Shown here piece by piece: positions 1 through 64,000 of a DNA stretch of 64,000 nucleotides. The stretch is from Acutalibacteraceae bacterium (lineage in GTDB: Bacteria; Bacillota; Clostridia; Oscillospirales; Acutalibacteraceae): the NCBI GenBank assembly GCA_045647065.1, contig JAZRLY010000029.1, forward strand, positions 2,548 to 66,547, read 5' to 3'. How positions within the stretch are numbered: position 1 is the stretch's first letter; each line of letters starts with the position of its first letter. Under the pieces are notes generated by a model. That model saw nothing but the letters and a program-made list of their open reading frames with translations. It was not told the DNA's origin and searched no databases. The translations under genes were made by a program, and so were the position numbers.

Positions 1-511
1 GGTAAGGTGAGGGAAAATCGCATTCGGTGGATATCATTTCGGGGTTTGTGATAACACCGCCCGCCGTTCTCATTGAAATTCCGGGAATATCTTCTGCTTT
101 GTCAAGTCCGATCAAAGCGCGCAGGAGTCTGCGGAAGATAACTTCGCCTTCACCGTGAAGAAGATAATCAATTTGCGGGCATTCTTCGAGCAAACCGCCG
201 CCCGGTGCGACGTGATGACCGCCGAAGATGATTGCACAGTCGGGATATTTTTCTTTTATTCGTCTTGCAACCTCTTTGTTAAAATTGCTGTTCCACAAGT
301 ATGTTGAAAAAGCAATAACAGAGGGGTTACTTATTTTTTTAATAACCTTTTCGACAGGCTCGCGAAGAAAAAAGATATCCTCAAGGCAGAAATTCTCCGA
401 AACATCCTTATCCGAAAAGGCATAAGCGCAAAGCTGACCTGCGGTATAAGGAATATGGGCGGTCTTGCCGTAGGAATAATTCACTTGAAAAAAGTAAAGT
501 TTCTTTTTCAA
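1..511 (-). CDS. Cobalamin-binding radical SAM protein, N-terminal part only (runs off the window); paralog of 536..2413
   Basis: Not in the ORF track. Manual translation from TTG at 511: MKKKLYFFQVNYSYGKTAHIPYTAGQLCAYA...AFSTYLWN...KEKYPDCAIIFGGHH...GEGE...DFPSPY, colinear with the N-terminus of the neighbouring gene. GAAAGG RBS upstream. Confidence 0.88.
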   Translation of the reverse strand, partial: MKKKLYFFQVNYSYGKTAHIPYTAGQLCAYAFSDKDVSENFCLEDIFFLREPVEKVIKKISNPSVIAFSTYLWNSNFNKEVARRIKEKYPDCAIIFGGHHVAPGGGLLEECPQIDYLLHGEGEVIFRRLLRALIGLDKAEDIPGISMRTAGGVITNPEMISTECDFPSPY

Positions 512-535
512 ATAATCACGGGCCTTTCGGGTGGT

Positions 536-2413
536 TTAGTTAAGAGGATAGAGCGTTGCGCCTTTGCGGCGTCCGTACCAGACGGTTTCCTTTGCAAAGG
601 TCGGCCAATCCTCATATTTTTTCGGTGCGGTGAATGTGATATGTGTCGGCTTTTCTTCAAGATGTGAACCTGCATTACGGAAGAACGAAACGAAATCGTA
701 GTCTGCTTCGAAATCCTTTCCGTTTTCAAACGGAAGTTTTATCGCGCTGAGCTGAAATTTTACAAGCTGTGAATAAATCTTTTCGTCGCCGAACATCGGC
801 TTTGCAAATTCATCAATGAGCCTTTTCAGTTCATCGAAATCATAAAGAAATTCGAGGAAAAGTCCTTCTTCGAAGAACCACGTTACGTTGCCGAAAACGG
901 GGTTGCTGTGGTTCCATTCACCCTCAAGCGAACCGTCGAGTTTTTTCTTTATCTCTCTGAAAAGTCTGCCTGCAGTTCCGCTGTCGTTAAGGCAGAAATC
1001 AAGCAAGGATTTATAGAAATCATAGTAGTCGACACCGAGTTCATAGTATGCATAAATCGCAATGTAACGGAGCAGTCCGAGGCTGTGGAAACATTGCAGA
1101 CAGATTGAGAACAGATTTGCGTATACCCACGCATCTCTCGGAAGAGTGCTTGTTGAACGGACGAGATAGGAATATTCGGGAATTGTGTCTTTTTTGCCCG
1201 TTGCGGAGTGAATATGGTTGAACTGAACCTTCATCGGCTCGATTTCATATTTTTTCATATATTCGGGGTCACACATCGGAGCGTTCGGAAGAAGCTCACA
1301 GTAATAAACACTGATTGAATTGTGCTGACCTGCCCTGAGAAGTTTGCACATTCCCTGGCAGAAACTTTCCGCCGTTTCGCCGGGCAGACCGAGAATGAGT
1401 TCGGAATAGGTGGGGATGTTAGCCTTGGTATAGTTTTCCATAAGACCCGAAAAATGCTCCATGGTGAGATTCTTTCGGTTGATATTTTTGAGCGCATCAT
1501 CGCAGAGAGTCTGATATGCCATTGTTGCGCCTTTGTCAAGACCTCTGGAGTTGAGAGTTTTTGAAATTTTAAAAACTCTTTCCGCGCTGTTTTTTTCGTA
1601 GCAGGGTCTGAACACCTTGGGGAATCCAGTTTCCTTGTTCAGACTTACGATATATTCTGCAATTTCTACATCTCGTTCAAACATACCGAAGTTTGAATCG
1701 GCGCAGAAACAGTATTCGATTTTATGCTCTGAAAGCCATTTGATTTCGCCCTTGACTTTTTCAATCGGGAAAAGGCGGAGCTTTTTGTGGTTGCTCCAAT
1801 CGCAGTATGCGCAGTTATACGGGCATCCGCGGTTGGTTTCGATAACCGTGTCAAACATTGTGTCGGGATTCTTTTCGATAATCGAATCAAAAACACCCGT
1901 GAGATAGGGCGAGGGATAATCTTCAACGGATTCGGGGCAGTGGGGTGCGGTGAGGATATTGCAACCGTCGGTATCTCTGAAAGCAATACCGTCGCAGTCA
2001 CTCAGGTCGGAGCCGTCTCTGAGCGCTCTGAGAAGATTTGCCGTTACCTCTTCGCCTTCGCCGAGTGTGAGAATATCAATATAGTTGTGCTTGAGAAATT
2101 CCATTCGGTCAGAAACGCTGTGACCGCCGAAAACGATGATACATTCGGGATATTTCTCCTTGACTGCTTTGGCGAGAGCTTTGTTGAATTCAACATTCCA
2201 GACATATGTTGAAAACGCAACAAGATAAGGCGATTCCATTCCGCTTACGATTTTTTCGATATCGTCACGGCGGAACACAATCTCCTTGAAGTCATATTCG
2301 GATGCGATATCAGGCTGTTTTTTGCAGTATGCAACGATTGTACCCGTTGCGTAGGGAAGATAAACGGATTTATCAAATGCAAAACCGACCTGAATGAAAT
2401 AAATGTTTTTCAA
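536..2413 (-). CDS. Cobalamin-binding (class B-like) radical SAM protein, 625 aa, with long C-terminal domain
   Basis: N-terminal B12-binding Rossmann features (FSTYVWN, IVFGGH, GEGE) and CxxxCxxC motif ETNRGCPYNCAYCDW; ELILGLPGET motif. Confidence 0.9.
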   Translation of the reverse strand: MKNIYFIQVGFAFDKSVYLPYATGTIVAYCKKQPDIASEYDFKEIVFRRDDIEKIVSGMESPYLVAFSTYVWNVEFNKALAKAVKEKYPECIIVFGGHSVSDRMEFLKHNYIDILTLGEGEEVTANLLRALRDGSDLSDCDGIAFRDTDGCNILTAPHCPESVEDYPSPYLTGVFDSIIEKNPDTMFDTVIETNRGCPYNCAYCDWSNHKKLRLFPIEKVKGEIKWLSEHKIEYCFCADSNFGMFERDVEIAEYIVSLNKETGFPKVFRPCYEKNSAERVFKISKTLNSRGLDKGATMAYQTLCDDALKNINRKNLTMEHFSGLMENYTKANIPTYSELILGLPGETAESFCQGMCKLLRAGQHNSISVYYCELLPNAPMCDPEYMKKYEIEPMKVQFNHIHSATGKKDTIPEYSYLVRSTSTLPRDAWVYANLFSICLQCFHSLGLLRYIAIYAYYELGVDYYDFYKSLLDFCLNDSGTAGRLFREIKKKLDGSLEGEWNHSNPVFGNVTWFFEEGLFLEFLYDFDELKRLIDEFAKPMFGDEKIYSQLVKFQLSAIKLPFENGKDFEADYDFVSFFRNAGSHLEEKPTHITFTAPKKYEDWPTFAKETVWYGRRKGATLYPLN

Positions 2414-2415
2414 GA

Positions 2416-3657
2416 TTATAACACCTGCTCCAAATCAAAAAGGCTTTGATAGTGCGCCGAAGCAATGTCGGCGGCGTCGGGCTCGTCTGAGCCGATAAGT
2501 ATGTTTTTGCCTGTGCCTGCATTGATGCCTGCAAGCAAATCCGAACGGCGGTTGCCGACGGTGAGCGAATTCTTTAAATCGATTTCAATTCCGATTCCGG
2601 AAAAATCGGAAACAGCTTTTAATATTAATCCCGGTTGAGGCTTTCTGCATCCGCAGACCGCCCTGTATTCATCAATCACCGCTTCAGGATGATGGGGACA
2701 GTAATAATATCCGTCTGCGATAACGGAATGGTTTTCGCAGAGGTTGCTGTCAATATATTTATGAAGGATATCAACGTCATCTGCGGTGTAAAGGTTTTTT
2801 GCGATTCCAGCCTGATTAGTGATGATGATTGCGAGATATCCCTTTTTCTTTATGTTTGCAATTGCCTTGTCCGCATCGGGCAGAAACTTAAAATCCTCCG
2901 TGCGGTAAAGATGACCGGGGTCGTGATTTATTGTTCCGTCTCTGTCAAGAAAAACCGCTTTGCGAGTTCTTTTTGAAACAAGAAAATCTTTCTCGGCTTC
3001 GGCTTTTCTGTAGTTTTCGGGAATGCCGATATCAATGAAATATCCGTTGCTTTCAAGCACGGCAACGGGACAGTAAGCGCCCTCGAGAATAAGCTTTTCA
3101 AACGAGAATTTTTCTTCCGTCACGCTGTCAAGAATATCTTTGTTGATAAAATAAATTCCACCGTTGATGAGTCCTGCGGATTTAACACCTTTTTCGCGGA
3201 ATCCGTCGAGTCTGCCGTTTTCAACAGTCAGAAATCCCGAGTGCTCTGCCCACGGAACCTCTCTTGCAGCAAGGGTAATAGGGCACCCCGATTCTTCATG
3301 GAGTTTCTGCATTTCAAAAAGGTCAACATCAAAAAAAGAATCTCCGTTGACCGCAACCGCATACTTGTCACGGCACATACCGAGAGCTTTTTTTATTGCA
3401 CCGCCCGTACCGAGCGGGGAATCTTCACGGCAGTAGTCAATAACCATTCCTCTATAGGTTTTGCCGATTGTTTCTTCAAGATATTCCGCCATATAGCCGG
3501 TTGAAATGATTGCTCTGTGAACTCCGTTGACGTAAAGATAATCGAGAAGATAGTGCAGAAACGGTCTGTCGCCTATCGGAGCAAGAGGTTTCGGCAGGTT
3601 GTCAACACAGGGCCTGAGCCTTGTGCCGAATCCGCCCGCAAGAATAATTGCTTCCAT
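2416..3657 (-). CDS. hddC-gmhB: Fusion of D-glycero-alpha-D-manno-heptose 1-phosphate guanylyltransferase (HddC-like) and heptose 1,7-bisphosphate phosphatase (GmhB-like HAD)
   Basis: N-terminal ILAGGFGTRLR...LPKPLAP nucleotidyltransferase motif; C-terminal FLDRDGTIN, ITNQAGIA, CPHHP...CGCRKP typical of GmhB. Confidence 0.85.
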   Translation of the reverse strand: MEAIILAGGFGTRLRPCVDNLPKPLAPIGDRPFLHYLLDYLYVNGVHRAIISTGYMAEYLEETIGKTYRGMVIDYCREDSPLGTGGAIKKALGMCRDKYAVAVNGDSFFDVDLFEMQKLHEESGCPITLAAREVPWAEHSGFLTVENGRLDGFREKGVKSAGLINGGIYFINKDILDSVTEEKFSFEKLILEGAYCPVAVLESNGYFIDIGIPENYRKAEAEKDFLVSKRTRKAVFLDRDGTINHDPGHLYRTEDFKFLPDADKAIANIKKKGYLAIIITNQAGIAKNLYTADDVDILHKYIDSNLCENHSVIADGYYYCPHHPEAVIDEYRAVCGCRKPQPGLILKAVSDFSGIGIEIDLKNSLTVGNRRSDLLAGINAGTGKNILIGSDEPDAADIASAHYQSLFDLEQVL

Positions 3658-4022
3658 CAGGCATCTTCCTCCGCGATTATATCTTTTGAACCGTCGGGGA
3701 GTTCAACTCCGTTGTCATAAAATGCAACAAGAACGGAATCTTCGTGATAGTCGAATGTATGAATGACGTTGGGCTCGATAACAAACATATCACCCTTTTT
3801 GAATTTAAAGAACTCTCTTTTATCGCCAAGCTTTGCTTCAACTGTGAAAGAGCCTTCGATTACATAAAATCCTTCACGGTTGAACCTATGGAAATGCCTG
3901 CCTCTTTCAACTCCCGCCTTTGAGGTGCAGACATTAATCTGACTATATCCCTCGTGCACAAGCTGAATAAGGCTTCCACGCTCATCTTCAAAAACAAAAT
4001 CGGGTTTAATTATCGTTATCAT
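3657..4022 (-). CDS. Cupin-fold nucleotide-sugar epimerase/isomerase (WxcM/FdtA/RmlC-like)
   Basis: EDERGSL, RGRHFH...E, EPNVIHTF cupin motifs; translationally coupled to hddC-gmhB. Confidence 0.7.
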   Translation of the reverse strand: MITIIKPDFVFEDERGSLIQLVHEGYSQINVCTSKAGVERGRHFHRFNREGFYVIEGSFTVEAKLGDKREFFKFKKGDMFVIEPNVIHTFDYHEDSVLVAFYDNGVELPDGSKDIIAEEDA

Positions 4023-4033
4023 TTCTCGCTCCG

Positions 4034-5011
4034 TCAGTTGTTAACAATTATTTTCGTGCCTTCGTTTTCGAATTTGAACTTGATTTCAAGCATTCCCGAA
4101 AGAGCGTCCCTGACGCTTTCATGTTTGTTCTCGGGCACGTAGAAAAGAAGGCATCCGCCGCCGCCCGCACCGAGAAGTTTGCCACCGAGTGCGCCTGCAG
4201 CCATAGCCTTGCTGTAAATTTCATTTATGTAGTCTGTTGAAATTTTATTGCTGATGCTTCTTTTGAGAAGCCAGGTTTCATTGAGAAGTCTGCCGAAATC
4301 GTCGAGCAGTGCATCGGGATTGACGAGGATATTTTCTGCTATATCAACCATTTTCAGCATTTCGAGAAGCTCGGCTGTTTTTTGATTCATCGCAATCTTT
4401 GTCGTTTTCTGAATTTCAAAAGAAAATCGTGAAAGACCCGTAAAAAACATCAACAAGTTACTGTTGAGTTTTTGCTTTTTTTCTTCGGGGATATCAAGGG
4501 GAGTGATTGTGTAGCCGTCGGCGTTAAAATCGATGCGGTTGAATCCGCCGAAAGCCGCCGCAATCTGGTCCTGAATTCCGCCCTCCTCGCGGCAGAGAGT
4601 CCGTTCAAGATGAATTGCGTCGTCCGCAAGTTCACGCTTCGTTTTGGTTATACCCTGCATAGTGTAAAATGCATTGAGCAGACCGACTGAAAACGAACTG
4701 CTTGTGCCTAGTCCTGTTTTTGACGGAATGTCCGCGTCGTAATTCAGCGCGATTCTTTCAAGCCCAAGCCATTCCATCGCGTTGCGGATTGCAGGATGTT
4801 TTATTTCGCTTACGGAATTGACTCTTTCAATCTGTGCATATGAAAGCGAAGTTTTGTAGTCGTAAAGCGGTGGAAGTTCACGCACATTAACATGGCAGTA
4901 TTTATCGAATGTTGTTGAAATTACTGCTCCCGAGTGTTCACGAAAGAATTCGGGAAAATCCGTGCCGCCTCCAAAAAACGACATTCTTACGGGTGTCTGC
5001 GATATGATCAT
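4034..5011 (-). CDS. hddA: D-glycero-alpha-D-manno-heptose 7-phosphate kinase (GHMP kinase)
   Basis: TPVRMSFFGGGTD, PSKTGLGTSSS, GGIQDQ, GGKLLGAGGGG motifs; context with hddC/gmhB. Confidence 0.85.
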   Translation of the reverse strand: MIISQTPVRMSFFGGGTDFPEFFREHSGAVISTTFDKYCHVNVRELPPLYDYKTSLSYAQIERVNSVSEIKHPAIRNAMEWLGLERIALNYDADIPSKTGLGTSSSFSVGLLNAFYTMQGITKTKRELADDAIHLERTLCREEGGIQDQIAAAFGGFNRIDFNADGYTITPLDIPEEKKQKLNSNLLMFFTGLSRFSFEIQKTTKIAMNQKTAELLEMLKMVDIAENILVNPDALLDDFGRLLNETWLLKRSISNKISTDYINEIYSKAMAAGALGGKLLGAGGGGCLLFYVPENKHESVRDALSGMLEIKFKFENEGTKIIVNN

Positions 5012-5046
5012 TCAAACAAACACTCCTTCAATTTAGATTACCCGAT

Positions 5047-5075
5047 ATTATAACATATATATAATACTAAATCAA
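5047..5075 (-). promoter_or_regulatory. SigA-type promoter for the hddA-radical SAM operon
   Basis: TTGATT-17 nt-TATAAT with extended -10 TG on the minus strand. Confidence 0.6.
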
Positions 5076-5083
5076 CTGTTTTA

Positions 5084-6031
5084 TTAATAAACTGTATTTA
5101 TGGGATTGCCGTCAAGGAATGCCTCAACATTTTTGCGGCAAATTTTCATAAGTCTTTCTCTGGTCTCAAATCCCGCCCAGGCGATATGGGGAGTGATGAA
5201 GCAGTTTTTCAGTCCGAAAAGAGGATTATCTGCCTTTGGAGGCTCAACGGAAAGCACGTCAAGACCTGCGCCTGCAATACCGCCATTTTTAAGTGCATCA
5301 GCAAGTGCGTTTTCATCAACAACCTGACCTCTTGAGGTGTTGATGAGGACGGCGGACGACTTCATTTTTGAAAGGAAATCTGCGTTTACCATACCTTCGG
5401 TGAGAGGTGTCAGAGGGCAGTGAAGCGACACAAAATCGCTCTTCAAAAGAAGCTCGTCTTTGTCGCAAAACTCAATGTTTTCAAGGGGTTCGGGGTGATT
5501 TGTGGATGCAACGACTTTCATTCCGAATGCTTGCGCAATTGTTGCAACAGCCTTGCCGATTTTGCCGAATCCGATGATGCCGAGTGTCTTTCCGCAAAGC
5601 TCTGTCAGAGGAGTTTTCCAATAGCAAAAATCCTTGCAGGCAGACCATTCTCCGCTGTGCACCGACTCGCTGTGAACGGCAACGGAATTGGTGATTTCAA
5701 GAATCAGAGCGAAAACAAGCTGCGCAACCGCCGAGGTGCTGTAAGACGGAATGTTGCATACGGGAATGCCTTTTTCTTTGCAATATTCCCAGTCAACAAT
5801 GTTATATCCTGTGCTGAGAAGACCAACATATTTAAGGTTTTCAAGAGTTTCGAGAAGGTCTTTTCTTAACGGTGTTTTGTTGGTGATTACAATGTCGCAA
5901 CCCTTTGTTCTTTCTGCAATAAGTTCAGCGGGAGTACGGTCGTAAATTGTGCATTCGCCAAGCTTTTCAAGCCAATCCCAGGAAAGATCTCCGGGATTTT
6001 CGGTGTATCCGTCAAGTACGGTTATTTTCAT
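5084..6031 (-). CDS. D-2-hydroxyacid dehydrogenase (glycerate dehydrogenase/HprA-like)
   Basis: GIIGFGKIG NAD-binding motif, SLHCPLT, LINTSRG, TPHIAW. Confidence 0.9.
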   Translation of the reverse strand: MKITVLDGYTENPGDLSWDWLEKLGECTIYDRTPAELIAERTKGCDIVITNKTPLRKDLLETLENLKYVGLLSTGYNIVDWEYCKEKGIPVCNIPSYSTSAVAQLVFALILEITNSVAVHSESVHSGEWSACKDFCYWKTPLTELCGKTLGIIGFGKIGKAVATIAQAFGMKVVASTNHPEPLENIEFCDKDELLLKSDFVSLHCPLTPLTEGMVNADFLSKMKSSAVLINTSRGQVVDENALADALKNGGIAGAGLDVLSVEPPKADNPLFGLKNCFITPHIAWAGFETRERLMKICRKNVEAFLDGNPINTVY

Positions 6032-6118
6032 AAATAAATCCTCCGATTATTACATAGATATTCTGTATTATAGCATATATTTACAAGAATTGACACACCA
6101 AAATATTATGCGATTTTA

Positions 6119-6147
6119 TTGACTTTATATGGATAATAGTATAAAAT
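6119..6147 (+). promoter_or_regulatory. SigA-type promoter for the radical SAM pair operon
   Basis: TTGACT-17 nt-TAAAAT upstream of the AGGAG RBS. Confidence 0.5.
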
Positions 6148-6186
6148 TAAATGTTAGTAAAAATAAAGGCGACAGGAGACGGAAAA

Positions 6187-7662
6187 ATGAAGGTTTTGCT
6201 CGTAAATCCCGCACCCGAACATTATACGAGAGCGCGCTGTGCACCGCTCGGAGTTTTGTCCATTGCAAGCTATCTTGAGGTCAAGGGACACGATGTAAGA
6301 GTACTCAACAGAGCCATAAAATCAACAGATATAGATGCTGAACTTGATGATTTCAAGCCTGATTTTGTGGGATGTTCTCTTCTTACCGTTATGTCAGTCA
6401 AGGACTGCATTGTGGTTTCCGAAGCAGCGAAAAAACGCGGAATCTGTGTTGTGTGGGGCGGACCTTATGTTTCTGCAATTCCCGAGATGACTCTTGAACT
6501 CGGTTGCATCGATATAATCTCGATGGGTGAGGGTGAAGAAACCTGGCTTGAGCTTTGCGAAACAAAAGCAAAAGGCGGGGATATTTATTCAATAGACGGA
6601 CTTGCATACATAAAAGACGGCAAGTTCGTTATGACTCCCGAAAGAGAATTTACGGATCTTTCAATCCTTCCTCCTCTCAATTTTGATTTGGTGGACACAC
6701 AGAAAACCCTCTATAAAAACTACGATTATGACGGCATTATGGGTATGTATGTTTCGAAAGGATGTAACGGAAGATGCACATTCTGCTATAACCACGCTTT
6801 CCATAAAAGTTGCCGCCGTTCGCGCCCCCTCGAGCATTTTATTTATGAAGCAAAGTTCGTAAAGGAAAAATACGGCGCAAAAGCTTTTGCTCTTGCCGAC
6901 GAACTTTTCGGCTACAATAAAGAAACTCTTCACGAATTCTGCGATGCACTTGATGAAGCAAATCTCGGAATGAACTGGGGAGGAATGACAAAAATCGGTC
7001 TTTTCAACAGAGAAGATTTTCAGCGCATGTATGATTCGGGCTGCAGATGGCTTGAATTCGGCGTTGAAAGCGGTTCTCCGACCACTCTTGCCCGTATGAA
7101 AAAAGGTATGAAGCTCAGCCGTGTTGAAGAGGATCTGAAAATTTGCAAGGAGATCGGAATTATCACACTCTGCTATTTCATTGTCGGATTCCCTGACGAA
7201 ACCGAGGATGAACTCAGAGAAACCTGCGAGCTTGTTGAAAAAATCGGATATTCAAGATTTGTAAGTTCATATTTCAGTCCTCTTCCGGGTTCTGAAATTT
7301 ACGATAAACTTGTTGCCGATGGCAGACTCACTCCTCCGAAATCTATGAAGGAGTGTATGAAAACAAAGATTTTTTATTCACCCAAACCCAATCTTTCAAA
7401 GGTCAGCACGCTTGACCTCAAGGTTGTGCGTTCATATATGCTTTGGAAGAGCTTTACGGAAAAGAAATTCGACGAAAACGGCAAGATTAACTATGCAACG
7501 GCAAGAAAGGATATCAAGGATGTTCTCAGAAGCCTTAAGGGACACGGATTCAAGGCAGGCGTTGAGCAGTTTTTTATAAGCGGATATGAATTTCTCGATA
7601 TCTTCTTTTATGCGAATTTCTTCCCGAAAATACGCAAAAAATATAACATAGGCAGGAAATAA
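6187..7662 (+). CDS. Cobalamin-binding radical SAM protein (start revised to ATG 6187)
   Basis: MKVLLVNP..PLGVLSIASYL, VVWGGPY, GEGE; SKGCNGRCTFC; FGVESGS; FIVGFPDET. Confidence 0.9.
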   Translation: MKVLLVNPAPEHYTRARCAPLGVLSIASYLEVKGHDVRVLNRAIKSTDIDAELDDFKPDFVGCSLLTVMSVKDCIVVSEAAKKRGICVVWGGPYVSAIPEMTLELGCIDIISMGEGEETWLELCETKAKGGDIYSIDGLAYIKDGKFVMTPEREFTDLSILPPLNFDLVDTQKTLYKNYDYDGIMGMYVSKGCNGRCTFCYNHAFHKSCRRSRPLEHFIYEAKFVKEKYGAKAFALADELFGYNKETLHEFCDALDEANLGMNWGGMTKIGLFNREDFQRMYDSGCRWLEFGVESGSPTTLARMKKGMKLSRVEEDLKICKEIGIITLCYFIVGFPDETEDELRETCELVEKIGYSRFVSSYFSPLPGSEIYDKLVADGRLTPPKSMKECMKTKIFYSPKPNLSKVSTLDLKVVRSYMLWKSFTEKKFDENGKINYATARKDIKDVLRSLKGHGFKAGVEQFFISGYEFLDIFFYANFFPKIRKKYNIGRK

Positions 7663-7663
7663 T

Positions 7664-9136
7664 ATGAGAATTCTGTTTGTCAATCCGTCTATGGAGCGTT
7701 ATACCCGTCAGGTAAGCTTTCCGATCGGACTTGTTTCGATTGCAACTTATCTGAAGGCTAACGGCCACACGGTTAAAATAATTGACAGAACAATAAAAAC
7801 AACCGATATCCGCAAGGAAATCGAGAGCTTTGCACCCGATATGGTCGGCGTGTCGGTTATCTCAACAAAGTCCTTCGGTGATTCCGAAAAAATTTCGCTT
7901 ACTGCAAAAAAATTCGGTGCAAAGGTTGTTTGGGGAGGAATATTTGCGTCTCTTGACCCTGAATTCATTTTTGATAATATTGATATCGATTTTATTTCAA
8001 TCGGTGAGGGCGAAGAAACCTGGCTTGAACTTGCGGACACCCTCGAAGCAGGAGGAAATACCAAAGAAATTGCGGGTCTTGCTTATAAAGAAAACGGCAA
8101 AGTTGTTTTCACTCCCGAAAGAGAATTTACGGATCTTTCGATTCTTCCGCAGATGGATTTCAGCCTTATTGATGTTGATAAATATCTCGGACCGATGTAC
8201 GGATGCAAAAAAACAGCGCTTCTCTATATTTCAAAAGGGTGCTACGGTCAGTGCACATTCTGCTTCAATTCAAAGTTTCATCGCAGATGCCACAGAGAAA
8301 GACCGCTTGAAGTGTTTTTTGCCGAAGTTAAATATCTTATGGAAAACCACAATGTTGACTGCATTTATTTTGCAGATGAACTTTTCGGAAAAAATAAAGC
8401 GCGTCTGAAATATCTTTGCGAAGCATTTATTAAGTCGGGTCTCGGCTTCAAATGGGTTGCACAGACCAGAGCGGGATATTTTGACCTTGAAGATTATAAA
8501 CTTATGAAAGAGGCGGGATGCATCGCCGTTGATTTCGGCATTGAAACAGGCTCTCCGTCAATGCTTGAAACGATTAAAAAGAACATTCCCTACGATAAAA
8601 TCAAGCAGACATTTGAAATGTGCAAGGAAGCTGAAATCATAACTCTTGCGAACTTTATAATCGGGTTCCCGGATGAAACGGAAGAACAGCTCAGAGACAC
8701 CATAAATATGGCAATGGATATTCCCGCAACGCAGAGAACCTTTTTCTTCTTTATGCCCGGTCCGGGAAGCGAGCTTTATGATATGCTTGTTTCAAGCGGA
8801 AGATATACTCCGCCGAAAACATTCAGGGAATATACCAATGTTCAATTCTATTATTCCCCCAAACCGAATTTTTCGAAAATACCTACGAAGGAACTTAAGG
8901 CAGTCAGAGCTTATTTTCTTTGGAAAGGTTTTTCAAGAAAATATTTTTCGCAGACGGCAAGAACCTACGATATCGCAAAGAAAGATATTGTTGATGTTCT
9001 CAAACAGTTCAAGGGTCACGACCTGAAATTTGCACTTCAGCTCATTCTGATTTCGGCCTATGAATTTCTTGATATATTCTGCTATGCGCATTTCTGTCCT
9101 TCGGTTATCAAAAAATATGGTTTGAATATCGATTAA
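7664..9136 (+). CDS. Cobalamin-binding radical SAM protein, tandem paralog of 6187..7662
   Basis: MRILFVNP..PIGLVSIATYL, VVWGG, GEGE; SKGCYGQCTFC; FGIETGS; shared C-terminus (YSPKPN, KDI.DVL..KGH, YEFLDIF). Confidence 0.9.
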   Translation: MRILFVNPSMERYTRQVSFPIGLVSIATYLKANGHTVKIIDRTIKTTDIRKEIESFAPDMVGVSVISTKSFGDSEKISLTAKKFGAKVVWGGIFASLDPEFIFDNIDIDFISIGEGEETWLELADTLEAGGNTKEIAGLAYKENGKVVFTPEREFTDLSILPQMDFSLIDVDKYLGPMYGCKKTALLYISKGCYGQCTFCFNSKFHRRCHRERPLEVFFAEVKYLMENHNVDCIYFADELFGKNKARLKYLCEAFIKSGLGFKWVAQTRAGYFDLEDYKLMKEAGCIAVDFGIETGSPSMLETIKKNIPYDKIKQTFEMCKEAEIITLANFIIGFPDETEEQLRDTINMAMDIPATQRTFFFFMPGPGSELYDMLVSSGRYTPPKTFREYTNVQFYYSPKPNFSKIPTKELKAVRAYFLWKGFSRKYFSQTARTYDIAKKDIVDVLKQFKGHDLKFALQLILISAYEFLDIFCYAHFCPSVIKKYGLNID

Positions 9137-9162
9137 ATATATAACAGAACAGCGGTGAGTTT

Positions 9163-9933
9163 TTGAAAAAAACAAAGAAACCAAAATTGCTTCTGCTTTT
9201 CGGCGGATTGATATTGATTTTGCTTTCCTTCGCTGTGTTTGTTTTGCTTCTCTCGCTCGAACACGAGGAATTATGGCGGTGGTACGCTCAGATAAAGCAA
9301 TCCCTTGCCGACCTTGAGGAGCTTATTCTTCACATAGATATTGCGTGGCTTTTCGCCCTTGCAATTCTGTTGCTTTTCGCCGTGAAAAGCGTTATCCCGA
9401 TTTATCCGACTTCGACCGTCTGTTTTCTGACGGGTGCGGTTCTGCCGATGTATTTTGCGATACCGGTCAATATTATCGGTTTTGCAATCTTGCTGACTGT
9501 GAGATATTTCTGGGGCAGACGCTTCGGTGCGGGCAATGCATGGAAGATTATTTCGAAAACAGACACATTGAGGAAGCTCATTCAGCAGGACGGGAAGGGT
9601 AATTCTGCTTTGCTTGTTGCCCTCAGACTTATTCCCGGCGTCCCCTTAAACAGCATTTCGGGCATTTACGGATCGTTTGATTTCGGTTATGTCAGATTTG
9701 TTTTGTTTTCCGTTATCGGATTTATGCCCAGACTGATTTCGTATACATTTGTCGGTCGCAATGTTTTCGACCCGCTTTCCGGTGGATTCCTTGTGCCGAT
9801 TATGATTATTCTGTTCTTTACAGGAATATCTCTTATCTGTGTCAACGGAGTATGGATAACTGTTGAAAAAACGGTTAAATTCATCAAAAATAGAAACGAA
9901 AACAAAAAGAAAGGAAATAAAAAAGATGATTAA
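9163..9933 (+). CDS. DedA/VTT (TVP38/TMEM64, SNARE-associated) membrane protein
   Basis: Multiple hydrophobic segments; YFWGRRFG and LRLIPGVP DedA-family motifs. Confidence 0.8.
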   Translation: MKKTKKPKLLLLFGGLILILLSFAVFVLLLSLEHEELWRWYAQIKQSLADLEELILHIDIAWLFALAILLLFAVKSVIPIYPTSTVCFLTGAVLPMYFAIPVNIIGFAILLTVRYFWGRRFGAGNAWKIISKTDTLRKLIQQDGKGNSALLVALRLIPGVPLNSISGIYGSFDFGYVRFVLFSVIGFMPRLISYTFVGRNVFDPLSGGFLVPIMIILFFTGISLICVNGVWITVEKTVKFIKNRNENKKKGNKKDD

Positions 9934-11206
9934 AACATCACTTCTCAAAGAAAAATTCGCAGGTTCGGAATATGACTCCGCCCTTGCAAGAATCTATAAA
10001 GCGGAAGATATCGCATTTCAGAAAGAGAGATATGCGGCTCTTGTTGTGAAATTCGAAGAACTCTTCGGCTCCGACAGAGAAACAGAAATCTATTCCGCAC
10101 CCGGCAGAACAGAAGTAGGCGGAAACCATACCGACCATAACCACGGCAAGGTTATTGCGGCGAGTGTTAACCTTGATGCTGTTGCTGTTGTTTCAAAGAA
10201 CGACGAAAATATCGTCAGAGTCAAGTCGGAAGGCTATAAAATTGATGCCGTTGATCTTGCAAATCTCGGCGTTATGCCTGCTGAAAGAGGTAAATCCGAA
10301 TCGCTCATCAGAGGCGTTTGCGCTGCTTTTAAGAACAGAGGCTATAACATTGGTGGCTTTGATGCAGCAACCGTTTCGGATGTTCTTTCCGGTTCGGGTC
10401 TTTCATCGTCCGCGGCATTTGAAGTGCTTATCGGAACTATCCTCAGCCATCTTTATAACGACGGCAAGGTAAGCGCTGTTGAAATTGCACAGATTGCTCA
10501 GTTTGCAGAGAATGAATATTTCGGCAAACCCTGCGGACTTATGGACCAGATGGCTTGTTCCGTCGGCGGATTTGTTCAGATTGATTTCAAAGATCCCTCC
10601 GTTCCCGTTATCAACAAGGTTGATTTTGATTTTGCATCCTGCAACCACGCTCTCTGCATCGTTGACACAGGCGGAAACCATGCCGACCTCACCGATGAAT
10701 ATGCGGCTGTAAGAGGCGAAATGGAAGCAGCTGCTGCACAGTTCGGCAAGGCTGTTCTCCGTGATGTTGATGTTGCAGATTTTGAGAATAAAATTGCTGT
10801 TATCCGTGATACAGTGGGTGACAGAGCTGTTCTTCGTGCAATGCATTTCTTCAATGAAAACAGAAGAGTTGACCTTCTTGGCAAAGCGCTCGAAAACGGC
10901 GATTTTGAAGCTTTCAAAGCTCTCGTTATCGAAAGCGGTTTCTCATCATATATGTATAACCAGAATGTTTACACCTGCAAAGCGCCTGCTGACCAACCCG
11001 TAAGCCTTGCTCTTGCAATGTGTCAGGAAATTCTTGCAGGCAAGGGCGCTTGGAGAGTTCATGGCGGCGGTTTTGCAGGCACAATTCAGGCTTTTGTTCC
11101 TATGGATTGTCTTGATGAATTCAAAACAAGGATTTGCGCTGTATTCGGCGAAAAATCCTGCTATGTTCTTAACATCCGTCCTGAAGGCGGCGTAAAAGTT
11201 ATCTGA
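9926..11206 (+). CDS. galK: Galactokinase (start revised to ATG 9926)
   Basis: APGRTEVGGNHTDH, GSGLSSSAAFE, KPCGLMDQ, RVHGGGFAG. Confidence 0.85.
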   Translation: MIKTSLLKEKFAGSEYDSALARIYKAEDIAFQKERYAALVVKFEELFGSDRETEIYSAPGRTEVGGNHTDHNHGKVIAASVNLDAVAVVSKNDENIVRVKSEGYKIDAVDLANLGVMPAERGKSESLIRGVCAAFKNRGYNIGGFDAATVSDVLSGSGLSSSAAFEVLIGTILSHLYNDGKVSAVEIAQIAQFAENEYFGKPCGLMDQMACSVGGFVQIDFKDPSVPVINKVDFDFASCNHALCIVDTGGNHADLTDEYAAVRGEMEAAAAQFGKAVLRDVDVADFENKIAVIRDTVGDRAVLRAMHFFNENRRVDLLGKALENGDFEAFKALVIESGFSSYMYNQNVYTCKAPADQPVSLALAMCQEILAGKGAWRVHGGGFAGTIQAFVPMDCLDEFKTRICAVFGEKSCYVLNIRPEGGVKVI

Positions 11207-11213
11207 GGAAGTA

Positions 11214-12254
11214 ATGCAAATGAATAACTATAATGAAGTTTCCGTATTGCTCGAAAAGCTTTGTGCGGCAAAAGGTGTTTCGGGCGCGGAAAATATGGCG
11301 GCACAGGTCGTTTCGGAACTTCTCGGAAAATATATGCCCGTAAAAACCGACCCTCTCGGAAACGTTACGGGAACAATGGGTGAGGGGGATGTTCATATCC
11401 TTCTCGATGCCCACCTTGACCAGATCGGTCTTGTTGTTACGGCTGTTGATGAAGACGGCTTTCTTAAGGTTGCCAAGTGCGGCGGTGCTGATATCCGCGT
11501 GCTTGCCGCGGCAGAAGTGACCGTTCACGGGAAAGAGGATATCTTCGGCATCATAACTTCAACTCCGCCACATCTTTCAAAACCCGAGGATTCCGATAAG
11601 GCAAAAGGTTTTGACGAAATTGCCGTTGACATCGGTATGAAGCGAGAGGATGCTCTTGAACTTGTTTCACCCGGCGACAGAATCACATTCAACGGAGGAT
11701 TCTTGAAACTGCTTGGAAACAGAGTCGCATCCCCTTCAATTGACGACAGAGCGGGCGTTGTGGCTATTCTCCGTTGCCTTGAAATGCTTGAAGGCAAAGA
11801 GCTTAACTGCAAAATAAGCGTGCTGTTTTCTGTTCAGGAAGAAACAGGCGGTAGCGGTGCGCAGACGGGTGCGTTTTCTGCCGATGCCGATGAAGCGATT
11901 GCGGTTGATGTAAGCTTTGCAACCGCACCCGGAATCAGCGGAGAAAAATATGCCTCGCTCGGTGCAGGAACAATGATAGGCTATGCTCCGTCGCTTGATT
12001 ATGAAATGAGCAGACGTCTTTCCGATATTGCCGAAAAGAGGAATATTCCCAATCAACCCGAGGTTATGGGTGGCAAAACGGGAACAAACTGCGATGAAAT
12101 CCAGATTTCGGGCAAGGGCGTAAAGACCGCGCTGCTTTCAGTCCCGCTTCGTAATATGCATACGGCGGTTGAGGTCTGCGATCTTGAGGATATTGAAAAC
12201 ACGGCAAAACTTATGGCTGAATATATCATCGAAAGGGGCGGTTCGGATGCTTGA
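11214..12254 (+). CDS. M42 family metallo-aminopeptidase
   Basis: DAHLDQIG, SIDDRAG, VQEETG, AVDV, RNMHT motifs. Confidence 0.85.
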   Translation: MQMNNYNEVSVLLEKLCAAKGVSGAENMAAQVVSELLGKYMPVKTDPLGNVTGTMGEGDVHILLDAHLDQIGLVVTAVDEDGFLKVAKCGGADIRVLAAAEVTVHGKEDIFGIITSTPPHLSKPEDSDKAKGFDEIAVDIGMKREDALELVSPGDRITFNGGFLKLLGNRVASPSIDDRAGVVAILRCLEMLEGKELNCKISVLFSVQEETGGSGAQTGAFSADADEAIAVDVSFATAPGISGEKYASLGAGTMIGYAPSLDYEMSRRLSDIAEKRNIPNQPEVMGGKTGTNCDEIQISGKGVKTALLSVPLRNMHTAVEVCDLEDIENTAKLMAEYIIERGGSDA

Positions 12255-13266
12255 AATGATTAAGGAACTCTGCGCTCTTTCGGGAATTTCGGGCAGAGAA
12301 AACGCCGTTCGTGACTATATAATCGAAAAAATCAAGGGTTACGCCGAGTACAGTATAGATCCTCTCGGCAACCTTATTGCGTTCAAAAAGGGTAAAAACT
12401 CCGCTAAAAACAAGGTTATGCTTGATGCTCATATGGACGAGGTAGGTATGATAATAACCGCAATCACCTCCGAAGGCTTCCTGCGATTTGCGAAAGTCGG
12501 AGGTATTGACAGTCGCGTTATGCTCGGAAGAGCGGTCAAGGTCGGCGATAAGGGTGTCAGCGGTGTTATCGGAATTAAACCCGTTCATCTTGTTGAAAAA
12601 GGTCACGATGCGGACATCCCCAAAGTTGACGATCTTTATATCGACATCGGTGCAAAAGACAAAGAAGAGGCGGCGGAATTTGTGCGTCTCGGTGATGCTG
12701 CTTGGTTCGATAGTGATTTTGTTGAATTCGGCGACGGATTTGTGAAAGCAAAGGCACTTGATGACCGTGCGGGATGTGCCATTCTTATTGAGCTTATCAG
12801 AAGCGAGCTTGAATATGACACCTGGTTTTCGTTCAGCGTTCAGGAGGAAATCGGCACAAGAGGTGCTCAGACATCGGCATTTACAATTGCACCCGATTAC
12901 GCGATAGCTGTTGAAACAACAACAGCGGCGGACATTTCGGGTGTCAAGGATGACAAAAGAGTTTGTGTTTGCGGTGAAGGCGGCGCTGTTTCGTTTATGG
13001 ACAGAAGAACCATTTACAGCAAGGAACTTTTTGATAAAGCTTTTGAAGTGGCAAAAGAAAAAAATATACTCTGTCAGCCCAAAACTGTTGTTGCGGGTGG
13101 CAATAATGCAGGTGCAATCCATAAAAGCAGAGGCGGAGTGAAGACTCTGACCGTTTCTGTGCCTTGCAGATACCTTCATTCTCCCGGTTGTGTGATAAAA
13201 TACAGCGATGTTGCTGAAAGCCTGAAGCTTATCGGCGCAATGGCAGAGGAATTTGCAAAATGGTAA
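12247..13266 (+). CDS. M42 family metallo-aminopeptidase (start revised to ATG 12247)
   Basis: DAHMDEVG, ALDDRAG, VQEEIG, RYLHSP motifs. Confidence 0.85.
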   Translation: MLEMIKELCALSGISGRENAVRDYIIEKIKGYAEYSIDPLGNLIAFKKGKNSAKNKVMLDAHMDEVGMIITAITSEGFLRFAKVGGIDSRVMLGRAVKVGDKGVSGVIGIKPVHLVEKGHDADIPKVDDLYIDIGAKDKEEAAEFVRLGDAAWFDSDFVEFGDGFVKAKALDDRAGCAILIELIRSELEYDTWFSFSVQEEIGTRGAQTSAFTIAPDYAIAVETTTAADISGVKDDKRVCVCGEGGAVSFMDRRTIYSKELFDKAFEVAKEKNILCQPKTVVAGGNNAGAIHKSRGGVKTLTVSVPCRYLHSPGCVIKYSDVAESLKLIGAMAEEFAKW

Positions 13267-13997
13267 GACTTGTTGAAAATGAAAAATCCTTTGATTTTCT
13301 GCCTGCAGACCCTTATGCCGCAAGGATAACCGCTCTTGCGAAAACCTACGGCACGGAGCATTCTTTTGCAATGTTCTGGGTGCAGGAAATCGACGATAAA
13401 GCAGTTGCAGCGGTCAGCAAGGTTGACGGAAATATGACCGCTTGCTGCCTTGACGGTGCTGATTTCGAAGAGCTTTCGGCGTTCATAAACGCCGTCGGAT
13501 TTTCGAGCTTGACGTGTGATACGGAAGTGATGAAAAAGCTTGGCTTTGAAGCGTCAAAAACCTCGTTTACCGTTGAGTATAAAGGTGGTCCGGTGTCTGC
13601 AATTGAGGAGATATCCTGTGACTGCGACAAAAAGAAAATCTATGATCTGCTCTGCTTGTGCGGTTTTGAACTCGGTAATTACGGCGCTTTTCTTGCTGAT
13701 GTGTGTGCAAGGCTCAATAAAGGCACTGCATCCCTTGCGGCGGTTATGAACGCAGATGAGCCGTGTGCTTGTGCGTTTGCGCTTTTTGAGGGAGCGAAAA
13801 GTGTACTTCTCGGCGCGGTTGCGACAAATCCTTCCGCAAGGGGCAAGGGTTATGCATCGAAGCTTGTCGGTACTCTCGCGGCAGAGAAGTCGGACAAAAA
13901 AGTTTTTCTTTTCTGCAGGAACGATTCGCTTGCAGATTTTTATGCAAAAGTCGGATTTGAAAAAGTCGGTTGCTGGGCAATAGCTGAAAAATATTGA
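13260..13997 (+). CDS. GNAT family N-acetyltransferase
   Basis: VATNPSARGKGYAS acetyl-CoA motif A; FYAKVGF. Confidence 0.8.
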   Translation: MVRLVENEKSFDFLPADPYAARITALAKTYGTEHSFAMFWVQEIDDKAVAAVSKVDGNMTACCLDGADFEELSAFINAVGFSSLTCDTEVMKKLGFEASKTSFTVEYKGGPVSAIEEISCDCDKKKIYDLLCLCGFELGNYGAFLADVCARLNKGTASLAAVMNADEPCACAFALFEGAKSVLLGAVATNPSARGKGYASKLVGTLAAEKSDKKVFLFCRNDSLADFYAKVGFEKVGCWAIAEKY

Positions 13998-14009
13998 GGA
14001 GGTGTCTGA

Positions 14010-14696
14010 ATGTCCCCGATTTGTTATGTTCTGGCGGCGGTAACGATTGTTTTTGCCTTCGGATGCGTCGGATTCCGCAGAAAAGGCAAAGCATTCGAAG
14101 GAATGATGTGCAAGTTTATGGCAAGCTTCGGATTCATTTCGATTGCGGTTGTCGGATACTGTCTTAATCCTGTTGATACATATTATTTCTGTATGATGTG
14201 TTTTTCGGTGCTTTTCGGATTTTTCGGAGATGTTCTGCTGGGTATCAAAGAAGTTGCACCGACTTTTAAGAGTAAACTTGTTGCGCTCGGTACACTCTAT
14301 TTTCTTGTGGGTCATATTTTCGCGCTTTGCGCATTTATTTCATCGGGCGGATTCAGCCTTCCTGCGCTTCTCATCGGTATAGCAGGCGCAGTGATTGCGC
14401 TGGTTATGATGAGAGTGCTCAAGATGAAGATAGACAAGAAGCTCAGACCCGTTATGGCGGTTTATTATGGTGCCTTGTTCTATAAAGCCGCATCGGCGGC
14501 GGTGCTTGCATTCGGAACGGGCAAAGTACCTTTTATCGTTGCTTTCATCGGAACGGTGCTGTTTATCATCAGCGACACCTGCCTCGGAATTCTTTATTTC
14601 ACACCCGTAAAGAAAAAGAATGTGTGGGTGACAATCGAGCTTTCAAGCTATTATCCTGCGCAGATATTGCTTGCGATGTCCGTTGCGCTTATGTAA
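14010..14696 (+). CDS. YhhN/TMEM86 family membrane protein (putative lysoplasmalogenase)
   Basis: Conserved K in TM2, GDVLL, FLVGHIF, LFIISD, YYPAQ motifs of the YhhN family. Confidence 0.75.
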   Translation: MSPICYVLAAVTIVFAFGCVGFRRKGKAFEGMMCKFMASFGFISIAVVGYCLNPVDTYYFCMMCFSVLFGFFGDVLLGIKEVAPTFKSKLVALGTLYFLVGHIFALCAFISSGGFSLPALLIGIAGAVIALVMMRVLKMKIDKKLRPVMAVYYGALFYKAASAAVLAFGTGKVPFIVAFIGTVLFIISDTCLGILYFTPVKKKNVWVTIELSSYYPAQILLAMSVALM

Positions 14697-14703
14697 AAAT
14701 ATC

Positions 14704-14729
14704 AGGCTGCTGTAAAGCAGCCTTTTTTT
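14704..14729 (+). terminator. Rho-independent terminator between convergent yhhN and sigG
   Basis: AGGCTGCT-GTAA-AGCAGCCT followed by a T-run. Confidence 0.75.
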
Positions 14730-15504
14730 ATGCCCTGTTGTTATCTTTTATCTTTTTGATTGCGCCTTTTTCAAGTCTTGAAACCTGCGCCTGCGAAATG
14801 CCGATTTCGTCAGCAACCTCCATCTGTGTTTTTCCCCGCATAAAACGCAGGTGGAGAATTCTTTTTTCGCGCTCGTTCAATTCTTTTATTGCTTGCTTAA
14901 GAAGAATTTCATCGAGCCAGCTTTCGTCATTTTCGTTATCGCCTATCTGGTCCATAACGTAAATTGTGTCACCACCGTCCGAATATACGGGTTCGTTCAG
15001 CGAAACAGGTTCAACTATCGCATCAAGAGCGATTACGACACTTTCTTTTGAAATGCCCAGTTCTTTTGCGATTTCCTCGGGAGTCGGGTCGCGTTCAAGC
15101 TCGTTTATCAATCTTTCGCGTACCTGCATTGCGTGATATGCAGTATCCCTGACAGAACGGCTGACCCTTACGGGATTGTTATCCCTCAGATGTCTGCGCA
15201 CTTCGCCGATTATCATAGGGCAGGCATAAGTGCTGAATCTTACATCGAGCGACAAATCAAAATTATCAATCGCCTTTATAAGGCCTATGCAGCCGACCTG
15301 AAAAAGATCGTCCGGATTTTCACCTCTGTTTGCAAACCTCTGAATAACGCTCAGAACAAGGCGGAGATTCCCCGTCACCAGATCTTCTCTAGCTTTTTTA
15401 TCGCCCGAGCGGGCTTTTCTGAGCAGCTCCATTTTTTCACTTTCCTTTAAAACTTTCAACTTCGCGGTGTTAACTCCGCAGATTTCAACCTTGTTGAATT
15501 GCAA
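14728..15504 (-). CDS. sigG: Sporulation sigma factor SigG (likely TTG start at 15504)
   Basis: NKVEICGVNTAKL N-terminus, NLRLVLSVIQRF, DDLFQVGCIGL, GKTQMEVADEIGISQAQVSRLEK; GGGGTG RBS upstream of TTG. Confidence 0.93.
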   Translation of the reverse strand: MQFNKVEICGVNTAKLKVLKESEKMELLRKARSGDKKAREDLVTGNLRLVLSVIQRFANRGENPDDLFQVGCIGLIKAIDNFDLSLDVRFSTYACPMIIGEVRRHLRDNNPVRVSRSVRDTAYHAMQVRERLINELERDPTPEEIAKELGISKESVVIALDAIVEPVSLNEPVYSDGGDTIYVMDQIGDNENDESWLDEILLKQAIKELNEREKRILHLRFMRGKTQMEVADEIGISQAQVSRLEKGAIKKIKDNNRA

Positions 15505-15510
15505 AAAATC

Positions 15511-15565
15511 ACCCCGATACATTTAATGGCATTTAAAGTATTGCCACTTTGTATCGGGGTTATAA
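15511..15565 (-). promoter_or_regulatory. SigF/SigG-type promoter overlapping an RBS-sequestering hairpin
   Basis: Minus strand TTATA-15 nt-GGCAATACT; 11-bp inverted repeat ACCCCGATACA/TGTATCGGGGT whose 3' arm contains the sigG RBS. Confidence 0.6.
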
Positions 15566-15569
15566 TTTT

Positions 15570-16601
15570 TTATTTAATTTCGTAGCTGATATTCAGATCT
15601 GCATCAACCGTAACTTCAACCGTTACCGTTTCAAGAATTTTACATTTTTCAGTGTTGATTTCATAGCCGTCTTCGGTTTCAACTATCGGATATCTGTCAA
15701 CCTTTTCAAGAGTAAATCTGGCTGTTCCTTCTTTAAGCGCTTCAATAACAACAACATCGTTACCGCCTTCGGGAATCTTACCGACAAGCATATCAACAAG
15801 CTCTTTAAGAACTTCAGCTGACGGGTAATCTTCGGGAATATAAAGGCTTCCGTAAGAATCCGACGCAGGATAAATACTTATGATTTCTGCAGTTTCGCTG
15901 TCAATCGAAGCGGGTGACAGCTCCCAGGCGATAAGTTTTGACCAATCTGAAGGAAGTTCGATTTTTGCAAGCCTGTTTTCGGGAGTGTAAACAATTTCTC
16001 CGTCTGCTGTGAGGGTGAATGCCTTGAACTGATTTTCGAGAGGGGTACCGTCTGCCGAATAATATGTAAACAGAATTCCGTATTTTTCATCCTCGAGAGT
16101 TGTGTTGATAACATCAAAGGTACAAACACCGTTGACAGTTTCGGGTTCCGATTTGAGTTCAACATAGCCTGCGTATCCGAAATCCCAGTAACCGCCATCA
16201 ACAGGAGTTTCTGCTGTGAGAGTTATACCCTCGTCGTAAGAAATAAATTCTCCGAAGTCATAGAGAACATACATCTGATAATATTCGGTTTTACCGTTGT
16301 AGGGATTGACTTCCGGATATGATCCCATAATGCATTCGAGAACATCACCGTTTTTGTTTGTTGCGGTAACTGTGGTTGTGCCTTCGCCGACCCCTTCAAT
16401 TGTGAATGTTTGCAGCGAACCGAAAGTTTTTTCGTCTTTGAGGACTGCAACGCTTTCGTCTGCGATTTCGCATTCCCACACGTTGCCGTTTGCGGCATCA
16501 TAATCAAGAATGATTGAACCGAGGTTTCCGCCCGACATAACGGTGAAAAACGATGTGATTGAGAAAAAGAATGCCAAAATCATTGAAAAGATACTAAACA
16601 T
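15570..16601 (-). CDS. Secreted or membrane-anchored acidic beta-rich protein with possible chagasin/I42-like Ig domains
   Basis: N-terminal hydrophobic segment; two beta-sandwich-like units (NGNVW...FTIEGVGEGTTTVT; LIAW...VVVIEALKEGTARFT); AAAGGAGG RBS. Confidence 0.5.
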   Translation of the reverse strand: MFSIFSMILAFFFSITSFFTVMSGGNLGSIILDYDAANGNVWECEIADESVAVLKDEKTFGSLQTFTIEGVGEGTTTVTATNKNGDVLECIMGSYPEVNPYNGKTEYYQMYVLYDFGEFISYDEGITLTAETPVDGGYWDFGYAGYVELKSEPETVNGVCTFDVINTTLEDEKYGILFTYYSADGTPLENQFKAFTLTADGEIVYTPENRLAKIELPSDWSKLIAWELSPASIDSETAEIISIYPASDSYGSLYIPEDYPSAEVLKELVDMLVGKIPEGGNDVVVIEALKEGTARFTLEKVDRYPIVETEDGYEINTEKCKILETVTVEVTVDADLNISYEIK

Positions 16602-16647
16602 TGTTTATTCCTCCTTTTAAATAGCAGAGATACATCTCTGCAAAAAA

Positions 16648-16676
16648 ATTATACCAGTACCTAATTGTGTTGTCAA
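16648..16676 (-). promoter_or_regulatory. Consensus SigA promoter for 15570..16601
   Basis: TTGACA-17 nt-TATAAT with extended -10 TG. Confidence 0.75.
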
Positions 16677-16921
16677 TAATTAACAGGTCAGGCAGAATAC
16701 CATGTTCATCACAGTATTCTTCGGTTCTATAATATTTCGTTTGATTATATTACGGGAATTGTTGCCAAACCTCAAAAAATCAAGTAGATTTTTTGAAAAA
16801 AATTAAAACAGTAAAAAGTGAGAAAAACAGAGTAAAAAAGAGCATTCGAGAGTAATTCAAAGTAAATTATTTAAAGAATTTAAACCCTAACGGAATTTTC
16901 ACGGATTTATTAAAAAAATTG

Positions 16922-16950
16922 TTGACATTTGCAAGATTTTGCTCTATATT
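16922..16950 (+). promoter_or_regulatory. SigA promoter for potABCD
   Basis: TTGACA-17 nt-TATATT preceded by an AT-rich UP-like tract. Confidence 0.65.
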
Positions 16951-17001
16951 TTATTATATTATTATAAGCCATCACAGCAAAGGCAGAGAGGGGCTGCATA
17001 A

Positions 17002-18126
17002 TTGAAAAAAAATGCGATCATTGATTTGAAAAACATTTCCGTGACTTTCGGAAATAATCAGGTGCTCAAAGACCTCAATTTATATATCCGCGATAAGGAG
17101 TTCATAACTTTCCTCGGTCCTTCGGGATGCGGAAAAACAACGACTCTCAGAATTATTGCAGGCTTTATCGAACCCGATGAAGGCGAGGTTATTTTTGAAG
17201 ATAAAAAGATGAATGGTGTTCCTCCTCACAAAAGGCAGGTTAACACTGTTTTTCAGCGTTATGCGCTTTTTCCCCACCTGAATGTTTATGAAAATGTTGC
17301 TTTCGGTCTGAGAATCAAAAAGGTCCCCGAAAAGCAGATTAAAGAAACGGTCGAAGAGATGCTCGCACTTGTCAATCTCACAGGCTTTAATAAAAGAAAC
17401 ATAAATTCGCTTTCGGGCGGTCAGCAGCAGAGAGTTGCAATTGCCCGTGCACTTGCGGTTAAACCCAGAGTTCTTCTTCTTGACGAACCTCTCGGTGCAC
17501 TTGACCTCAAGCTTCGCAAGGATATGCAGGTTGAGCTTAAGAAGATTCAGCAGAGACTTGGCATTACCTTTATTTATGTTACCCACGATCAGGAAGAGGC
17601 GCTTTCAATGTCGGATACCGTTGTTGTTATGGACGGCGGCGTTATCCAGCAGATAGGCACACCTCTTGATATATATAACGAACCCAAGAATGCATTTGTT
17701 GCGGATTTCATCGGCGAAAGTAACATTCTCGACGGAATTATGATCGACGATGGTCTTGTTGATTTTTCGGGACACAGATTCGAGTGTCTTGACAAGGGTT
17801 TTGGCAAGAATGAAGCGGTTGACGTTGTTGTCCGTCCCGAGGATGTTGATGTTGTTGAGCCCGAAAAGGGTATGCTCCGAGGCACGGTTACATCCGTAAC
17901 ATTCAAGGGCGTTCATTTTGAAATTATCGTTGACATCGGCGGCTTCAAATGGATGATTCAGACAACCGATTATCAGCCCGAGGGCGCAAAAATCGGTCTT
18001 TTCATCGAACCCGATGCAATTCATATTATGAAGAAATCCGAATATTCGGGTATCTACGGCGACTACAGCTCATTCAGCGAAGAGTTTGATGAGCTTTCAA
18101 ATGCAGAGGAGGAGGTGGAGGGATGA
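17002..18126 (+). CDS. potA: Spermidine/putrescine ABC transporter ATP-binding protein
   Basis: [48 protein letters not shown]; TOBE tail. Confidence 0.92.
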
Positions 18127-18947
18127 GCAACCGTTCTTCTCTCGGGTCAAAGCTTGTTGCCTCGCCTTACATCGTCTGGTCGGTGCTGTTCATAATCGCC
18201 CCGCTGTTTTTTGTTGTTTATTATTCGTTTACCGATGCTTCGGGAGCTTTCACTTTTGAAAACATAACTGCCCTGAGCAAATATACGCCGACTTTTCTGC
18301 GTTCAATCTGGTTCGGAATAGTTGCAACAATCATCTGTCTTATAATAGCGTTTCCGCTTGCGTATATCATTTCGCAAAAGACAGAAAAGGTTCAGCGAAC
18401 GATGGTTATGCTCGTTATGCTTCCTATGTGGATGAGCTTCCTTATCAGGACTTATTCTTGGATGGCGCTTCTTCAGGATACGGGTATAATTAACAATCTT
18501 CTCGGCAAAATCGGAATTGACCCGATTCATATGATTAATACCGAAGGCGCGGTTATTCTCGGTATGGTTTATAATTTCCTGCCGTATATGATAATGCCGA
18601 TTTATTCGGTTATGGCAAAGCTTGATTACAGTATGGTTGAAGCCTGCCAGGATCTGGGCGGTAACCGCCTTACCGTCGTAAGACGATGCATAATCCCGAT
18701 GAGTATGCCCGGTATCGTTTCGGGTATCACTATGGTTTTTGTGCCCTCTGTCAGTACATTCTACATTTCGCAGAAACTCGGCGGCGGCTCGTTTGACCTT
18801 ATCGGTGATGTTATTGAAAGACAGTTCCAGCAGTCTTATAACTACAACCTCGGCGCGGCGCTTTCGCTTGTGCTGATGGTGCTTATTCTTATCAGTATGG
18901 CGGTTATGAACCGCTTCACGGGCGATGAGGAGGGCGTGGTTATATGA
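18123..18947 (+). CDS. potB: Spermidine/putrescine ABC transporter permease
   Basis: [32 protein letters not shown]. Confidence 0.9.
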
Positions 18948-19747
18948 AAGCTGCATCAAAGGTTTATACTTTCCTTGTTTTCCTTTTTCTCTATGCGCCG
19001 ATTCTCGTAATGATTCTTTTTTCATTCAACTCGTCAAGCAGTACAAGCGTTTTTGCAGGCTTTTCGCTTGATTGGTACAAGGCGCTTCTTGAGGATAAAG
19101 CAACTTTAAGATCGCTTTATAACACAATCATTCTTGCTGTGTGCTCTTCTGTGATCGCAACCGTTCTCGGAACTTCGGCGGCAGTCGGCATCGATAAATT
19201 CAAAAAAGGTCCCGTACGTGCGGGTGTTATGGCAACAACAAACATTCCTATGACAAACCCCGAAATCGTAACGGGTATCTCAATGATGCTTCTGTTTGTT
19301 TTTGTGGGCAGACTTCTGAGCAAGGATGCCGTACTCGGCTTTGGCACAATGCTTATCGCTCATGTCACATTCAATCTGCCCTATGTTATTCTCAATGTAT
19401 TGCCCAAGCTCCGTCAGACGGACAGGAATCTTTCCGAAGCGGCGCAGGATCTGGGTTGTAAGCCTGTCACGGCATTTTTTAAGGTTGTTCTGCCGTCAAT
19501 TATGCCCGGTATAATTACCGGTATGATTATGGCGTTTACCCTTTCGCTGGATGATTTCATTATCAGCTATTTCACCAGCGGACCCGGTTTTCAGACTCTT
19601 CCGATTGCTATTTTCTCAATGACAAAGAAACGAGTCAAGCCGGATATGTATGCTCTTTCGGCTCTGATTTTTGTGAGCATACTCGTTCTTCTTATTCTTT
19701 ATAATATTGCACAGTCAAAGAGTGAGGAGAAAAGCAAGAAAAAATAA
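18944..19747 (+). CDS. potC: Spermidine/putrescine ABC transporter permease
   Basis: FLYAPI..FSFN, EAAQDLG, AFTLSLDDF. Confidence 0.9.
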   Translation: MKAASKVYTFLVFLFLYAPILVMILFSFNSSSSTSVFAGFSLDWYKALLEDKATLRSLYNTIILAVCSSVIATVLGTSAAVGIDKFKKGPVRAGVMATTNIPMTNPEIVTGISMMLLFVFVGRLLSKDAVLGFGTMLIAHVTFNLPYVILNVLPKLRQTDRNLSEAAQDLGCKPVTAFFKVVLPSIMPGIITGMIMAFTLSLDDFIISYFTSGPGFQTLPIAIFSMTKKRVKPDMYALSALIFVSILVLLILYNIAQSKSEEKSKKK

Positions 19748-19770
19748 CACTTTCAAGTGGGGTGTTTTTA

Positions 19771-21039
19771 TTGAAAAAAAGAATTGCATCCGTGCTTTTT
19801 GTGTTGATTATTTCTCTTCTGCCCTGCGTGACCTCGGTTGCGGCGGAGCAGAGTGAAATCGATGCGCTCAGAGGCACAACGCTTTATGTTTATAACTGGG
19901 GCGAATACATCTCCGACGGTGCCGATGACACGCTCGATGTCAATGCGGCATTTGAGGAGAAATACGGCATTGAAGTTGTTTATGAAACATACGATAATAA
20001 CGAGGTAATGTATTCAAAGCTCAAGGGCGGCGGAGTTTCCTATGATGTTGTTATTCCGTCGGACTATATGATTCAGAGAATGATTACTGAAGATATGCTT
20101 CAGCCGATTGATTTTTCGAATATTCCGAATTATAAGTATATCCCCGAAAAATATAAAAATCTTGCTCACGACCCGAAGAATGAATATTCCGTGCCTTATA
20201 CGGTTGGTATGGTCGGTCTGATCTATAACACCGAAATGGTTGAAGAGGCTCCTGACAGCTGGACGGCTCTTTGGGACGAAAACTATGAGAACAGCATCCT
20301 TATGTTCAATAATCCCCGTGACGCATTTGCGATTGCGCAGAGCGTTCTCGGTATGGACTATAACAATGAATCCGATGTTTCGTGGAGAGTAGCCGCAGAG
20401 CTTCTCAAGGAGCAGAAGAATGTTTCTCCCGCATATGTAAACGATGAGGTCTTTCTCAAGATGGAAGCGGGTGAAGCAGCAATGGCACCTTATTATGCAG
20501 GCGACTTTCTCACTATGAAGGATAATAATCCCGCCCTCGAATTCGTTTATCCCAAGGAAGGTGTTAACTTCTTTGTTGACGGTGCGTGTGTTCTCAAAGG
20601 CGCAAAGAACAAGCTTGCGGCAGAGCTTTACATAAACTTCCTGCTTGATCCCGAGGTTGCTCTTGCTAATGCGGAATATATCTGCTATGCAAGTCCGCAC
20701 ACCGAAGTTTATTCAAACCCCGAATATTCTTTTTATGAGGATGAAATCCTCTATCCCGAGGACGGCAAGTTCAAAACTCAGCTTTTCCTCAACCTCAATC
20801 CTGAAACCCTTGCTCTTATGAGTACTCTTTGGGATGATGTTAAAAACTATGTTCCCTCGGGTATGGGAAACAATGATTTCTTCTTCGGCGGTTCAGGCTC
20901 TGCTGTTTCAACAGATGACGGAGAGGCTATGACTCCCGAAGCAAAGAGATATGCTCTTTATATCGGAATTTTTGCAGCAGTTTGCGTTGCGTTTGTTGTT
21001 TTCCGATATGCAAGAAGAAAATACAGAGAGAATATATAA
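19771..21039 (+). CDS. potD: Spermidine/putrescine substrate-binding protein with C-terminal membrane anchor (likely TTG start at 19771)
   Basis: VYNWGEYI, YDNNEVMYSKL, YDVVIPSDYMI; C-terminal TM segment followed by RRKYR. Confidence 0.88.
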   Translation: MKKRIASVLFVLIISLLPCVTSVAAEQSEIDALRGTTLYVYNWGEYISDGADDTLDVNAAFEEKYGIEVVYETYDNNEVMYSKLKGGGVSYDVVIPSDYMIQRMITEDMLQPIDFSNIPNYKYIPEKYKNLAHDPKNEYSVPYTVGMVGLIYNTEMVEEAPDSWTALWDENYENSILMFNNPRDAFAIAQSVLGMDYNNESDVSWRVAAELLKEQKNVSPAYVNDEVFLKMEAGEAAMAPYYAGDFLTMKDNNPALEFVYPKEGVNFFVDGACVLKGAKNKLAAELYINFLLDPEVALANAEYICYASPHTEVYSNPEYSFYEDEILYPEDGKFKTQLFLNLNPETLALMSTLWDDVKNYVPSGMGNNDFFFGGSGSAVSTDDGEAMTPEAKRYALYIGIFAAVCVAFVVFRYARRKYRENI

Positions 21040-21045
21040 ATTATT

Positions 21046-21083
21046 ACCGCTGTGTAAACTTTTTACACAGCGGTTGATTTTTG
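21046..21083 (+). terminator. Rho-independent terminator after potD
   Basis: ACCGCTGTGTAAA/TTTACACAGCGGT inverted repeat followed by a T-rich tract. Confidence 0.7.
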
Positions 21084-21133
21084 TTTTTCTGTATGATAAT
21101 ATTTTGTCACAAAAACAAAAAGGATTGAATATA

Positions 21134-22192
21134 ATGAAAATTATAAAAATATTCGCCGTAGGACTGCTTGCGGCATGCGTTTTGTTTGCGGCATCGTGTT
21201 CGGTGAAAGAACCCGAAAATGATGTGACAACAACCGTGACCGATTCGCTTGCAACTTCTGCTGCAAATCTTTCGGATGCGATTGATGCTTTCGTGAATCT
21301 TACAGAAAATGTTTTCGAACACGAAGACGAATCCGACTATGGCTATGAGGGGAAAACAGAGGATAAAGAAGAAACCGAAAAGCCGACCATGTATATCCCC
21401 GTATCGATTACAAGTCCGATGACGGAAGAATTCACCGAAAATCTTGTTGAAGAAACAACAAAACCGCAGACGCAGGAAGCTACGGGCAGAAGAACGGTTA
21501 CTCTCAGCTTTGCCGAGGGAAGAACCCTTACCGAAATATTCAAAATTCTTGATGAATATGAGGTTGCGGATTTTGATGAACTTATGGAAACTGCCGCAAC
21601 ATATGATTACAACTATTATCCGCTTGTTGCGAAAATTCCATCGAATCCCAACCGTTGCTTTACACTTGAGGGATATCTTTATCCGAGTACATATGAATTT
21701 TACACCAATTCCCAACCTCAGGACGCGATAGGAAAATTCCTCAGAGGCGGCAAGGCGAACATCACGGAGCAGATGATGGCTCAGGCATCGGCACTCGGTT
21801 ATACGATGGACGAGGTGCTGACGGTTGCTTCGATTGTTGAAAAAGAGGGCGGAAAGTCAAGCGAGGTTGCAAAGATTGCTGCCGTCATTTATAACCGACT
21901 TGAAGCGGGAATGAAGCTTCAGATGGACTCTTCGATTTATTATATCGAACGCCATGTCAAGCCGTATCTTACGGGTGATATCAACCGCTATAACAGCTAT
22001 TATAACACCTATAAATGCAAGGCTCTTCCCGCAGGACCGATCTGTAACCCCGGCCTCAAAACAATCAATGCGGCACTGAATCCCGCGGATGTTGATTATC
22101 TTTATTTCTGCCACGATGAAAATGCAAATTATTATTACGCAGAAACTTATGAAGAGCATCTTGAAAATCTTAAGATTGCAGGCATTGAATAA
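21134..22192 (+). CDS. mltG: Endolytic transglycosylase MltG (YceG) family, lipoprotein-like N-terminus (start revised to ATG 21134)
   Basis: LEGYLYPSTY, ASIVEKEG, VIYNRL, LQMD, YNTY..LPAGPICNPG. Confidence 0.85.
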   Translation: MKIIKIFAVGLLAACVLFAASCSVKEPENDVTTTVTDSLATSAANLSDAIDAFVNLTENVFEHEDESDYGYEGKTEDKEETEKPTMYIPVSITSPMTEEFTENLVEETTKPQTQEATGRRTVTLSFAEGRTLTEIFKILDEYEVADFDELMETAATYDYNYYPLVAKIPSNPNRCFTLEGYLYPSTYEFYTNSQPQDAIGKFLRGGKANITEQMMAQASALGYTMDEVLTVASIVEKEGGKSSEVAKIAAVIYNRLEAGMKLQMDSSIYYIERHVKPYLTGDINRYNSYYNTYKCKALPAGPICNPGLKTINAALNPADVDYLYFCHDENANYYYAETYEEHLENLKIAGIE

Positions 22193-22197
22193 AAATC

Positions 22198-22232
22198 TAA
22201 CCGCCTCGGCTTATGCCGAAGCGGTTATTTTT
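22198..22232. terminator. Terminator between convergent mltG and EFR1 genes
   Basis: TAACCGCCTCGGC-TTAT-GCCGAAGCGGTTA with flanking A/T runs. Confidence 0.7.
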
Positions 22233-22983
22233 ATTCGTGTGTATATTGTCCGTGGAGTTTTGTCTTTTCGCCTCTTTTAATTGCAAACTCGGGACAACGG
22301 TGCAGACAGCCGAGGCACATCGCACACTTTTCTTTTACCCAAACAGGTCTGCCGTTTTGTATTTCGATTGCATCAACGGGGCATTGTTCTGCACAAAGAC
22401 CGCATCCGATACATTTTTCGGTCACGGAGAGCGAGCTTGTTCTTCGCATTTCCTCATATCCACCGTAGAATTTATCTCCGAACGGAATGTGTCTTGAATC
22501 GAAATTCCCTCTTGCTTTTTTGTTGAGTTTATTGATTATACTGCTGATTTTCGTGTCAGCTTTTCTGTTGGTTCTATTGATTTTTTCTTTATCGGAGAGG
22601 TCGTAAACGGGAGTCCAGGTGTCGGGCATTCTGACGGAATACTGAGCGTCGGTTCTGACGCCTCTTTCTTTGAGTAAATCCCTCATCATCTTGCTTGCGC
22701 CGCCCGAAAAACCTCCGAAGGTAATGAGAGTGAAAACATAGCTTTTATTATGATTGATGTTTAGGTTGTTTATAAAGTCAATAACCGTTACAGGCAGACC
22801 GAAATTATAAACGGGCGAAACAAATCCGATCGTTTCGCCGTCATTGGAAGTGAAATCAAAAACGCCTTTTTTCAGACATTCGGTGATTGAAATAATTCTG
22901 CTGCCTGTTGCATCGGCTATTCTTTTTGCGGCGTGGCGGCTGTTGCCCGTTGCGGAAAAATAAAATATCATGATTTTCTCCAA
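22231..22983 (-). CDS. EFR1-family flavodoxin-ferredoxin fusion protein
   Basis: YFSATGNS flavodoxin motif; CIGCGLCAEQCP and CAMCLGCLHRCP 2x[4Fe-4S] motifs. Confidence 0.85.
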   Translation of the reverse strand: MEKIMIFYFSATGNSRHAAKRIADATGSRIISITECLKKGVFDFTSNDGETIGFVSPVYNFGLPVTVIDFINNLNINHNKSYVFTLITFGGFSGGASKMMRDLLKERGVRTDAQYSVRMPDTWTPVYDLSDKEKINRTNRKADTKISSIINKLNKKARGNFDSRHIPFGDKFYGGYEEMRRTSSLSVTEKCIGCGLCAEQCPVDAIEIQNGRPVWVKEKCAMCLGCLHRCPEFAIKRGEKTKLHGQYTHE

Positions 22984-23014
22984 AAAAGCTCAACCCGATG
23001 AGGATTGAGCTTTT
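22984..23014 (-). terminator. Probable terminator after xylB
   Basis: AAAAGCTCAA/TTGAGCTTTT inverted repeat. Confidence 0.55.
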
Positions 23015-23017
23015 GTT

Positions 23018-24547
23018 TTAATCAAGGGTTGAGAGAACTTTGTAGTTATCTTTAAGCGAATTATAAAGCGATGAATAAACGGCGTGGTATTCGCGGTATT
23101 TTGCTGTGTTTGCGCTGTCGGGATTCGAAATCTGTGCCTCGTCGGGAATCATTGCTTCGCAAGCGGATTTGACATCGGGATATATTCCCGAGCCGACTGC
23201 CGCAAGGATGGCAACGCCGAGTGCGGGGCCTTCGGATGATTTTGTTGTGAGCACGGGCATATCGAATGTGTCACAAATCATACCTTTCCAGAGTTTGCTC
23301 TTTCCGCCGCCACCGCAAAGGAGCATTGACTGCGGATTGATGCCCATTTCTTTAAGCACGAGCAAGCAGTCATAGAGCGAATAGGTAACACCTTCCATTA
23401 TTGCTCTGATGAAGTGTGAGCGTGTGTGGATTGCGGAAAGCCCGAAGAAAACACCTCTGCAGTCGGGGTCAAGATGCGGAGTTCTTTCACCCATAAGATA
23501 GGGGAGATAGAGAAGCTTGTCGCATCCGATGCTGATTTTTGAAGCTTTTTCATCGGTGATGATGTAAACATCTTTGCCTTCGCTTGCGGCTTGAGCAGAT
23601 TCTTCGCCGCAGAAGTTATTCTTGAACCACTGGAGCGAAAGGCCTGCACCCTGGGTAACGCCCATAACATGCCAAGCGCCGGGCACCGCACAGCAGAAGG
23701 TATGAACTCTGCCCCTGGGATCTATGACAGGATTGTCTGTGTGAGCGAAAACAACGCCCGATGTACCTATTGTTGTGAATGCTTTTCCTTCTTCAACCAC
23801 GCCCATTCCGACTGCTGCGGCGGCATTGTCTCCTGCGCCGCCGACAACCGATGTCGCTGTTGAAAGACCTGTCTTTTCAGCGGTATTGCTGTTGATATAT
23901 CCCGTGATTTCAGGGGATTCGTAAACTTTTGCGAGGTATTCTTCCTTGATTGAAAGTGCATCAATCATAACCTTTGACCACTTTCTCTGCGGAACATCGA
24001 GAATCTGCATTCCCGATGCGTCCGAAACCTCGGTTGCAAAGTCGCCCGTAAGTCTGAAACGCAGATAGTCCTTAGGCAGAAGAATGTGGCGGCACTTCTC
24101 AAAAATTTCGGGTTCGTTATTCTTTACCCAAAGAATTTTTGATGCGGTGAAGCCTGTGAGTGCGGGGTTTGCGGTGATTTCGATGAGCTTATCTCTGCCG
24201 AGCATTTCTGTCAGCTCATCGCATTCCTTGCCCGTTCTCTGGTCGCACCAGAGGATTGACGGGCGAAGAACATTGCATTCCTCATCGAGCATAACGAGTC
24301 CGTGCATCTGGCCCGAAATGCCGACGGAAACAATATCGTTTTTATCAACGCCGCTGTCGGAAACAACCTTTGAAAGTGTTTCAATCGCGGCATCATACCA
24401 GTCTGCGGGATTCTGCTCTGCCCAGCCGTTATGGGGCTGAAGCAGTTCGTATTCACGGCTCGCCGAAGCAACGGTTGCGCCCTTTTCGTCGAAAAGAACG
24501 GTTTTCGTTGCCGAAGTACCGAGATCTATACCGATAACATATTTCAT
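23018..24547 (-). CDS. xylB: Xylulokinase
   Basis: IGIDLGTS, GISGQMHG, LWCDQRT, GAGDNAA, PYLMGERTP; adjacent to xylA. Confidence 0.92.
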   Translation of the reverse strand: MKYVIGIDLGTSATKTVLFDEKGATVASASREYELLQPHNGWAEQNPADWYDAAIETLSKVVSDSGVDKNDIVSVGISGQMHGLVMLDEECNVLRPSILWCDQRTGKECDELTEMLGRDKLIEITANPALTGFTASKILWVKNNEPEIFEKCRHILLPKDYLRFRLTGDFATEVSDASGMQILDVPQRKWSKVMIDALSIKEEYLAKVYESPEITGYINSNTAEKTGLSTATSVVGGAGDNAAAAVGMGVVEEGKAFTTIGTSGVVFAHTDNPVIDPRGRVHTFCCAVPGAWHVMGVTQGAGLSLQWFKNNFCGEESAQAASEGKDVYIITDEKASKISIGCDKLLYLPYLMGERTPHLDPDCRGVFFGLSAIHTRSHFIRAIMEGVTYSLYDCLLVLKEMGINPQSMLLCGGGGKSKLWKGMICDTFDMPVLTTKSSEGPALGVAILAAVGSGIYPDVKSACEAMIPDEAQISNPDSANTAKYREYHAVYSSLYNSLKDNYKVLSTLD

Positions 24548-24548
24548 C

Positions 24549-25865
24549 TTATTCACCAAACATAATTCCGTTTATTGCGGACTGAAGGTATTCCTGCTTA
24601 CCTGAACCGGGATCAGCGCACTTGCCGAGTGAGCAGGCGTAAGCTGAAAGCTCCTCGAGAGTAGCTTCACCGTCAGCAATCTTTTTGCCGATGCCCGAGC
24701 TGAAGCTTGAATATCTCTCTGCCTTGAAGCTGTCGATTGTGCCGTCTTCAATGATTTTTGCGGCTTTGATAAGACCGAGTGCGAATGTATCCATACCGAG
24801 AATGAAGCCGAGCACCATATCTTCACGGGTGTTACTGGGTCTGCGGTTCTTTGCGTCGAAGTTAAGACCGCCGTTCTTCATACCGCCTGCTTTGAGCACT
24901 TCGTACATGCACATTGTTGCCGAGTAAACATCAAACGGGAATTCGTCGGTATCCCAGCCGAGTACGGGATCACCTTGGTTTGCGTCGATTGAGCCGAGCA
25001 TACCGTTGATAGCTGAAATGCGGAGTTCGTGCTCAAAGGTGTGACCTGCGAGGAGAGCGTGGTTTGCTTCGATGTTCATCTTAAAATCTTTGTCAAGACC
25101 GTACTGACGGAGGAAGCCGATAGCAGTTGCGGCATCAAAATCGTACTGATGCTTCATAGGCTCCTTCGGCTTGGGCTCGATGTAGAAATCGCCTTCAAAG
25201 CCGATGCTTCTGCCGTAGTCAACAGCCATTTTCATAAGGCGTGCAATGTTTTCCTGCTCAAACTTAACGTCGGTGTTGAGAAGAGTTTCATAGCCTTCTC
25301 TGCCGCCCCAGAAAACGTAACCTTTACCGCCAAGTTTGACGGTGATGTCGAGCGCTTTCTTAATCTGAGCTGCTGCAAAGCAATAAACGTCAGCGCTGTT
25401 GGTGCTGCCTGCGCCGTTCATAAAGCGGGGATTTGAGAACATATTTGCAGTACCCCAAAGGCATTTGATGCCTGTTTCGTTCATCTTTTCAAGAATGTAA
25501 TCGCTGATTTCGTCGAGTCTTGTGTTGGTTTCGTTGATATCCTCAGCTTCGGGAACAAGGTCAACATCGTGGAAACAGAAATTCTCAACGCCGAGCTTCT
25601 GCATAAATTCAAAGCCTGCATCAACCTTTGCCTTTGCGTGAGCCATAGTACCTTTTTCTGCACCGAAAGCCTTGTCGGCTGTGTCTCTGCCGAACATATC
25701 TGTACCTGCTGCGCCGAGATTATGCCACCAAGCCATAGCAAAGTTGAGGTGCTCTTTCATTGTTTTACCCATAATAACTTTGTTTGCATCGTAGTACTTG
25801 AATGCAAACGGATTTTTGCTTGAAGCACCTTCGAATTTAATTTTTTCAATAAAATCAAAATACAT
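24549..25865 (-). CDS. xylA: Xylose isomerase (class II)
   Basis: [38 protein letters not shown]. Confidence 0.95.
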
Positions 25866-25902
25866 TTTTATCACTCCATATATAAAATATGATAACAAAT
25901 AT

Positions 25903-25931
25903 AGAATAGCATATTAAATTTGAAATGTCAA
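25903..25931 (-). promoter_or_regulatory. SigA promoter for xylAB
   Basis: TTGACA-17 nt-TATTCT with extended -10 TG. Confidence 0.65.
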
Positions 25932-25940
25932 AACAAAATA

Positions 25941-25973
25941 CCCCACGGAAACCGCTAATTGATTTCCGTGGGG
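25941..25973 (-). terminator. Terminator after yebC
   Basis: CCCCACGGAAA/TTTCCGTGGGG stem followed by TATTTTGTTTT on the minus strand. Confidence 0.7.
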
Positions 25974-25995
25974 ATGTGATTGTATTACATTCAGA

Positions 25996-26736
25996 TTATT
26001 CAGCGTCGTCAGCGTTTTCCCAGTTATGCCATACAGCCTGAACGTCGTCGTTATCCTCAAACATTTCAAGCATCTTTGCCATATTCTTTATGTCATCGGG
26101 ATTGGTGAGAGCTGTGTATGTTGAGGGAACATATTCAACTTCTGCTGAAACGAAAGCATAGCCCTTTGCTTCGAGGTCTTCTCTTACTGCGCCGCAATCG
26201 TTAGGCTCTGTTCTGATTTCGAAAACGCCTTCATCGTCTGTGATGAAATCTGTTGCGCCTGCTTCAAGAGCATCCTCCATAAGCTTGTCCTCGTCAACGC
26301 CTTCTGCTTCAACAACAAGAACACCCTGCTTTGAAAACATAAATGAAACACAGCCTGACTGACCCATGTTTCCGCCGTATTTGTCAAAATAGTGACGGGC
26401 ATCGCCTGCGGTTCTGTTTCTGTTATCAGTAGGTGCTTCAACGATAACCGCAACACCTGAGGGACCGTAGCCTTCGTATACGATTTCTTCGTAGTCTGCG
26501 CCGCCTGTTTCGCCCGCAGCCTTCTTGATTATTCTTTCGATGTTATCGTTGGGCACATTGTTTGCCTTAGCCTTTGCGATAACGTCCTTGAGCTTTGAGT
26601 TTGATGCGGGATCGGGACCGCCTTCACGGACTACAACAGCAATTTCTCTGCCGATTTTGGTGAAAATTTTTGCACGCTGATTGTCGGTTTTTTCTTTTTT
26701 ACGTTTAATAGTACTCCATTTTGAATGGCCTGACAT
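25996..26736 (-). CDS. yebC: YebC/PmpR family protein
   Basis: MSGHSKWSTIKRKK, YEGYGPSG, TDNRNRT, DDVQAVWHN. Confidence 0.95.
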   Translation of the reverse strand: MSGHSKWSTIKRKKEKTDNQRAKIFTKIGREIAVVVREGGPDPASNSKLKDVIAKAKANNVPNDNIERIIKKAAGETGGADYEEIVYEGYGPSGVAVIVEAPTDNRNRTAGDARHYFDKYGGNMGQSGCVSFMFSKQGVLVVEAEGVDEDKLMEDALEAGATDFITDDEGVFEIRTEPNDCGAVREDLEAKGYAFVSAEVEYVPSTYTALTNPDDIKNMAKMLEMFEDNDDVQAVWHNWENADDAE

Positions 26737-26772
26737 TTATAAAACCTCTCTTTAGTAAATTTTAACCCAAAT

Positions 26773-26801
26773 ATTATATAACAACACTATATTGTTGTCA
26801 A
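26773..26801 (-). promoter_or_regulatory. Consensus SigA promoter for yebC
   Basis: TTGACA-17 nt-TATAAT. Confidence 0.7.
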
Positions 26802-26804
26802 GCA

Positions 26805-27179
26805 TTATTCGAAAACACGCCAAAGGTCGAATTCTGTTTTGTTTTCAATTGCAGGATCACCTTCAACAACTTCAAACGGGGTTGACATATCCTCAAGAAA
26901 AACAATTTTTTTGTTCTTGATTTTGAAGCAATACTTTGCGCCGTCATCTGCGGAGAGGGTGAGGACTCTGTTCGCCACTGTGTATGTTCCGTAACTTTCG
27001 CGGGTTGCCATAACGTTGTATTCAATCACAAAAGTTCCGTCTTCTTCAAGTGAAATCAAAGGATATCTTGCATCTTCCATTCTGTAAACAGACGGCTGAA
27101 TACTGTCTTCGGGGATTTGTGTACAGCCGCCGAGAATAACAACAACAGCGAGCACTATAATAGCAAAAAATCTTTTCAT
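26805..27179 (-). CDS. Small hypothetical lipoprotein
   Basis: MKR + hydrophobic core + LGGC lipobox; AAGGAG RBS. Confidence 0.7.
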   Translation of the reverse strand: MKRFFAIIVLAVVVILGGCTQIPEDSIQPSVYRMEDARYPLISLEEDGTFVIEYNVMATRESYGTYTVANRVLTLSADDGAKYCFKIKNKKIVFLEDMSTPFEVVEGDPAIENKTEFDLWRVFE

Positions 27180-27191
27180 TTTTTTACTCCT

Positions 27192-28049
27192 TTATATTGT
27201 CTTTTTAAAGCCTTTTCCGAGTATTTCATTGGCTTCGCTTACGATGATAAATGTTTTATCGTCAACGGATTTGACGGTTTTGATGATTCCCGAAATCTCG
27301 TGCTTTCTTGCAACGCAGAGAAGAATATTTTTGCTGTTACCCGTATATGCGCCGACGGCGGGGATAATCGAAACTCCTCTGGGTGATGAGTTGACTATGG
27401 CTTTTGAAACTTCATTGGCTTTTTCGGAAACAATCATAAGCATTTTTCCGTTGCCTGTGCCGTAAATCATCGAATCGATAACCTTTGTGCTGACATAAAT
27501 AAGAATGATGGCGTAAAGACCGCTTTCGATACTTCCGAAAACGAACATTCCTGCCGTAACAACGATTGCGTCTGCAACAAGCACGACGCTGCCGACCGTG
27601 ATATGAGGCCATCTTTTATGAGCGAGTCTTGCAACAATATCCGTACCGCCGCTGGTTGCACCCGTAATCATAATAAGACCGAGCCCTGCGCCCTGAAAGA
27701 GACCGCAGAAGAGCGCAGCAAGGATTTTATCGCCCGTATATTCGGGAGCAAAAATTGCAACAACATCAAGTGCGGTTGAGAGCAGGATGGTTACCCACAA
27801 AGTTCTTGCTACAAGTTGTTTTCCGAGATAAATCATCATCAGAATAAGCAAGGGGATGTTTAGGGCAAAGTTGACCGTGCCCACAGGCACATCAAAAAGA
27901 TGATTGAGAATAACCGCAACGCCCGTAACACCGCTCTGTGCAATGTTGTTTGGAACGGAGAAACAGTTAACTCCGATTGAGTAAAGAATACAGCCGACAA
28001 GCCACAAACCATTATTTCTGAGCAGCTCAATTGCCTTTGTTTTATTCAT
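27192..28049 (-). CDS. YitT family membrane protein
   Basis: GVTGVAVI, LNIPL, TSGGTDIVA, RGVS..GAYTG, C-terminal DUF2179-like domain ending EILGKGF. Confidence 0.85.
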   Translation of the reverse strand: MNKTKAIELLRNNGLWLVGCILYSIGVNCFSVPNNIAQSGVTGVAVILNHLFDVPVGTVNFALNIPLLILMMIYLGKQLVARTLWVTILLSTALDVVAIFAPEYTGDKILAALFCGLFQGAGLGLIMITGATSGGTDIVARLAHKRWPHITVGSVVLVADAIVVTAGMFVFGSIESGLYAIILIYVSTKVIDSMIYGTGNGKMLMIVSEKANEVSKAIVNSSPRGVSIIPAVGAYTGNSKNILLCVARKHEISGIIKTVKSVDDKTFIIVSEANEILGKGFKKTI

Positions 28050-28455
28050 ATTTTACCCCTTCATCGGTTTCTTTGATTGCATTGAAAAGAGCTCTGATTC
28101 TTTCGGTTTCTCCTTTGAGATAAAGCCAACCGAACAGACTTTCAAGCCCTGTTGCATAGTGATAATCGGCACTTGATGCGTGCTTGGGAATTGCCCCTGT
28201 ATGAGCATTTCTGCCTCTTTTAAAAACGGCAATCTCATCTTCAGTGAGCATCGGCATAATTCTTCTTATTCCGTCTGCCTGAGCTTTTGCGCAGACTCTT
28301 TTGCTTGCAGTTGAATGAAGGTCTTTAACGGGTCTGTTTGCTTCGCAGATAAGTTCGCTTCTGACAAGCAAATCAAAAACCGTATCGCCCATAAACGCGA
28401 GCGTAAGCGGGCTGAGCGATGCAACATCCGCCGTTTTTTCAAGTAGTGAATTCAA
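28042..28455 (-). CDS. mrnC: Mini-ribonuclease III
   Basis: LAFMGDTVFDL, KRGRNA, YHYATGLESLFGWLY. Confidence 0.9.
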   Translation of the reverse strand: MNSLLEKTADVASLSPLTLAFMGDTVFDLLVRSELICEANRPVKDLHSTASKRVCAKAQADGIRRIMPMLTEDEIAVFKRGRNAHTGAIPKHASSADYHYATGLESLFGWLYLKGETERIRALFNAIKETDEGVKYE

Positions 28456-28471
28456 AAATTATACCCCGCAA

Positions 28472-29743
28472 TCAGTTAACAAAATCAAACTCAAGGTCAT
28501 AAATTGAAACGGTGTCGCCCTCGTTGATTCCTCTTTCGCGGAGCGCATCGATTATGCCGCTTGAAATGAGAATTCTCTGGAAATACTGGAGCGATTCGTA
28601 ATCGTCAAGGTCTGTTCTCTGAAGAATTTTGAGAAGCCACTGTGCCTCGACAAAATAAATATCATCCTCAACGCGGATGCTGAAGCCTTTGTCATTCTGT
28701 TTTTCGAACATTTCGAGAGGAATGTTTTCAGCTTCATATTTCTTGATGGGCGGAAGCGTCTGAAGCTTGTTCCATACAGTGTGGATGAGTTCTTGCGTAC
28801 CTTCGAGAATGGGTGCACACATAGTGTGATATTCATAGCCCTTTTCTGCAAAGTATTTTTCAAGTCTTTCAAGTTGCTCGTCGGTTGCAAGATCGATTTT
28901 GTTTGCGGCAACAATCTGGGGACGCTTTGCAAGTTCGGGGTCGAATTTTGCAAGTTCTTTATTGATGATTTCAAAATCTTCAATCGGATCTCTGCCTTCG
29001 CTTCCTGCTGCATCAACAATATGAACGAGCAGTCTGCAACGGTCAACATGACGAAGGAATTCGTGGCCGAGACCTACGCCGTCGCCTGCGCCCTCAATAA
29101 GACCGGGAATATCCGCCATAACAAATGAACTGCCCTCGCCGAGAGAAACAACTCCGAGAACGGGGGTGAGTGTTGTGAAATGGTAATTTGCAATGATGGG
29201 TTTAGCCTGGCTGACAACCGAAACAAGCGTTGATTTGCCTACATTCGGGAAACCGAGCAGACCGACGTCAGCAAGAAGTTTGAGTTCAAGGCTGACTTCC
29301 CATTCTTCGCCGGGGGTTCCGCTTTTTGCGAATCTCGGCACCTGTCTTGTGGGGGTTGCGAAATGGGGGTTGCCCCATCCGCCTCTGCCGCCCTTTGCGG
29401 CAATGAAAGGCTCGTCACTTGACATATCAGCCATAACGGCGCCGCTTTCTACCTCGCGGATTATTGTTCCTCTGGGAACTTTGATCACAAGGTCCTCGCC
29501 GCCTCTGCCGTTTTTGCGTCCGCCCGAACCGTTTTCACCGTTAGATGCGGTGTATTTTCTTTTGTATCGGAAGTCGGCAAGTGTAGCAAGATTGTCGTCA
29601 ACCTGAAACACGATGTTACCGCCTTTGCCGCCGTCACCGCCGTCGGGGCCGCCTGCGTTAACGTATTTTTCTCTGCGGAAGCTGACGGCGCCATTGCCGC
29701 CGTTGCCCGCTTTTATTTTTATTTTCGCAATATCAACAAACAT
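28472..29743 (-). CDS. obgE: GTPase Obg/CgtA
   Basis: MFVDIAKI, Gly-rich Obg fold, GFPNVGKST, DIPG, NKID. Confidence 0.97.
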   Translation of the reverse strand: MFVDIAKIKIKAGNGGNGAVSFRREKYVNAGGPDGGDGGKGGNIVFQVDDNLATLADFRYKRKYTASNGENGSGGRKNGRGGEDLVIKVPRGTIIREVESGAVMADMSSDEPFIAAKGGRGGWGNPHFATPTRQVPRFAKSGTPGEEWEVSLELKLLADVGLLGFPNVGKSTLVSVVSQAKPIIANYHFTTLTPVLGVVSLGEGSSFVMADIPGLIEGAGDGVGLGHEFLRHVDRCRLLVHIVDAAGSEGRDPIEDFEIINKELAKFDPELAKRPQIVAANKIDLATDEQLERLEKYFAEKGYEYHTMCAPILEGTQELIHTVWNKLQTLPPIKKYEAENIPLEMFEKQNDKGFSIRVEDDIYFVEAQWLLKILQRTDLDDYESLQYFQRILISSGIIDALRERGINEGDTVSIYDLEFDFVN

Positions 29744-29953
29744 TTTTGATTTCCTTTTCCTTTGCTGAATTTAAGACATATGTTTACATTATGCATTATA
29801 CCCCATAATTTCTCGATTTACAATAGCTTTTTGGGTGACTTTCAAAAAAGTTTATTGTTTACAAAATTTTTACTATTATTTTTTATAAATATGTGTTATA
29901 ATACTTTGTAATTGTAAAATGGATGAGTATGCTTTGAGAAGGAGGGCGAAAGA

Positions 29954-31273
29954 ATGGCGGTTTTAATAAGCGGAGTGCAGAAAGGCAGCATTGCCGAGAA
30001 GAAAAAATTCAGCAGCGGCGACAGACTCATAAGCATCAACGGCAACGAGATAAATGATGTCCTTGATTATCGTTTCTATATCAATGAAAGCAAGCTTGTT
30101 CTTTTGCTTGAAACGGCAGACGGAAAATCAAAGTTTGCAATGATAAAAAAAGACGAATTTGATGATATAGGTCTGGAGTTCGAAACATATCTTATGGACA
30201 AGCAGAGAAGCTGCAAAAACAAATGCATTTTCTGCTTTATCGACCAGCTTCCGAAAGGTCTTCGCAAAAGTCTTTACTTCAAGGATGACGATTCAAGGCT
30301 TTCGTTCCTTTTCGGAAACTATATAACGCTGACCAATCTTACCGACGGCGAGGTTGACAGAATAATCGGAATGCATATCAGCCCCGTTAATGTATCTGTT
30401 CAGACGATGAATCCCGAGCTTAGGGTGAAGATGATGGCGAATCCCAAAGCGGGCGAATCGCTGAAATATCTTTACAGATTTGCTGAAGCGGGAATTGCAA
30501 TCAATACCCAGCTTGTTCTCTGCCCCGGAATCAACGACGGTGAAGAATTGGAATTCAGTCTTAATGAGCTTTCAAAACTTTATCCTGCAGTGCAGAGCAT
30601 TGCTGCTGTGCCCGTCGGACTTTCCGACCATCGTGATGGCTTATATCCGCTTGAGCCGTATAACGAAAAAACAGCAGGTGAAACAATAGATATAATCGAC
30701 CGTTTCAATGATAAGTTCAAAGCGGAGCACGGCGAGATAATAGCTTATGCGGCGGATGAATTTTATCTCAAAGCAAAAAGAGAAATGCCCGGTGAGGAAT
30801 ATTATAACGGATTTCCTCAGCTTGAAAACGGCGTGGGAATGTGGGCACTTCTTAAGTCGGAATTCGAGGATGCTCTTGCAGACTGTGAAACAAATGAGCT
30901 TGACCGTTGCGTAACCGCGGTTACAGGCAAGGCGGCATATCCGCTGATTTCGGCTCTTGCAAAGAAAGCGGAAGAAAAAATAAAAGGTCTGAAAGTCAAT
31001 GTCGTTGCAGCGGAAAACAGACTTCTCGGCAATATGATAACCGTTTCAGGTTTGCTGTGCGGAGCGGATATTGCGGCGGCTGTCAGCGGACTTGATCTCG
31101 GCGAGGAACTTATAATTCCGCCCAACTGTCTGAGAAATGAGGGCGATATGTTCCTTGACGATATGACGGTTGAAGCACTTTCGGATAAATTAGGAATAAA
31201 AATCACACAAAACGGACCCGGCGGAGAGGATTTGCTCAACGCCTTTACAGGAGGGATTAAATATGACAGGTAA
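29954..31273 (+). CDS. DUF512 family PDZ + radical SAM-like Fe-S protein
   Basis: N-terminal PDZ-like segment, CKNKCIFCFIDQLP, QLENGVG, ITVSGLLCG. Confidence 0.85.
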   Translation: MAVLISGVQKGSIAEKKKFSSGDRLISINGNEINDVLDYRFYINESKLVLLLETADGKSKFAMIKKDEFDDIGLEFETYLMDKQRSCKNKCIFCFIDQLPKGLRKSLYFKDDDSRLSFLFGNYITLTNLTDGEVDRIIGMHISPVNVSVQTMNPELRVKMMANPKAGESLKYLYRFAEAGIAINTQLVLCPGINDGEELEFSLNELSKLYPAVQSIAAVPVGLSDHRDGLYPLEPYNEKTAGETIDIIDRFNDKFKAEHGEIIAYAADEFYLKAKREMPGEEYYNGFPQLENGVGMWALLKSEFEDALADCETNELDRCVTAVTGKAAYPLISALAKKAEEKIKGLKVNVVAAENRLLGNMITVSGLLCGADIAAAVSGLDLGEELIIPPNCLRNEGDMFLDDMTVEALSDKLGIKITQNGPGGEDLLNAFTGGIKYDR

Positions 31274-32591
31274 TGTTGTTGCGATTGTCGGCAGACCCAA
31301 TGTCGGCAAATCGACACTTTTCAACAAGCTTGTGGGTGAAAGACTTTCGATAGTCGATGATACCCCGGGCGTTACAAGAGACCGAATTTACGGCGACTGC
31401 GAGTGGCTCGGCAGGCATTTTATGCTTATCGACACGGGCGGTATAGAGCCGCATTCGGATGATGTCATTCTCAAGCAGATGAGAAGACAGGCTCAGCTTG
31501 CAATCGACAGCGCAGATGTAATAATTCTCGTTACTGATATCCGTACGGGAGTTGTTGCAACGGACAGTGATGTTGCGGCAATGCTTCAGAAGAGCGGTAA
31601 ACCCGTTATCCTCTGTGTCAACAAGTGTGACACACCGGGTGAACTTCCGCCGGATTATTATGAATTCTACAATCTCGGTCTTGGTGACCCGATGCCCGTT
31701 TCTTCCGTTCACGGTATGGGTACGGGTGACCTTCTTGACGAAGTGCTCAAGTATCTTCCCGAAGAAGGTACGGAAGAGGATGAAGAGGATGCAATCAAGG
31801 TTGCCGTTATCGGCAAACCCAATGCGGGAAAATCGTCGCTTGTCAATGCCGTACTCGGTGAGGACAGAATGATTGTTTCCGACATCGCGGGCACAACCAG
31901 AGATGCAACGGACTCAATTGTTGAAAACGAACACGGAAAGTTCGTGTTTATCGATACTGCGGGACTTCGCAGAAAGAGCCGCGTATATGACCAAATAGAA
32001 AAATATTCCGTTATCCGTGCGAGAATGGCGGTTGAAAGAGCGCATGTTTGCGTTATTATGATTGACGCAACCGAAGGCTTTACAGAGCAGGATTCAAAGG
32101 TTGCGGGCATTGCTCACGAAATGGGCAAGGCGTGCATTATCGCCGTCAACAAGTGGGATGCCGTTGAGAAAGACGGTAAGACCATGGACAGCATGAGAAA
32201 ACAGCTTATGAAGGATTTCTCCTTTATGAGTTATGCTCCGATAATTTTTATCTCCGCAAAGGAGAAAATCAGACTTGACCGTCTTTTTGAGCTTATCAAG
32301 TTTGTTGATACACAGAATGCAATGCGTATTTCAACAGGTAAGCTCAACGATGTTCTTGCGGATGCAACGGCAAGAGTCCAGCCGCCAACAGACAAGGGCA
32401 AGCGCCTCAAGATTTATTATATGACTCAGGCTTCCACAAGACCGCCGACATTCGTTTGCTTTGTCAATAACGCCGAACTTTTCCATTACAGCTATCAGCG
32501 TTATCTTGACAATCAGATAAGAGAGGTTTTCGGACTTGAAGGTACGCCCACAAGAATGGTAGTTCGTGAAAGAGAGTCAAACAAAAAATGA
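31263..32591 (+). CDS. der: Ribosome biogenesis GTPase Der
   Basis: Two G domains (GRPNVGKS, GKPNAGKS) plus KH-like C-terminus. Confidence 0.97.
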   Translation: MTGNVVAIVGRPNVGKSTLFNKLVGERLSIVDDTPGVTRDRIYGDCEWLGRHFMLIDTGGIEPHSDDVILKQMRRQAQLAIDSADVIILVTDIRTGVVATDSDVAAMLQKSGKPVILCVNKCDTPGELPPDYYEFYNLGLGDPMPVSSVHGMGTGDLLDEVLKYLPEEGTEEDEEDAIKVAVIGKPNAGKSSLVNAVLGEDRMIVSDIAGTTRDATDSIVENEHGKFVFIDTAGLRRKSRVYDQIEKYSVIRARMAVERAHVCVIMIDATEGFTEQDSKVAGIAHEMGKACIIAVNKWDAVEKDGKTMDSMRKQLMKDFSFMSYAPIIFISAKEKIRLDRLFELIKFVDTQNAMRISTGKLNDVLADATARVQPPTDKGKRLKIYYMTQASTRPPTFVCFVNNAELFHYSYQRYLDNQIREVFGLEGTPTRMVVRERESNKK

Positions 32592-33088
32592 TAGTTCTGG
32601 GAATCGACCCGGGATATGCGATAGTCGGTTACGGAGTGGTTGAATATCATAACAATCATTTCAAAATGCTGGATTTCGGCGCGATAACCACCGAGGCGCA
32701 TACTCCGTTTAACGAAAGACTCGAAAGAATTTACAACTGTATGTGTATGCTGATTGACAGATACCACCCCGAAGCGCTGGCGATTGAAAAGTTGTTTTTT
32801 AACACAAACCAGAAAACGGCGATTGATGTTGCTCAGGCGAGAGGTGTGCTTGTGCTTGCGGCTCAGCAGGCAAAGATGCCGATTTTTGAATACACACCGC
32901 TTCAGGTGAAGCAGAGCGTTGTCGGCTACGGCAGAGCGGAGAAAAAACAGGTTCAGGAAATGACGAGAGTTATGCTGAATCTTGAAAAAATCCCCAAACC
33001 CGACGATGCTGCCGATGCTCTTGCAATGGCAATCTGCCACTGTCACAGTGCAGGCTCGCTGATTGGCTCACTTCGTTCAAGATTATAA
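32588..33088 (+). CDS. ruvC: Holliday junction resolvase
   Basis: LGIDPG, AIEKLFF, PDDAADALA. Confidence 0.95.
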   Translation: MIVLGIDPGYAIVGYGVVEYHNNHFKMLDFGAITTEAHTPFNERLERIYNCMCMLIDRYHPEALAIEKLFFNTNQKTAIDVAQARGVLVLAAQQAKMPIFEYTPLQVKQSVVGYGRAEKKQVQEMTRVMLNLEKIPKPDDAADALAMAICHCHSAGSLIGSLRSRL

Positions 33089-33109
33089 TCCCCGAAAAGG
33101 AATGTTTTT

Positions 33110-33718
33110 ATGTTTTACAGCTTGACAGGAAAAATTGTTTTTGCCGATGAAAACAGCGTTGCCCTTGAATGCGGCGGCGTTGCTTTCAGGCTTTATACAA
33201 CCTTGAATACACTCAGAAAGTGCGCCGATATCGGGCAGACACAGACTCTTTATACTCACCTCAATGTGCGTGAGGATGCACTCGATCTTTTCGGCTTTGC
33301 CGATAAGAATGAGCTTGACTGCTTCAAGATGCTTACGGGTGTTTCGGGAGTCGGTCCCAAGGCGGGTCTTGCGATTCTTTCGCAGCTTACCCCCGATATG
33401 CTCGCTGTCAGTGTTGCGGGCGGGGATGTGAAATCGATTACCGCCGCACAGGGTGTAGGTCCGAAGATTGCGCAGAGAATCGTGCTTGAGCTTAAAGGTA
33501 AGCTTGATGGCTTTGCGACAAGCTCCGAAACTCTCGGCAACATCGCTGCCGCACAGAAGGCAACGGTAAGTTATGCAGGCGAGGATGCAGTCAATGCTCT
33601 TGTTATGCTTGGTTACAGCAAATCCGAGGCAAGCATCGCGGTTGGCAGGCTTGACGGCAATCTTTCAACCGAAGATATGATTAAGCAGGCTCTCAAGGTG
33701 CTTGCAAAGAACATATAA
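33110..33718 (+). CDS. ruvA: Holliday junction branch migration protein
   Basis: VREDALDLFGF, VSGVGPK and GVGPKIAQRIVLELK HhH motifs. Confidence 0.95.
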   Translation: MFYSLTGKIVFADENSVALECGGVAFRLYTTLNTLRKCADIGQTQTLYTHLNVREDALDLFGFADKNELDCFKMLTGVSGVGPKAGLAILSQLTPDMLAVSVAGGDVKSITAAQGVGPKIAQRIVLELKGKLDGFATSSETLGNIAAAQKATVSYAGEDAVNALVMLGYSKSEASIAVGRLDGNLSTEDMIKQALKVLAKNI

Positions 33719-33730
33719 AGGAGGAGCATT

Positions 33731-34762
33731 ATGGATTTTGATTTTGAAAACAGAATTGTTGCTCCCGAATTTTCTTCATCTGAAGATAATGATATAGAAA
33801 TTTCACTCCGACCCAAAGTGCTCGGTGAATACATCGGTCAGGATAAGGTCAAGGAGAATCTTTCAATATATATTGAAGCGGCACGCCGCAGAAATGAGCC
33901 GCTTGACCACGTTTTGCTCTACGGGCCTCCGGGTCTCGGCAAAACAACTCTTGCGGGTATTATCGCAAATGAAATGGGAGTTAATTTCCGTGTAACAAGC
34001 GGACCGGCCATTGAGAAACCCGGTGACCTTGCCGCGCTTCTGACCAATCTTAACGAAGGCGACGTGCTTTTCATTGACGAAATCCACCGTCTTTCAAGAG
34101 CGGTTGAAGAAGTGCTTTATCCTGCAATGGAAGATAATGTGCTTGATATCATCATTGGCAAAGGTCCTTCCGCGCGCTCGATAAGACTTGACTTGCATAA
34201 GTTTACTCTTGTTGGTGCAACAACAAGAGCGGGTCAGCTCAGTGCACCTCTGCGCGACCGCTTCGGAGTTATTCTTCGTCTTGAACTTTACACTCCAGAG
34301 CAGCTTTCGCAGATTGTTGATCGAAGCGCGGGTATTCTTGATATCGATATCGACCCGATGGGCGCGCTTGAAATCGCATCGCGTTCAAGAGGTACTCCCA
34401 GAATCGCAAACCGACTTCTCAAGAGAGCGCGAGATTTCGCTCAGGTTATGTGTGACGGCGAAATAACAAAAGAAGCTTCGTCGCTTGCGCTCGACAGAAT
34501 GGAAATCGATGCTCTCGGCCTTGATTCGATTGACAGACTGATACTTAAGACAATGATAAAGAATTATAACGGCGGTCCCGTCGGACTCGAAACGATAGCG
34601 GCGGCTATCGGCGAAGAAGCCGTTACCATAGAAGATGTATATGAACCGTATCTGATGCAGGTGGGCTTTCTGAGCCGTACACCGAGAGGCAGAATGGTTA
34701 CTCCCGCAGGCTATGCGCATCTCGGAATGACGATGCCCGGCCAGCAGAGAATGGATGTGTGA
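33731..34762 (+). CDS. ruvB: Holliday junction branch migration helicase
   Basis: [35 protein letters not shown]. Confidence 0.97.
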
Positions 34763-34763
34763 T

Positions 34764-35642
34764 ATGAGAAAAGCAGATAACTGGATTGATTATGAGCTTA
34801 TCGACTGCTCTGACGGCGAAAGACTTGAGCGCTGGGGCGATATTATCCTTGTACGTCCCGACCCTCAGGTAATCTGGAAAACGCCCAAGGAAAATCCGCT
34901 CTGGTATAATCCCCATGCGATTTATAACCGCTCCAACACAGGAGGCGGCAGCTGGAGAGTATGCAAGAAGATGCCCGACGTTTGGCAGATAGGTCTTGAC
35001 AATCTTAAATTCAACATAAAAACAATGGGCTTCAAGCATACGGGCCTTTTTCCCGAGCAGGCTGTTAACTGGAAGATGACTGCGGATATAATAAAGAATG
35101 CGGGCAGACCCGTCAAGGTGCTCAATCTCTTTGCCTACACGGGCGGTGCAACCGTTGCGGCGCTCAATGCGGGCGCAAGCGTTACTCACGTTGACGCTTC
35201 AAAGGGTATGACTCTCTGGGCAAAGGAGAATGCGGCGGCAAGCAAGCTTTCTGATGCTCCCGTCAGATGGCTTGTTGATGACTGCATCAAGTTTGTTCAG
35301 CGCGAAATCCGCAGAGGCAATAAATACGATATCATCATTATGGACCCTCCGTCATACGGCAGAGGTCCCGGCGGCGAGGTATGGAAGCTTGAAAACGAAG
35401 TCTATGATTTTGTTGAGCTTTGTTCACAGCTTCTTTATGAAGATTCGCTGATGGTGCTGATTAATTCTTATACAACAGGTCTTTCACCCAGTGTTATGGA
35501 ATATATTCTCGGTGAAACCGTTCAGAAGCAGTTTGGCGGTTCAACCGAAAGCGACGAAATCGGAATTCCCGTTTCGTCAAAGCCGGGCAGAGTTCTTCCC
35601 TGCGGCGCAAGCGCAATATGGCTCGGCAAAAGCGTAAAATAA
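34764..35642 (+). CDS. Class I SAM-dependent methyltransferase (RlmI/YwbD-like)
   Basis: KHTGLFPEQ, VLNLFAYTG, IMDPPSYG. Confidence 0.8.
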   Translation: MRKADNWIDYELIDCSDGERLERWGDIILVRPDPQVIWKTPKENPLWYNPHAIYNRSNTGGGSWRVCKKMPDVWQIGLDNLKFNIKTMGFKHTGLFPEQAVNWKMTADIIKNAGRPVKVLNLFAYTGGATVAALNAGASVTHVDASKGMTLWAKENAAASKLSDAPVRWLVDDCIKFVQREIRRGNKYDIIIMDPPSYGRGPGGEVWKLENEVYDFVELCSQLLYEDSLMVLINSYTTGLSPSVMEYILGETVQKQFGGSTESDEIGIPVSSKPGRVLPCGASAIWLGKSVK

Positions 35643-35672
35643 TGCGTGACTATTTGTTTTAGGACTTTTATT

Positions 35673-36524
35673 ATGAACGAAAAAATAATCGAATTCAAAA
35701 ACGTTACATTTATATATGATGCGGATGACGAAACGGCAGAGGTGAAGGCGTTTCCCGCACTCTCAGATGTCAGCCTTGCAATCAACAAGGGTGAATTTGT
35801 AGCCGTTCTCGGTCACAACGGCTCTGGCAAGAGCACTTTTGCAAAGCTTTGCAATGCAATCTATGAGCCGACGAAAGGTGAGGTTTCGGTCAAGGGAATC
35901 GTTGCCGATACCGAAGAAAAAGCGGATGAAATACGCAGAATCGTCGGTATGGTGTTCCAGAATCCCGATAACCAGATTGTTGCAACCATCGTTGAGGATG
36001 ATGTTGCGTTCGGTCCCGAAAATCTCGGAATCGAGCCTTCCGAAATCCGCAGAAGAGTTGACGATGCACTCAAGTCGGTTAATATGTATGAATTCCGTCA
36101 CAGAGAGCCGCATAAACTTTCAGGCGGTCAGAAGCAGAGAGTTGCAATTGCGGGCGTTATTGCAATGCAGACGGAATGCATTGTGCTTGATGAGCCGACG
36201 GCGATGCTCGACCCCAAGGGAAGAGAAGAGGTTATGCAGACCGTAAAGCGTCTTAACAAAGAAATGGGCATAACCGTTGTGCTTGTTACTCACTTTATGG
36301 ACGAAGCCGTGCAGGCGGACAGAGTTGTTGTTATGGACGGCGGAAAAGTTCTTATGGACGGTAAACCGAAAGAGGTTTTCTCCCGTGTTGATGAGCTTCG
36401 TGCGTGCGGACTCGATGTGCCGCAGTCAACCGAGCTTTGCCGCAATCTCGGCATAAAGGAATGCGTGCTTGATGTTGACGGATGCGTTGACGAAATATGC
36501 CGTCTTATGGGAGGTGCCGTATGA
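35673..36524 (+). CDS. ecfA1: ECF transporter ATPase
   Basis: [32 protein letters not shown]. Confidence 0.93.
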
Positions 36525-37387
36525 GTTTTGCAATTGAAACAATCGGACTTACCCACTACTATTCAAAAGGAACAATTCAGCAGGTTGCGGCGATAAACGA
36601 CGTCAACCTTCAGATTGAGAAAGGCGAGCTTATCGGAATTATCGGTCACACAGGCTCGGGCAAGAGCACGCTTATCTCACATTTCAACGGGCTTTTAAAG
36701 CCCGACAGCGGAAAGATTCTTGTTGACGGTGTTGATATCTGGAAAGATAAAGAAACTCTGAAGCAGTCACGCTTCAAGGTCGGTCTTTGTTTCCAGTATC
36801 CCGAATATCAGCTTTTCGAAGAGACTGTTTATAAAGATATCGCATTCGGACCGAAAAACATGAAGCTTTCTGAAGCGGAAATAAAAGAAAGAGTTCTGCG
36901 TGCGGCGGCTTTTGTTGGCGTAAAACCCGAGCATCTTGACAAATCTCCGTTCGACCTTTCGGGCGGTGAAAAAAGAAGAGTTGCCATTGCGGGTGTTATG
37001 TCGATGGAACCCGAGGTTCTTATCTTCGATGAACCTGCCGCTGGTCTTGACCCCAAGGGCAGAAAAGACCTTGTTGAGCTTATAAAAGAATACAGAAAAC
37101 AGACAGGCAGCACCGTGATTATCGTTTCTCACAGCATGGAAGATATTGCAGGAATGGCTGACAGAATAATCGTTATGAATAATTCATCGGTTGCGATGCA
37201 GGGAAGTGTTGACGAGGTTTATTCAAGAGGGGATGAGCTTCGTGCAATGGGTCTCAATGTTCCCGAAATAACCGAAGTTTTTTCAAAACTCCGTGTAAAA
37301 GGAATTGATGTTCCCGCCAATGTTTATACTGTTGAACATGGCACGGAGATACTCCGTAATCTCATCGAGAGGAGGAGTGTGAAATGA
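36521..37387 (+). CDS. ecfA2: ECF transporter ATPase
   Basis: [31 protein letters not shown]. Confidence 0.93.
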
Positions 37388-38199
37388 TAAGAGATATCAC
37401 TATCGGTCAGTATTATCCAGGAAAATCCGTACTCCATAATCTTGACCCGAGAGCAAAGCTGATAACAACCTTCTGGCTGATAGTTGTTATATTCCTTTGC
37501 AAAAGCTTCTTTTCACTCGGACTTATTGCTCTGACCGCGGTTGCAGCAGCTGCACTTTCGAGAGTGCCCGCAAAGATGATACTCAAAAGTCTTAAACCCA
37601 TAGTTATCATCCTTGTTTTCACCGCGGTGCTCAATGTGCTTTATACCGAGGGCGGAAAGGTTTATTTCAGCTTCTGGGAAATTGCCGTTACCGAAAAAGG
37701 TGTCAACACGGCGATATTCACGATGATAAGAATAGTGAGCCTTGTAATCATCAGCTCACTTTTAACTTACACAACAACCCCGACGATGCTCACCGACGGC
37801 CTTGAAAGAATTCTTTCGCCGCTGAAGGTGTTCAAAATCAAAGTTCATACTCTTGCAATGATGATGACCCTTGCGCTCCGATTCATTCCCACTCTGATTG
37901 AAGAAATCGACAGAATAATGAATGCGCAGAAGGCGAGGGGAGCAGACCTTGAAACGGGTGGAATCATTCAGCGTGCGAAGGCACTTGTTCCGATTTTTAT
38001 TCCGCTTATGGTTTCATCGTTCAGAAGAGCCTATGAGCTTGCATTTGCAATGACCTGTCGTTGCTACACGGGCGGTGAGGGCAGAACTAGAATGAAGCAG
38101 ATGAAATTAGGTTTGCGAGATGTCGTTGCGTTTATATTCTGCGCTGCAGTTACGGCGGGAGTTATAGTTTTAAATCACTTTTTTGAGGCGGTTATCTGA
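37384..38199 (+). CDS. ecfT: ECF transporter transmembrane component T
   Basis: LDPRAK, ALRFIPTL, AQKARG; position between ecfA2 and truA. Confidence 0.93.
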   Translation: MIRDITIGQYYPGKSVLHNLDPRAKLITTFWLIVVIFLCKSFFSLGLIALTAVAAAALSRVPAKMILKSLKPIVIILVFTAVLNVLYTEGGKVYFSFWEIAVTEKGVNTAIFTMIRIVSLVIISSLLTYTTTPTMLTDGLERILSPLKVFKIKVHTLAMMMTLALRFIPTLIEEIDRIMNAQKARGADLETGGIIQRAKALVPIFIPLMVSSFRRAYELAFAMTCRCYTGGEGRTRMKQMKLGLRDVVAFIFCAAVTAGVIVLNHFFEAVI

Positions 38200-38936
38200 T
38201 GCGTAATTTGCTTTTGACAATTTCATTTGACGGCACGGCGTATCACGGTTGGCAAGTTCAGGAGAATGCCGTTACTGTTCAGCAAACCTTGCAGGATGCG
38301 CTTGAACACATCTGCTCAAAGCGTGATAATGTTGTCGGCTGTTCGAGAACGGATTCGGGTGTTCACGCAAACATGTATTGCTGCAACGTAAGAACTGAAA
38401 GCACGATTGAATGCAAAAAGCTTGTCGGTGCGCTCAATGCCGTTTTGCCCCGTGATATTGCGGCCCTTGATTGCAAAGAGGTTGATTATGACTTCCACGC
38501 AAGGTATGACTGCAAATCCAAAGAATACATTTATAAAATATGGAACTCACAGAATAAAAACCCGTTTCTTTATGATTATTCGCTCCATTATAAATATCCG
38601 CTTGACGAAAAGTTTCTTGATCGTCAGGCAAAGGATTTTATCGGAACTCACAAGTTTGATTCGTTCTGTGCAGCAGGCAGCAGCGTTGATGATACCGAAA
38701 GAACAGTTATGAATGCAACCGTTGAGCGAGACGGCGATATGGTTATTTTCAAAGTTGAAGCAAACGGATTCCTTTATAACATGGTAAGAATAATGGTCGG
38801 AACTCTTATTGATATTTCAAGAGGGAAGATTCCGGCAGATTCCATAGATAAAATTATTAAGGCCGAAAATCGCTCTGCCGCAGGATATACAGCTCCTGCG
38901 CACGGCCTTTATCTTAATAAAATACATTATTTATAA
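38199..38936 (+). CDS. truA: tRNA pseudouridine(38-40) synthase
   Basis: FDGTAYHGWQ, SRTDSGVHA, FLYNMVR, APAHGLYL. Confidence 0.95.
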   Translation: MRNLLLTISFDGTAYHGWQVQENAVTVQQTLQDALEHICSKRDNVVGCSRTDSGVHANMYCCNVRTESTIECKKLVGALNAVLPRDIAALDCKEVDYDFHARYDCKSKEYIYKIWNSQNKNPFLYDYSLHYKYPLDEKFLDRQAKDFIGTHKFDSFCAAGSSVDDTERTVMNATVERDGDMVIFKVEANGFLYNMVRIMVGTLIDISRGKIPADSIDKIIKAENRSAAGYTAPAHGLYLNKIHYL

Positions 38937-38951
38937 TGATAGGAGGAAGAT

Positions 38952-40118
38952 ATGGCAGAAAAAAAGATTATCGATTTGAATAAATTTCGCAATAAAAAGC
39001 TTGCAAAGAAAATACTCAATTTGCTGAAAATTCCTTTGGTGATTTTTGCTGTTATTGCGGCTGTCTTTCTCAGCGCAAGGATGCTCGGAAACGTTGCCGT
39101 TTCGAATGCCACGGACACTCTCAGGCTTGTCGGAGAAATGTTTCATAAAGGCGGAGGATATCCTTACTCTGCCGATATTTCAAGGCTGAAAAAAGCGGTG
39201 CCCATAGGCAGCAGCCCTCTCCTGATTTATGATGATTCGAGTGTTGTGCTCGGTTCGTCGGCAAACGAAGTTTTTTCTCTCAAGCTCAACTCAGCGGACT
39301 CAAAGGTTATAACCAAAAACGGGAGAGCCTTGATTTACAGCAATTCATCAAACGATGTAGTCTTGCAGAGCAAAACGGAAGAACTCGGCACTGTAAAAGA
39401 AAACGGTGCTGTTGTTACGGCGGCGCTTGCAAAGAACGGTTATTTTGCAACATCCCACTCAACGGAAACAGACCAGAGCGTTCTTACTGTATATAATAAC
39501 CGATTTGATAAGGTTTTTCAGTGGAACTGCTCGCAGGAAAGAATAGCGGACATTTCACTTTCTGCAAACGGAAAAAAGCTTGCGATTGCGGCAATCGGAG
39601 CGGAGAATGCGGAAATTTACACAAGAATTATTGTTTTTAATGTCAATTCGTCAGAAGCACTTGCGGATGTGAAATATCCGGGAACTTTATTCCTTAAGGT
39701 TGCATTCACATCTTCAAATAAAGTTATTGCTGCGGGTGATAACCGTACGGTTGTTATCACCAACAAGGGTGAGGCTATTGACGAAATTGTTTATCCCGAA
39801 GACAGCATTCTTGCTGTTTGCATTGACGATAACGGCAACACCGTTGTTTTCTACGAGGAATTCGGCGGTGCAAAAACAGGAATGGTAAGATTCTCTTCTT
39901 CGGGAAAGAAGACCTGTTCTGAAACGCTTGACGGAATTCCCGATTGCGTTACGGCATACGGTGGAAAGATTGCAGTTGCAAATTCCAATGAAATAACCAT
40001 TTATTCATCATCCGGCAAGATTACACGCACATTTGAAACTCAAGGCATTCCTTCAGAGATCTTTTGCTGCTCCGGTGAAATCTATACCGTTGAAGGCGGT
40101 ATAGTTTGCAAATATTAA
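38952..40118 (+). CDS. Membrane-anchored beta-propeller-like protein (DUF5711-like)
   Basis: N-terminal TM segment followed by repeated beta-strand blades; family name recalled, not searched. Confidence 0.55.
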   Translation: MAEKKIIDLNKFRNKKLAKKILNLLKIPLVIFAVIAAVFLSARMLGNVAVSNATDTLRLVGEMFHKGGGYPYSADISRLKKAVPIGSSPLLIYDDSSVVLGSSANEVFSLKLNSADSKVITKNGRALIYSNSSNDVVLQSKTEELGTVKENGAVVTAALAKNGYFATSHSTETDQSVLTVYNNRFDKVFQWNCSQERIADISLSANGKKLAIAAIGAENAEIYTRIIVFNVNSSEALADVKYPGTLFLKVAFTSSNKVIAAGDNRTVVITNKGEAIDEIVYPEDSILAVCIDDNGNTVVFYEEFGGAKTGMVRFSSSGKKTCSETLDGIPDCVTAYGGKIAVANSNEITIYSSSGKITRTFETQGIPSEIFCCSGEIYTVEGGIVCKY

Positions 40119-40146
40119 AAACGAAACACACAAAGGAGGCGTGTGA

Positions 40147-40839
40147 ATGAACATATCGGCATTTATTGTTGACATTGCATTTGTTGCGTTGCTTGTAATC
40201 AGTGTTATCGACGGACGCAGAAAGGGATTTGTAAAAATCATTCTTTCTTTTGCAGGAATGCTTGTCACATGGTTTGTTGCAAGCGGGTTTTCACTCCCCG
40301 TTGCAGAATGGGCAAACGAAGCATTCGTCGGTGACTGGATCACAAAAGCACTTGAAGGTGCAATTGCGGACTCGATTTCAAACGGTTCGGAATCGATCCT
40401 TGCATCAATTCCCGAATACATAGCCAATGCGGCGAAGGTTGCGGGAGTTTCGTTCGAAGAGCTTGCTTCTCAGCTTGGCAATACGGTTGATCCGGTTGTT
40501 GCGTCAGAAAAAATCTACGGTGCAATTGAGAACAACCTGGTAATTTCCGTGTTAAGAATTGTTTCCTTCTTTGCTCTTTATCTGGTTATGAATTCGGTTG
40601 TGTCAATCGTAATCGGAATTATCGGCAAAGTATTCAAACTGCCTGTTCTCAAAGGTATCAACAAACTTCTCGGTTCGGTTGTCGGTGCTTTAAAGGGAAT
40701 ACTTATTGCTGTGGTTATCAGCATTGTTCTTGGTCTTGTTGCGATGGTTGTTCCCGAAACTGAATTTGTGCAGGCGCTTGACGGATCTGTTATTTACGGA
40801 TTTCTTTCCGAAGCGGTTCATTCCGTATTCGTCGGTTAA
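40147..40839 (+). CDS. CvpA family membrane protein
   Basis: GRRKGF and LKGINKLLGSVVGALKG motifs. Confidence 0.8.
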   Translation: MNISAFIVDIAFVALLVISVIDGRRKGFVKIILSFAGMLVTWFVASGFSLPVAEWANEAFVGDWITKALEGAIADSISNGSESILASIPEYIANAAKVAGVSFEELASQLGNTVDPVVASEKIYGAIENNLVISVLRIVSFFALYLVMNSVVSIVIGIIGKVFKLPVLKGINKLLGSVVGALKGILIAVVISIVLGLVAMVVPETEFVQALDGSVIYGFLSEAVHSVFVG

Positions 40840-40868
40840 AAAATAATCTACATATATTGGAGGATATT

Positions 40869-41492
40869 ATGAAAGCTATTTTAAAAGAATATTTCACAGG
40901 ATGCCTTACCATTCCCAATCTTCTCTCGGTTATCAGAATCGCTCTTATTCCCGTTTTTGCAGTTCTTTTCAATAACGGCGACTACGGCTGGGCAGTTCTT
41001 GTACTTGCTCTTTCGGGTTCAACAGACTTTTTTGACGGCAAAATCGCAAGAAAGTTCAATCAGATAAGTGCACTCGGCAAACTTCTTGACCCCATTGCAG
41101 ATAAGCTTACTCAGATTACCATTGCAATTGTTTTCTATATGACTTTCAGCAACAGCAGCGATGAAACCGTAAAGGCTTTCAGCTGGATTTTCCTTGTGTT
41201 CCTTATCAAGGAAGCAGTTATGGTTGTGGGTGGCGCAATTATGATTATGTTCGGTCTCAAACCCGTAGCTGCAGAGATGCCCGGTAAGGTTGCGACATTT
41301 GCATTCTATGTTATTATGTGTGTGATTCTTGCATTCGGACCCGATGTAGGTATTCTCGGTAATGTTTTTGTTCTCCCCGCAGTGCCTATGCTTATTCTTG
41401 TTGTTATCAGCCTTATTCTTACTCTGGTTGCATTCTTCAGCTATGTTCCCGGAGTTATCAGTCAGATCAAAGAGAAAAAAGCAAGTAAATAA
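40869..41492 (+). CDS. pgsA: CDP-alcohol phosphatidyltransferase (PgsA-like)
   Basis: TIPNLLSVIR; TDFFDGKIARKFNQISALGKLLDPIADK signature. Confidence 0.8.
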   Translation: MKAILKEYFTGCLTIPNLLSVIRIALIPVFAVLFNNGDYGWAVLVLALSGSTDFFDGKIARKFNQISALGKLLDPIADKLTQITIAIVFYMTFSNSSDETVKAFSWIFLVFLIKEAVMVVGGAIMIMFGLKPVAAEMPGKVATFAFYVIMCVILAFGPDVGILGNVFVLPAVPMLILVVISLILTLVAFFSYVPGVISQIKEKKASK

Positions 41493-41513
41493 ATTTCAGA
41501 AGGATATCAATAA

Positions 41514-43802
41514 ATGAAACAGGTTTTATGTGCAAAATGCAAAAAGCGTCCTGCAATGTTTTTCATCACAAAGGTTGAGGGCGATAACACAACGCAGGAA
41601 GGTCTTTGCATCAAATGTGCTATGGAAATGAATATCGGACCCGTCAAGCAGATAATGCAGAGCATGGGTATTTCCGAGGATGAGCTTGAAGAAGTAGGCG
41701 AGCAGTTTGAAGCAATGTTCGGCGAAGACGGCGGATTTGAACCCGGCGGTGCAGGAACCTTGCCGTTTCTTCAGAATCTCGGTGCGATGAATAACTCCGC
41801 TGAAAAAGAGGAGCGCACATCCTCTGACAATTCGGCAGAAAGCGAAGAAAAGAAGAAAAAATGGGGCAACAGAAAGCCTAAGGATGAAAAGAAGCGCAAG
41901 TATCTCAGCCAGTTCTGTACCGATCTCACCGCAAAGGCTCAGTCGGGCAATGTTGACAGAATTATCGGCAGAGAAAATGAGATTTACAGAGCAATTCAGA
42001 TTCTTTGCAGACGAACAAAGAACAATCCTTGCTTCATCGGTGAACCCGGCGTTGGTAAAACCGCAATCGCAGAGGGACTTGCACTCAAAATTTCAGCAGG
42101 CGATGTACCCGCAAAGCTTAAGGATAAAGAGATTCATATGCTTGACCTTGCCGCACTTGTTGCCGGCACACAGTTCAGAGGTCAGTTTGAAAGCAGAATC
42201 AAGGGTCTTGTTGAAGAAGTGAGAAGCGAGGGCAATATCATTCTCTTCATCGACGAGGTTCACTCCCTTGTCGGCACGGGTGATGCCGAAGGCTCGATGA
42301 ACGCCGCCAATATTCTCAAACCATCTCTTTCCAGAGGAGAAATTCAGATTATCGGTGCAACAACCTTCACCGAATACAGAAAATATATCGAAAAAGATGC
42401 CGCTCTCGAGCGCAGACTTCAACCTATCAGAGTTGAAGAACCTTCGATTGACCAGACTGTCGAAATGCTCAAAGGCGTTAAGGACTACTACGAGGATTTC
42501 CACAGAGTAAAGGTCACAGATACACTTATTGAGAAAGCAGTAAATCTTTCCGAAAGATATATCAACGACAGATTCCTGCCTGATAAGGCAATTGATCTTC
42601 TTGACGAGGCTTGTACCTGCGCAAATCTCCGCAATGTCAACATCAGCAATTTTGAAATTGCATCTTCAGAGCTTAATGAACTCAAAGCAAAGGAAACTGA
42701 GCTTACCGAAGCAAAAGATGTTGACTACGAAGCTATCGGCAGAATCAAATCCGAAATTATTCAGAAAGAAATTGAAGTGAAAGAGCTTGAAGTTCTTGCG
42801 GCTGATAACAATGTAACAGAAGATGATCTCGCAAGAGTTATTCAGCTCTGGACAGGTATTCCCGCAAGCAAGGTTATTGAAAGCGATATGCGCCGCCTTG
42901 CAAACCTTGAGGATAATCTCAAGGCAGGCATTATCGGTCAGGATGAAGCGGTTTCGCTTGTCAGCGCCGCTGTCAGAAGAGGCAGAGTGCAGATAAGCCC
43001 CAGACGCCGCCCCGCATCGTTTATATTTGTCGGTCCCACCGGTGTCGGTAAAACAGAGCTTGTAAAGCTTCTTGCAAAAGAGCTTTTCGAAACTCCCGAA
43101 ACTCTTATCAGACTTGATATGAGCGAGTTTATGGAGAAGCACTCCGTTTCAAGAATCATCGGTTCGCCTCCGGGATATGTAGGATATGACGAAGCGGGCC
43201 AGCTTACCGAAAAGGTGCGTCGCAAGCCCTATTCAGTGGTTCTTTTTGATGAAATCGAAAAGGCACACCCAGATGTTATGAATATTCTTCTTCAGATTCT
43301 TGATGAAGGTAGAATTACCGATGCTCAGGGAAGAAATGTAAGCTTTGAGAATACGGTTATCGTTATGACATCGAATGCAGGCAGCAACAGAGGCTCGGGT
43401 GCGCTCGGTTTTGCAAAGACCAAGAATGAAGCATCGAAAGAAAGAGCAATGAAGGCGCTCAACGAATTCCTCAGGCCCGAATTTATTGGCAGAGTGGATG
43501 AGGTAGTTGTCTTTAACGACCTCACTCAGGAGGACTATGAAAGAATTGCTGTTCTTATGCTTACTGAGCTTGTTGATCCGCTCAAGGACAAAGGCATCAG
43601 CTTCAAGTGGGATGATGCGGCAGTCAGCACAATTGCCCGTCTTTCCGTTGACGGACCGAGAGGCGCAAGAGAGCTGCGCAACACCATTCGTCGTAATGTT
43701 GAGGATGTTGTGACAGAAAAAATCGTCCACAGTGCAGACAGTCCGATTAAATCGGTCAGCCTCACCGCAGACGGAGATAATATTATCTGCAATTTTGAGT
43801 GA
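41514..43802 (+). CDS. clpC: ATP-dependent Clp protease ATPase subunit (ClpC/ClpE type with N-terminal zinc finger)
   Basis: CAKC...CIKC N-terminus, two AAA+ modules ([16 protein letters not shown]), LGF ClpP-binding loop. Confidence 0.88.
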
Positions 43803-43827
43803 TAATTAACAAGGTGCTTATTTTATT

Positions 43828-43858
43828 AACGGCGGAGGATTTACCTCCGCCGTTTTTT
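43828..43858 (+). terminator. Rho-independent terminator after clpC
   Basis: AACGGCGGAGG/CCTCCGCCGTT stem followed by a T-run. Confidence 0.85.
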
Positions 43859-43872
43859 GCTTTCATTAATGG

Positions 43873-43940
43873 TTGACACGGAGAAAATTTTATGTTATCC
43901 TACTATTGTATATTTTTAAATAAACAAATTTGTTTATTTA
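43873..43940 (+). promoter_or_regulatory. SigA promoter with downstream perfect 24-bp palindrome (putative operator)
   Basis: TTGACA-17 nt-TATCCT (extended -10), then TAAATAAACAAATTTGTTTATTTA at 43917..43940. Confidence 0.6.
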
Positions 43941-44010
43941 TATAATAAATATAAACGGTATTTTTGGGGATGGTTATACCCCAAAGATTTTTCGGGAAAG
44001 GAGGAGTCCG

Positions 44011-44385
44011 ATGTTTATTCCGACGCCGTTTGGCATTATGCTGAAAGAAATGCGCGAAAATGCAAAGCTTTCGCAAGGAGAGCTTTCGGCAGAACTGGGC
44101 AAAACTGCGCAGTATATCAGTAACATTGAAAAGGGCAAGAACAATTCGCCGCCTGACGATGCAGATTTGCAGAGGCTGATAAAAAAGCTTTGCCTTGACG
44201 ATGATGATGCGCTTAAATTCAGACTCCTCGCCTATGCAGACCGAGGTATGCTGCCGCCTGAAATGTTCAGCTATGTTATGGAATCGCAAGCACTCATCCG
44301 ACTTATAAATTACGCAATGAGCAACAATATTTCTGAGAATTATTGGAGCTGTATGCTGCAAAATATTACCGATTCGAAAGATTAA
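44011..44385 (+). CDS. XRE/Cro-CI family HTH transcriptional regulator (start revised to ATG 44011)
   Basis: FGIMLKEMRENAKLSQGELSAELGKTAQYISNIEKG; AAAGGAGGAG RBS. Confidence 0.85.
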   Translation: MFIPTPFGIMLKEMRENAKLSQGELSAELGKTAQYISNIEKGKNNSPPDDADLQRLIKKLCLDDDDALKFRLLAYADRGMLPPEMFSYVMESQALIRLINYAMSNNISENYWSCMLQNITDSKD

Positions 44386-44399
44386 AAAGGAGATTTGAT

Positions 44400-45821
44400 A
44401 TGAGTAAAACCCCTGATTTTGTAAAATATGCCGCATCAATCGTTCCGACAGAGCGTCAGATAAAGTGGCAGGAAACTGAGTTTTATGCTTTTATACATTT
44501 CGGAATAAACACTTTTACCGATTCCGAGTGGGGAAACGGAAACGAAGACCCCGAGCTTTTTAATCCCGAGAAGCTTGATTGCCGTCAGTGGGTAAAAGTG
44601 TGTCAACTTGCGGGAATGAAGGGTCTTATCCTCACCGCAAAGCATCACGACGGATTCTGCCTTTGGCCCAGTGCTTATACGGACCACAGTGTTCGTTCAA
44701 GCAAATGGAAAGACGGTAAGGGCGACGTTGTTGCTGAATGTGCAAAAGCTTGCAAAGAATTCGGACTTAAATTTGGCGTTTATCTTTCTCCGTGGGACAG
44801 ACACGAGCCTTCTTACGGTTCAGGTGAAGCATATAACAAATTTTTCAGAAATCAGCTTCGCGAACTTCTGACCGCCTACGGCGACCTTTTCTGCGTGTGG
44901 TTTGACGGCGCTTGCGGAGAGGGACCCAACGGCAAAGTTCAGGAATATGATTGGGAAAGCTATTATAAACTTATCCGCGAACTTCAGCCCGAAGCAGCTA
45001 TCAGCATAAGCGGACCCGATGTGCGTTGGTGCGGTAATGAAGCGGGTGTATGCAGAAGCAGCGAGTGGAGCGTTGTACCGTATTGGCATTCAAACAGTGA
45101 GATGATTGCAGCGGCAAGTCAGCATGATGTTTCCAAACCTCCGAAAAAAATAAATCCCACCGCCCTTGATCTGGGCAGCAGGAAAGCAATCAAAAAATGC
45201 AACAAACTCATATGGTATCCCGCAGAGGTTGACGTTTCAATAAGAAAAGGATGGTTCTATCATTCCTCGGATGATTATTCGGTAAAACCGCTGTCAAAGC
45301 TTATGGAAATATACTATAACTCTGTCGGTGCAAATGCCAGCTTCCTTCTCAACATCCCGCCTACGCCCGAAGGAAAGATTCACGAAAAGGATATCGAAAC
45401 TCTCCTTTCGATGGGTGCACAGCTTGAAATAGATTTCAACGAAAACCTTGCTGATGATTCGGTTATGACCGACAGTCAGCATATTGACGAAAAGCATATA
45501 GGTCAGGCGGTTCTCAACCACGACCCCGAGGAGTATTGGCATTCGGGTGATGATCCCGACGGAGCAGAGCTGGTTCTCGACCTCGGAGATGAGTACGATA
45601 TAGACAAAATCGTTCTTGGCGAACACATCAGAACAGGCCAGCAGATCGAGAAATTTACGCTTTACGCACAAGTTAACGGCAAATGGAAAAAGCTTGCAGC
45701 CGAAACAACAATCGGCTACAAGCGTATCTGCAGATTCAAAGAAATCCGTGCCCGTTATTTCAAATTGGTTATAGAAAAAGCAAGATGCTTTGCAACGATT
45801 TCAAAGTTTGAGGCTTATTAA
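44400..45821 (+). CDS. Alpha-L-fucosidase (GH29) with C-terminal F5/8-like domain; no signal peptide seen
   Basis: FIHFG, LTAKHHDGFCLWPS, YLSPWD, VWFDG nucleophile motif, PAEVDVSIRKGWFY. Confidence 0.9.
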   Translation: MSKTPDFVKYAASIVPTERQIKWQETEFYAFIHFGINTFTDSEWGNGNEDPELFNPEKLDCRQWVKVCQLAGMKGLILTAKHHDGFCLWPSAYTDHSVRSSKWKDGKGDVVAECAKACKEFGLKFGVYLSPWDRHEPSYGSGEAYNKFFRNQLRELLTAYGDLFCVWFDGACGEGPNGKVQEYDWESYYKLIRELQPEAAISISGPDVRWCGNEAGVCRSSEWSVVPYWHSNSEMIAAASQHDVSKPPKKINPTALDLGSRKAIKKCNKLIWYPAEVDVSIRKGWFYHSSDDYSVKPLSKLMEIYYNSVGANASFLLNIPPTPEGKIHEKDIETLLSMGAQLEIDFNENLADDSVMTDSQHIDEKHIGQAVLNHDPEEYWHSGDDPDGAELVLDLGDEYDIDKIVLGEHIRTGQQIEKFTLYAQVNGKWKKLAAETTIGYKRICRFKEIRARYFKLVIEKARCFATISKFEAY

Positions 45822-46159
45822 TCCCATTCTTTCCAGATTTCGGGGCAATATCCGACGGTTGCTTTCTTACCGTTGCGGACTATCGGCGTTTTATAAAGCT
45901 CGCCGAATTCAAGAAGCTTTTCTTCGACTGCTTCCTTGCTTGCGAGATATTTGATGAAGTGTTTTTCATAAGCTTTAGAATTCTCATTTATGAGTGCTTC
46001 CATTGAGCCGACCGCCGCCTTGACGCTCTGATATTCGCCCTTGCTTAGGTTTTTCTGAGTCAGGTCAATGAACTGGAATTTGATTCCTCTTTCCTTGAAA
46101 TATCTCTGCGCTTTCTTGGTGTCAAAGCATTTATTTGTTCCGAAAATCTGAATATTCAT
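45818..46159 (-). CDS. ArsC/Spx/YffB family thioredoxin-fold protein
   Basis: IQIFGTNKCFDTKKA...KTPIVRNG...VGY. Confidence 0.85.
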   Translation of the reverse strand: MNIQIFGTNKCFDTKKAQRYFKERGIKFQFIDLTQKNLSKGEYQSVKAAVGSMEALINENSKAYEKHFIKYLASKEAVEEKLLEFGELYKTPIVRNGKKATVGYCPEIWKEWD

Positions 46160-46192
46160 ATAGTTCCTCCGAAAAGTGGTGATAATAATATT

Positions 46193-47566
46193 ATGGTAAT
46201 AAATATTCCGTCACAAGTCAATAGAGCGATTGAAATTCTCGAAAAAAACGGCCACACTGCTTATGTTGTGGGTGGTGCGGTGCGTGATGCAATAATGAAT
46301 AAAACCGCAAACGACTGGGACATAACAACAAGTGCACTTCCTGAAGAAACAATTACAGCATTTAAAAATTTCAGAGTGATTGAAACGGGATTGAAGCACG
46401 GCACGGTTACAGTAATTGTTGACGGTACACCGCTTGAAATAACAACATACCGTATTGAATACGGTTATTCCGACAACCGACATCCCGATAAGATAGATTT
46501 TACGGATCGTGTTGAGGACGACCTTTCAAGACGTGATTTTACCGTAAATGCAATTGCTTATTCACCCGAACGGGGTTTTGCAGACCCGTTCGGCGGTCAG
46601 GCAGATATAGAAAACAAACTGATACGGTGTGTGGGAGATGCCGATGTGCGTTTCAATGAGGATGCGCTGAGAATTCTCCGTGCGTTGAGATTTTCTTCTG
46701 TACTCGGATTTGAGATTGATGTGGAGACTGCCTCCGCTATAAGAAGAAATTACACGCTTCTGAAAAATATTTCGGTAGAGCGTATATTCGTTGAACTCTC
46801 AAAGCTGATTTGCGGAAATGATGCAGGCAGGATTCTTCGTGAATATGAGGATGTGTTTTTCTTCATTCTTCCCGAATTAAAGGCGATGAAAAACTGTAAA
46901 CAGAATCACGAACGGCATATTTTTGATGTATGGGGACATACAGTGAAAGCGGTTGAAAGCGTTGAACCCGTTTCTGAGCTGCGATTCACTATGCTTATGC
47001 ATGATTCGGGCAAACCGCAATGCAGGACGACCGATGAAAACGGAACAGACCATTTTTATTATCACGCAAAGGAAAGCAGAAAAATTGCGGAGAATATTCT
47101 TGTCAGGCTCAAAACCTCAGCAGCGTTCAGGAACCATGTTTGCGACCTCGTTGAATATCACGATTTTCTGCCAGATAAAATAACCAAAAAAACCTATAAA
47201 AAATACATCGGAAAACTCGGTTACGATACTGTGAAAGACCTTTTTGAAATAAGGAAAGCTGACATTTCCGCACAAAACCCGAAATTCTTCAAAGAAGAAA
47301 TCAAAAGAAATGAATTTGGCTTAAAGATTCTTGAAGAAATAGAATCTGAAGATAAATGTTTTAAAGTAACCGACCTTGCAATTGGCGGCAAAGATATTAC
47401 GGCGCTCGGCGTCAAACCGTCACCCGAAACAGGAAAAATTCTCGAAAAACTTCTTGATGAAGTTATGGACGAAGAGATTGAAAATAAACGAGAAGCTCTG
47501 ATCGAAAGAGCGATGCAGCTTATAAAGCAGCAGGAAAGGAGAGACAATGGAAACTGTAAAAATTGA
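46193..47566 (+). CDS. cca: CCA-adding tRNA nucleotidyltransferase with HD domain
   Basis: VGGAVRD, DWDITT, RRDFTVNA, EDALRILRALRF, MHDSGKP. Confidence 0.88.
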   Translation: MVINIPSQVNRAIEILEKNGHTAYVVGGAVRDAIMNKTANDWDITTSALPEETITAFKNFRVIETGLKHGTVTVIVDGTPLEITTYRIEYGYSDNRHPDKIDFTDRVEDDLSRRDFTVNAIAYSPERGFADPFGGQADIENKLIRCVGDADVRFNEDALRILRALRFSSVLGFEIDVETASAIRRNYTLLKNISVERIFVELSKLICGNDAGRILREYEDVFFFILPELKAMKNCKQNHERHIFDVWGHTVKAVESVEPVSELRFTMLMHDSGKPQCRTTDENGTDHFYYHAKESRKIAENILVRLKTSAAFRNHVCDLVEYHDFLPDKITKKTYKKYIGKLGYDTVKDLFEIRKADISAQNPKFFKEEIKRNEFGLKILEEIESEDKCFKVTDLAIGGKDITALGVKPSPETGKILEKLLDEVMDEEIENKREALIERAMQLIKQQERRDNGNCKN

Positions 47567-48596
47567 GAATGCGCAGGAATTTGACAGCTTTGTCCGTTCG
47601 CATCCGAAGGGACATATGATGCAGACCTCGGCATGGGGAAAAGTGAAAAAAGAATGGGAATGGAGAGGTTTTGTCTGCCGTGATTCGTCGGGCAATATCA
47701 AAGGTGTGTGCGGAGTCCTTCTGCGTCAGATACCGATGACTCCGTTCAAGATGATGTATGCCCCCAGAGGCCCCGTTTGTGACCTTGCCGACAAAGAAAC
47801 AGTAAAAGAAATTCTTACGGCTGTAAAGGAATACGGCATAAAAAATAAAGCATATACATTTAAAATTGACACAGATACTCTCGCATCGAATTCCGAATAC
47901 ATTTCGCTTCTCAAGGAAATCGGATTCACATTCAAAGAACACGGTGTCGGTTTTGACACCATTCAGGCGAGATATATTTTCCGTCTGGATGTCGGAGGCA
48001 AAACCGAGGAGGAGGTTATGGCGTCTTTCCATCCAAAAACACGCTATAATGCCCGTCTTGCATCGCGTAAGGGAGTCACAATTGAAATCAAGGGTGCAGA
48101 GGCTTGCGAAGAATTCCACGATCTTATGCTTGTTACGGGCGAAAGAGATAACTTTGCAACCCGTGACACATCATATTTCAAGAGAATAATGGATGCTTTT
48201 GGCGATGATGCACGAATCTATCTCGCAAAGTATGAAGGCAAAACCATTGCGGGTGCGCTCAATGTTGTATGCGGCGACAAGGAATGGTATGTTTACGGCG
48301 CAAGCTCAAATGAATACCGCAATGTTATGCCCAATTATCTCGTTCAGTGGGAAATGATAAGATGGGCAATTGAACGCGGCTGCAAGTATTACGATTTCAG
48401 AGGCGGATATCCCGATGAAAGCAACCCCCTTCACGGCATATTCAAATTCAAGAAAGGCTTCTGCAACGACTATATGGAGCTTATGGGTGAGGCGGACCTC
48501 ATTATTGATAAGCTTGGATTTGTTGCAGTCAATGCCGCGCAGAAGCTCGCAAAGTCGACCAGAGGTATAAGAGCAAAAATAATCAACAAGAAATAA
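47547..48596 (+). CDS. FemABX/MurM family peptidoglycan aminoacyltransferase
   Basis: QTSAWGKVK, YAPRGP, YVYGASS, YDFRG, KFKKGF. Confidence 0.88.
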   Translation: METVKIENAQEFDSFVRSHPKGHMMQTSAWGKVKKEWEWRGFVCRDSSGNIKGVCGVLLRQIPMTPFKMMYAPRGPVCDLADKETVKEILTAVKEYGIKNKAYTFKIDTDTLASNSEYISLLKEIGFTFKEHGVGFDTIQARYIFRLDVGGKTEEEVMASFHPKTRYNARLASRKGVTIEIKGAEACEEFHDLMLVTGERDNFATRDTSYFKRIMDAFGDDARIYLAKYEGKTIAGALNVVCGDKEWYVYGASSNEYRNVMPNYLVQWEMIRWAIERGCKYYDFRGGYPDESNPLHGIFKFKKGFCNDYMELMGEADLIIDKLGFVAVNAAQKLAKSTRGIRAKIINKK

Positions 48597-48647
48597 CAGA
48601 AAATACTTCCCGACAGAGTATTGACTTTGTCGCTCAATTCCTCCATA

Positions 48648-48692
48648 AAAATCGAGAGCAGTGCCCTTTGTGGGTGCTGCTCTCGATTTTAT
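48648..48692 (+). terminator. Long terminator hairpin after the fem gene
   Basis: AAAATCGAGAGCAGTGCCC/GGGTGCTGCTCTCGATTTT imperfect inverted repeat. Confidence 0.7.
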
Positions 48693-48759
48693 TATGCACA
48701 AAGCACAGAATTAGTTGAAACTGATTTATTGTTCAATCTGTCAAAATTAAAAAAAACAA

Positions 48760-48812
48760 TTGACAAATCAAGGAATATTAAGTAAAATATCAATGGTTAG
48801 TGAACGCTAACT
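48760..48812 (+). promoter_or_regulatory. feo promoter with GGTTAG-N6-CTAAC palindrome at the expected +1
   Basis: TTGACA-17 nt-TAAAAT, then GGTTAGTGAACGCTAACT (48795..48812). Confidence 0.65.
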
Positions 48813-48861
48813 CAAAAGAAACGTGCATGGTTTTTGCTCGTTTTTACGGAGGTTATGGGTT

Positions 48862-49083
48862 ATGAGAACCTTAAGAGATGTTAAAATAGGAAAAACCGCA
48901 AAGGTTGTCAAGCTTCACGGCGAAGGTGCTCTCAGACGCAGAATTATGGATATGGGAATCACCAAGGGCGTTGAGGTTTTTGTGCGTAAGGTTGCACCTC
49001 TTGGAGATCCTCTTGAAATTTCCGTTCGCGGCTATGAACTTTCAATCAGAAAAGGCGATGCCGAAATGATCGAGGTTGAATAA
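48862..49083 (+). CDS. feoA: Ferrous iron transport protein A (start revised to ATG 48862)
   Basis: RRRIMDMGITKG, APLGDP, RGYELSIRK. Confidence 0.93.
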   Translation: MRTLRDVKIGKTAKVVKLHGEGALRRRIMDMGITKGVEVFVRKVAPLGDPLEISVRGYELSIRKGDAEMIEVE

Positions 49084-49123
49084 ACATAAACGGGGATTCA
49101 TCCCCGATTCTTTTTAAATTGCA

Positions 49124-49141
49124 GGTTAGCTTTTGCTAACC
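49124..49141. promoter_or_regulatory. Second GGTTAG-N6-CTAACC palindrome, between feoA and feoB
   Basis: GGTTAGCTTTTGCTAACC. Confidence 0.55.
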
Positions 49142-49161
49142 GTGAGAGGCAGGGTTATTTG

Positions 49162-51378
49162 ATGGAAATTAAAATTGCGCTGGCGGGCAACCCCAACAGC
49201 GGCAAAACAACTCTTTTCAATGCACTGACAGGTTCGAATCAGTATGTCGGCAACTGGCCGGGTGTAACCGTTGAAAAGAAAGAGGGTAAGCTCAAAAAGC
49301 AGGAAGGTGTTATCGTTACCGATCTTCCCGGCATTTATTCGCTCTCGCCATATACCCTTGAAGAGGTCGTTGCGCGTAATTATCTCATCGGTGAAAGACC
49401 CGATGCGATTCTCAACATCATCGACGGCACAAACCTTGAGAGAAATCTTTATCTCACAACTCAGCTTATCGAGCTTGGAATTCCCGTTGTCGGTGCGATA
49501 AATATGATGGATATCGTCAGAAAAAGCGGCGATAAAATCGATACAGAAGAAATCGGCAAAGCGCTCGGATGCAAGATATTTGAAATTTCCGCACTCAAGG
49601 GAACGGGTATCGACGAAGCAATTGATGCGGCGATAGAGGCTGCAAAGTCAGATAAAAGAGAGCACCGCCACATTTTTTCCGGCCCCGTTGAGCACGCTCT
49701 TGCTCATATTGAGGAGGCTGCGGTTCACGATATGCCGCTTGAACAGCAGAGATGGTATGCTGTCAAAATTTTTGAGCGTGACCCCAAAGTGCTTGAACAG
49801 CTTAATCTTGACAGTAAGCTCCTTGCTCACATCGAAGAAGATATCAAGGATGTTGAACTTGAAATGGATGATGATGCCGAGAGTATTATCATCAATGAAA
49901 GATATAATTATATAACCGACCGTGCGATGAGAAACAGCAAGAAAAAGCACGCGGGCAGGCTTTCGGTTTCGGATAAGATTGATATGATAGCAACCAACAG
50001 AATTCTCGCGCTTCCGTTTTTTGCTCTTGTTATGTGGCTTGTTTATACCCTTTCAATCGGTACGGTTGGTGACTGGACGGTCAATTTTATGAACGACGGA
50101 CTTTTCGGATCATTCAAAAATCTTGACCCCTCGTTCTTCGGATATTCAGTGCTCCAGCACATCCCGAGCATTCCCGAACTTCTTGATAAAGTCCTTCTCG
50201 GTGCAGACGGAACTCCCGTTATCGCGGGCTGGCTTTACAGTCTTATTATGGACGGAATTGTCGGCGGTGTCGGTGCGGTTCTCGGTTTTGTTCCTCAGAT
50301 GCTTGTTCTCTTTTTCCTTCTCTCAATTCTTGAGGATTGTGGATATATGAGTCGAGTTGCTTTTATTATGGACAGAATTTTTCGCCGTTTTGGTCTTTCG
50401 GGCAAAAGCTTCATTCCCATTCTGGTTGCATCGGGATGCGGTGTTCCGGGAATTATGGCTTCGCGTACGATTGAAAACGAGCGTGACAGAAGAATAACAA
50501 TTATGACAACGGGCTTTATTCCCTGCGGTGCAAAGATGCCGATAGTCGGTCTTATTTCCGCTTCGCTTTTTGGAAGAAAGGCATGGGTTGCTGTTGCGGC
50601 GTATTTTATCGGAATTGCAGCTGTTATTATTTCGGGCATTATTCTCAAAAAATTCAAGTCGCTTGCAAGTGAGCCCACTCCTTTTGTTATGGAGCTTCCC
50701 GCTTATCACGCACCTCTTGCAAAGAATGTCCTCCGAACAACCTGGGAAAGAGGCTGGAGTTTCATCAAGCGTGCGGGTACGGTTATTTTTGCTGCAAGCG
50801 TTATTATCTGGATTCTCAACAGCCTTTCGTTTGAGGGCAGACTTCACTATATCGGTGACGGCGATGCAAAGTCAATTCTTAATGCACTCGGAGGAATTAT
50901 TGCCAACCTCTTTATTCCTCTCGGTTTTGACAGCTGGCAGGCAGCGGTTGCGACCGTTCTTGGTCTTGTCGCCAAGGAAGAAGTTGTCGGCGTGTTTGGT
51001 TCGCTTTCATCAATGGCAAATGCAGACCTCGCTTTTGAAATGATTGAGTCGGGCGAAGGCTCTCTTGCAATCATCGGTCAGGAATTCTTCGGTGGCAACC
51101 CCTTCAGCGCATTCTCGTTTATGGTGTTCAACCTTCTTTGTGCCCCTTGCTTTGCGGCTATGGGTGCAATCAGAAAAGAGATGAACAGCGGCAAATGGAC
51201 TGCAGCAGCGATTGGTTATATGACTGTTTTTGCTTATGCCGTTTCGCTTATGTTTTATCAGTTCGGAATGTTTTTCAGCGGTGCAGGATTTACACTCGGC
51301 ACAGCGGCGGCAATTGCAGTGCTTGTGGTGTTCATCTACTTTATTTTCAGAAAAAACAAGTACATAAAGACAAAATAA
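49162..51378 (+). CDS. feoB: Ferrous iron transport protein B
   Basis: GNPNSGKT, GNWPGVTVE, DLPGIYSL; membrane gate domains. Confidence 0.95.
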   Translation: MEIKIALAGNPNSGKTTLFNALTGSNQYVGNWPGVTVEKKEGKLKKQEGVIVTDLPGIYSLSPYTLEEVVARNYLIGERPDAILNIIDGTNLERNLYLTTQLIELGIPVVGAINMMDIVRKSGDKIDTEEIGKALGCKIFEISALKGTGIDEAIDAAIEAAKSDKREHRHIFSGPVEHALAHIEEAAVHDMPLEQQRWYAVKIFERDPKVLEQLNLDSKLLAHIEEDIKDVELEMDDDAESIIINERYNYITDRAMRNSKKKHAGRLSVSDKIDMIATNRILALPFFALVMWLVYTLSIGTVGDWTVNFMNDGLFGSFKNLDPSFFGYSVLQHIPSIPELLDKVLLGADGTPVIAGWLYSLIMDGIVGGVGAVLGFVPQMLVLFFLLSILEDCGYMSRVAFIMDRIFRRFGLSGKSFIPILVASGCGVPGIMASRTIENERDRRITIMTTGFIPCGAKMPIVGLISASLFGRKAWVAVAAYFIGIAAVIISGIILKKFKSLASEPTPFVMELPAYHAPLAKNVLRTTWERGWSFIKRAGTVIFAASVIIWILNSLSFEGRLHYIGDGDAKSILNALGGIIANLFIPLGFDSWQAAVATVLGLVAKEEVVGVFGSLSSMANADLAFEMIESGEGSLAIIGQEFFGGNPFSAFSFMVFNLLCAPCFAAMGAIRKEMNSGKWTAAAIGYMTVFAYAVSLMFYQFGMFFSGAGFTLGTAAAIAVLVVFIYFIFRKNKYIKTK

Positions 51379-51393
51379 AAAGGAGTGAAAAGT

Positions 51394-51555
51394 GTGAATT
51401 TTGCAACTTTTGCGGTTGCGGCAGTAATTGCCGTTATCTTCTTTGCAATCATCATCACGTCAGTCAGAAACCGTAAAAAGGGCAAGAATTCGTGCTCTTG
51501 CTCTGGCGGTTGCAGTGGTTGTAAAGGCTGCGATTTTCAAAAAGATATACAATAA
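51394..51555 (+). CDS. FeoB-associated Cys-rich small membrane protein (53 aa)
   Basis: Below the ORF-track cutoff. AAGGAG RBS, GTG start; MNFATFAVAAVIAVIFFAIIITSVRNRKKGKNSCSCSGGCSGCKGCDFQKDIQ. Confidence 0.85.
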   Translation: MNFATFAVAAVIAVIFFAIIITSVRNRKKGKNSCSCSGGCSGCKGCDFQKDIQ

Positions 51556-51561
51556 AATAAT

Positions 51562-51597
51562 AATCCCCGTCAAAACGGAATCGTTTTGACGGGGATT
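51562..51597. terminator. Bidirectional terminator between the feo operon and the plsR-like gene
   Basis: Perfect 16-bp stem AATCCCCGTCAAAACG/CGTTTTGACGGGGATT. Confidence 0.85.
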
Positions 51598-51605
51598 CAT
51601 TTATT

Positions 51606-52901
51606 TTAGTGATGGTTTGAACAGCAGGAGCAGTTGCCGGTGCAGCCTGAATTTTCTTTTGCAATGGCAAGCATAAGCTTGATTCTGTTTTCCTGGTTAA
51701 CCTTGGTTGCGCCGGGGTCATAGTCGATGGGAACAATATTTGACTGCGGATACATTTCTTTGAGCTTTCTGATCATACCCTTACCAACGATGTGATTGGG
51801 CAGGCATCCGAAAGGCTGTGCGCAGACGATGTTGCCGTAACCGCTCTCGATAAGTTCCATCATTTCGGCGGTAAGAAGCCAGCCTTCGCCCATCTTGCAT
51901 CCGGGTCCGATAATCTTGGTGCAGATTTCCTTGATGTGCGCATAGGGTGCGGGCACATTGAAATCACCGTATGCCTTTGCTGCATCAAGAAGATTCTTTT
52001 CAATCTTTGAAAGATACCACATCGCAAATCTCATTGCGATTTTCTTGAAGGGGTTGCCTCCGTAAAGCTTGATATCCTCAAGTCGGTTGTCGACCTTGAA
52101 GTTGATGAATCCGAGAAGTCCGGGCACCATAACCTCGCAGTCCTGACCGAAAAGGAATTCTTCAAGGTGGTTGTTGGCAAGCGGTGAATACTTAACATAA
52201 ATTTCGCCTACAACGCCAACTTTCGTTTTGGATATGCTCTTATCAAGAGGAATTTTCGAGAAGCTCTCGGTGATTTTCGGGAGAGTCTTTTTGATTTCAA
52301 AGAATGAATATCCTTTGCCTCTCTGCATCTCTGCACTCAACTCGTCAATCCATTTCTGAGTGAGTTTTGCGGCATCGCCTTTGTTGACTTCGTAAGGCTC
52401 GATCTGATTTTTCAGAAGCATAATCAGGTCGCCGTAGATAACTGCGGAGAGCATCTTGAGAGCCATTGAAAGGCGGATTTTAAAGCCGCTGTTTTTCTCA
52501 AGACCCGAAAGGTTGAGCGAGATAACGGGCACCTGCGGATAACCCGCTTTCTTAAGCGCTTTTCTGAGAAGATGAATGTAGTTTGATGCTCTGCATCCGC
52601 CGCCTGACTGAGTGATGAGCAGAGCGGTTTTGTCGGGATTATATTTGCCTGAGTTAAGTGCATCTATAAGCTGACCGATAACAAGCAGAGCAGGGTAGCA
52701 AGTGTCGTTGTGAACATATTTGAGACCCTCGTCAACAACTGTTCTGCCGTCGTTTTTAAGAAGTTCTGCTTTGTAGCCGTACTGACCGAAAATGTTTATG
52801 AGGAGGTTGAAATGGATTTCAAGCATATTTGGTGCAAGAATGGTGTAATCCATCATATCTTTGGTAAATTCAACTCTGTCCTCAATAATTTTTTTGCTCA
52901 T
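51606..52901 (-). CDS. plsR: 2-hydroxyacyl-CoA dehydratase/reductase-like subunit; PlsR-like plasmalogen synthase component
   Basis: HNDTCYPA, QSGGGCRASNY, GEIYVK, GEGWLL, QPFGCLPNH; immediately downstream of the PlsA-like gene. Confidence 0.65.
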   Translation of the reverse strand: MSKKIIEDRVEFTKDMMDYTILAPNMLEIHFNLLINIFGQYGYKAELLKNDGRTVVDEGLKYVHNDTCYPALLVIGQLIDALNSGKYNPDKTALLITQSGGGCRASNYIHLLRKALKKAGYPQVPVISLNLSGLEKNSGFKIRLSMALKMLSAVIYGDLIMLLKNQIEPYEVNKGDAAKLTQKWIDELSAEMQRGKGYSFFEIKKTLPKITESFSKIPLDKSISKTKVGVVGEIYVKYSPLANNHLEEFLFGQDCEVMVPGLLGFINFKVDNRLEDIKLYGGNPFKKIAMRFAMWYLSKIEKNLLDAAKAYGDFNVPAPYAHIKEICTKIIGPGCKMGEGWLLTAEMMELIESGYGNIVCAQPFGCLPNHIVGKGMIRKLKEMYPQSNIVPIDYDPGATKVNQENRIKLMLAIAKENSGCTGNCSCCSNHH

Positions 52902-52913
52902 AATTGCACCTCC

Positions 52914-55817
52914 TTATCTTCCTGTTGCGGCAAACAGACTGCGGAGTCTGATTTTAACCGCGCCGGGGTTTGAAATTTCATCAATTTTAATCTGTGTATA
53001 AATCTTACCGTCTTTTTCAAGGATTGTTCTCATTTCGTCTGTTGTGATTGCGTCAACGCCGCAGCCGAACGAAACGAGCTGAACAATGTTGAGATCCTTA
53101 TCATTCTTCTTTGCAACATATTTTGCCGCTGCATAGAGTCTTGAATGATATGTCCACTGATTGAGAACTGTTGTGGGGAACTTCTCAACAAGGGGGCTTA
53201 CACTGTCCTCGGTGATGACGGTTGCACCGCATTCGCAGATGAGCTTATCGATTCCGTGGTTGATTTCCTCGTCAAGGTGATAAGGTCTGCCGCAAAGAAC
53301 AATAACAGGTCTGTCGGCTTTCTTTGCTTTTTCAAAGTATTCCATACCCTTGACATGGATTTTATTCATGAATTCGTTGTATTCGGCATAAGCCTTGTCT
53401 GCCGCCGCTTTGACTTCGGATTTGGAAATTCCGCTGAAATGTGCGCTGAGAATACCGTGAATTTTCTTTGCAAAATCCTTGGGTCTGTGCAGACCGACGT
53501 AATCCCACATAAAGTTGATTTTCTTAAGATCGCTTACGTTTGAACGGATAACTTCGGGATAATAAGCAACAACAGGGCAGTTGTAGTGGTTGTCACCGAG
53601 ATTTTCATTGAGGTTATATGTCATACAGGGATAGAAAATGTTTTTCACATCCTGCGCAATAAGCGATTCGATATGACCGTGAAGAATCTTTGCAGGGTAG
53701 CAGACGGTATCCGAAGGGATTGTGTGCTGACCCGAAACGTAAAGGTCTCTCGTTGATTTTTCAGAGAGGGCAATTCCGAATCCGAGAGTTGTGAAGAAGG
53801 TGTGCCAGAAGGGGAGAAGCTCAAACATATTCAGTCCCATCGGCAGACCGATTGTTTCTCTCTTACCCTTAACGGGTGCATATTTTGAAAGAAGCTCTCG
53901 CTTATAATCAAACATATTGTCGCCTGCCTGGATATTGGCTTTTGCAAGAGGCTTACTGCATCTGTTGCCGCCGATGAAACTTCTGCCCGAGGAGAAGGTG
54001 TTGACGGTCAGACGGCAGTTGTTGCTGCACTTTCCGCAAGTGACAGCCTTAACCTTGTGTTCAAAGCTTTCAAGCTCTTTTGCGGAGATAAGAGTGCTTT
54101 TTGAGGTTGCTCTTTCCATTGAGTAGAGAGCCGCGCCGTAAGCACCCATAATACCGGAGATAGCGGGACGAACAACATTTCTGCCGATTTCCTGCTCGAA
54201 TGCACGAAGTACAGCATCGTTGAGGAAAGTACCGCCTTGGACAACTATGTTCTTACCGAGTTCGTCGGCACTTGATGCTCTGATAACCTTATAGAGCGCA
54301 TTCTTGACAACGCTGATCGAAAGACCTGCGGAAATATTTTCGATTGTTGCGCCGTCTTTCTGTGCCTGCTTAACGGATGAATTCATAAACACGGTGCAGC
54401 GTGAGCCGAGGTCAACGGGTCTGTCTGCAAAAAGACCGAGCTTTGAGAACTGCTCAATTCCGTAACCCCAGGCAGCAGCGAATGTCTGAAGGAAAGAGCC
54501 GCAGCCTGAAGAGCAGGCTTCATTGAGGAAAATGTTATCGATTGCATTGTTTCTTATTTTGAAGCACTTGATGTCCTGACCGCCGATATCAATGATGAAA
54601 TCGACATCGGGCTTGAATTTCTTTGCTGCTGTGAAATGTGCAACAGTTTCAACAAGACCGAAATCAACTGCAAATGCATTTTTGATTATGTCTTCGCCGT
54701 AACCCGTAACCGCACTCGATGCAACAACTGCATCGGGAAATTCTTCATAAAATTCAACAAGGAATTTCTTGATGAGTGAAACGGGATCGCCGCTGTTGGG
54801 CATATATCTGCTTGTAACGATTTCGCCGTTTTTATTGATAACAGCCGCTTTGACGGTTGTTGAACCTGCGTCAATGCCGATGTAAACCTCTTCGCCCTTT
54901 TGAATTGCAACATCGGTTTTAACTGTGTTCTTTGCGTGGCGCGCGGCAAATTCGTCATATTCTTTTTCGTTTACAAAAAGAGGAGTTGCGCCGAGATATT
55001 CGCCGCTTTCCTTCGCATTTGCAATTTTTTTGGTGACATCCTTCATGTCGAGTATTGTGCCTTCGGATGAATATGCTGCACCGAGAGCAACGAAATAAAG
55101 TCCGTTTTCGGGGCAAATGCCTGTAACTCCCAGACCTTTATCGAATGCCTTGCGAAGCTCCGAAAGGAAGTAAAGAGGGCCGCCGAGGTAAACAACATTG
55201 CCCTCAATCTTTCTGCCTTGAGAAAGACCTGCAACAGTCTGATTGACAACCGCTGTAAAAATACTTGCGGCAATGTCGTTTTTTCTTGCGCCCTGATTGA
55301 GAAGGGGCTGAATATCCGATTTCGCAAAAACACCGCATCTTGATGCGATTGAATAAATTTTTTCGTGGCTTTCTGCAAGCGTGTTCATTTCCGTCGGATC
55401 AACGCCGAGAAGCGATGCCATCTGGTCAATGAATGCACCCGTGCCGCCCGCGCAAGAGCCGTTCATACGAACCTCAACTCCGCCGGTGAAAAAGAGGATT
55501 TTTGCATCCTCGCCGCCAAGCTCGATAACTGCATCTGTGCCGGGAAGAAGACGGGAAACGCTGACTCTAGATGCATAAACTTCCTGCACGAATTCAAGAC
55601 CCAGTGCAGTTGCAAAGCCCATACCCGCGGAGCCTGAAACGGTCAGTGAGGATTTCTCAAACTGAGGATGTTTGCTGATGATTTCCGAAAGCATTGCAGC
55701 GCTTTTTTCTGCGATTTTTGAATAGTGGCGCTCGTATGCTTTGTAAACTATGTTGTTATTATCGTCGATTGCAACGCACTTGAGAGTGGTTGAGCCGACA
55801 TCCATACCTATTCTCAT
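52914..55817 (-). CDS. plsA: Tandem BadF/BcrAD-type activase domains plus reductase-like domain; PlsA-like plasmalogen synthase
   Basis: Two ASKHA activator modules (DVGSTT...ELGGEDAK...SCAGGTG...SRCGVFAKS; DAGSTT...DIGGQDIK...ACSSGCG...SRCTVF) and a C-terminal DTVCYPAK/SFGCG domain. Confidence 0.68.
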   Translation of the reverse strand: MRIGMDVGSTTLKCVAIDDNNNIVYKAYERHYSKIAEKSAAMLSEIISKHPQFEKSSLTVSGSAGMGFATALGLEFVQEVYASRVSVSRLLPGTDAVIELGGEDAKILFFTGGVEVRMNGSCAGGTGAFIDQMASLLGVDPTEMNTLAESHEKIYSIASRCGVFAKSDIQPLLNQGARKNDIAASIFTAVVNQTVAGLSQGRKIEGNVVYLGGPLYFLSELRKAFDKGLGVTGICPENGLYFVALGAAYSSEGTILDMKDVTKKIANAKESGEYLGATPLFVNEKEYDEFAARHAKNTVKTDVAIQKGEEVYIGIDAGSTTVKAAVINKNGEIVTSRYMPNSGDPVSLIKKFLVEFYEEFPDAVVASSAVTGYGEDIIKNAFAVDFGLVETVAHFTAAKKFKPDVDFIIDIGGQDIKCFKIRNNAIDNIFLNEACSSGCGSFLQTFAAAWGYGIEQFSKLGLFADRPVDLGSRCTVFMNSSVKQAQKDGATIENISAGLSISVVKNALYKVIRASSADELGKNIVVQGGTFLNDAVLRAFEQEIGRNVVRPAISGIMGAYGAALYSMERATSKSTLISAKELESFEHKVKAVTCGKCSNNCRLTVNTFSSGRSFIGGNRCSKPLAKANIQAGDNMFDYKRELLSKYAPVKGKRETIGLPMGLNMFELLPFWHTFFTTLGFGIALSEKSTRDLYVSGQHTIPSDTVCYPAKILHGHIESLIAQDVKNIFYPCMTYNLNENLGDNHYNCPVVAYYPEVIRSNVSDLKKINFMWDYVGLHRPKDFAKKIHGILSAHFSGISKSEVKAAADKAYAEYNEFMNKIHVKGMEYFEKAKKADRPVIVLCGRPYHLDEEINHGIDKLICECGATVITEDSVSPLVEKFPTTVLNQWTYHSRLYAAAKYVAKKNDKDLNIVQLVSFGCGVDAITTDEMRTILEKDGKIYTQIKIDEISNPGAVKIRLRSLFAATGR

Positions 55818-55835
55818 TTCTTCTCTCCTGATTAG

Positions 55836-56459
55836 TTAAGCATGTTTAAGGTTTTCTTCTTCGTTGTTGAGATTTTCGAGCATAAGACGCTCAACCTCTC
55901 TGCGAAGCTTGTCGTTTGCTTCTTCAACAGTCATATCGCCGACCTTGAAAGGTTCGCCGTAACGGATTGTCAGATTTTTACTGCGAAATTTGTAGTCTCC
56001 TGTCAGACCGAAGGGAACTATGTATGAATCGGTTTTCTTTGCCATTGAAACAGCACCTGTCTTAAAGCGGAGAAGGAAATCGTCTGTTTTGTTTCTTGTT
56101 CCTTCAGGGAAGATACCGATTGCGCCTTCTTTTTTCAGAACTTTCATTGCTGACATGGCACTCGAAAAGTCTTTTCTTGAACGGTCAACGGGGATGCATC
56201 CCACAGCTCTGAAAAGGGGAGCGAGCCAACCGTCAAAATATTCTTTTTTTGCCATATAATGAATGACTCTTTTGGTTGCCATTATTGTTAAGCATTGGTC
56301 GTAAACGTGTTTATGATTGCCGGCGATAACAATTGAACAGTCATCGGGAATCTTTTCCGCACCGATGATTTCGGGCGAATAATAAAGCTTGAATGCTGCT
56401 CTCATCAGAGGTGTGAGAAGTTTATAACCAAGCTCTCTTTCCTCGGGTTTTTTTCTCAT
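55836..56459 (-). CDS. plsC: 1-acyl-sn-glycerol-3-phosphate acyltransferase family protein
   Basis: NHKHVYD (NHxxxxD), MAKKE, IFPEGTR. Confidence 0.85.
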   Translation of the reverse strand: MRKKPEERELGYKLLTPLMRAAFKLYYSPEIIGAEKIPDDCSIVIAGNHKHVYDQCLTIMATKRVIHYMAKKEYFDGWLAPLFRAVGCIPVDRSRKDFSSAMSAMKVLKKEGAIGIFPEGTRNKTDDFLLRFKTGAVSMAKKTDSYIVPFGLTGDYKFRSKNLTIRYGEPFKVGDMTVEEANDKLRREVERLMLENLNNEEENLKHA

Positions 56460-57040
56460 TTTTTAATTTTCTCCTTTTTAAGTTCATCAGATACGATTTT
56501 CATAAGTCTTTCGTTTGCTTCTTCAAGGTTTGTGTCGGGCTTCAAAGGCTCAAAGAATCTGATTTTGACGCTTCTTTCGAATGCCTTGTATTTTCCTGTA
56601 ATTACAAACGGCACAATGTCTGTTTTTGCATCGCGTGACATTTTAACTGCGCCGAATTTGAACGGCATAATGATGTCATCGGTTCTGTTGATTGTGCCTT
56701 CAGGAAAAATGCCGATAAGTTTTTCATCGTTGAGGGTTGTAATTGCGGATTCGAATGCGGCCTTGTCTTTTGTTCTTCTGTTGACGGGAATAATGCCAAG
56801 TCCTTTGAAAATTATTTTTAAAGGGCCTTTCATAAGCTCGTCTTTCGCAAGGAAATGAACGCATCTTTTTGTGGCGCATCCGACGAGAATGCAGTCGAGA
56901 TAATTTGTGTGGTTGCCTGCAAGAATGATTCTTCCGCTTTCGGGAATATAACGCTTTCCGACGATTGTCGGTTTAAAAATTGCCTTGAAAGCGGCTCCGA
57001 GCGGACGCCTGATAAACCTGTAGAACATAGGTTCTTTCAT
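56456..57040 (-). CDS. plsC: 1-acyl-sn-glycerol-3-phosphate acyltransferase family protein, tandem paralog (start revised to ATG 57040)
   Basis: NHTNYLD, FLAKDEL, IFPEGT. Confidence 0.85.
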   Translation of the reverse strand: MKEPMFYRFIRRPLGAAFKAIFKPTIVGKRYIPESGRIILAGNHTNYLDCILVGCATKRCVHFLAKDELMKGPLKIIFKGLGIIPVNRRTKDKAAFESAITTLNDEKLIGIFPEGTINRTDDIIMPFKFGAVKMSRDAKTDIVPFVITGKYKAFERSVKIRFFEPLKPDTNLEEANERLMKIVSDELKKEKIKK

Positions 57041-57110
57041 CTTTTTATCCTCCGTTTTGGTAATATTATACAAATTTTGAATTGGATTTTTGAAACTAAA
57101 GCCTCCATAT

Positions 57111-57147
57111 AAAAAAAAGAACCGCCGCAGAAAGCGACGGTTCTTTT
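57111..57147 (-). terminator. Terminator after the ECF sigma/small ORF pair
   Basis: AAAAGAACCGTCGC/GCGGCGGTTCTTTT stem and T8 run on the minus strand. Confidence 0.8.
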
Positions 57148-57172
57148 ACAAATCAAGGAGATAGGAAATGAT

Positions 57173-57352
57173 TCAGAAATTTTCAGTTGACTTTTCTTTA
57201 ATGACTGCGGTTATTTTGTATTTGCCTGCTCTGATTTTTTTCATCGTGCTGTATCGGGCGCAGTTTGTGATGATTTGCTGTTTGACCGAATTATCAACAT
57301 CAATGCAGTTCATAATTCTTTTGTATTCATTAATGTGGTTACTCGTTTTCAT
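57173..57352 (-). CDS. 59-aa basic protein overlapping the ECF sigma stop; putative minimal anti-sigma factor
   Basis: Below the ORF-track cutoff. GAAAGGA RBS; MKTSNHINEYKRIMNCIDVDNSVKQQIITNCARYSTMKKIRAGKYKITAVIKEKSTENF. Confidence 0.65.
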   Translation of the reverse strand: MKTSNHINEYKRIMNCIDVDNSVKQQIITNCARYSTMKKIRAGKYKITAVIKEKSTENF

Positions 57353-57848
57353 TCAAATCATTCCTTTCAAACTCTTTTTTCAACAGTTTACGTCCGTACT
57401 GAAGACGCTTGCGCACTGTTACGGGTGATGTGTTGGTGATATCGGCAATTTCATTTGCCTTGTAGCCTTCGATATAATACAAATCAAGCACGATTTTGTA
57501 CTTTGTAGGCAGATGCATTATCAATTCAAAAAGATCTTTGTCTGCATCTCTGATGCCGATGCCTTTCAGATCATCAAGATTTTCAACAGCATGGCGTGCA
57601 TTGAAGCGACACATATTTTTGCTGATGTTGGTTGCAACTTTTATCAGCCAGGCTTTTTCGTGGTCGGAATCTTTGAAAAGCGGTGCCTTGAGCATATATT
57701 TCAAGAAGGTTTCCTGGAGAGCATCTTCAGCATCATATTTATTATTAAGAATGCTGTAACAAATGCGAAAAAGCATCTGACTGTATTTTTCAACCGCATA
57801 TTCAATATGCCGTAATTCATCATTATATTGAGCGGTTACCGCACACAC
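57339..57848 (-). CDS. ECF-type RNA polymerase sigma factor
   Basis: DAEDALQETF, EKAWLIKVATN (region 2); LYYIEGY..EIA..TVRKRL (region 4). Confidence 0.9.
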   Translation of the reverse strand: MCAVTAQYNDELRHIEYAVEKYSQMLFRICYSILNNKYDAEDALQETFLKYMLKAPLFKDSDHEKAWLIKVATNISKNMCRFNARHAVENLDDLKGIGIRDADKDLFELIMHLPTKYKIVLDLYYIEGYKANEIADITNTSPVTVRKRLQYGRKLLKKEFERNDLNENE

Positions 57849-57969
57849 AGAAACCCCTCCTTCCGATAATATTTGATATTATCCCTATAAATAAAACACT
57901 TGTAATCGACAAAATGTGATATTTAAATTGTGAACTTTTTGTAAACTTATACTTTTTTGAAAAATATAA

Positions 57970-60132
57970 TTATCCGACCTGTTTGTTGGTCAGTTTTGCA
58001 GTCTGACGCTGAGCCATAACAAGCTTTGCGTAGATGCCATCTTCGAGCAGAAGCTCACGGTGAGTGCCTGTTTCAGCAATCCTGCCTTTTTCGATAACGA
58101 TAAGTCTGTCGGCATTGCGCAGAGTAGCAAGTCTGTGAGCAATTGCGAAAGTGGTGCGTCCTTTGATAAGCTTCGCAAGTGCATCCTGAATTATTCCCTC
58201 GGTTTCGGGGTCGAGTGCACTCGTTGCCTCATCAAGAATAAGGATTTCCGGGTTGCGGAGCACCGCACGCGCAATCGAAATTCTCTGTCTTTCGCCGCCT
58301 GAAAGATTATGACCGTCCTCGCCGACAACGGTATTATATCCGTCGGGAAGCTTCATTATAAATTCATGGGCATTTGCCGTTTTGGCGGCGGCTACGATTT
58401 CACCCGGAGTTGCATTCGGACGGGCATATGCAATGTTGTCATAAACAGTGCCCGCGAAAAGGAAAGTTTCCTGGAAAACAACGCCTATTTTTTCTCTGTA
58501 TTGGCTCTGACTCATATTTTTTATATCTGTACCGCCGACGGATATTGTGCCTTCGTCAGCGTCGTAAAGCCGCATTATAAGATTTATGAGGGTGGATTTG
58601 CCTGCTCCCGAATGACCCACCAGACCGATCATTTCACCTTGTTTTACGGTGAAACTGATATCCTTGAGCACGGGCTCATATGCCTTGTATCCGAAACGGA
58701 CATTTTCAAAAACGATGTCGCCGTCGAGCTTTGCGGGAACGAGTTTTTCGTCATCCTCAAGTCCGTCTTTTTCATCAAGAATTTCAAAAATCTTGATAAG
58801 GCTTGTTGCAACCTCGCCGAGTCGGCGGGGGAGCGTTGAAATCCAGCGGAGCGGCTGATAGATATAAGCGAGGAAAAGCGTGAATTCGAGCAATTCGCCG
58901 AGAGAGATGGTTCCTTCGATAACCATTCTGCCGCCGAAATAGAGCACGAAAAATTCACCGATTCCCATAAAGAACGAGAGAAACGGAAAAACTTTTGCCC
59001 AGGTCTGTTCGTTGCTTATTGAAACATCGGCAAGCCGTTTGCAGACTCTGTCGAATTTCTCAATTTCTCTGTCCTCACTGCCGAAGGTTTTGACAACTCT
59101 TATGCCTCTTACGATATCGTGGAGAATTGAATTCGAACGCGAATCGCATCTCCATTGCCTCTCGTATCTGTATCTGATGAAATTCCAGAAGCTTCTGATT
59201 GCGTAAATAACAAGCGGAACGGGAACAAAAACAAGAAATGTGAGCAGAGGACTGATGCTGATAAGAATAATGAGAATTGCAATGAACATAATCAGTTTTT
59301 CAATTGCATACATACCCTGCTCGGTGATGAAGCGTTTGACGGTTTCGGTGTCGCGCGTCACTCGTTTCATAAGGTCGCCCGCCGTCTTTTTTGACATCGA
59401 TGAGAGCGAAAGCCTCTGCACCTTGTCATACATCATTATTCTCATGTCATTGAGCATATTTGCACTGACACGGTTAGTTTTTCTCAGGCTGAAAAGCTTT
59501 AGCACCTGACCGATAATCTGAGTCAGTCCGATAAGAAGAACGATTGAAACGACGCCTTTTACCGCCTCTTCGCCTGAAACTGACGGGTTGTTGAAATAAC
59601 CGTCAAGGAGCTTTGCGTTGAGAACGGGAAGAAGCGCTGAAGATGCGGTTGCCAGGGTCAGCAGTATTCCGGAGAAGGCAAGTGCGGGGAGATAATTCTT
59701 TATCATTCCCACAGTGCGTTTTATAAGATAGCTTTTCTCAACGCAGAAAAGGCAGACGTCCATTCCTTTTGCGAAATGTCTGCCGCATTTCGGACATACT
59801 CTGAAGTCCTCGCGTGAAAGCTCCGTTTCTTCGCCTGTTCTTATGTAATGGTTAACAACCTTGCAGAATTCACCGATTTCTTCAACGCAGCTCATCGAAA
59901 AACGGCAGACGGGTATGCTGTCCGCCATTTCTGCATTTTCGCCTTCGGGAATAAGCTCAAGCGTTCCGCAGCCTACATAGGTGCGTTGCATAAGCTCGCC
60001 GATGCCTTCGATTGAGCGTTCAAAAACCGTTTTGCTGTTAACAAAGGCAGAAATTGTTCCGTCTTCAAAAACAATCTCGCCCTTGCACAAATCGCCGCTC
60101 TGCGTAAGGTCAAAAACCGCTTTGGTTTGCAT
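57970..60132 (-). CDS. ABC exporter (TMD-NBD) with N-terminal extension and CxxC-x9-CxxC zinc ribbon
   Basis: CPKCGRHFAKGMDVCLFC; GHSGAGKS, LSGGERQR, ILILDEAT, IAHR. Confidence 0.9.
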   Translation of the reverse strand: MQTKAVFDLTQSGDLCKGEIVFEDGTISAFVNSKTVFERSIEGIGELMQRTYVGCGTLELIPEGENAEMADSIPVCRFSMSCVEEIGEFCKVVNHYIRTGEETELSREDFRVCPKCGRHFAKGMDVCLFCVEKSYLIKRTVGMIKNYLPALAFSGILLTLATASSALLPVLNAKLLDGYFNNPSVSGEEAVKGVVSIVLLIGLTQIIGQVLKLFSLRKTNRVSANMLNDMRIMMYDKVQRLSLSSMSKKTAGDLMKRVTRDTETVKRFITEQGMYAIEKLIMFIAILIILISISPLLTFLVFVPVPLVIYAIRSFWNFIRYRYERQWRCDSRSNSILHDIVRGIRVVKTFGSEDREIEKFDRVCKRLADVSISNEQTWAKVFPFLSFFMGIGEFFVLYFGGRMVIEGTISLGELLEFTLFLAYIYQPLRWISTLPRRLGEVATSLIKIFEILDEKDGLEDDEKLVPAKLDGDIVFENVRFGYKAYEPVLKDISFTVKQGEMIGLVGHSGAGKSTLINLIMRLYDADEGTISVGGTDIKNMSQSQYREKIGVVFQETFLFAGTVYDNIAYARPNATPGEIVAAAKTANAHEFIMKLPDGYNTVVGEDGHNLSGGERQRISIARAVLRNPEILILDEATSALDPETEGIIQDALAKLIKGRTTFAIAHRLATLRNADRLIVIEKGRIAETGTHRELLLEDGIYAKLVMAQRQTAKLTNKQVG

Positions 60133-60164
60133 AAATTATCACCTCTTTCAAAAGAGCGTAAAAA

Positions 60165-60692
60165 TCAATAAAGATAGGGTTCAAGCTTTTTTCTGCTTTT
60201 TGACGGTATTGAATCAAAATCAAGGATACGGAATCGGTTGCCGTCAATGTCGATAAGGTCAATCGCATCGCCGTGCTGACGGATGCTCTTTGAAATATCT
60301 CTGACCGCAAACGATTTTTTGAAATCACCTATCATAACATCAAAATAGAAATGACCCATCTTTTCTTTTATTGATTCGATTTTTGTGATGACGGGGCAGT
60401 AATAACGCTGGCCGAGTTCTTCATTGATGAGCGACTGCTGTTCAGCTGAAAAAACATTTATATGTTCAATAATTCCGATTTCATTTTTCTCGATATCTGA
60501 AATGCAGATGTAGTCATTCGGCATCACAAGAGGAAGTGCGCGGGTGAGGATTACCCTGCCGTATTCTTTGCCGTTTACGGTTGCCGAGAGAAACCCGTTT
60601 TTGCTTTTTGAAAAAATGCAGTTATCAGGTGTCACATATTCTGTTTTCAGCGATTCAGGTGAAATTGTGTTCGCTGTTCCGTTTTCTTTCAT
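60165..60692 (-). CDS. DUF1854-family soluble protein
   Basis: RALP..YI.I.D...EIGII, EELGQRYYCP.I.KI, DIDGNRFRI, SRKKLE pattern; sandwiched between two ABC exporters. Confidence 0.75.
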   Translation of the reverse strand: MKENGTANTISPESLKTEYVTPDNCIFSKSKNGFLSATVNGKEYGRVILTRALPLVMPNDYICISDIEKNEIGIIEHINVFSAEQQSLINEELGQRYYCPVITKIESIKEKMGHFYFDVMIGDFKKSFAVRDISKSIRQHGDAIDLIDIDGNRFRILDFDSIPSKSRKKLEPYLY

Positions 60693-63052
60693 TATGCTTC
60701 ATCCTCCTTCACATCGGTCTGCACTCCCGTGCCGATACCGATTGTTTTGAGAGCTTCGGATTGGATTTTATATTGCTTGTAGAATTCGCCTTTCTGCTTT
60801 ATAAGTTCTTGGAATGTGCCGTATTCAATAATTTTTCCGTCTTCGATTACTGCAAGATAATCTGCATCCCTGAGCGTTGAAAGACGGTGGGCGATTGCAA
60901 TTGTGGTTCTGCCTTCTTTAAGCTGAGTGAGTGAATACTGAATGTTGCGTTCGGTTTCGGTATCCATCGCTGCCGTTGCTTCGTCAAGAATAAGAATTTT
61001 GGGATTCTGGATTATTGTTCGCGCGATTGAAATTCTCTGCCTTTCGCCGCCCGAAAGCTTCTGACCGCCAGCGCCCACACGGGTTTCGTATGCATCGGGA
61101 AGTTTCATAATGAAATCGTGTGCCGATGCAGCCTTTGCAGCGGCAATGACTTCATCCATTGTGGCATCAGGTTTTGCGTAGCGGATGTTATCGGCAATCG
61201 AACCAATGAAAAGATAGATATCCTGCGAAACAAGACCGATGTTGCGGCGAAGCTCTGTCAGTTTTAAATCCTTTACATCGATACCGTCAATTTTAACATT
61301 GCCTTCCTTTGCATCGTAGAGTCTTGCAATAAGATTGGCGATTGTTGTTTTGCCTGCACCTGTTTTGCCGACGATGCCGAGCATATCGCCCGCTTTAACG
61401 CTCAGACTGAGCTTCTTGATAACGGGTCTTGCGGGTTCATATTCGAACTCAAGCTCGTTAATCTTAATGTCGCCTCGGAGTTTGTCAAAACTTACTGCGT
61501 TTTCTTTTTCTGTAATATCGGGCTTTGCATCGCAGATTTCAAACACACGCTGTGCCGAATCGGCGCATCTTGCCCACCAGTTTGATATCCACGAAAGAAA
61601 ATCAAACGGACCGCGAAGCATTTCCAGGTAAACAATATAGCTCAGAAGAGTACCTGTTGTAAGTTCACCTTTTGCAACCATAACACCGCCGAATCCGAGC
61701 ACGACGGTTGACAGTCCCATAACAAAAATCTCGAGGATCGGGAATACGGTTGCTTCGGTGAGAGAAAGCTTGAGGTCGGCTTTTGTGTGCTCACCGCTGA
61801 GCTTGCTGAAGCGTTCGTATTCATCGTCTTCCTTTGAAAACGCTTTGATAACACGCTGACCGTTGATGTTGTCGCTGACCATCGCAGAAACTCTTGCGCC
61901 GTAAAGCCAGCTTCTGTGATGAAGTCTGCGAAAAACCTTGTCGCCGAAGAAAAGACAAAGGAAAATCACGGGCATTGCACCGATTGTGATGAGCGAAAGC
62001 TTCCAGCTCATTACAAACATAATTGCAACAACGCCGATAATCGTTGCCGTGTCGATAATAAGCGCAGGAACACCGTCAATAAAAAACCAATAAATGTTGT
62101 TTGCGTCGCGCACAACACGCTCCATAAGCGAACCCGTCTGTTTTGATGAATAAAAATTTACCGACAGTCTTTGCATCGCGTTGAATATTTTCAGCTTTAT
62201 GTCATAAACGACCTTCGGCATGATTGCCGCGGTAACATATTGCTGAATGACGGTCAGAACCGTGTTGAGAAGCCTGACTCCGAAAATTGAGAGCACAAGC
62301 ACACCGAGAGCTTTTATCAGTTCTGCGGCGGGCAGACCGTTCGGATTTGCAAGAACATCGTCAAATAACGAACGGGTGCTTATCTGCGGAATAAATACAT
62401 TCACCGCGGAACCGAGGAGCATAATTACGATAATCAGTATAATCTGCGGAATGTATCCGCCGAAGAATTTAAAAAGTCTTAATGCGGTTGATGACTTTTT
62501 GTTGCATTTGGGGCAAAAATCCTTGTCGGGAGGGCAGGGCTTGCCGCATTTGTTGCACTTCTTTTCTTCGGGTTCGGGAGAAGTTGGAATTTCAGCTACA
62601 CCATTCTCCTTGTAGGAATTGAAAGCTCTTACAAAATTTTCAAATTGGGCGATTTTTCCTACGGAAAAACGGACAAGGCTTGAATGCTCGCCGTCTTTTA
62701 TCATTATCAGTCTGCCCGTTGAAACATATCTTTCCGCTTCCAGAGAATCGATTTCGTCAATGGGAATGCTCTGTATGCTTTTTATGGTGAATTCAGGCTC
62801 GGGTCTTTCCCTTTTGTTTTTTCGCTTTGACTTTATTTCTTCTTCGTCACCCATTGCTATGTAAAGTCCCTTGCTGTCGAAACTGAGCCACGCAGAGCAG
62901 TAGCAGGCTTCGTTATCCATATCGCCCGTACAGCAGTAAATAAGGTCTTTTGTGTCAAGACCCGCTTTGTCAAGTGCAAGCATCAGATGTTTTGGAAATT
63001 TACCTTTTTCGTGTTTCAGGGGATTGGGGGATTTTTCTTTTTTCTTACCCAT
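60692..63052 (-). CDS. ABC exporter (TMD-NBD) with N-terminal extension and zinc ribbon
   Basis: CNKCGKPCPPDKDFCPKC; GKTGAGKT, LSGGERQR, ILILDEAT, IAHR. Confidence 0.9.
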   Translation of the reverse strand: MGKKKEKSPNPLKHEKGKFPKHLMLALDKAGLDTKDLIYCCTGDMDNEACYCSAWLSFDSKGLYIAMGDEEEIKSKRKNKRERPEPEFTIKSIQSIPIDEIDSLEAERYVSTGRLIMIKDGEHSSLVRFSVGKIAQFENFVRAFNSYKENGVAEIPTSPEPEEKKCNKCGKPCPPDKDFCPKCNKKSSTALRLFKFFGGYIPQIILIIVIMLLGSAVNVFIPQISTRSLFDDVLANPNGLPAAELIKALGVLVLSIFGVRLLNTVLTVIQQYVTAAIMPKVVYDIKLKIFNAMQRLSVNFYSSKQTGSLMERVVRDANNIYWFFIDGVPALIIDTATIIGVVAIMFVMSWKLSLITIGAMPVIFLCLFFGDKVFRRLHHRSWLYGARVSAMVSDNINGQRVIKAFSKEDDEYERFSKLSGEHTKADLKLSLTEATVFPILEIFVMGLSTVVLGFGGVMVAKGELTTGTLLSYIVYLEMLRGPFDFLSWISNWWARCADSAQRVFEICDAKPDITEKENAVSFDKLRGDIKINELEFEYEPARPVIKKLSLSVKAGDMLGIVGKTGAGKTTIANLIARLYDAKEGNVKIDGIDVKDLKLTELRRNIGLVSQDIYLFIGSIADNIRYAKPDATMDEVIAAAKAASAHDFIMKLPDAYETRVGAGGQKLSGGERQRISIARTIIQNPKILILDEATAAMDTETERNIQYSLTQLKEGRTTIAIAHRLSTLRDADYLAVIEDGKIIEYGTFQELIKQKGEFYKQYKIQSEALKTIGIGTGVQTDVKEDEA

Positions 63053-63147
63053 AAGGAGTCACCACCTTAAATGTAATTTTATACCATTTGCCTTGTTGAT
63101 AACAGTCTTGTATTTATTTTTTCTTTATGATATAATAAGTGTGCAGA

Positions 63148-63188
63148 GAAAACAAAAACAGCGCTTTCGGTCGAAGAAAGCGCTGTTT
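63148..63188 (-). terminator. Intrinsic terminator (candidate attenuator) upstream of the ABC-DUF1854-ABC operon
   Basis: 13-bp perfect stem AAACAGCGCTTTC/GAAAGCGCTGTTT, 7-nt loop, followed by TTGTTTTC. Confidence 0.85.
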
Positions 63189-63210
63189 GTCTTTTAATAA
63201 TACCGCAATA

Positions 63211-63264
63211 TTACACGGACTGCGGGCACAACACTTTCGTATAACCATGATTCATATTCATCAT
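63211..63264 (-). CDS. Putative leader peptide MMNMNHGYTKVLCPQSV (17 aa)
   Basis: Perfect AAAGGAGG RBS (63273..63280) 8 nt upstream of ATG; lies between a promoter and the terminator. Confidence 0.7.
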   Translation of the reverse strand: MMNMNHGYTKVLCPQSV

Positions 63265-63297
63265 TGTGCTCGCCTCCTTTACATAATATTCTCGTTA

Positions 63298-63327
63298 AGT
63301 ATAAACCCGTGGAGAAATATTTGTCAA
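63298..63327 (-). promoter_or_regulatory. SigA promoter for the leader peptide/ABC operon
   Basis: TTGACA-18 nt-TATACT. Confidence 0.7.
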
Positions 63328-63336
63328 GGAGAATTT

Positions 63337-64000
63337 TTATTTGATTAAATCTTCAAACAATTTGATGTTAGACTGTTCGAGTTTAAGCTCGCCCGACTGT
63401 TCCTTTTTGATGATTTCAACGATTCTGTCGTTGACAGGTGTGGGAACACCGCATTTTCTGCCCCATTCGCAAACAACGCCGTTGATTGCATCAACTTCGC
63501 AGGGTTTGCCGTTACGAAGGTCCTGAAGCATTGAGGGGATGATATCAACATGTTTCTTCATTGCGATGGGAATGAGAAGCTCGCCGATTTTACGCTTGAA
63601 TGCGTTTTTATAATAGAAAAGGCTTGTAATGTTTTTGCCCTGAACAGGTGCAAATTCAGCTCCTGCTGCGTGACCGACATCAATACATTCCTTCACACAA
63701 CGGATTGCAACCTTGCGTGCATATGCGTCGCCCGTAACAGTGCCGAATGTGCCGCCCATAACAGTGCCGAGGCCTGAGAATGTTGCGTTGATGAGAAGCT
63801 TTGACCATCTTGTACCGATAAGATTTTCTTCAAAGTGAACGGGGCACATCTTTTCGAGAAGCTCGGTTACTCTTGCCACCTGCTCATCTGTGATTCCGTC
63901 CATTTTACCCATATGGTATGAAAGACTGTCGGGTTCACTTGTCAGAACGCATTCGCCGGGTGCGGCAAGGTTTGCGCCCCATTCAACGGCACATCCCATA
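63337..64000 (-). CDS. panE: 2-dehydropantoate 2-reductase (ketopantoate reductase) family, C-terminal part only (start outside window)
   Basis: RWSKLLINA, PSMLQDL..GKPCEVDAING..GVPTPVN. Confidence 0.8.
   Translation of the reverse strand, partial: MGCAVEWGANLAAPGECVLTSEPDSLSYHMGKMDGITDEQVARVTELLEKMCPVHFEENLIGTRWSKLLINATFSGLGTVMGGTFGTVTGDAYARKVAIRCVKECIDVGHAAGAEFAPVQGKNITSLFYYKNAFKRKIGELLIPIAMKKHVDIIPSMLQDLRNGKPCEVDAINGVVCEWGRKCGVPTPVNDRIVEIIKKEQSGELKLEQSNIKLFEDLIK

What the first reader, a model, noticed from the sequence alone, without database searches (positions are those of the whole stretch)
63148..63327. Unannotated leader-peptide attenuator (MMNMNHGYTKVLCPQSV) upstream of the ABC-DUF1854-ABC operon
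Seen on the minus strand, in order: promoter TTGACA-18-TATACT; perfect RBS AAAGGAGG; a 17-codon ORF (63264..63211); a 13-bp terminator (63188..63156); then the ABC start about 100 nt later. Codons 9-13 contain GAAAGUGUUGU (63238..63228), which can pair over 11 contiguous bp (2 G-U) with the terminator 5' arm ACAGCGCUUUC: an antiterminator, with a nested CCGCAG/UUGCGG helix around the stop codon. The same segment can instead pair with GCACAAU at the start codon (63269..63263): an anti-antiterminator. This is a full 1:2 / 2:3 / 3:4 switch. Inference: a ribosome stalled in about the first four codons masks segment 1 and frees segment 2, allowing read-through, while full translation or no translation favours termination. 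The trigger could be ribosome-targeting antibiotics (established analogues: B. subtilis bmrB-bmrCD, Listeria lmo0919) or Met/Asn-tRNA shortage (M-M-N-M-N). Either would give a functional clue for DUF1854-associated transporters.
Basis: partly seen in the sequence, partly recalled or inferred. Interest (0 to 1): 0.85.

Follow-up and report, generated by a model that had tools for sequence, protein, structure and literature searches.

The report
Ribosome-stall switch before gut Clostridia exporter
A short upstream reading frame and three competing RNA helices, conserved with compensating base changes in related gut Clostridia, are predicted to switch on an uncharacterised ABC exporter operon when a ribosome stalls in the first few codons, most likely in response to translation-blocking antibiotics, and look-alike switches sit before dozens of uncharacterised modifying enzymes.

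Summary
In detail: promoter, SD, 17-codon uORF, 11-bp antiterminator, start-codon-sequestering helix and 13-bp terminator lie at the stated coordinates. Sixteen other distinct leaders precede orthologous operons, and all 17 can form overlapping 1:2, 2:3 and 3:4 helices. 1:2 and 3:4 show compensatory changes; 2:3 covaries in alignment-free tests but not in its fixed core. Nascent-RNA folding gives antiterminator probability 0.98-0.99 with a ribosome on codons 1-5, about 0.1 for naked RNA and 0 from codon 7. The leader belongs to a wider family absent from Rfam; 45 first genes behind it were mostly GNAT acetyltransferases, kinases and ABC exporters, and none was an amino-acid supply gene. This favours sensing of translation inhibitors (bmrB/vmlR/cplR logic) over Met/Asn shortage, but the trigger is untested and codons 2-5 are oddly ANN-rich (66 of 68). 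Six of 17 leaders, this one included, also keep a downstream back-to-back promoter pair. The scan found sibling leaders before on other DNA (e1-4081548). Verdict: a new member family of a known attenuator kind.

The parts
63298..63327 (-). sigma-A-type promoter, TTGACA-18-TATACT; start of transcription predicted near 63291
   Evidence: 11 of 12 matches; similar boxes seen by eye upstream of orthologous leaders
63273..63280 (-). Shine-Dalgarno sequence of the uORF, 8 nt before the AUG
   Evidence: nearly invariant in alignment A1
63211..63264 (-). 17-codon leader uORF; orthologues are 17-23 codons; codons 2-5 start with A in 66 of 68 cases
63262..63273 (-). segment 1 (SD end, spacer, AUG): 5' strand of the anti-antiterminator
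   Evidence: 11 of 12 pairs; 93.5% of cells paired and 2 pairs with two-sided changes in 14 leaders
63222..63238 (-). segment 2 (codons 9-15): 63233..63222 pairs with segment 1; 63238..63228 pairs with the terminator 5' arm; the two uses overlap
   Evidence: overlap in 17 of 17 orthologous leaders
63203..63225 (-). nested helix around the uORF stop (63225..63220 with 63208..63203), predicted to hold the 3' half of segment 2 in the read-through state
   Evidence: the downstream TTGCG is seen by eye in 11 of 14 rows of alignment A2
63148..63188 (-). intrinsic terminator (segments 3:4, 13 bp) with U-tract; 5' arm 63186..63176 is the antiterminator partner; also terminator-like on +
   Evidence: 4 of 11 pairs with two-sided changes in 14 leaders
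63108..63136 (+). predicted antisense promoter (TTGTAT-17-TATAAT with extended TG) aimed into the terminator
   Evidence: kept with a diverged spacer in 6 of 6 long-spacer leaders and absent from the 11 short-spacer leaders
63076..63105 (-). weak predicted internal sense promoter (CTGTTA-18-TAAAAT), back to back with the antisense one
   Evidence: top script hit in 3 leaders; read by eye from the printed spacers in the window and 2 more, one with a changed -35 box
60692..63052 (-). ABC exporter 1 (786 aa; N-terminal extension, ABC_membrane, ABC_tran); first regulated gene
   Evidence: best NCBIfam hit NF052233 at 530 bits, under the 880 cut-off
60165..60692 (-). DUF1854 protein (175 aa)
   Evidence: PF08909 E 2.8e-28; NF052234 under its cut-off
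57970..60132 (-). ABC exporter 2 (720 aa), 36% identical to ABC1, likely its heterodimer partner

Best explanation
This is a conserved leader with a short reading frame and three competing RNA helices that likely works as a ribosome-dependent transcription attenuator, predicted to allow transcription of the ABC-DUF1854-ABC exporter operon only when a ribosome stalls on about codons 1-5, most likely because of a translation-inhibiting antibiotic or similar stress. Shown by sequence comparison: segment 1 (SD end plus AUG) and the terminator 5' arm compete for segment 2 in the uORF's later codons. Inferred: with no ribosome, 1:2 forms and the terminator folds. A ribosome running through covers segment 2, and the terminator again folds. 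A ribosome held at the start or first codons blocks segment 1 but leaves segment 2 free to capture the terminator arm as it is made. The peptide's C-terminal residues are likely a by-product of RNA pairing. Induced exporters and, at sibling loci, acetyltransferases and kinases would remove or modify the inhibitor.
For: Conservation: 17 distinct orthologous leaders keep SD, uORF, terminator and overlapping 1:2 and 2:3 helices.
1:2 helix: 93.5% paired, 7 cells with two-sided change, 2 of 500 shuffles as high.
3:4 helix: 4 pairs with two-sided change, 1 of 500 shuffles as high.
2:3 helix: cognate uORF-arm duplexes average -17.4 vs -13.0 kcal/mol for swapped partners, and 0 of 100,000 permutations were as good (kin are not independent). 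Across 57 distinct peptides, -14.0 vs -9.8.
Folding with the 3' end at 63176 or 63170: P(2:3) 0.09-0.11 naked, 0.98-0.99 with the P site on codons 1-5, 0.00-0.01 on the codons tested from 7 to 18; P(1:2) naked 0.61-0.77 for 3' ends 63215-63170. The same trend holds on average over 17 + 55 leaders.
Peptide: the Cys of 'VLCP' is Arg in 3 and Trp in 1 of 17, and in L042 and L045 the pairing segment falls in another frame.
Operon dependence: 11 of 17 leaders have only 24-78 nt between U-tract and ABC start and no sense promoter candidate scoring 8 or more.
Regulon: of 45 first genes scanned behind sibling leaders, 20 GNAT, 6 adenylate-kinase-like, 6 ABC exporters, 4 LytTR regulators, 2 SAM methyltransferases, 2 ABC-class ATPases, 1 nucleoside phosphorylase, 4 no hit.
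Precedent: the same logic is shown experimentally for vmlR (PMC9226507), cplR (10.1101/2022.12.05.519065) and bmrB-bmrCD (PMC4191407); passages read.
Against: There is no experiment or expression data for any member.
At equilibrium on the full leader the terminator always wins (-46.9 vs -38.7 kcal/mol; P(3:4) 0.89 whatever the ribosome position), so the switch must be kinetic. Naked RNA ending at 63165 already gives P(2:3) 0.62, so the off state may leak. The ribosome footprint (-18 to +13) was assumed.
In the 14-row alignment the fixed 11-bp 2:3 core has no two-sided change, and 500 of 500 shuffles score as high.
No downstream protein reached a curated resistance-family cut-off among the hits shown (34 proteins, best 5 hits each).
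Codons 2-6 are enriched in Met (21% vs 1%), Asn (21% vs 7%) and Thr (15% vs 5%) at the same AU content as ordinary gene starts; plain start-codon arrest does not require this.
Two close orthologues (L033, L034) have no leader, most deeper orthologues lack it, and 6 of 17 leaders keep a possible internal promoter.
Confidence: 0.62

Rival explanations
1. The same attenuator, but the natural trigger is slow decoding of the ANN-codon run at codons 2-5: t6A37 tRNA modification state, shortage of aspartate-family aminoacyl-tRNAs (Met, Thr, Ile, Asn, Lys), or tRNA-synthetase inhibitors. This includes the first reader's Met/Asn idea.
For: Codons 2-5 start with A in 66 of 68 cases while positions 2 and 3 vary; the background is 45-55% per codon and 7% for all four in 690 genes. 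Met+Asn+Thr+Ile+Lys make up 79% of codons 2-6 vs 42% in background, with equal AU content, and 0 of 15 orthologous peptides lack both Met and Asn. The run fills the window where stalling gives read-through. tRNA-modification loss affects thrL (PMC4132733, passages) and bmrB (PMC13733827, passages).
Against: No single residue is conserved. In the wider family codons 4 and 5 are ANN in only 27 and 30 of 38 distinct starts (codons 2-3 there are partly fixed by the search pattern), and 4 of 42 peptides lack both Met and Asn. None of 45 first genes serves amino-acid supply. Known drug-sensing uORFs (MIN, MR[I/M], MK[L/Q]) use the same residues. Kinship inflates the counts.
Confidence: 0.18
2. A general gauge of translation speed or initiation (growth phase, cold, ribosome shortage) rather than of a chemical inhibitor; drugs would induce it only as a side effect.
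For: The geometry responds to any dwell at codons 1-5. bmrCD is also induced by loss of a tRNA modification, and its basal read-through depends on codon choice. Four first genes are LytTR regulators.
Against: The dominance of small-molecule acetyltransferases, kinases and exporters behind the family fits detoxification better than housekeeping.
Confidence: 0.12
3. The leader is a stand-alone small RNA or small-protein gene, or a protein- or ligand-binding switch, and the operon is expressed mainly from the internal promoter after the terminator.
For: A back-to-back promoter pair is conserved in 6 of 17 leaders, including this one. The leader is absent in close relatives L033 and L034.
Against: 11 of 17 leaders have no good internal promoter candidate. 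The peptide sequence is free to change while SD, AUG, open frame and all three pairings are kept. No Rfam riboswitch or T-box match was found. Sibling leaders lie mostly 10-40 nt before many different genes.
Confidence: 0.08

Closest known systems
Bacillus subtilis bmrB-bmrCD leader (PMC4191407, passages read; PMC13689557, passages read)
   Same: A translated leader with predicted anti-antiterminator, antiterminator and terminator ahead of a two-gene ABC exporter; induced by 50S-targeting drugs.
   Different: bmrB is 53 codons with the terminator inside its coding region. Here the uORF is 17-23 codons, ends about 45-60 nt before the U-tract, and its own SD/AUG is segment 1. The operon also holds DUF1854. 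Sequence homology was not tested directly.
vmlR leader of B. subtilis (PMC9226507) and cplR leader of C. difficile (10.1101/2022.12.05.519065); passages read
   Same: The 5' hairpin sequesters the uORF. A ribosome stalled at or near initiation blocks the anti-antiterminator and allows antitermination (shown for vmlR). Early residues are drawn from M, I, N, R, K.
   Different: Those uORFs have 3 codons and control ribosome-protecting ABCF proteins, often with added translational attenuation. Here the long uORF itself carries the antiterminator strand, the terminator does not cover the downstream SD, and the targets are exporters and modifying enzymes.
Listeria lmo0919 leader (seen only as cited in PMC5314783 and the cplR preprint; details recalled)
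   Same: An antibiotic-responsive terminator/antiterminator switch in a Firmicute leader.
   Different: Short uORF and ABCF target (recalled); no sequence link tested.
Amino-acid attenuators such as thrL, leuL and the Bacillus His leader (PMC4132733, PMC5314783, PMC2965389; passages read)
   Same: Four-segment logic with a ribosome on a leader peptide.
   Different: Those have conserved runs of cognate codons and control biosynthesis or synthetase genes; neither holds here.
Cyanophycin-associated ABC transporter plus DUF1854 of beta-Proteobacteria (NF052233, NF052234; 10.1101/072470, passages read)
   Same: Best NCBIfam hits of both ABC proteins and the DUF1854 protein; same ABC-DUF1854 pairing.
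   Different: All three score under the cut-offs. No cyanophycin synthetase over the cut-off was found in this 84%-complete genome, so the substrate is likely different.

Membership tests
Ribosome-stall transcription attenuators of Firmicutes (bmrB/vmlR/cplR kind) | Promoter, SD and short uORF in the leader of the regulated operon | tested here: met
   conserved in 17 distinct leaders
Ribosome-stall transcription attenuators of Firmicutes (bmrB/vmlR/cplR kind) | Intrinsic terminator before the first gene | tested here: met
   predicted and covarying; termination itself not measured
Ribosome-stall transcription attenuators of Firmicutes (bmrB/vmlR/cplR kind) | Antiterminator exclusive of both terminator and anti-antiterminator | tested here: met
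   overlap in 17 of 17; cognate preference; the fixed core shows no two-sided change
Ribosome-stall transcription attenuators of Firmicutes (bmrB/vmlR/cplR kind) | Anti-antiterminator that covers the uORF start | tested here: met
Ribosome-stall transcription attenuators of Firmicutes (bmrB/vmlR/cplR kind) | Read-through needs uORF translation and is induced by ribosome-targeting antibiotics | not testable with these tools
   needs reporters, term-seq or toeprinting
Ribosome-stall transcription attenuators of Firmicutes (bmrB/vmlR/cplR kind) | Regulated genes act in drug export or resistance | tested here: inconclusive
   ABC exporter fold, and GNAT/kinase targets at sibling loci, but no curated resistance cut-off reached among the hits shown
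ARE-ABCF leaders (vmlR, cplR, lmo0919) in the narrow sense | Three-codon uORF and an ABCF ribosome-protection gene downstream | tested here: not met
   uORF of 17-23 codons; downstream genes have transmembrane domains
Amino-acid-sensing leader-peptide attenuators (thrL/leuL/hisL kind) | Conserved run of cognate codons | tested here: inconclusive
   no residue conserved, but Met/Asn/Thr/Ile and ANN codons are enriched
Amino-acid-sensing leader-peptide attenuators (thrL/leuL/hisL kind) | Controls biosynthesis, uptake or synthetase genes of that amino acid | tested here: not met
   0 of 45 first genes scanned; the operon encodes exporters
T-box, riboswitch or other Rfam leader family | Match at the family's gathering score | tested here: not met
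   window 62500-64000: 10 weak hits, all far below gathering; 15 family loci: only one tRNA
Cyanophycin-associated ABC/DUF1854 system (NF052233/NF052234) | Scores over the cut-off and linkage to cphA-like genes | tested here: not met
   530 and 532 vs 880 bits; 55.6 vs 150 bits; no TIGR02068 match over the cut-off in an 84%-complete genome

The most novel reading that the evidence does not exclude
The leader family is a portable sensor of ANN-codon decoding (t6A37 tRNA modification, aspartate-family tRNA charging, or tRNA-synthetase-inhibiting antibiotics) that gut Clostridia place in front of interchangeable detoxification genes and the DUF1854 exporter, making it a dedicated decoding-status switch and a tag for an unrecognised class of inhibitors and resistance enzymes.
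Probability: 0.12. Interest if true: 0.8.

Novelty: new member of a known kind. Interest (0 to 1): 0.5.

Why it matters
The mechanism class is known, but this leader family matches no Rfam entry and my searches found no paper on it. If the trigger is a translation inhibitor, the leader flags dozens of unannotated GNATs, kinases, methyltransferases and exporters of gut and rumen Clostridia as inducible candidate resistance or detoxification genes that family cut-offs miss. It would also give DUF1854-ABC exporters, so far linked only to cyanophycin-like synthetases in beta-Proteobacteria, a testable role in Clostridia. A 150-nt element is easy to test in a laboratory reporter strain.

Tried and rejected
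- Expression data: no RNA holder was listed; this says nothing about expression.
- BLASTN of one family leader against plasmids and phages: no match.
- De novo scan of the own genome with strict filters: 8 candidates, of which only this locus clearly fit the design; it missed the two sibling leaders later found by the model.
- Model hits that were only plain terminators or gene ends were dropped: 22 of 30 family genomes and 4 of 20 genus genomes.
- 6 of 84 loci failed the automatic leader filter and were left out of those counts.
- MAFFT misaligned L042, L044 and L045, so they were left out of A2 and the pair counts and handled by duplex folding.
- The 1:2 column used a wrong register and is invalid; one search corrects it.
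- Alignment A5 is fitted to the model and includes 3 spurious antisense matches, so its strong covariation is only supporting.
- A Cys-Pro arrest motif was considered and rejected because Cys is not conserved.
- Plain AU-richness as the cause of the ANN bias was rejected (AU 0.72 vs 0.71).
- DUF1854 model (pLDDT 85): no Foldseek match at E <= 0.001; best Z 4.7 with weak PH-like matches; no functional clue.
- The ABC1 tree is the quick version; the careful search did not finish.
- Literature searches: 'DUF1854' 1 paper; leader peptide/attenuation/ABC transporter/Clostridia/uORF 2 papers; 'ABC leader' 0; ribosome-mediated attenuation terms 15; attenuator/GNAT/gut terms 0; bmrB terms 12; Oscillospira/riboregulator terms 46, with no occurrence of 'Oscillospira' in the 25 listed; t6A terms 6. 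None seen describes this family.
- Supplementary tables of term-seq and attenuator screens (Dar 2016, PMC5314783, PMC2965389) were not read and could list members.

Full report
Observation. These are the promoter 63327..63298, SD 63280..63273, uORF 63264..63211, terminator 63188..63156 and an 11-bp antiterminator with two G-U pairs. The start-codon helix is longer than reported: 63273..63262 pairs with 63233..63222 at 11 of 12 positions. The operon encodes two ABC exporters of 786 and 720 aa around a DUF1854 protein. Their best NCBIfam models are the cyanophycin-associated ones, all under cut-off, and no cyanophycin synthetase over the cut-off was found in the 84%-complete genome. Named relatives are Acutalibacteraceae/Clostridia MAGs, many titled from ruminant gut.

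Conservation. Sixteen other distinct leaders have SD, a 17-23-codon uORF and a terminator. In all 17, segment 2 is used by both the 1:2 and the 2:3 helix. On the 14 leaders that align well, the 1:2 helix is 93.5% paired with 7 two-sided cells (2 of 500 shuffles as high), and the terminator has 4 pairs with two-sided changes (1 of 500). The fixed 11-bp core of 2:3 has none (500 of 500 shuffles as high), which counts against it. Its covariation lies in upstream extensions and in the divergent leaders L042, L044 and L045. Cognate uORF-arm duplexes average -17.4 against -13.0 kcal/mol for swapped partners, with 0 of 100,000 permutations as good. Across 57 distinct peptides the figures are -14.0 against -9.8. 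Kinship inflates these tests. The peptide is not what is conserved: the Cys is Arg in three leaders and Trp in one, and in L042 and L045 the pairing segment is read in another frame.

Switch geometry. For nascent RNA ending at 63176 or 63170, the antiterminator probability is 0.09-0.11 without a ribosome. It is 0.98-0.99 with a masked footprint on codons 1-5, 0.13-0.74 on codon 6, and 0.00-0.01 on the codons tested from 7 to 18. Naked RNA holds 1:2 at 0.61-0.77 up to that point. Averaged over 17 orthologous and 55 sibling leaders, capture of the terminator arm is highest for codons 1-5 (0.84 and 0.78 for codons 1-4) and lower for naked RNA (0.59, 0.50) or codons 7-12 (about 0.5). Three caveats apply. 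On the full leader the terminator wins in every case, so the decision must be co-transcriptional. Naked RNA ending at 63165 gives 0.62 for 2:3. The footprint was assumed.

A wider family. A covariance model from the 14 leaders found two more leaders in the same genome, before an adenylate-kinase-like gene and a LytTR regulator. After dropping plain terminators by inspection, true uORF leaders occur in 16 of 40 genus genomes and 8 of 150 family genomes. An exact pattern hit 4 of 400 class genomes, all in other families and with no control hits among the rows listed; one carries a near-identical leader. The pattern also hit 30 metagenome stretches, 29 of them with a 16-22-codon uORF. On a model-fitted alignment of 52 matches the 1:2 helix shows two-sided changes in 6 of 12 pairs (fitted, so supporting only). 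I scanned 45 first genes, leaving out near-duplicates and loci cut by contig ends. They were 20 GNAT acetyltransferases, 6 adenylate-kinase-like proteins, 6 ABC exporters, 4 LytTR regulators, 2 SAM methyltransferases, 2 ABC-class ATPases, 1 nucleoside phosphorylase and 4 without a hit. None serves amino-acid synthesis or uptake, and none reached a curated resistance cut-off among the hits shown. Nearly identical leaders precede different first genes, which suggests shuffled gene sets behind one switch.

Link to DUF1854 operons. On a quick ABC1 tree, 17 of 52 rows carry the leader, in two groups, with absence in the nested pair L033/L034 (3 changes against a shuffled mean of 14.4). Four deeper orthologues (L049, L052, L054, L077) have their own longer or divergent uORF-terminator leaders. 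Of 17 loci from distant families of the phylum I judged none convincing; the two automatic hits looked like ends of upstream genes. The regulatory clue therefore holds for part of the Clostridia and not for DUF1854 in general.

Second promoter. The 106-nt spacer after the terminator holds a strong predicted antisense promoter (63108..63136, + strand) aimed at the terminator and a weak sense one (63105..63076). Both keep their spacing, with diverged spacer sequence, in the 6 long-spacer leaders; 11 leaders have short spacers without them. This may give basal expression here, but it does not remove the need for read-through in most relatives.

Trigger. The design matches vmlR, where a ribosome stalled on the uORF blocks the anti-antiterminator (PMC9226507, passages). 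It also matches cplR, whose 5' hairpin sequesters the uORF (10.1101/2022.12.05.519065, passages), and bmrB-bmrCD (PMC4191407, passages). With the regulon content this makes translation inhibitors the likeliest signal (0.62; inferred). One feature is unexplained: codons 2-5 begin with A in 66 of 68 cases against about half in 690 ordinary genes, and Met, Asn and Thr are enriched at equal AU content. The bias weakens in the wider family, and known drug-sensing uORFs use the same residues. A decoding- or charging-based trigger nevertheless stays open (0.18), with precedent in thrL and bmrB. That ANN-reading tRNAs carry t6A37 and that Met, Thr, Ile, Asn and Lys form the aspartate family is recalled knowledge.

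Verdict. This is a real, conserved attenuator and a new member family of a known kind: not in Rfam and not described in the papers my searches returned. Screen supplements were not read. Interest is 0.5: the mechanism would not surprise a specialist, but the family offers a handle on many unannotated inducible enzymes and one testable oddity.

Noticed in passing
window 63076-63136: Back-to-back promoter pair between the terminator and ABC1, including a strong predicted antisense promoter aimed into the terminator; kept in 6 of 6 long-spacer leaders and missing from short-spacer relatives.
   Followed up: partly
G000:C1:271-406 (+) and G000:C26:6937-7092 (-); loci L097, L099: Two sibling leaders in the same genome, before an adenylate-kinase-like ('DNA topology modulation') gene and a LytTR response regulator.
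   Followed up: partly
L148, L150, L151, L158-L160, L162, L164, L165, L176, L199, L206, L209: A nearly identical 18-codon leader precedes different first genes (several GNATs, a kinase, unknown proteins) in different genomes, one from another family (G450); tight runs of small enzyme genes follow, like shuffled cassettes.
   Followed up: partly
L049, L052, L054, L077: Distant DUF1854-linked ABC genes have their own leaders (21-51 codons) whose SD/AUG region is predicted to pair with later codons.
   Followed up: partly
G000:C74:481-864 (+): A second DUF1854 gene in the same genome near a contig end, missed by tblastn with the window's copy.
   Followed up: no
window 60692-63052 and 57970-60132 (-): Both ABC exporters have N-terminal extensions of about 150-200 aa ending in a CxxC...CxxC motif, outside the Pfam matches.
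   Followed up: no
G000:C34:95027-95144 (-): Two consecutive SD-led short ORFs (31 and 15 codons) followed by a terminator just before a 190-aa gene; not related to this family by the model.
   Followed up: no
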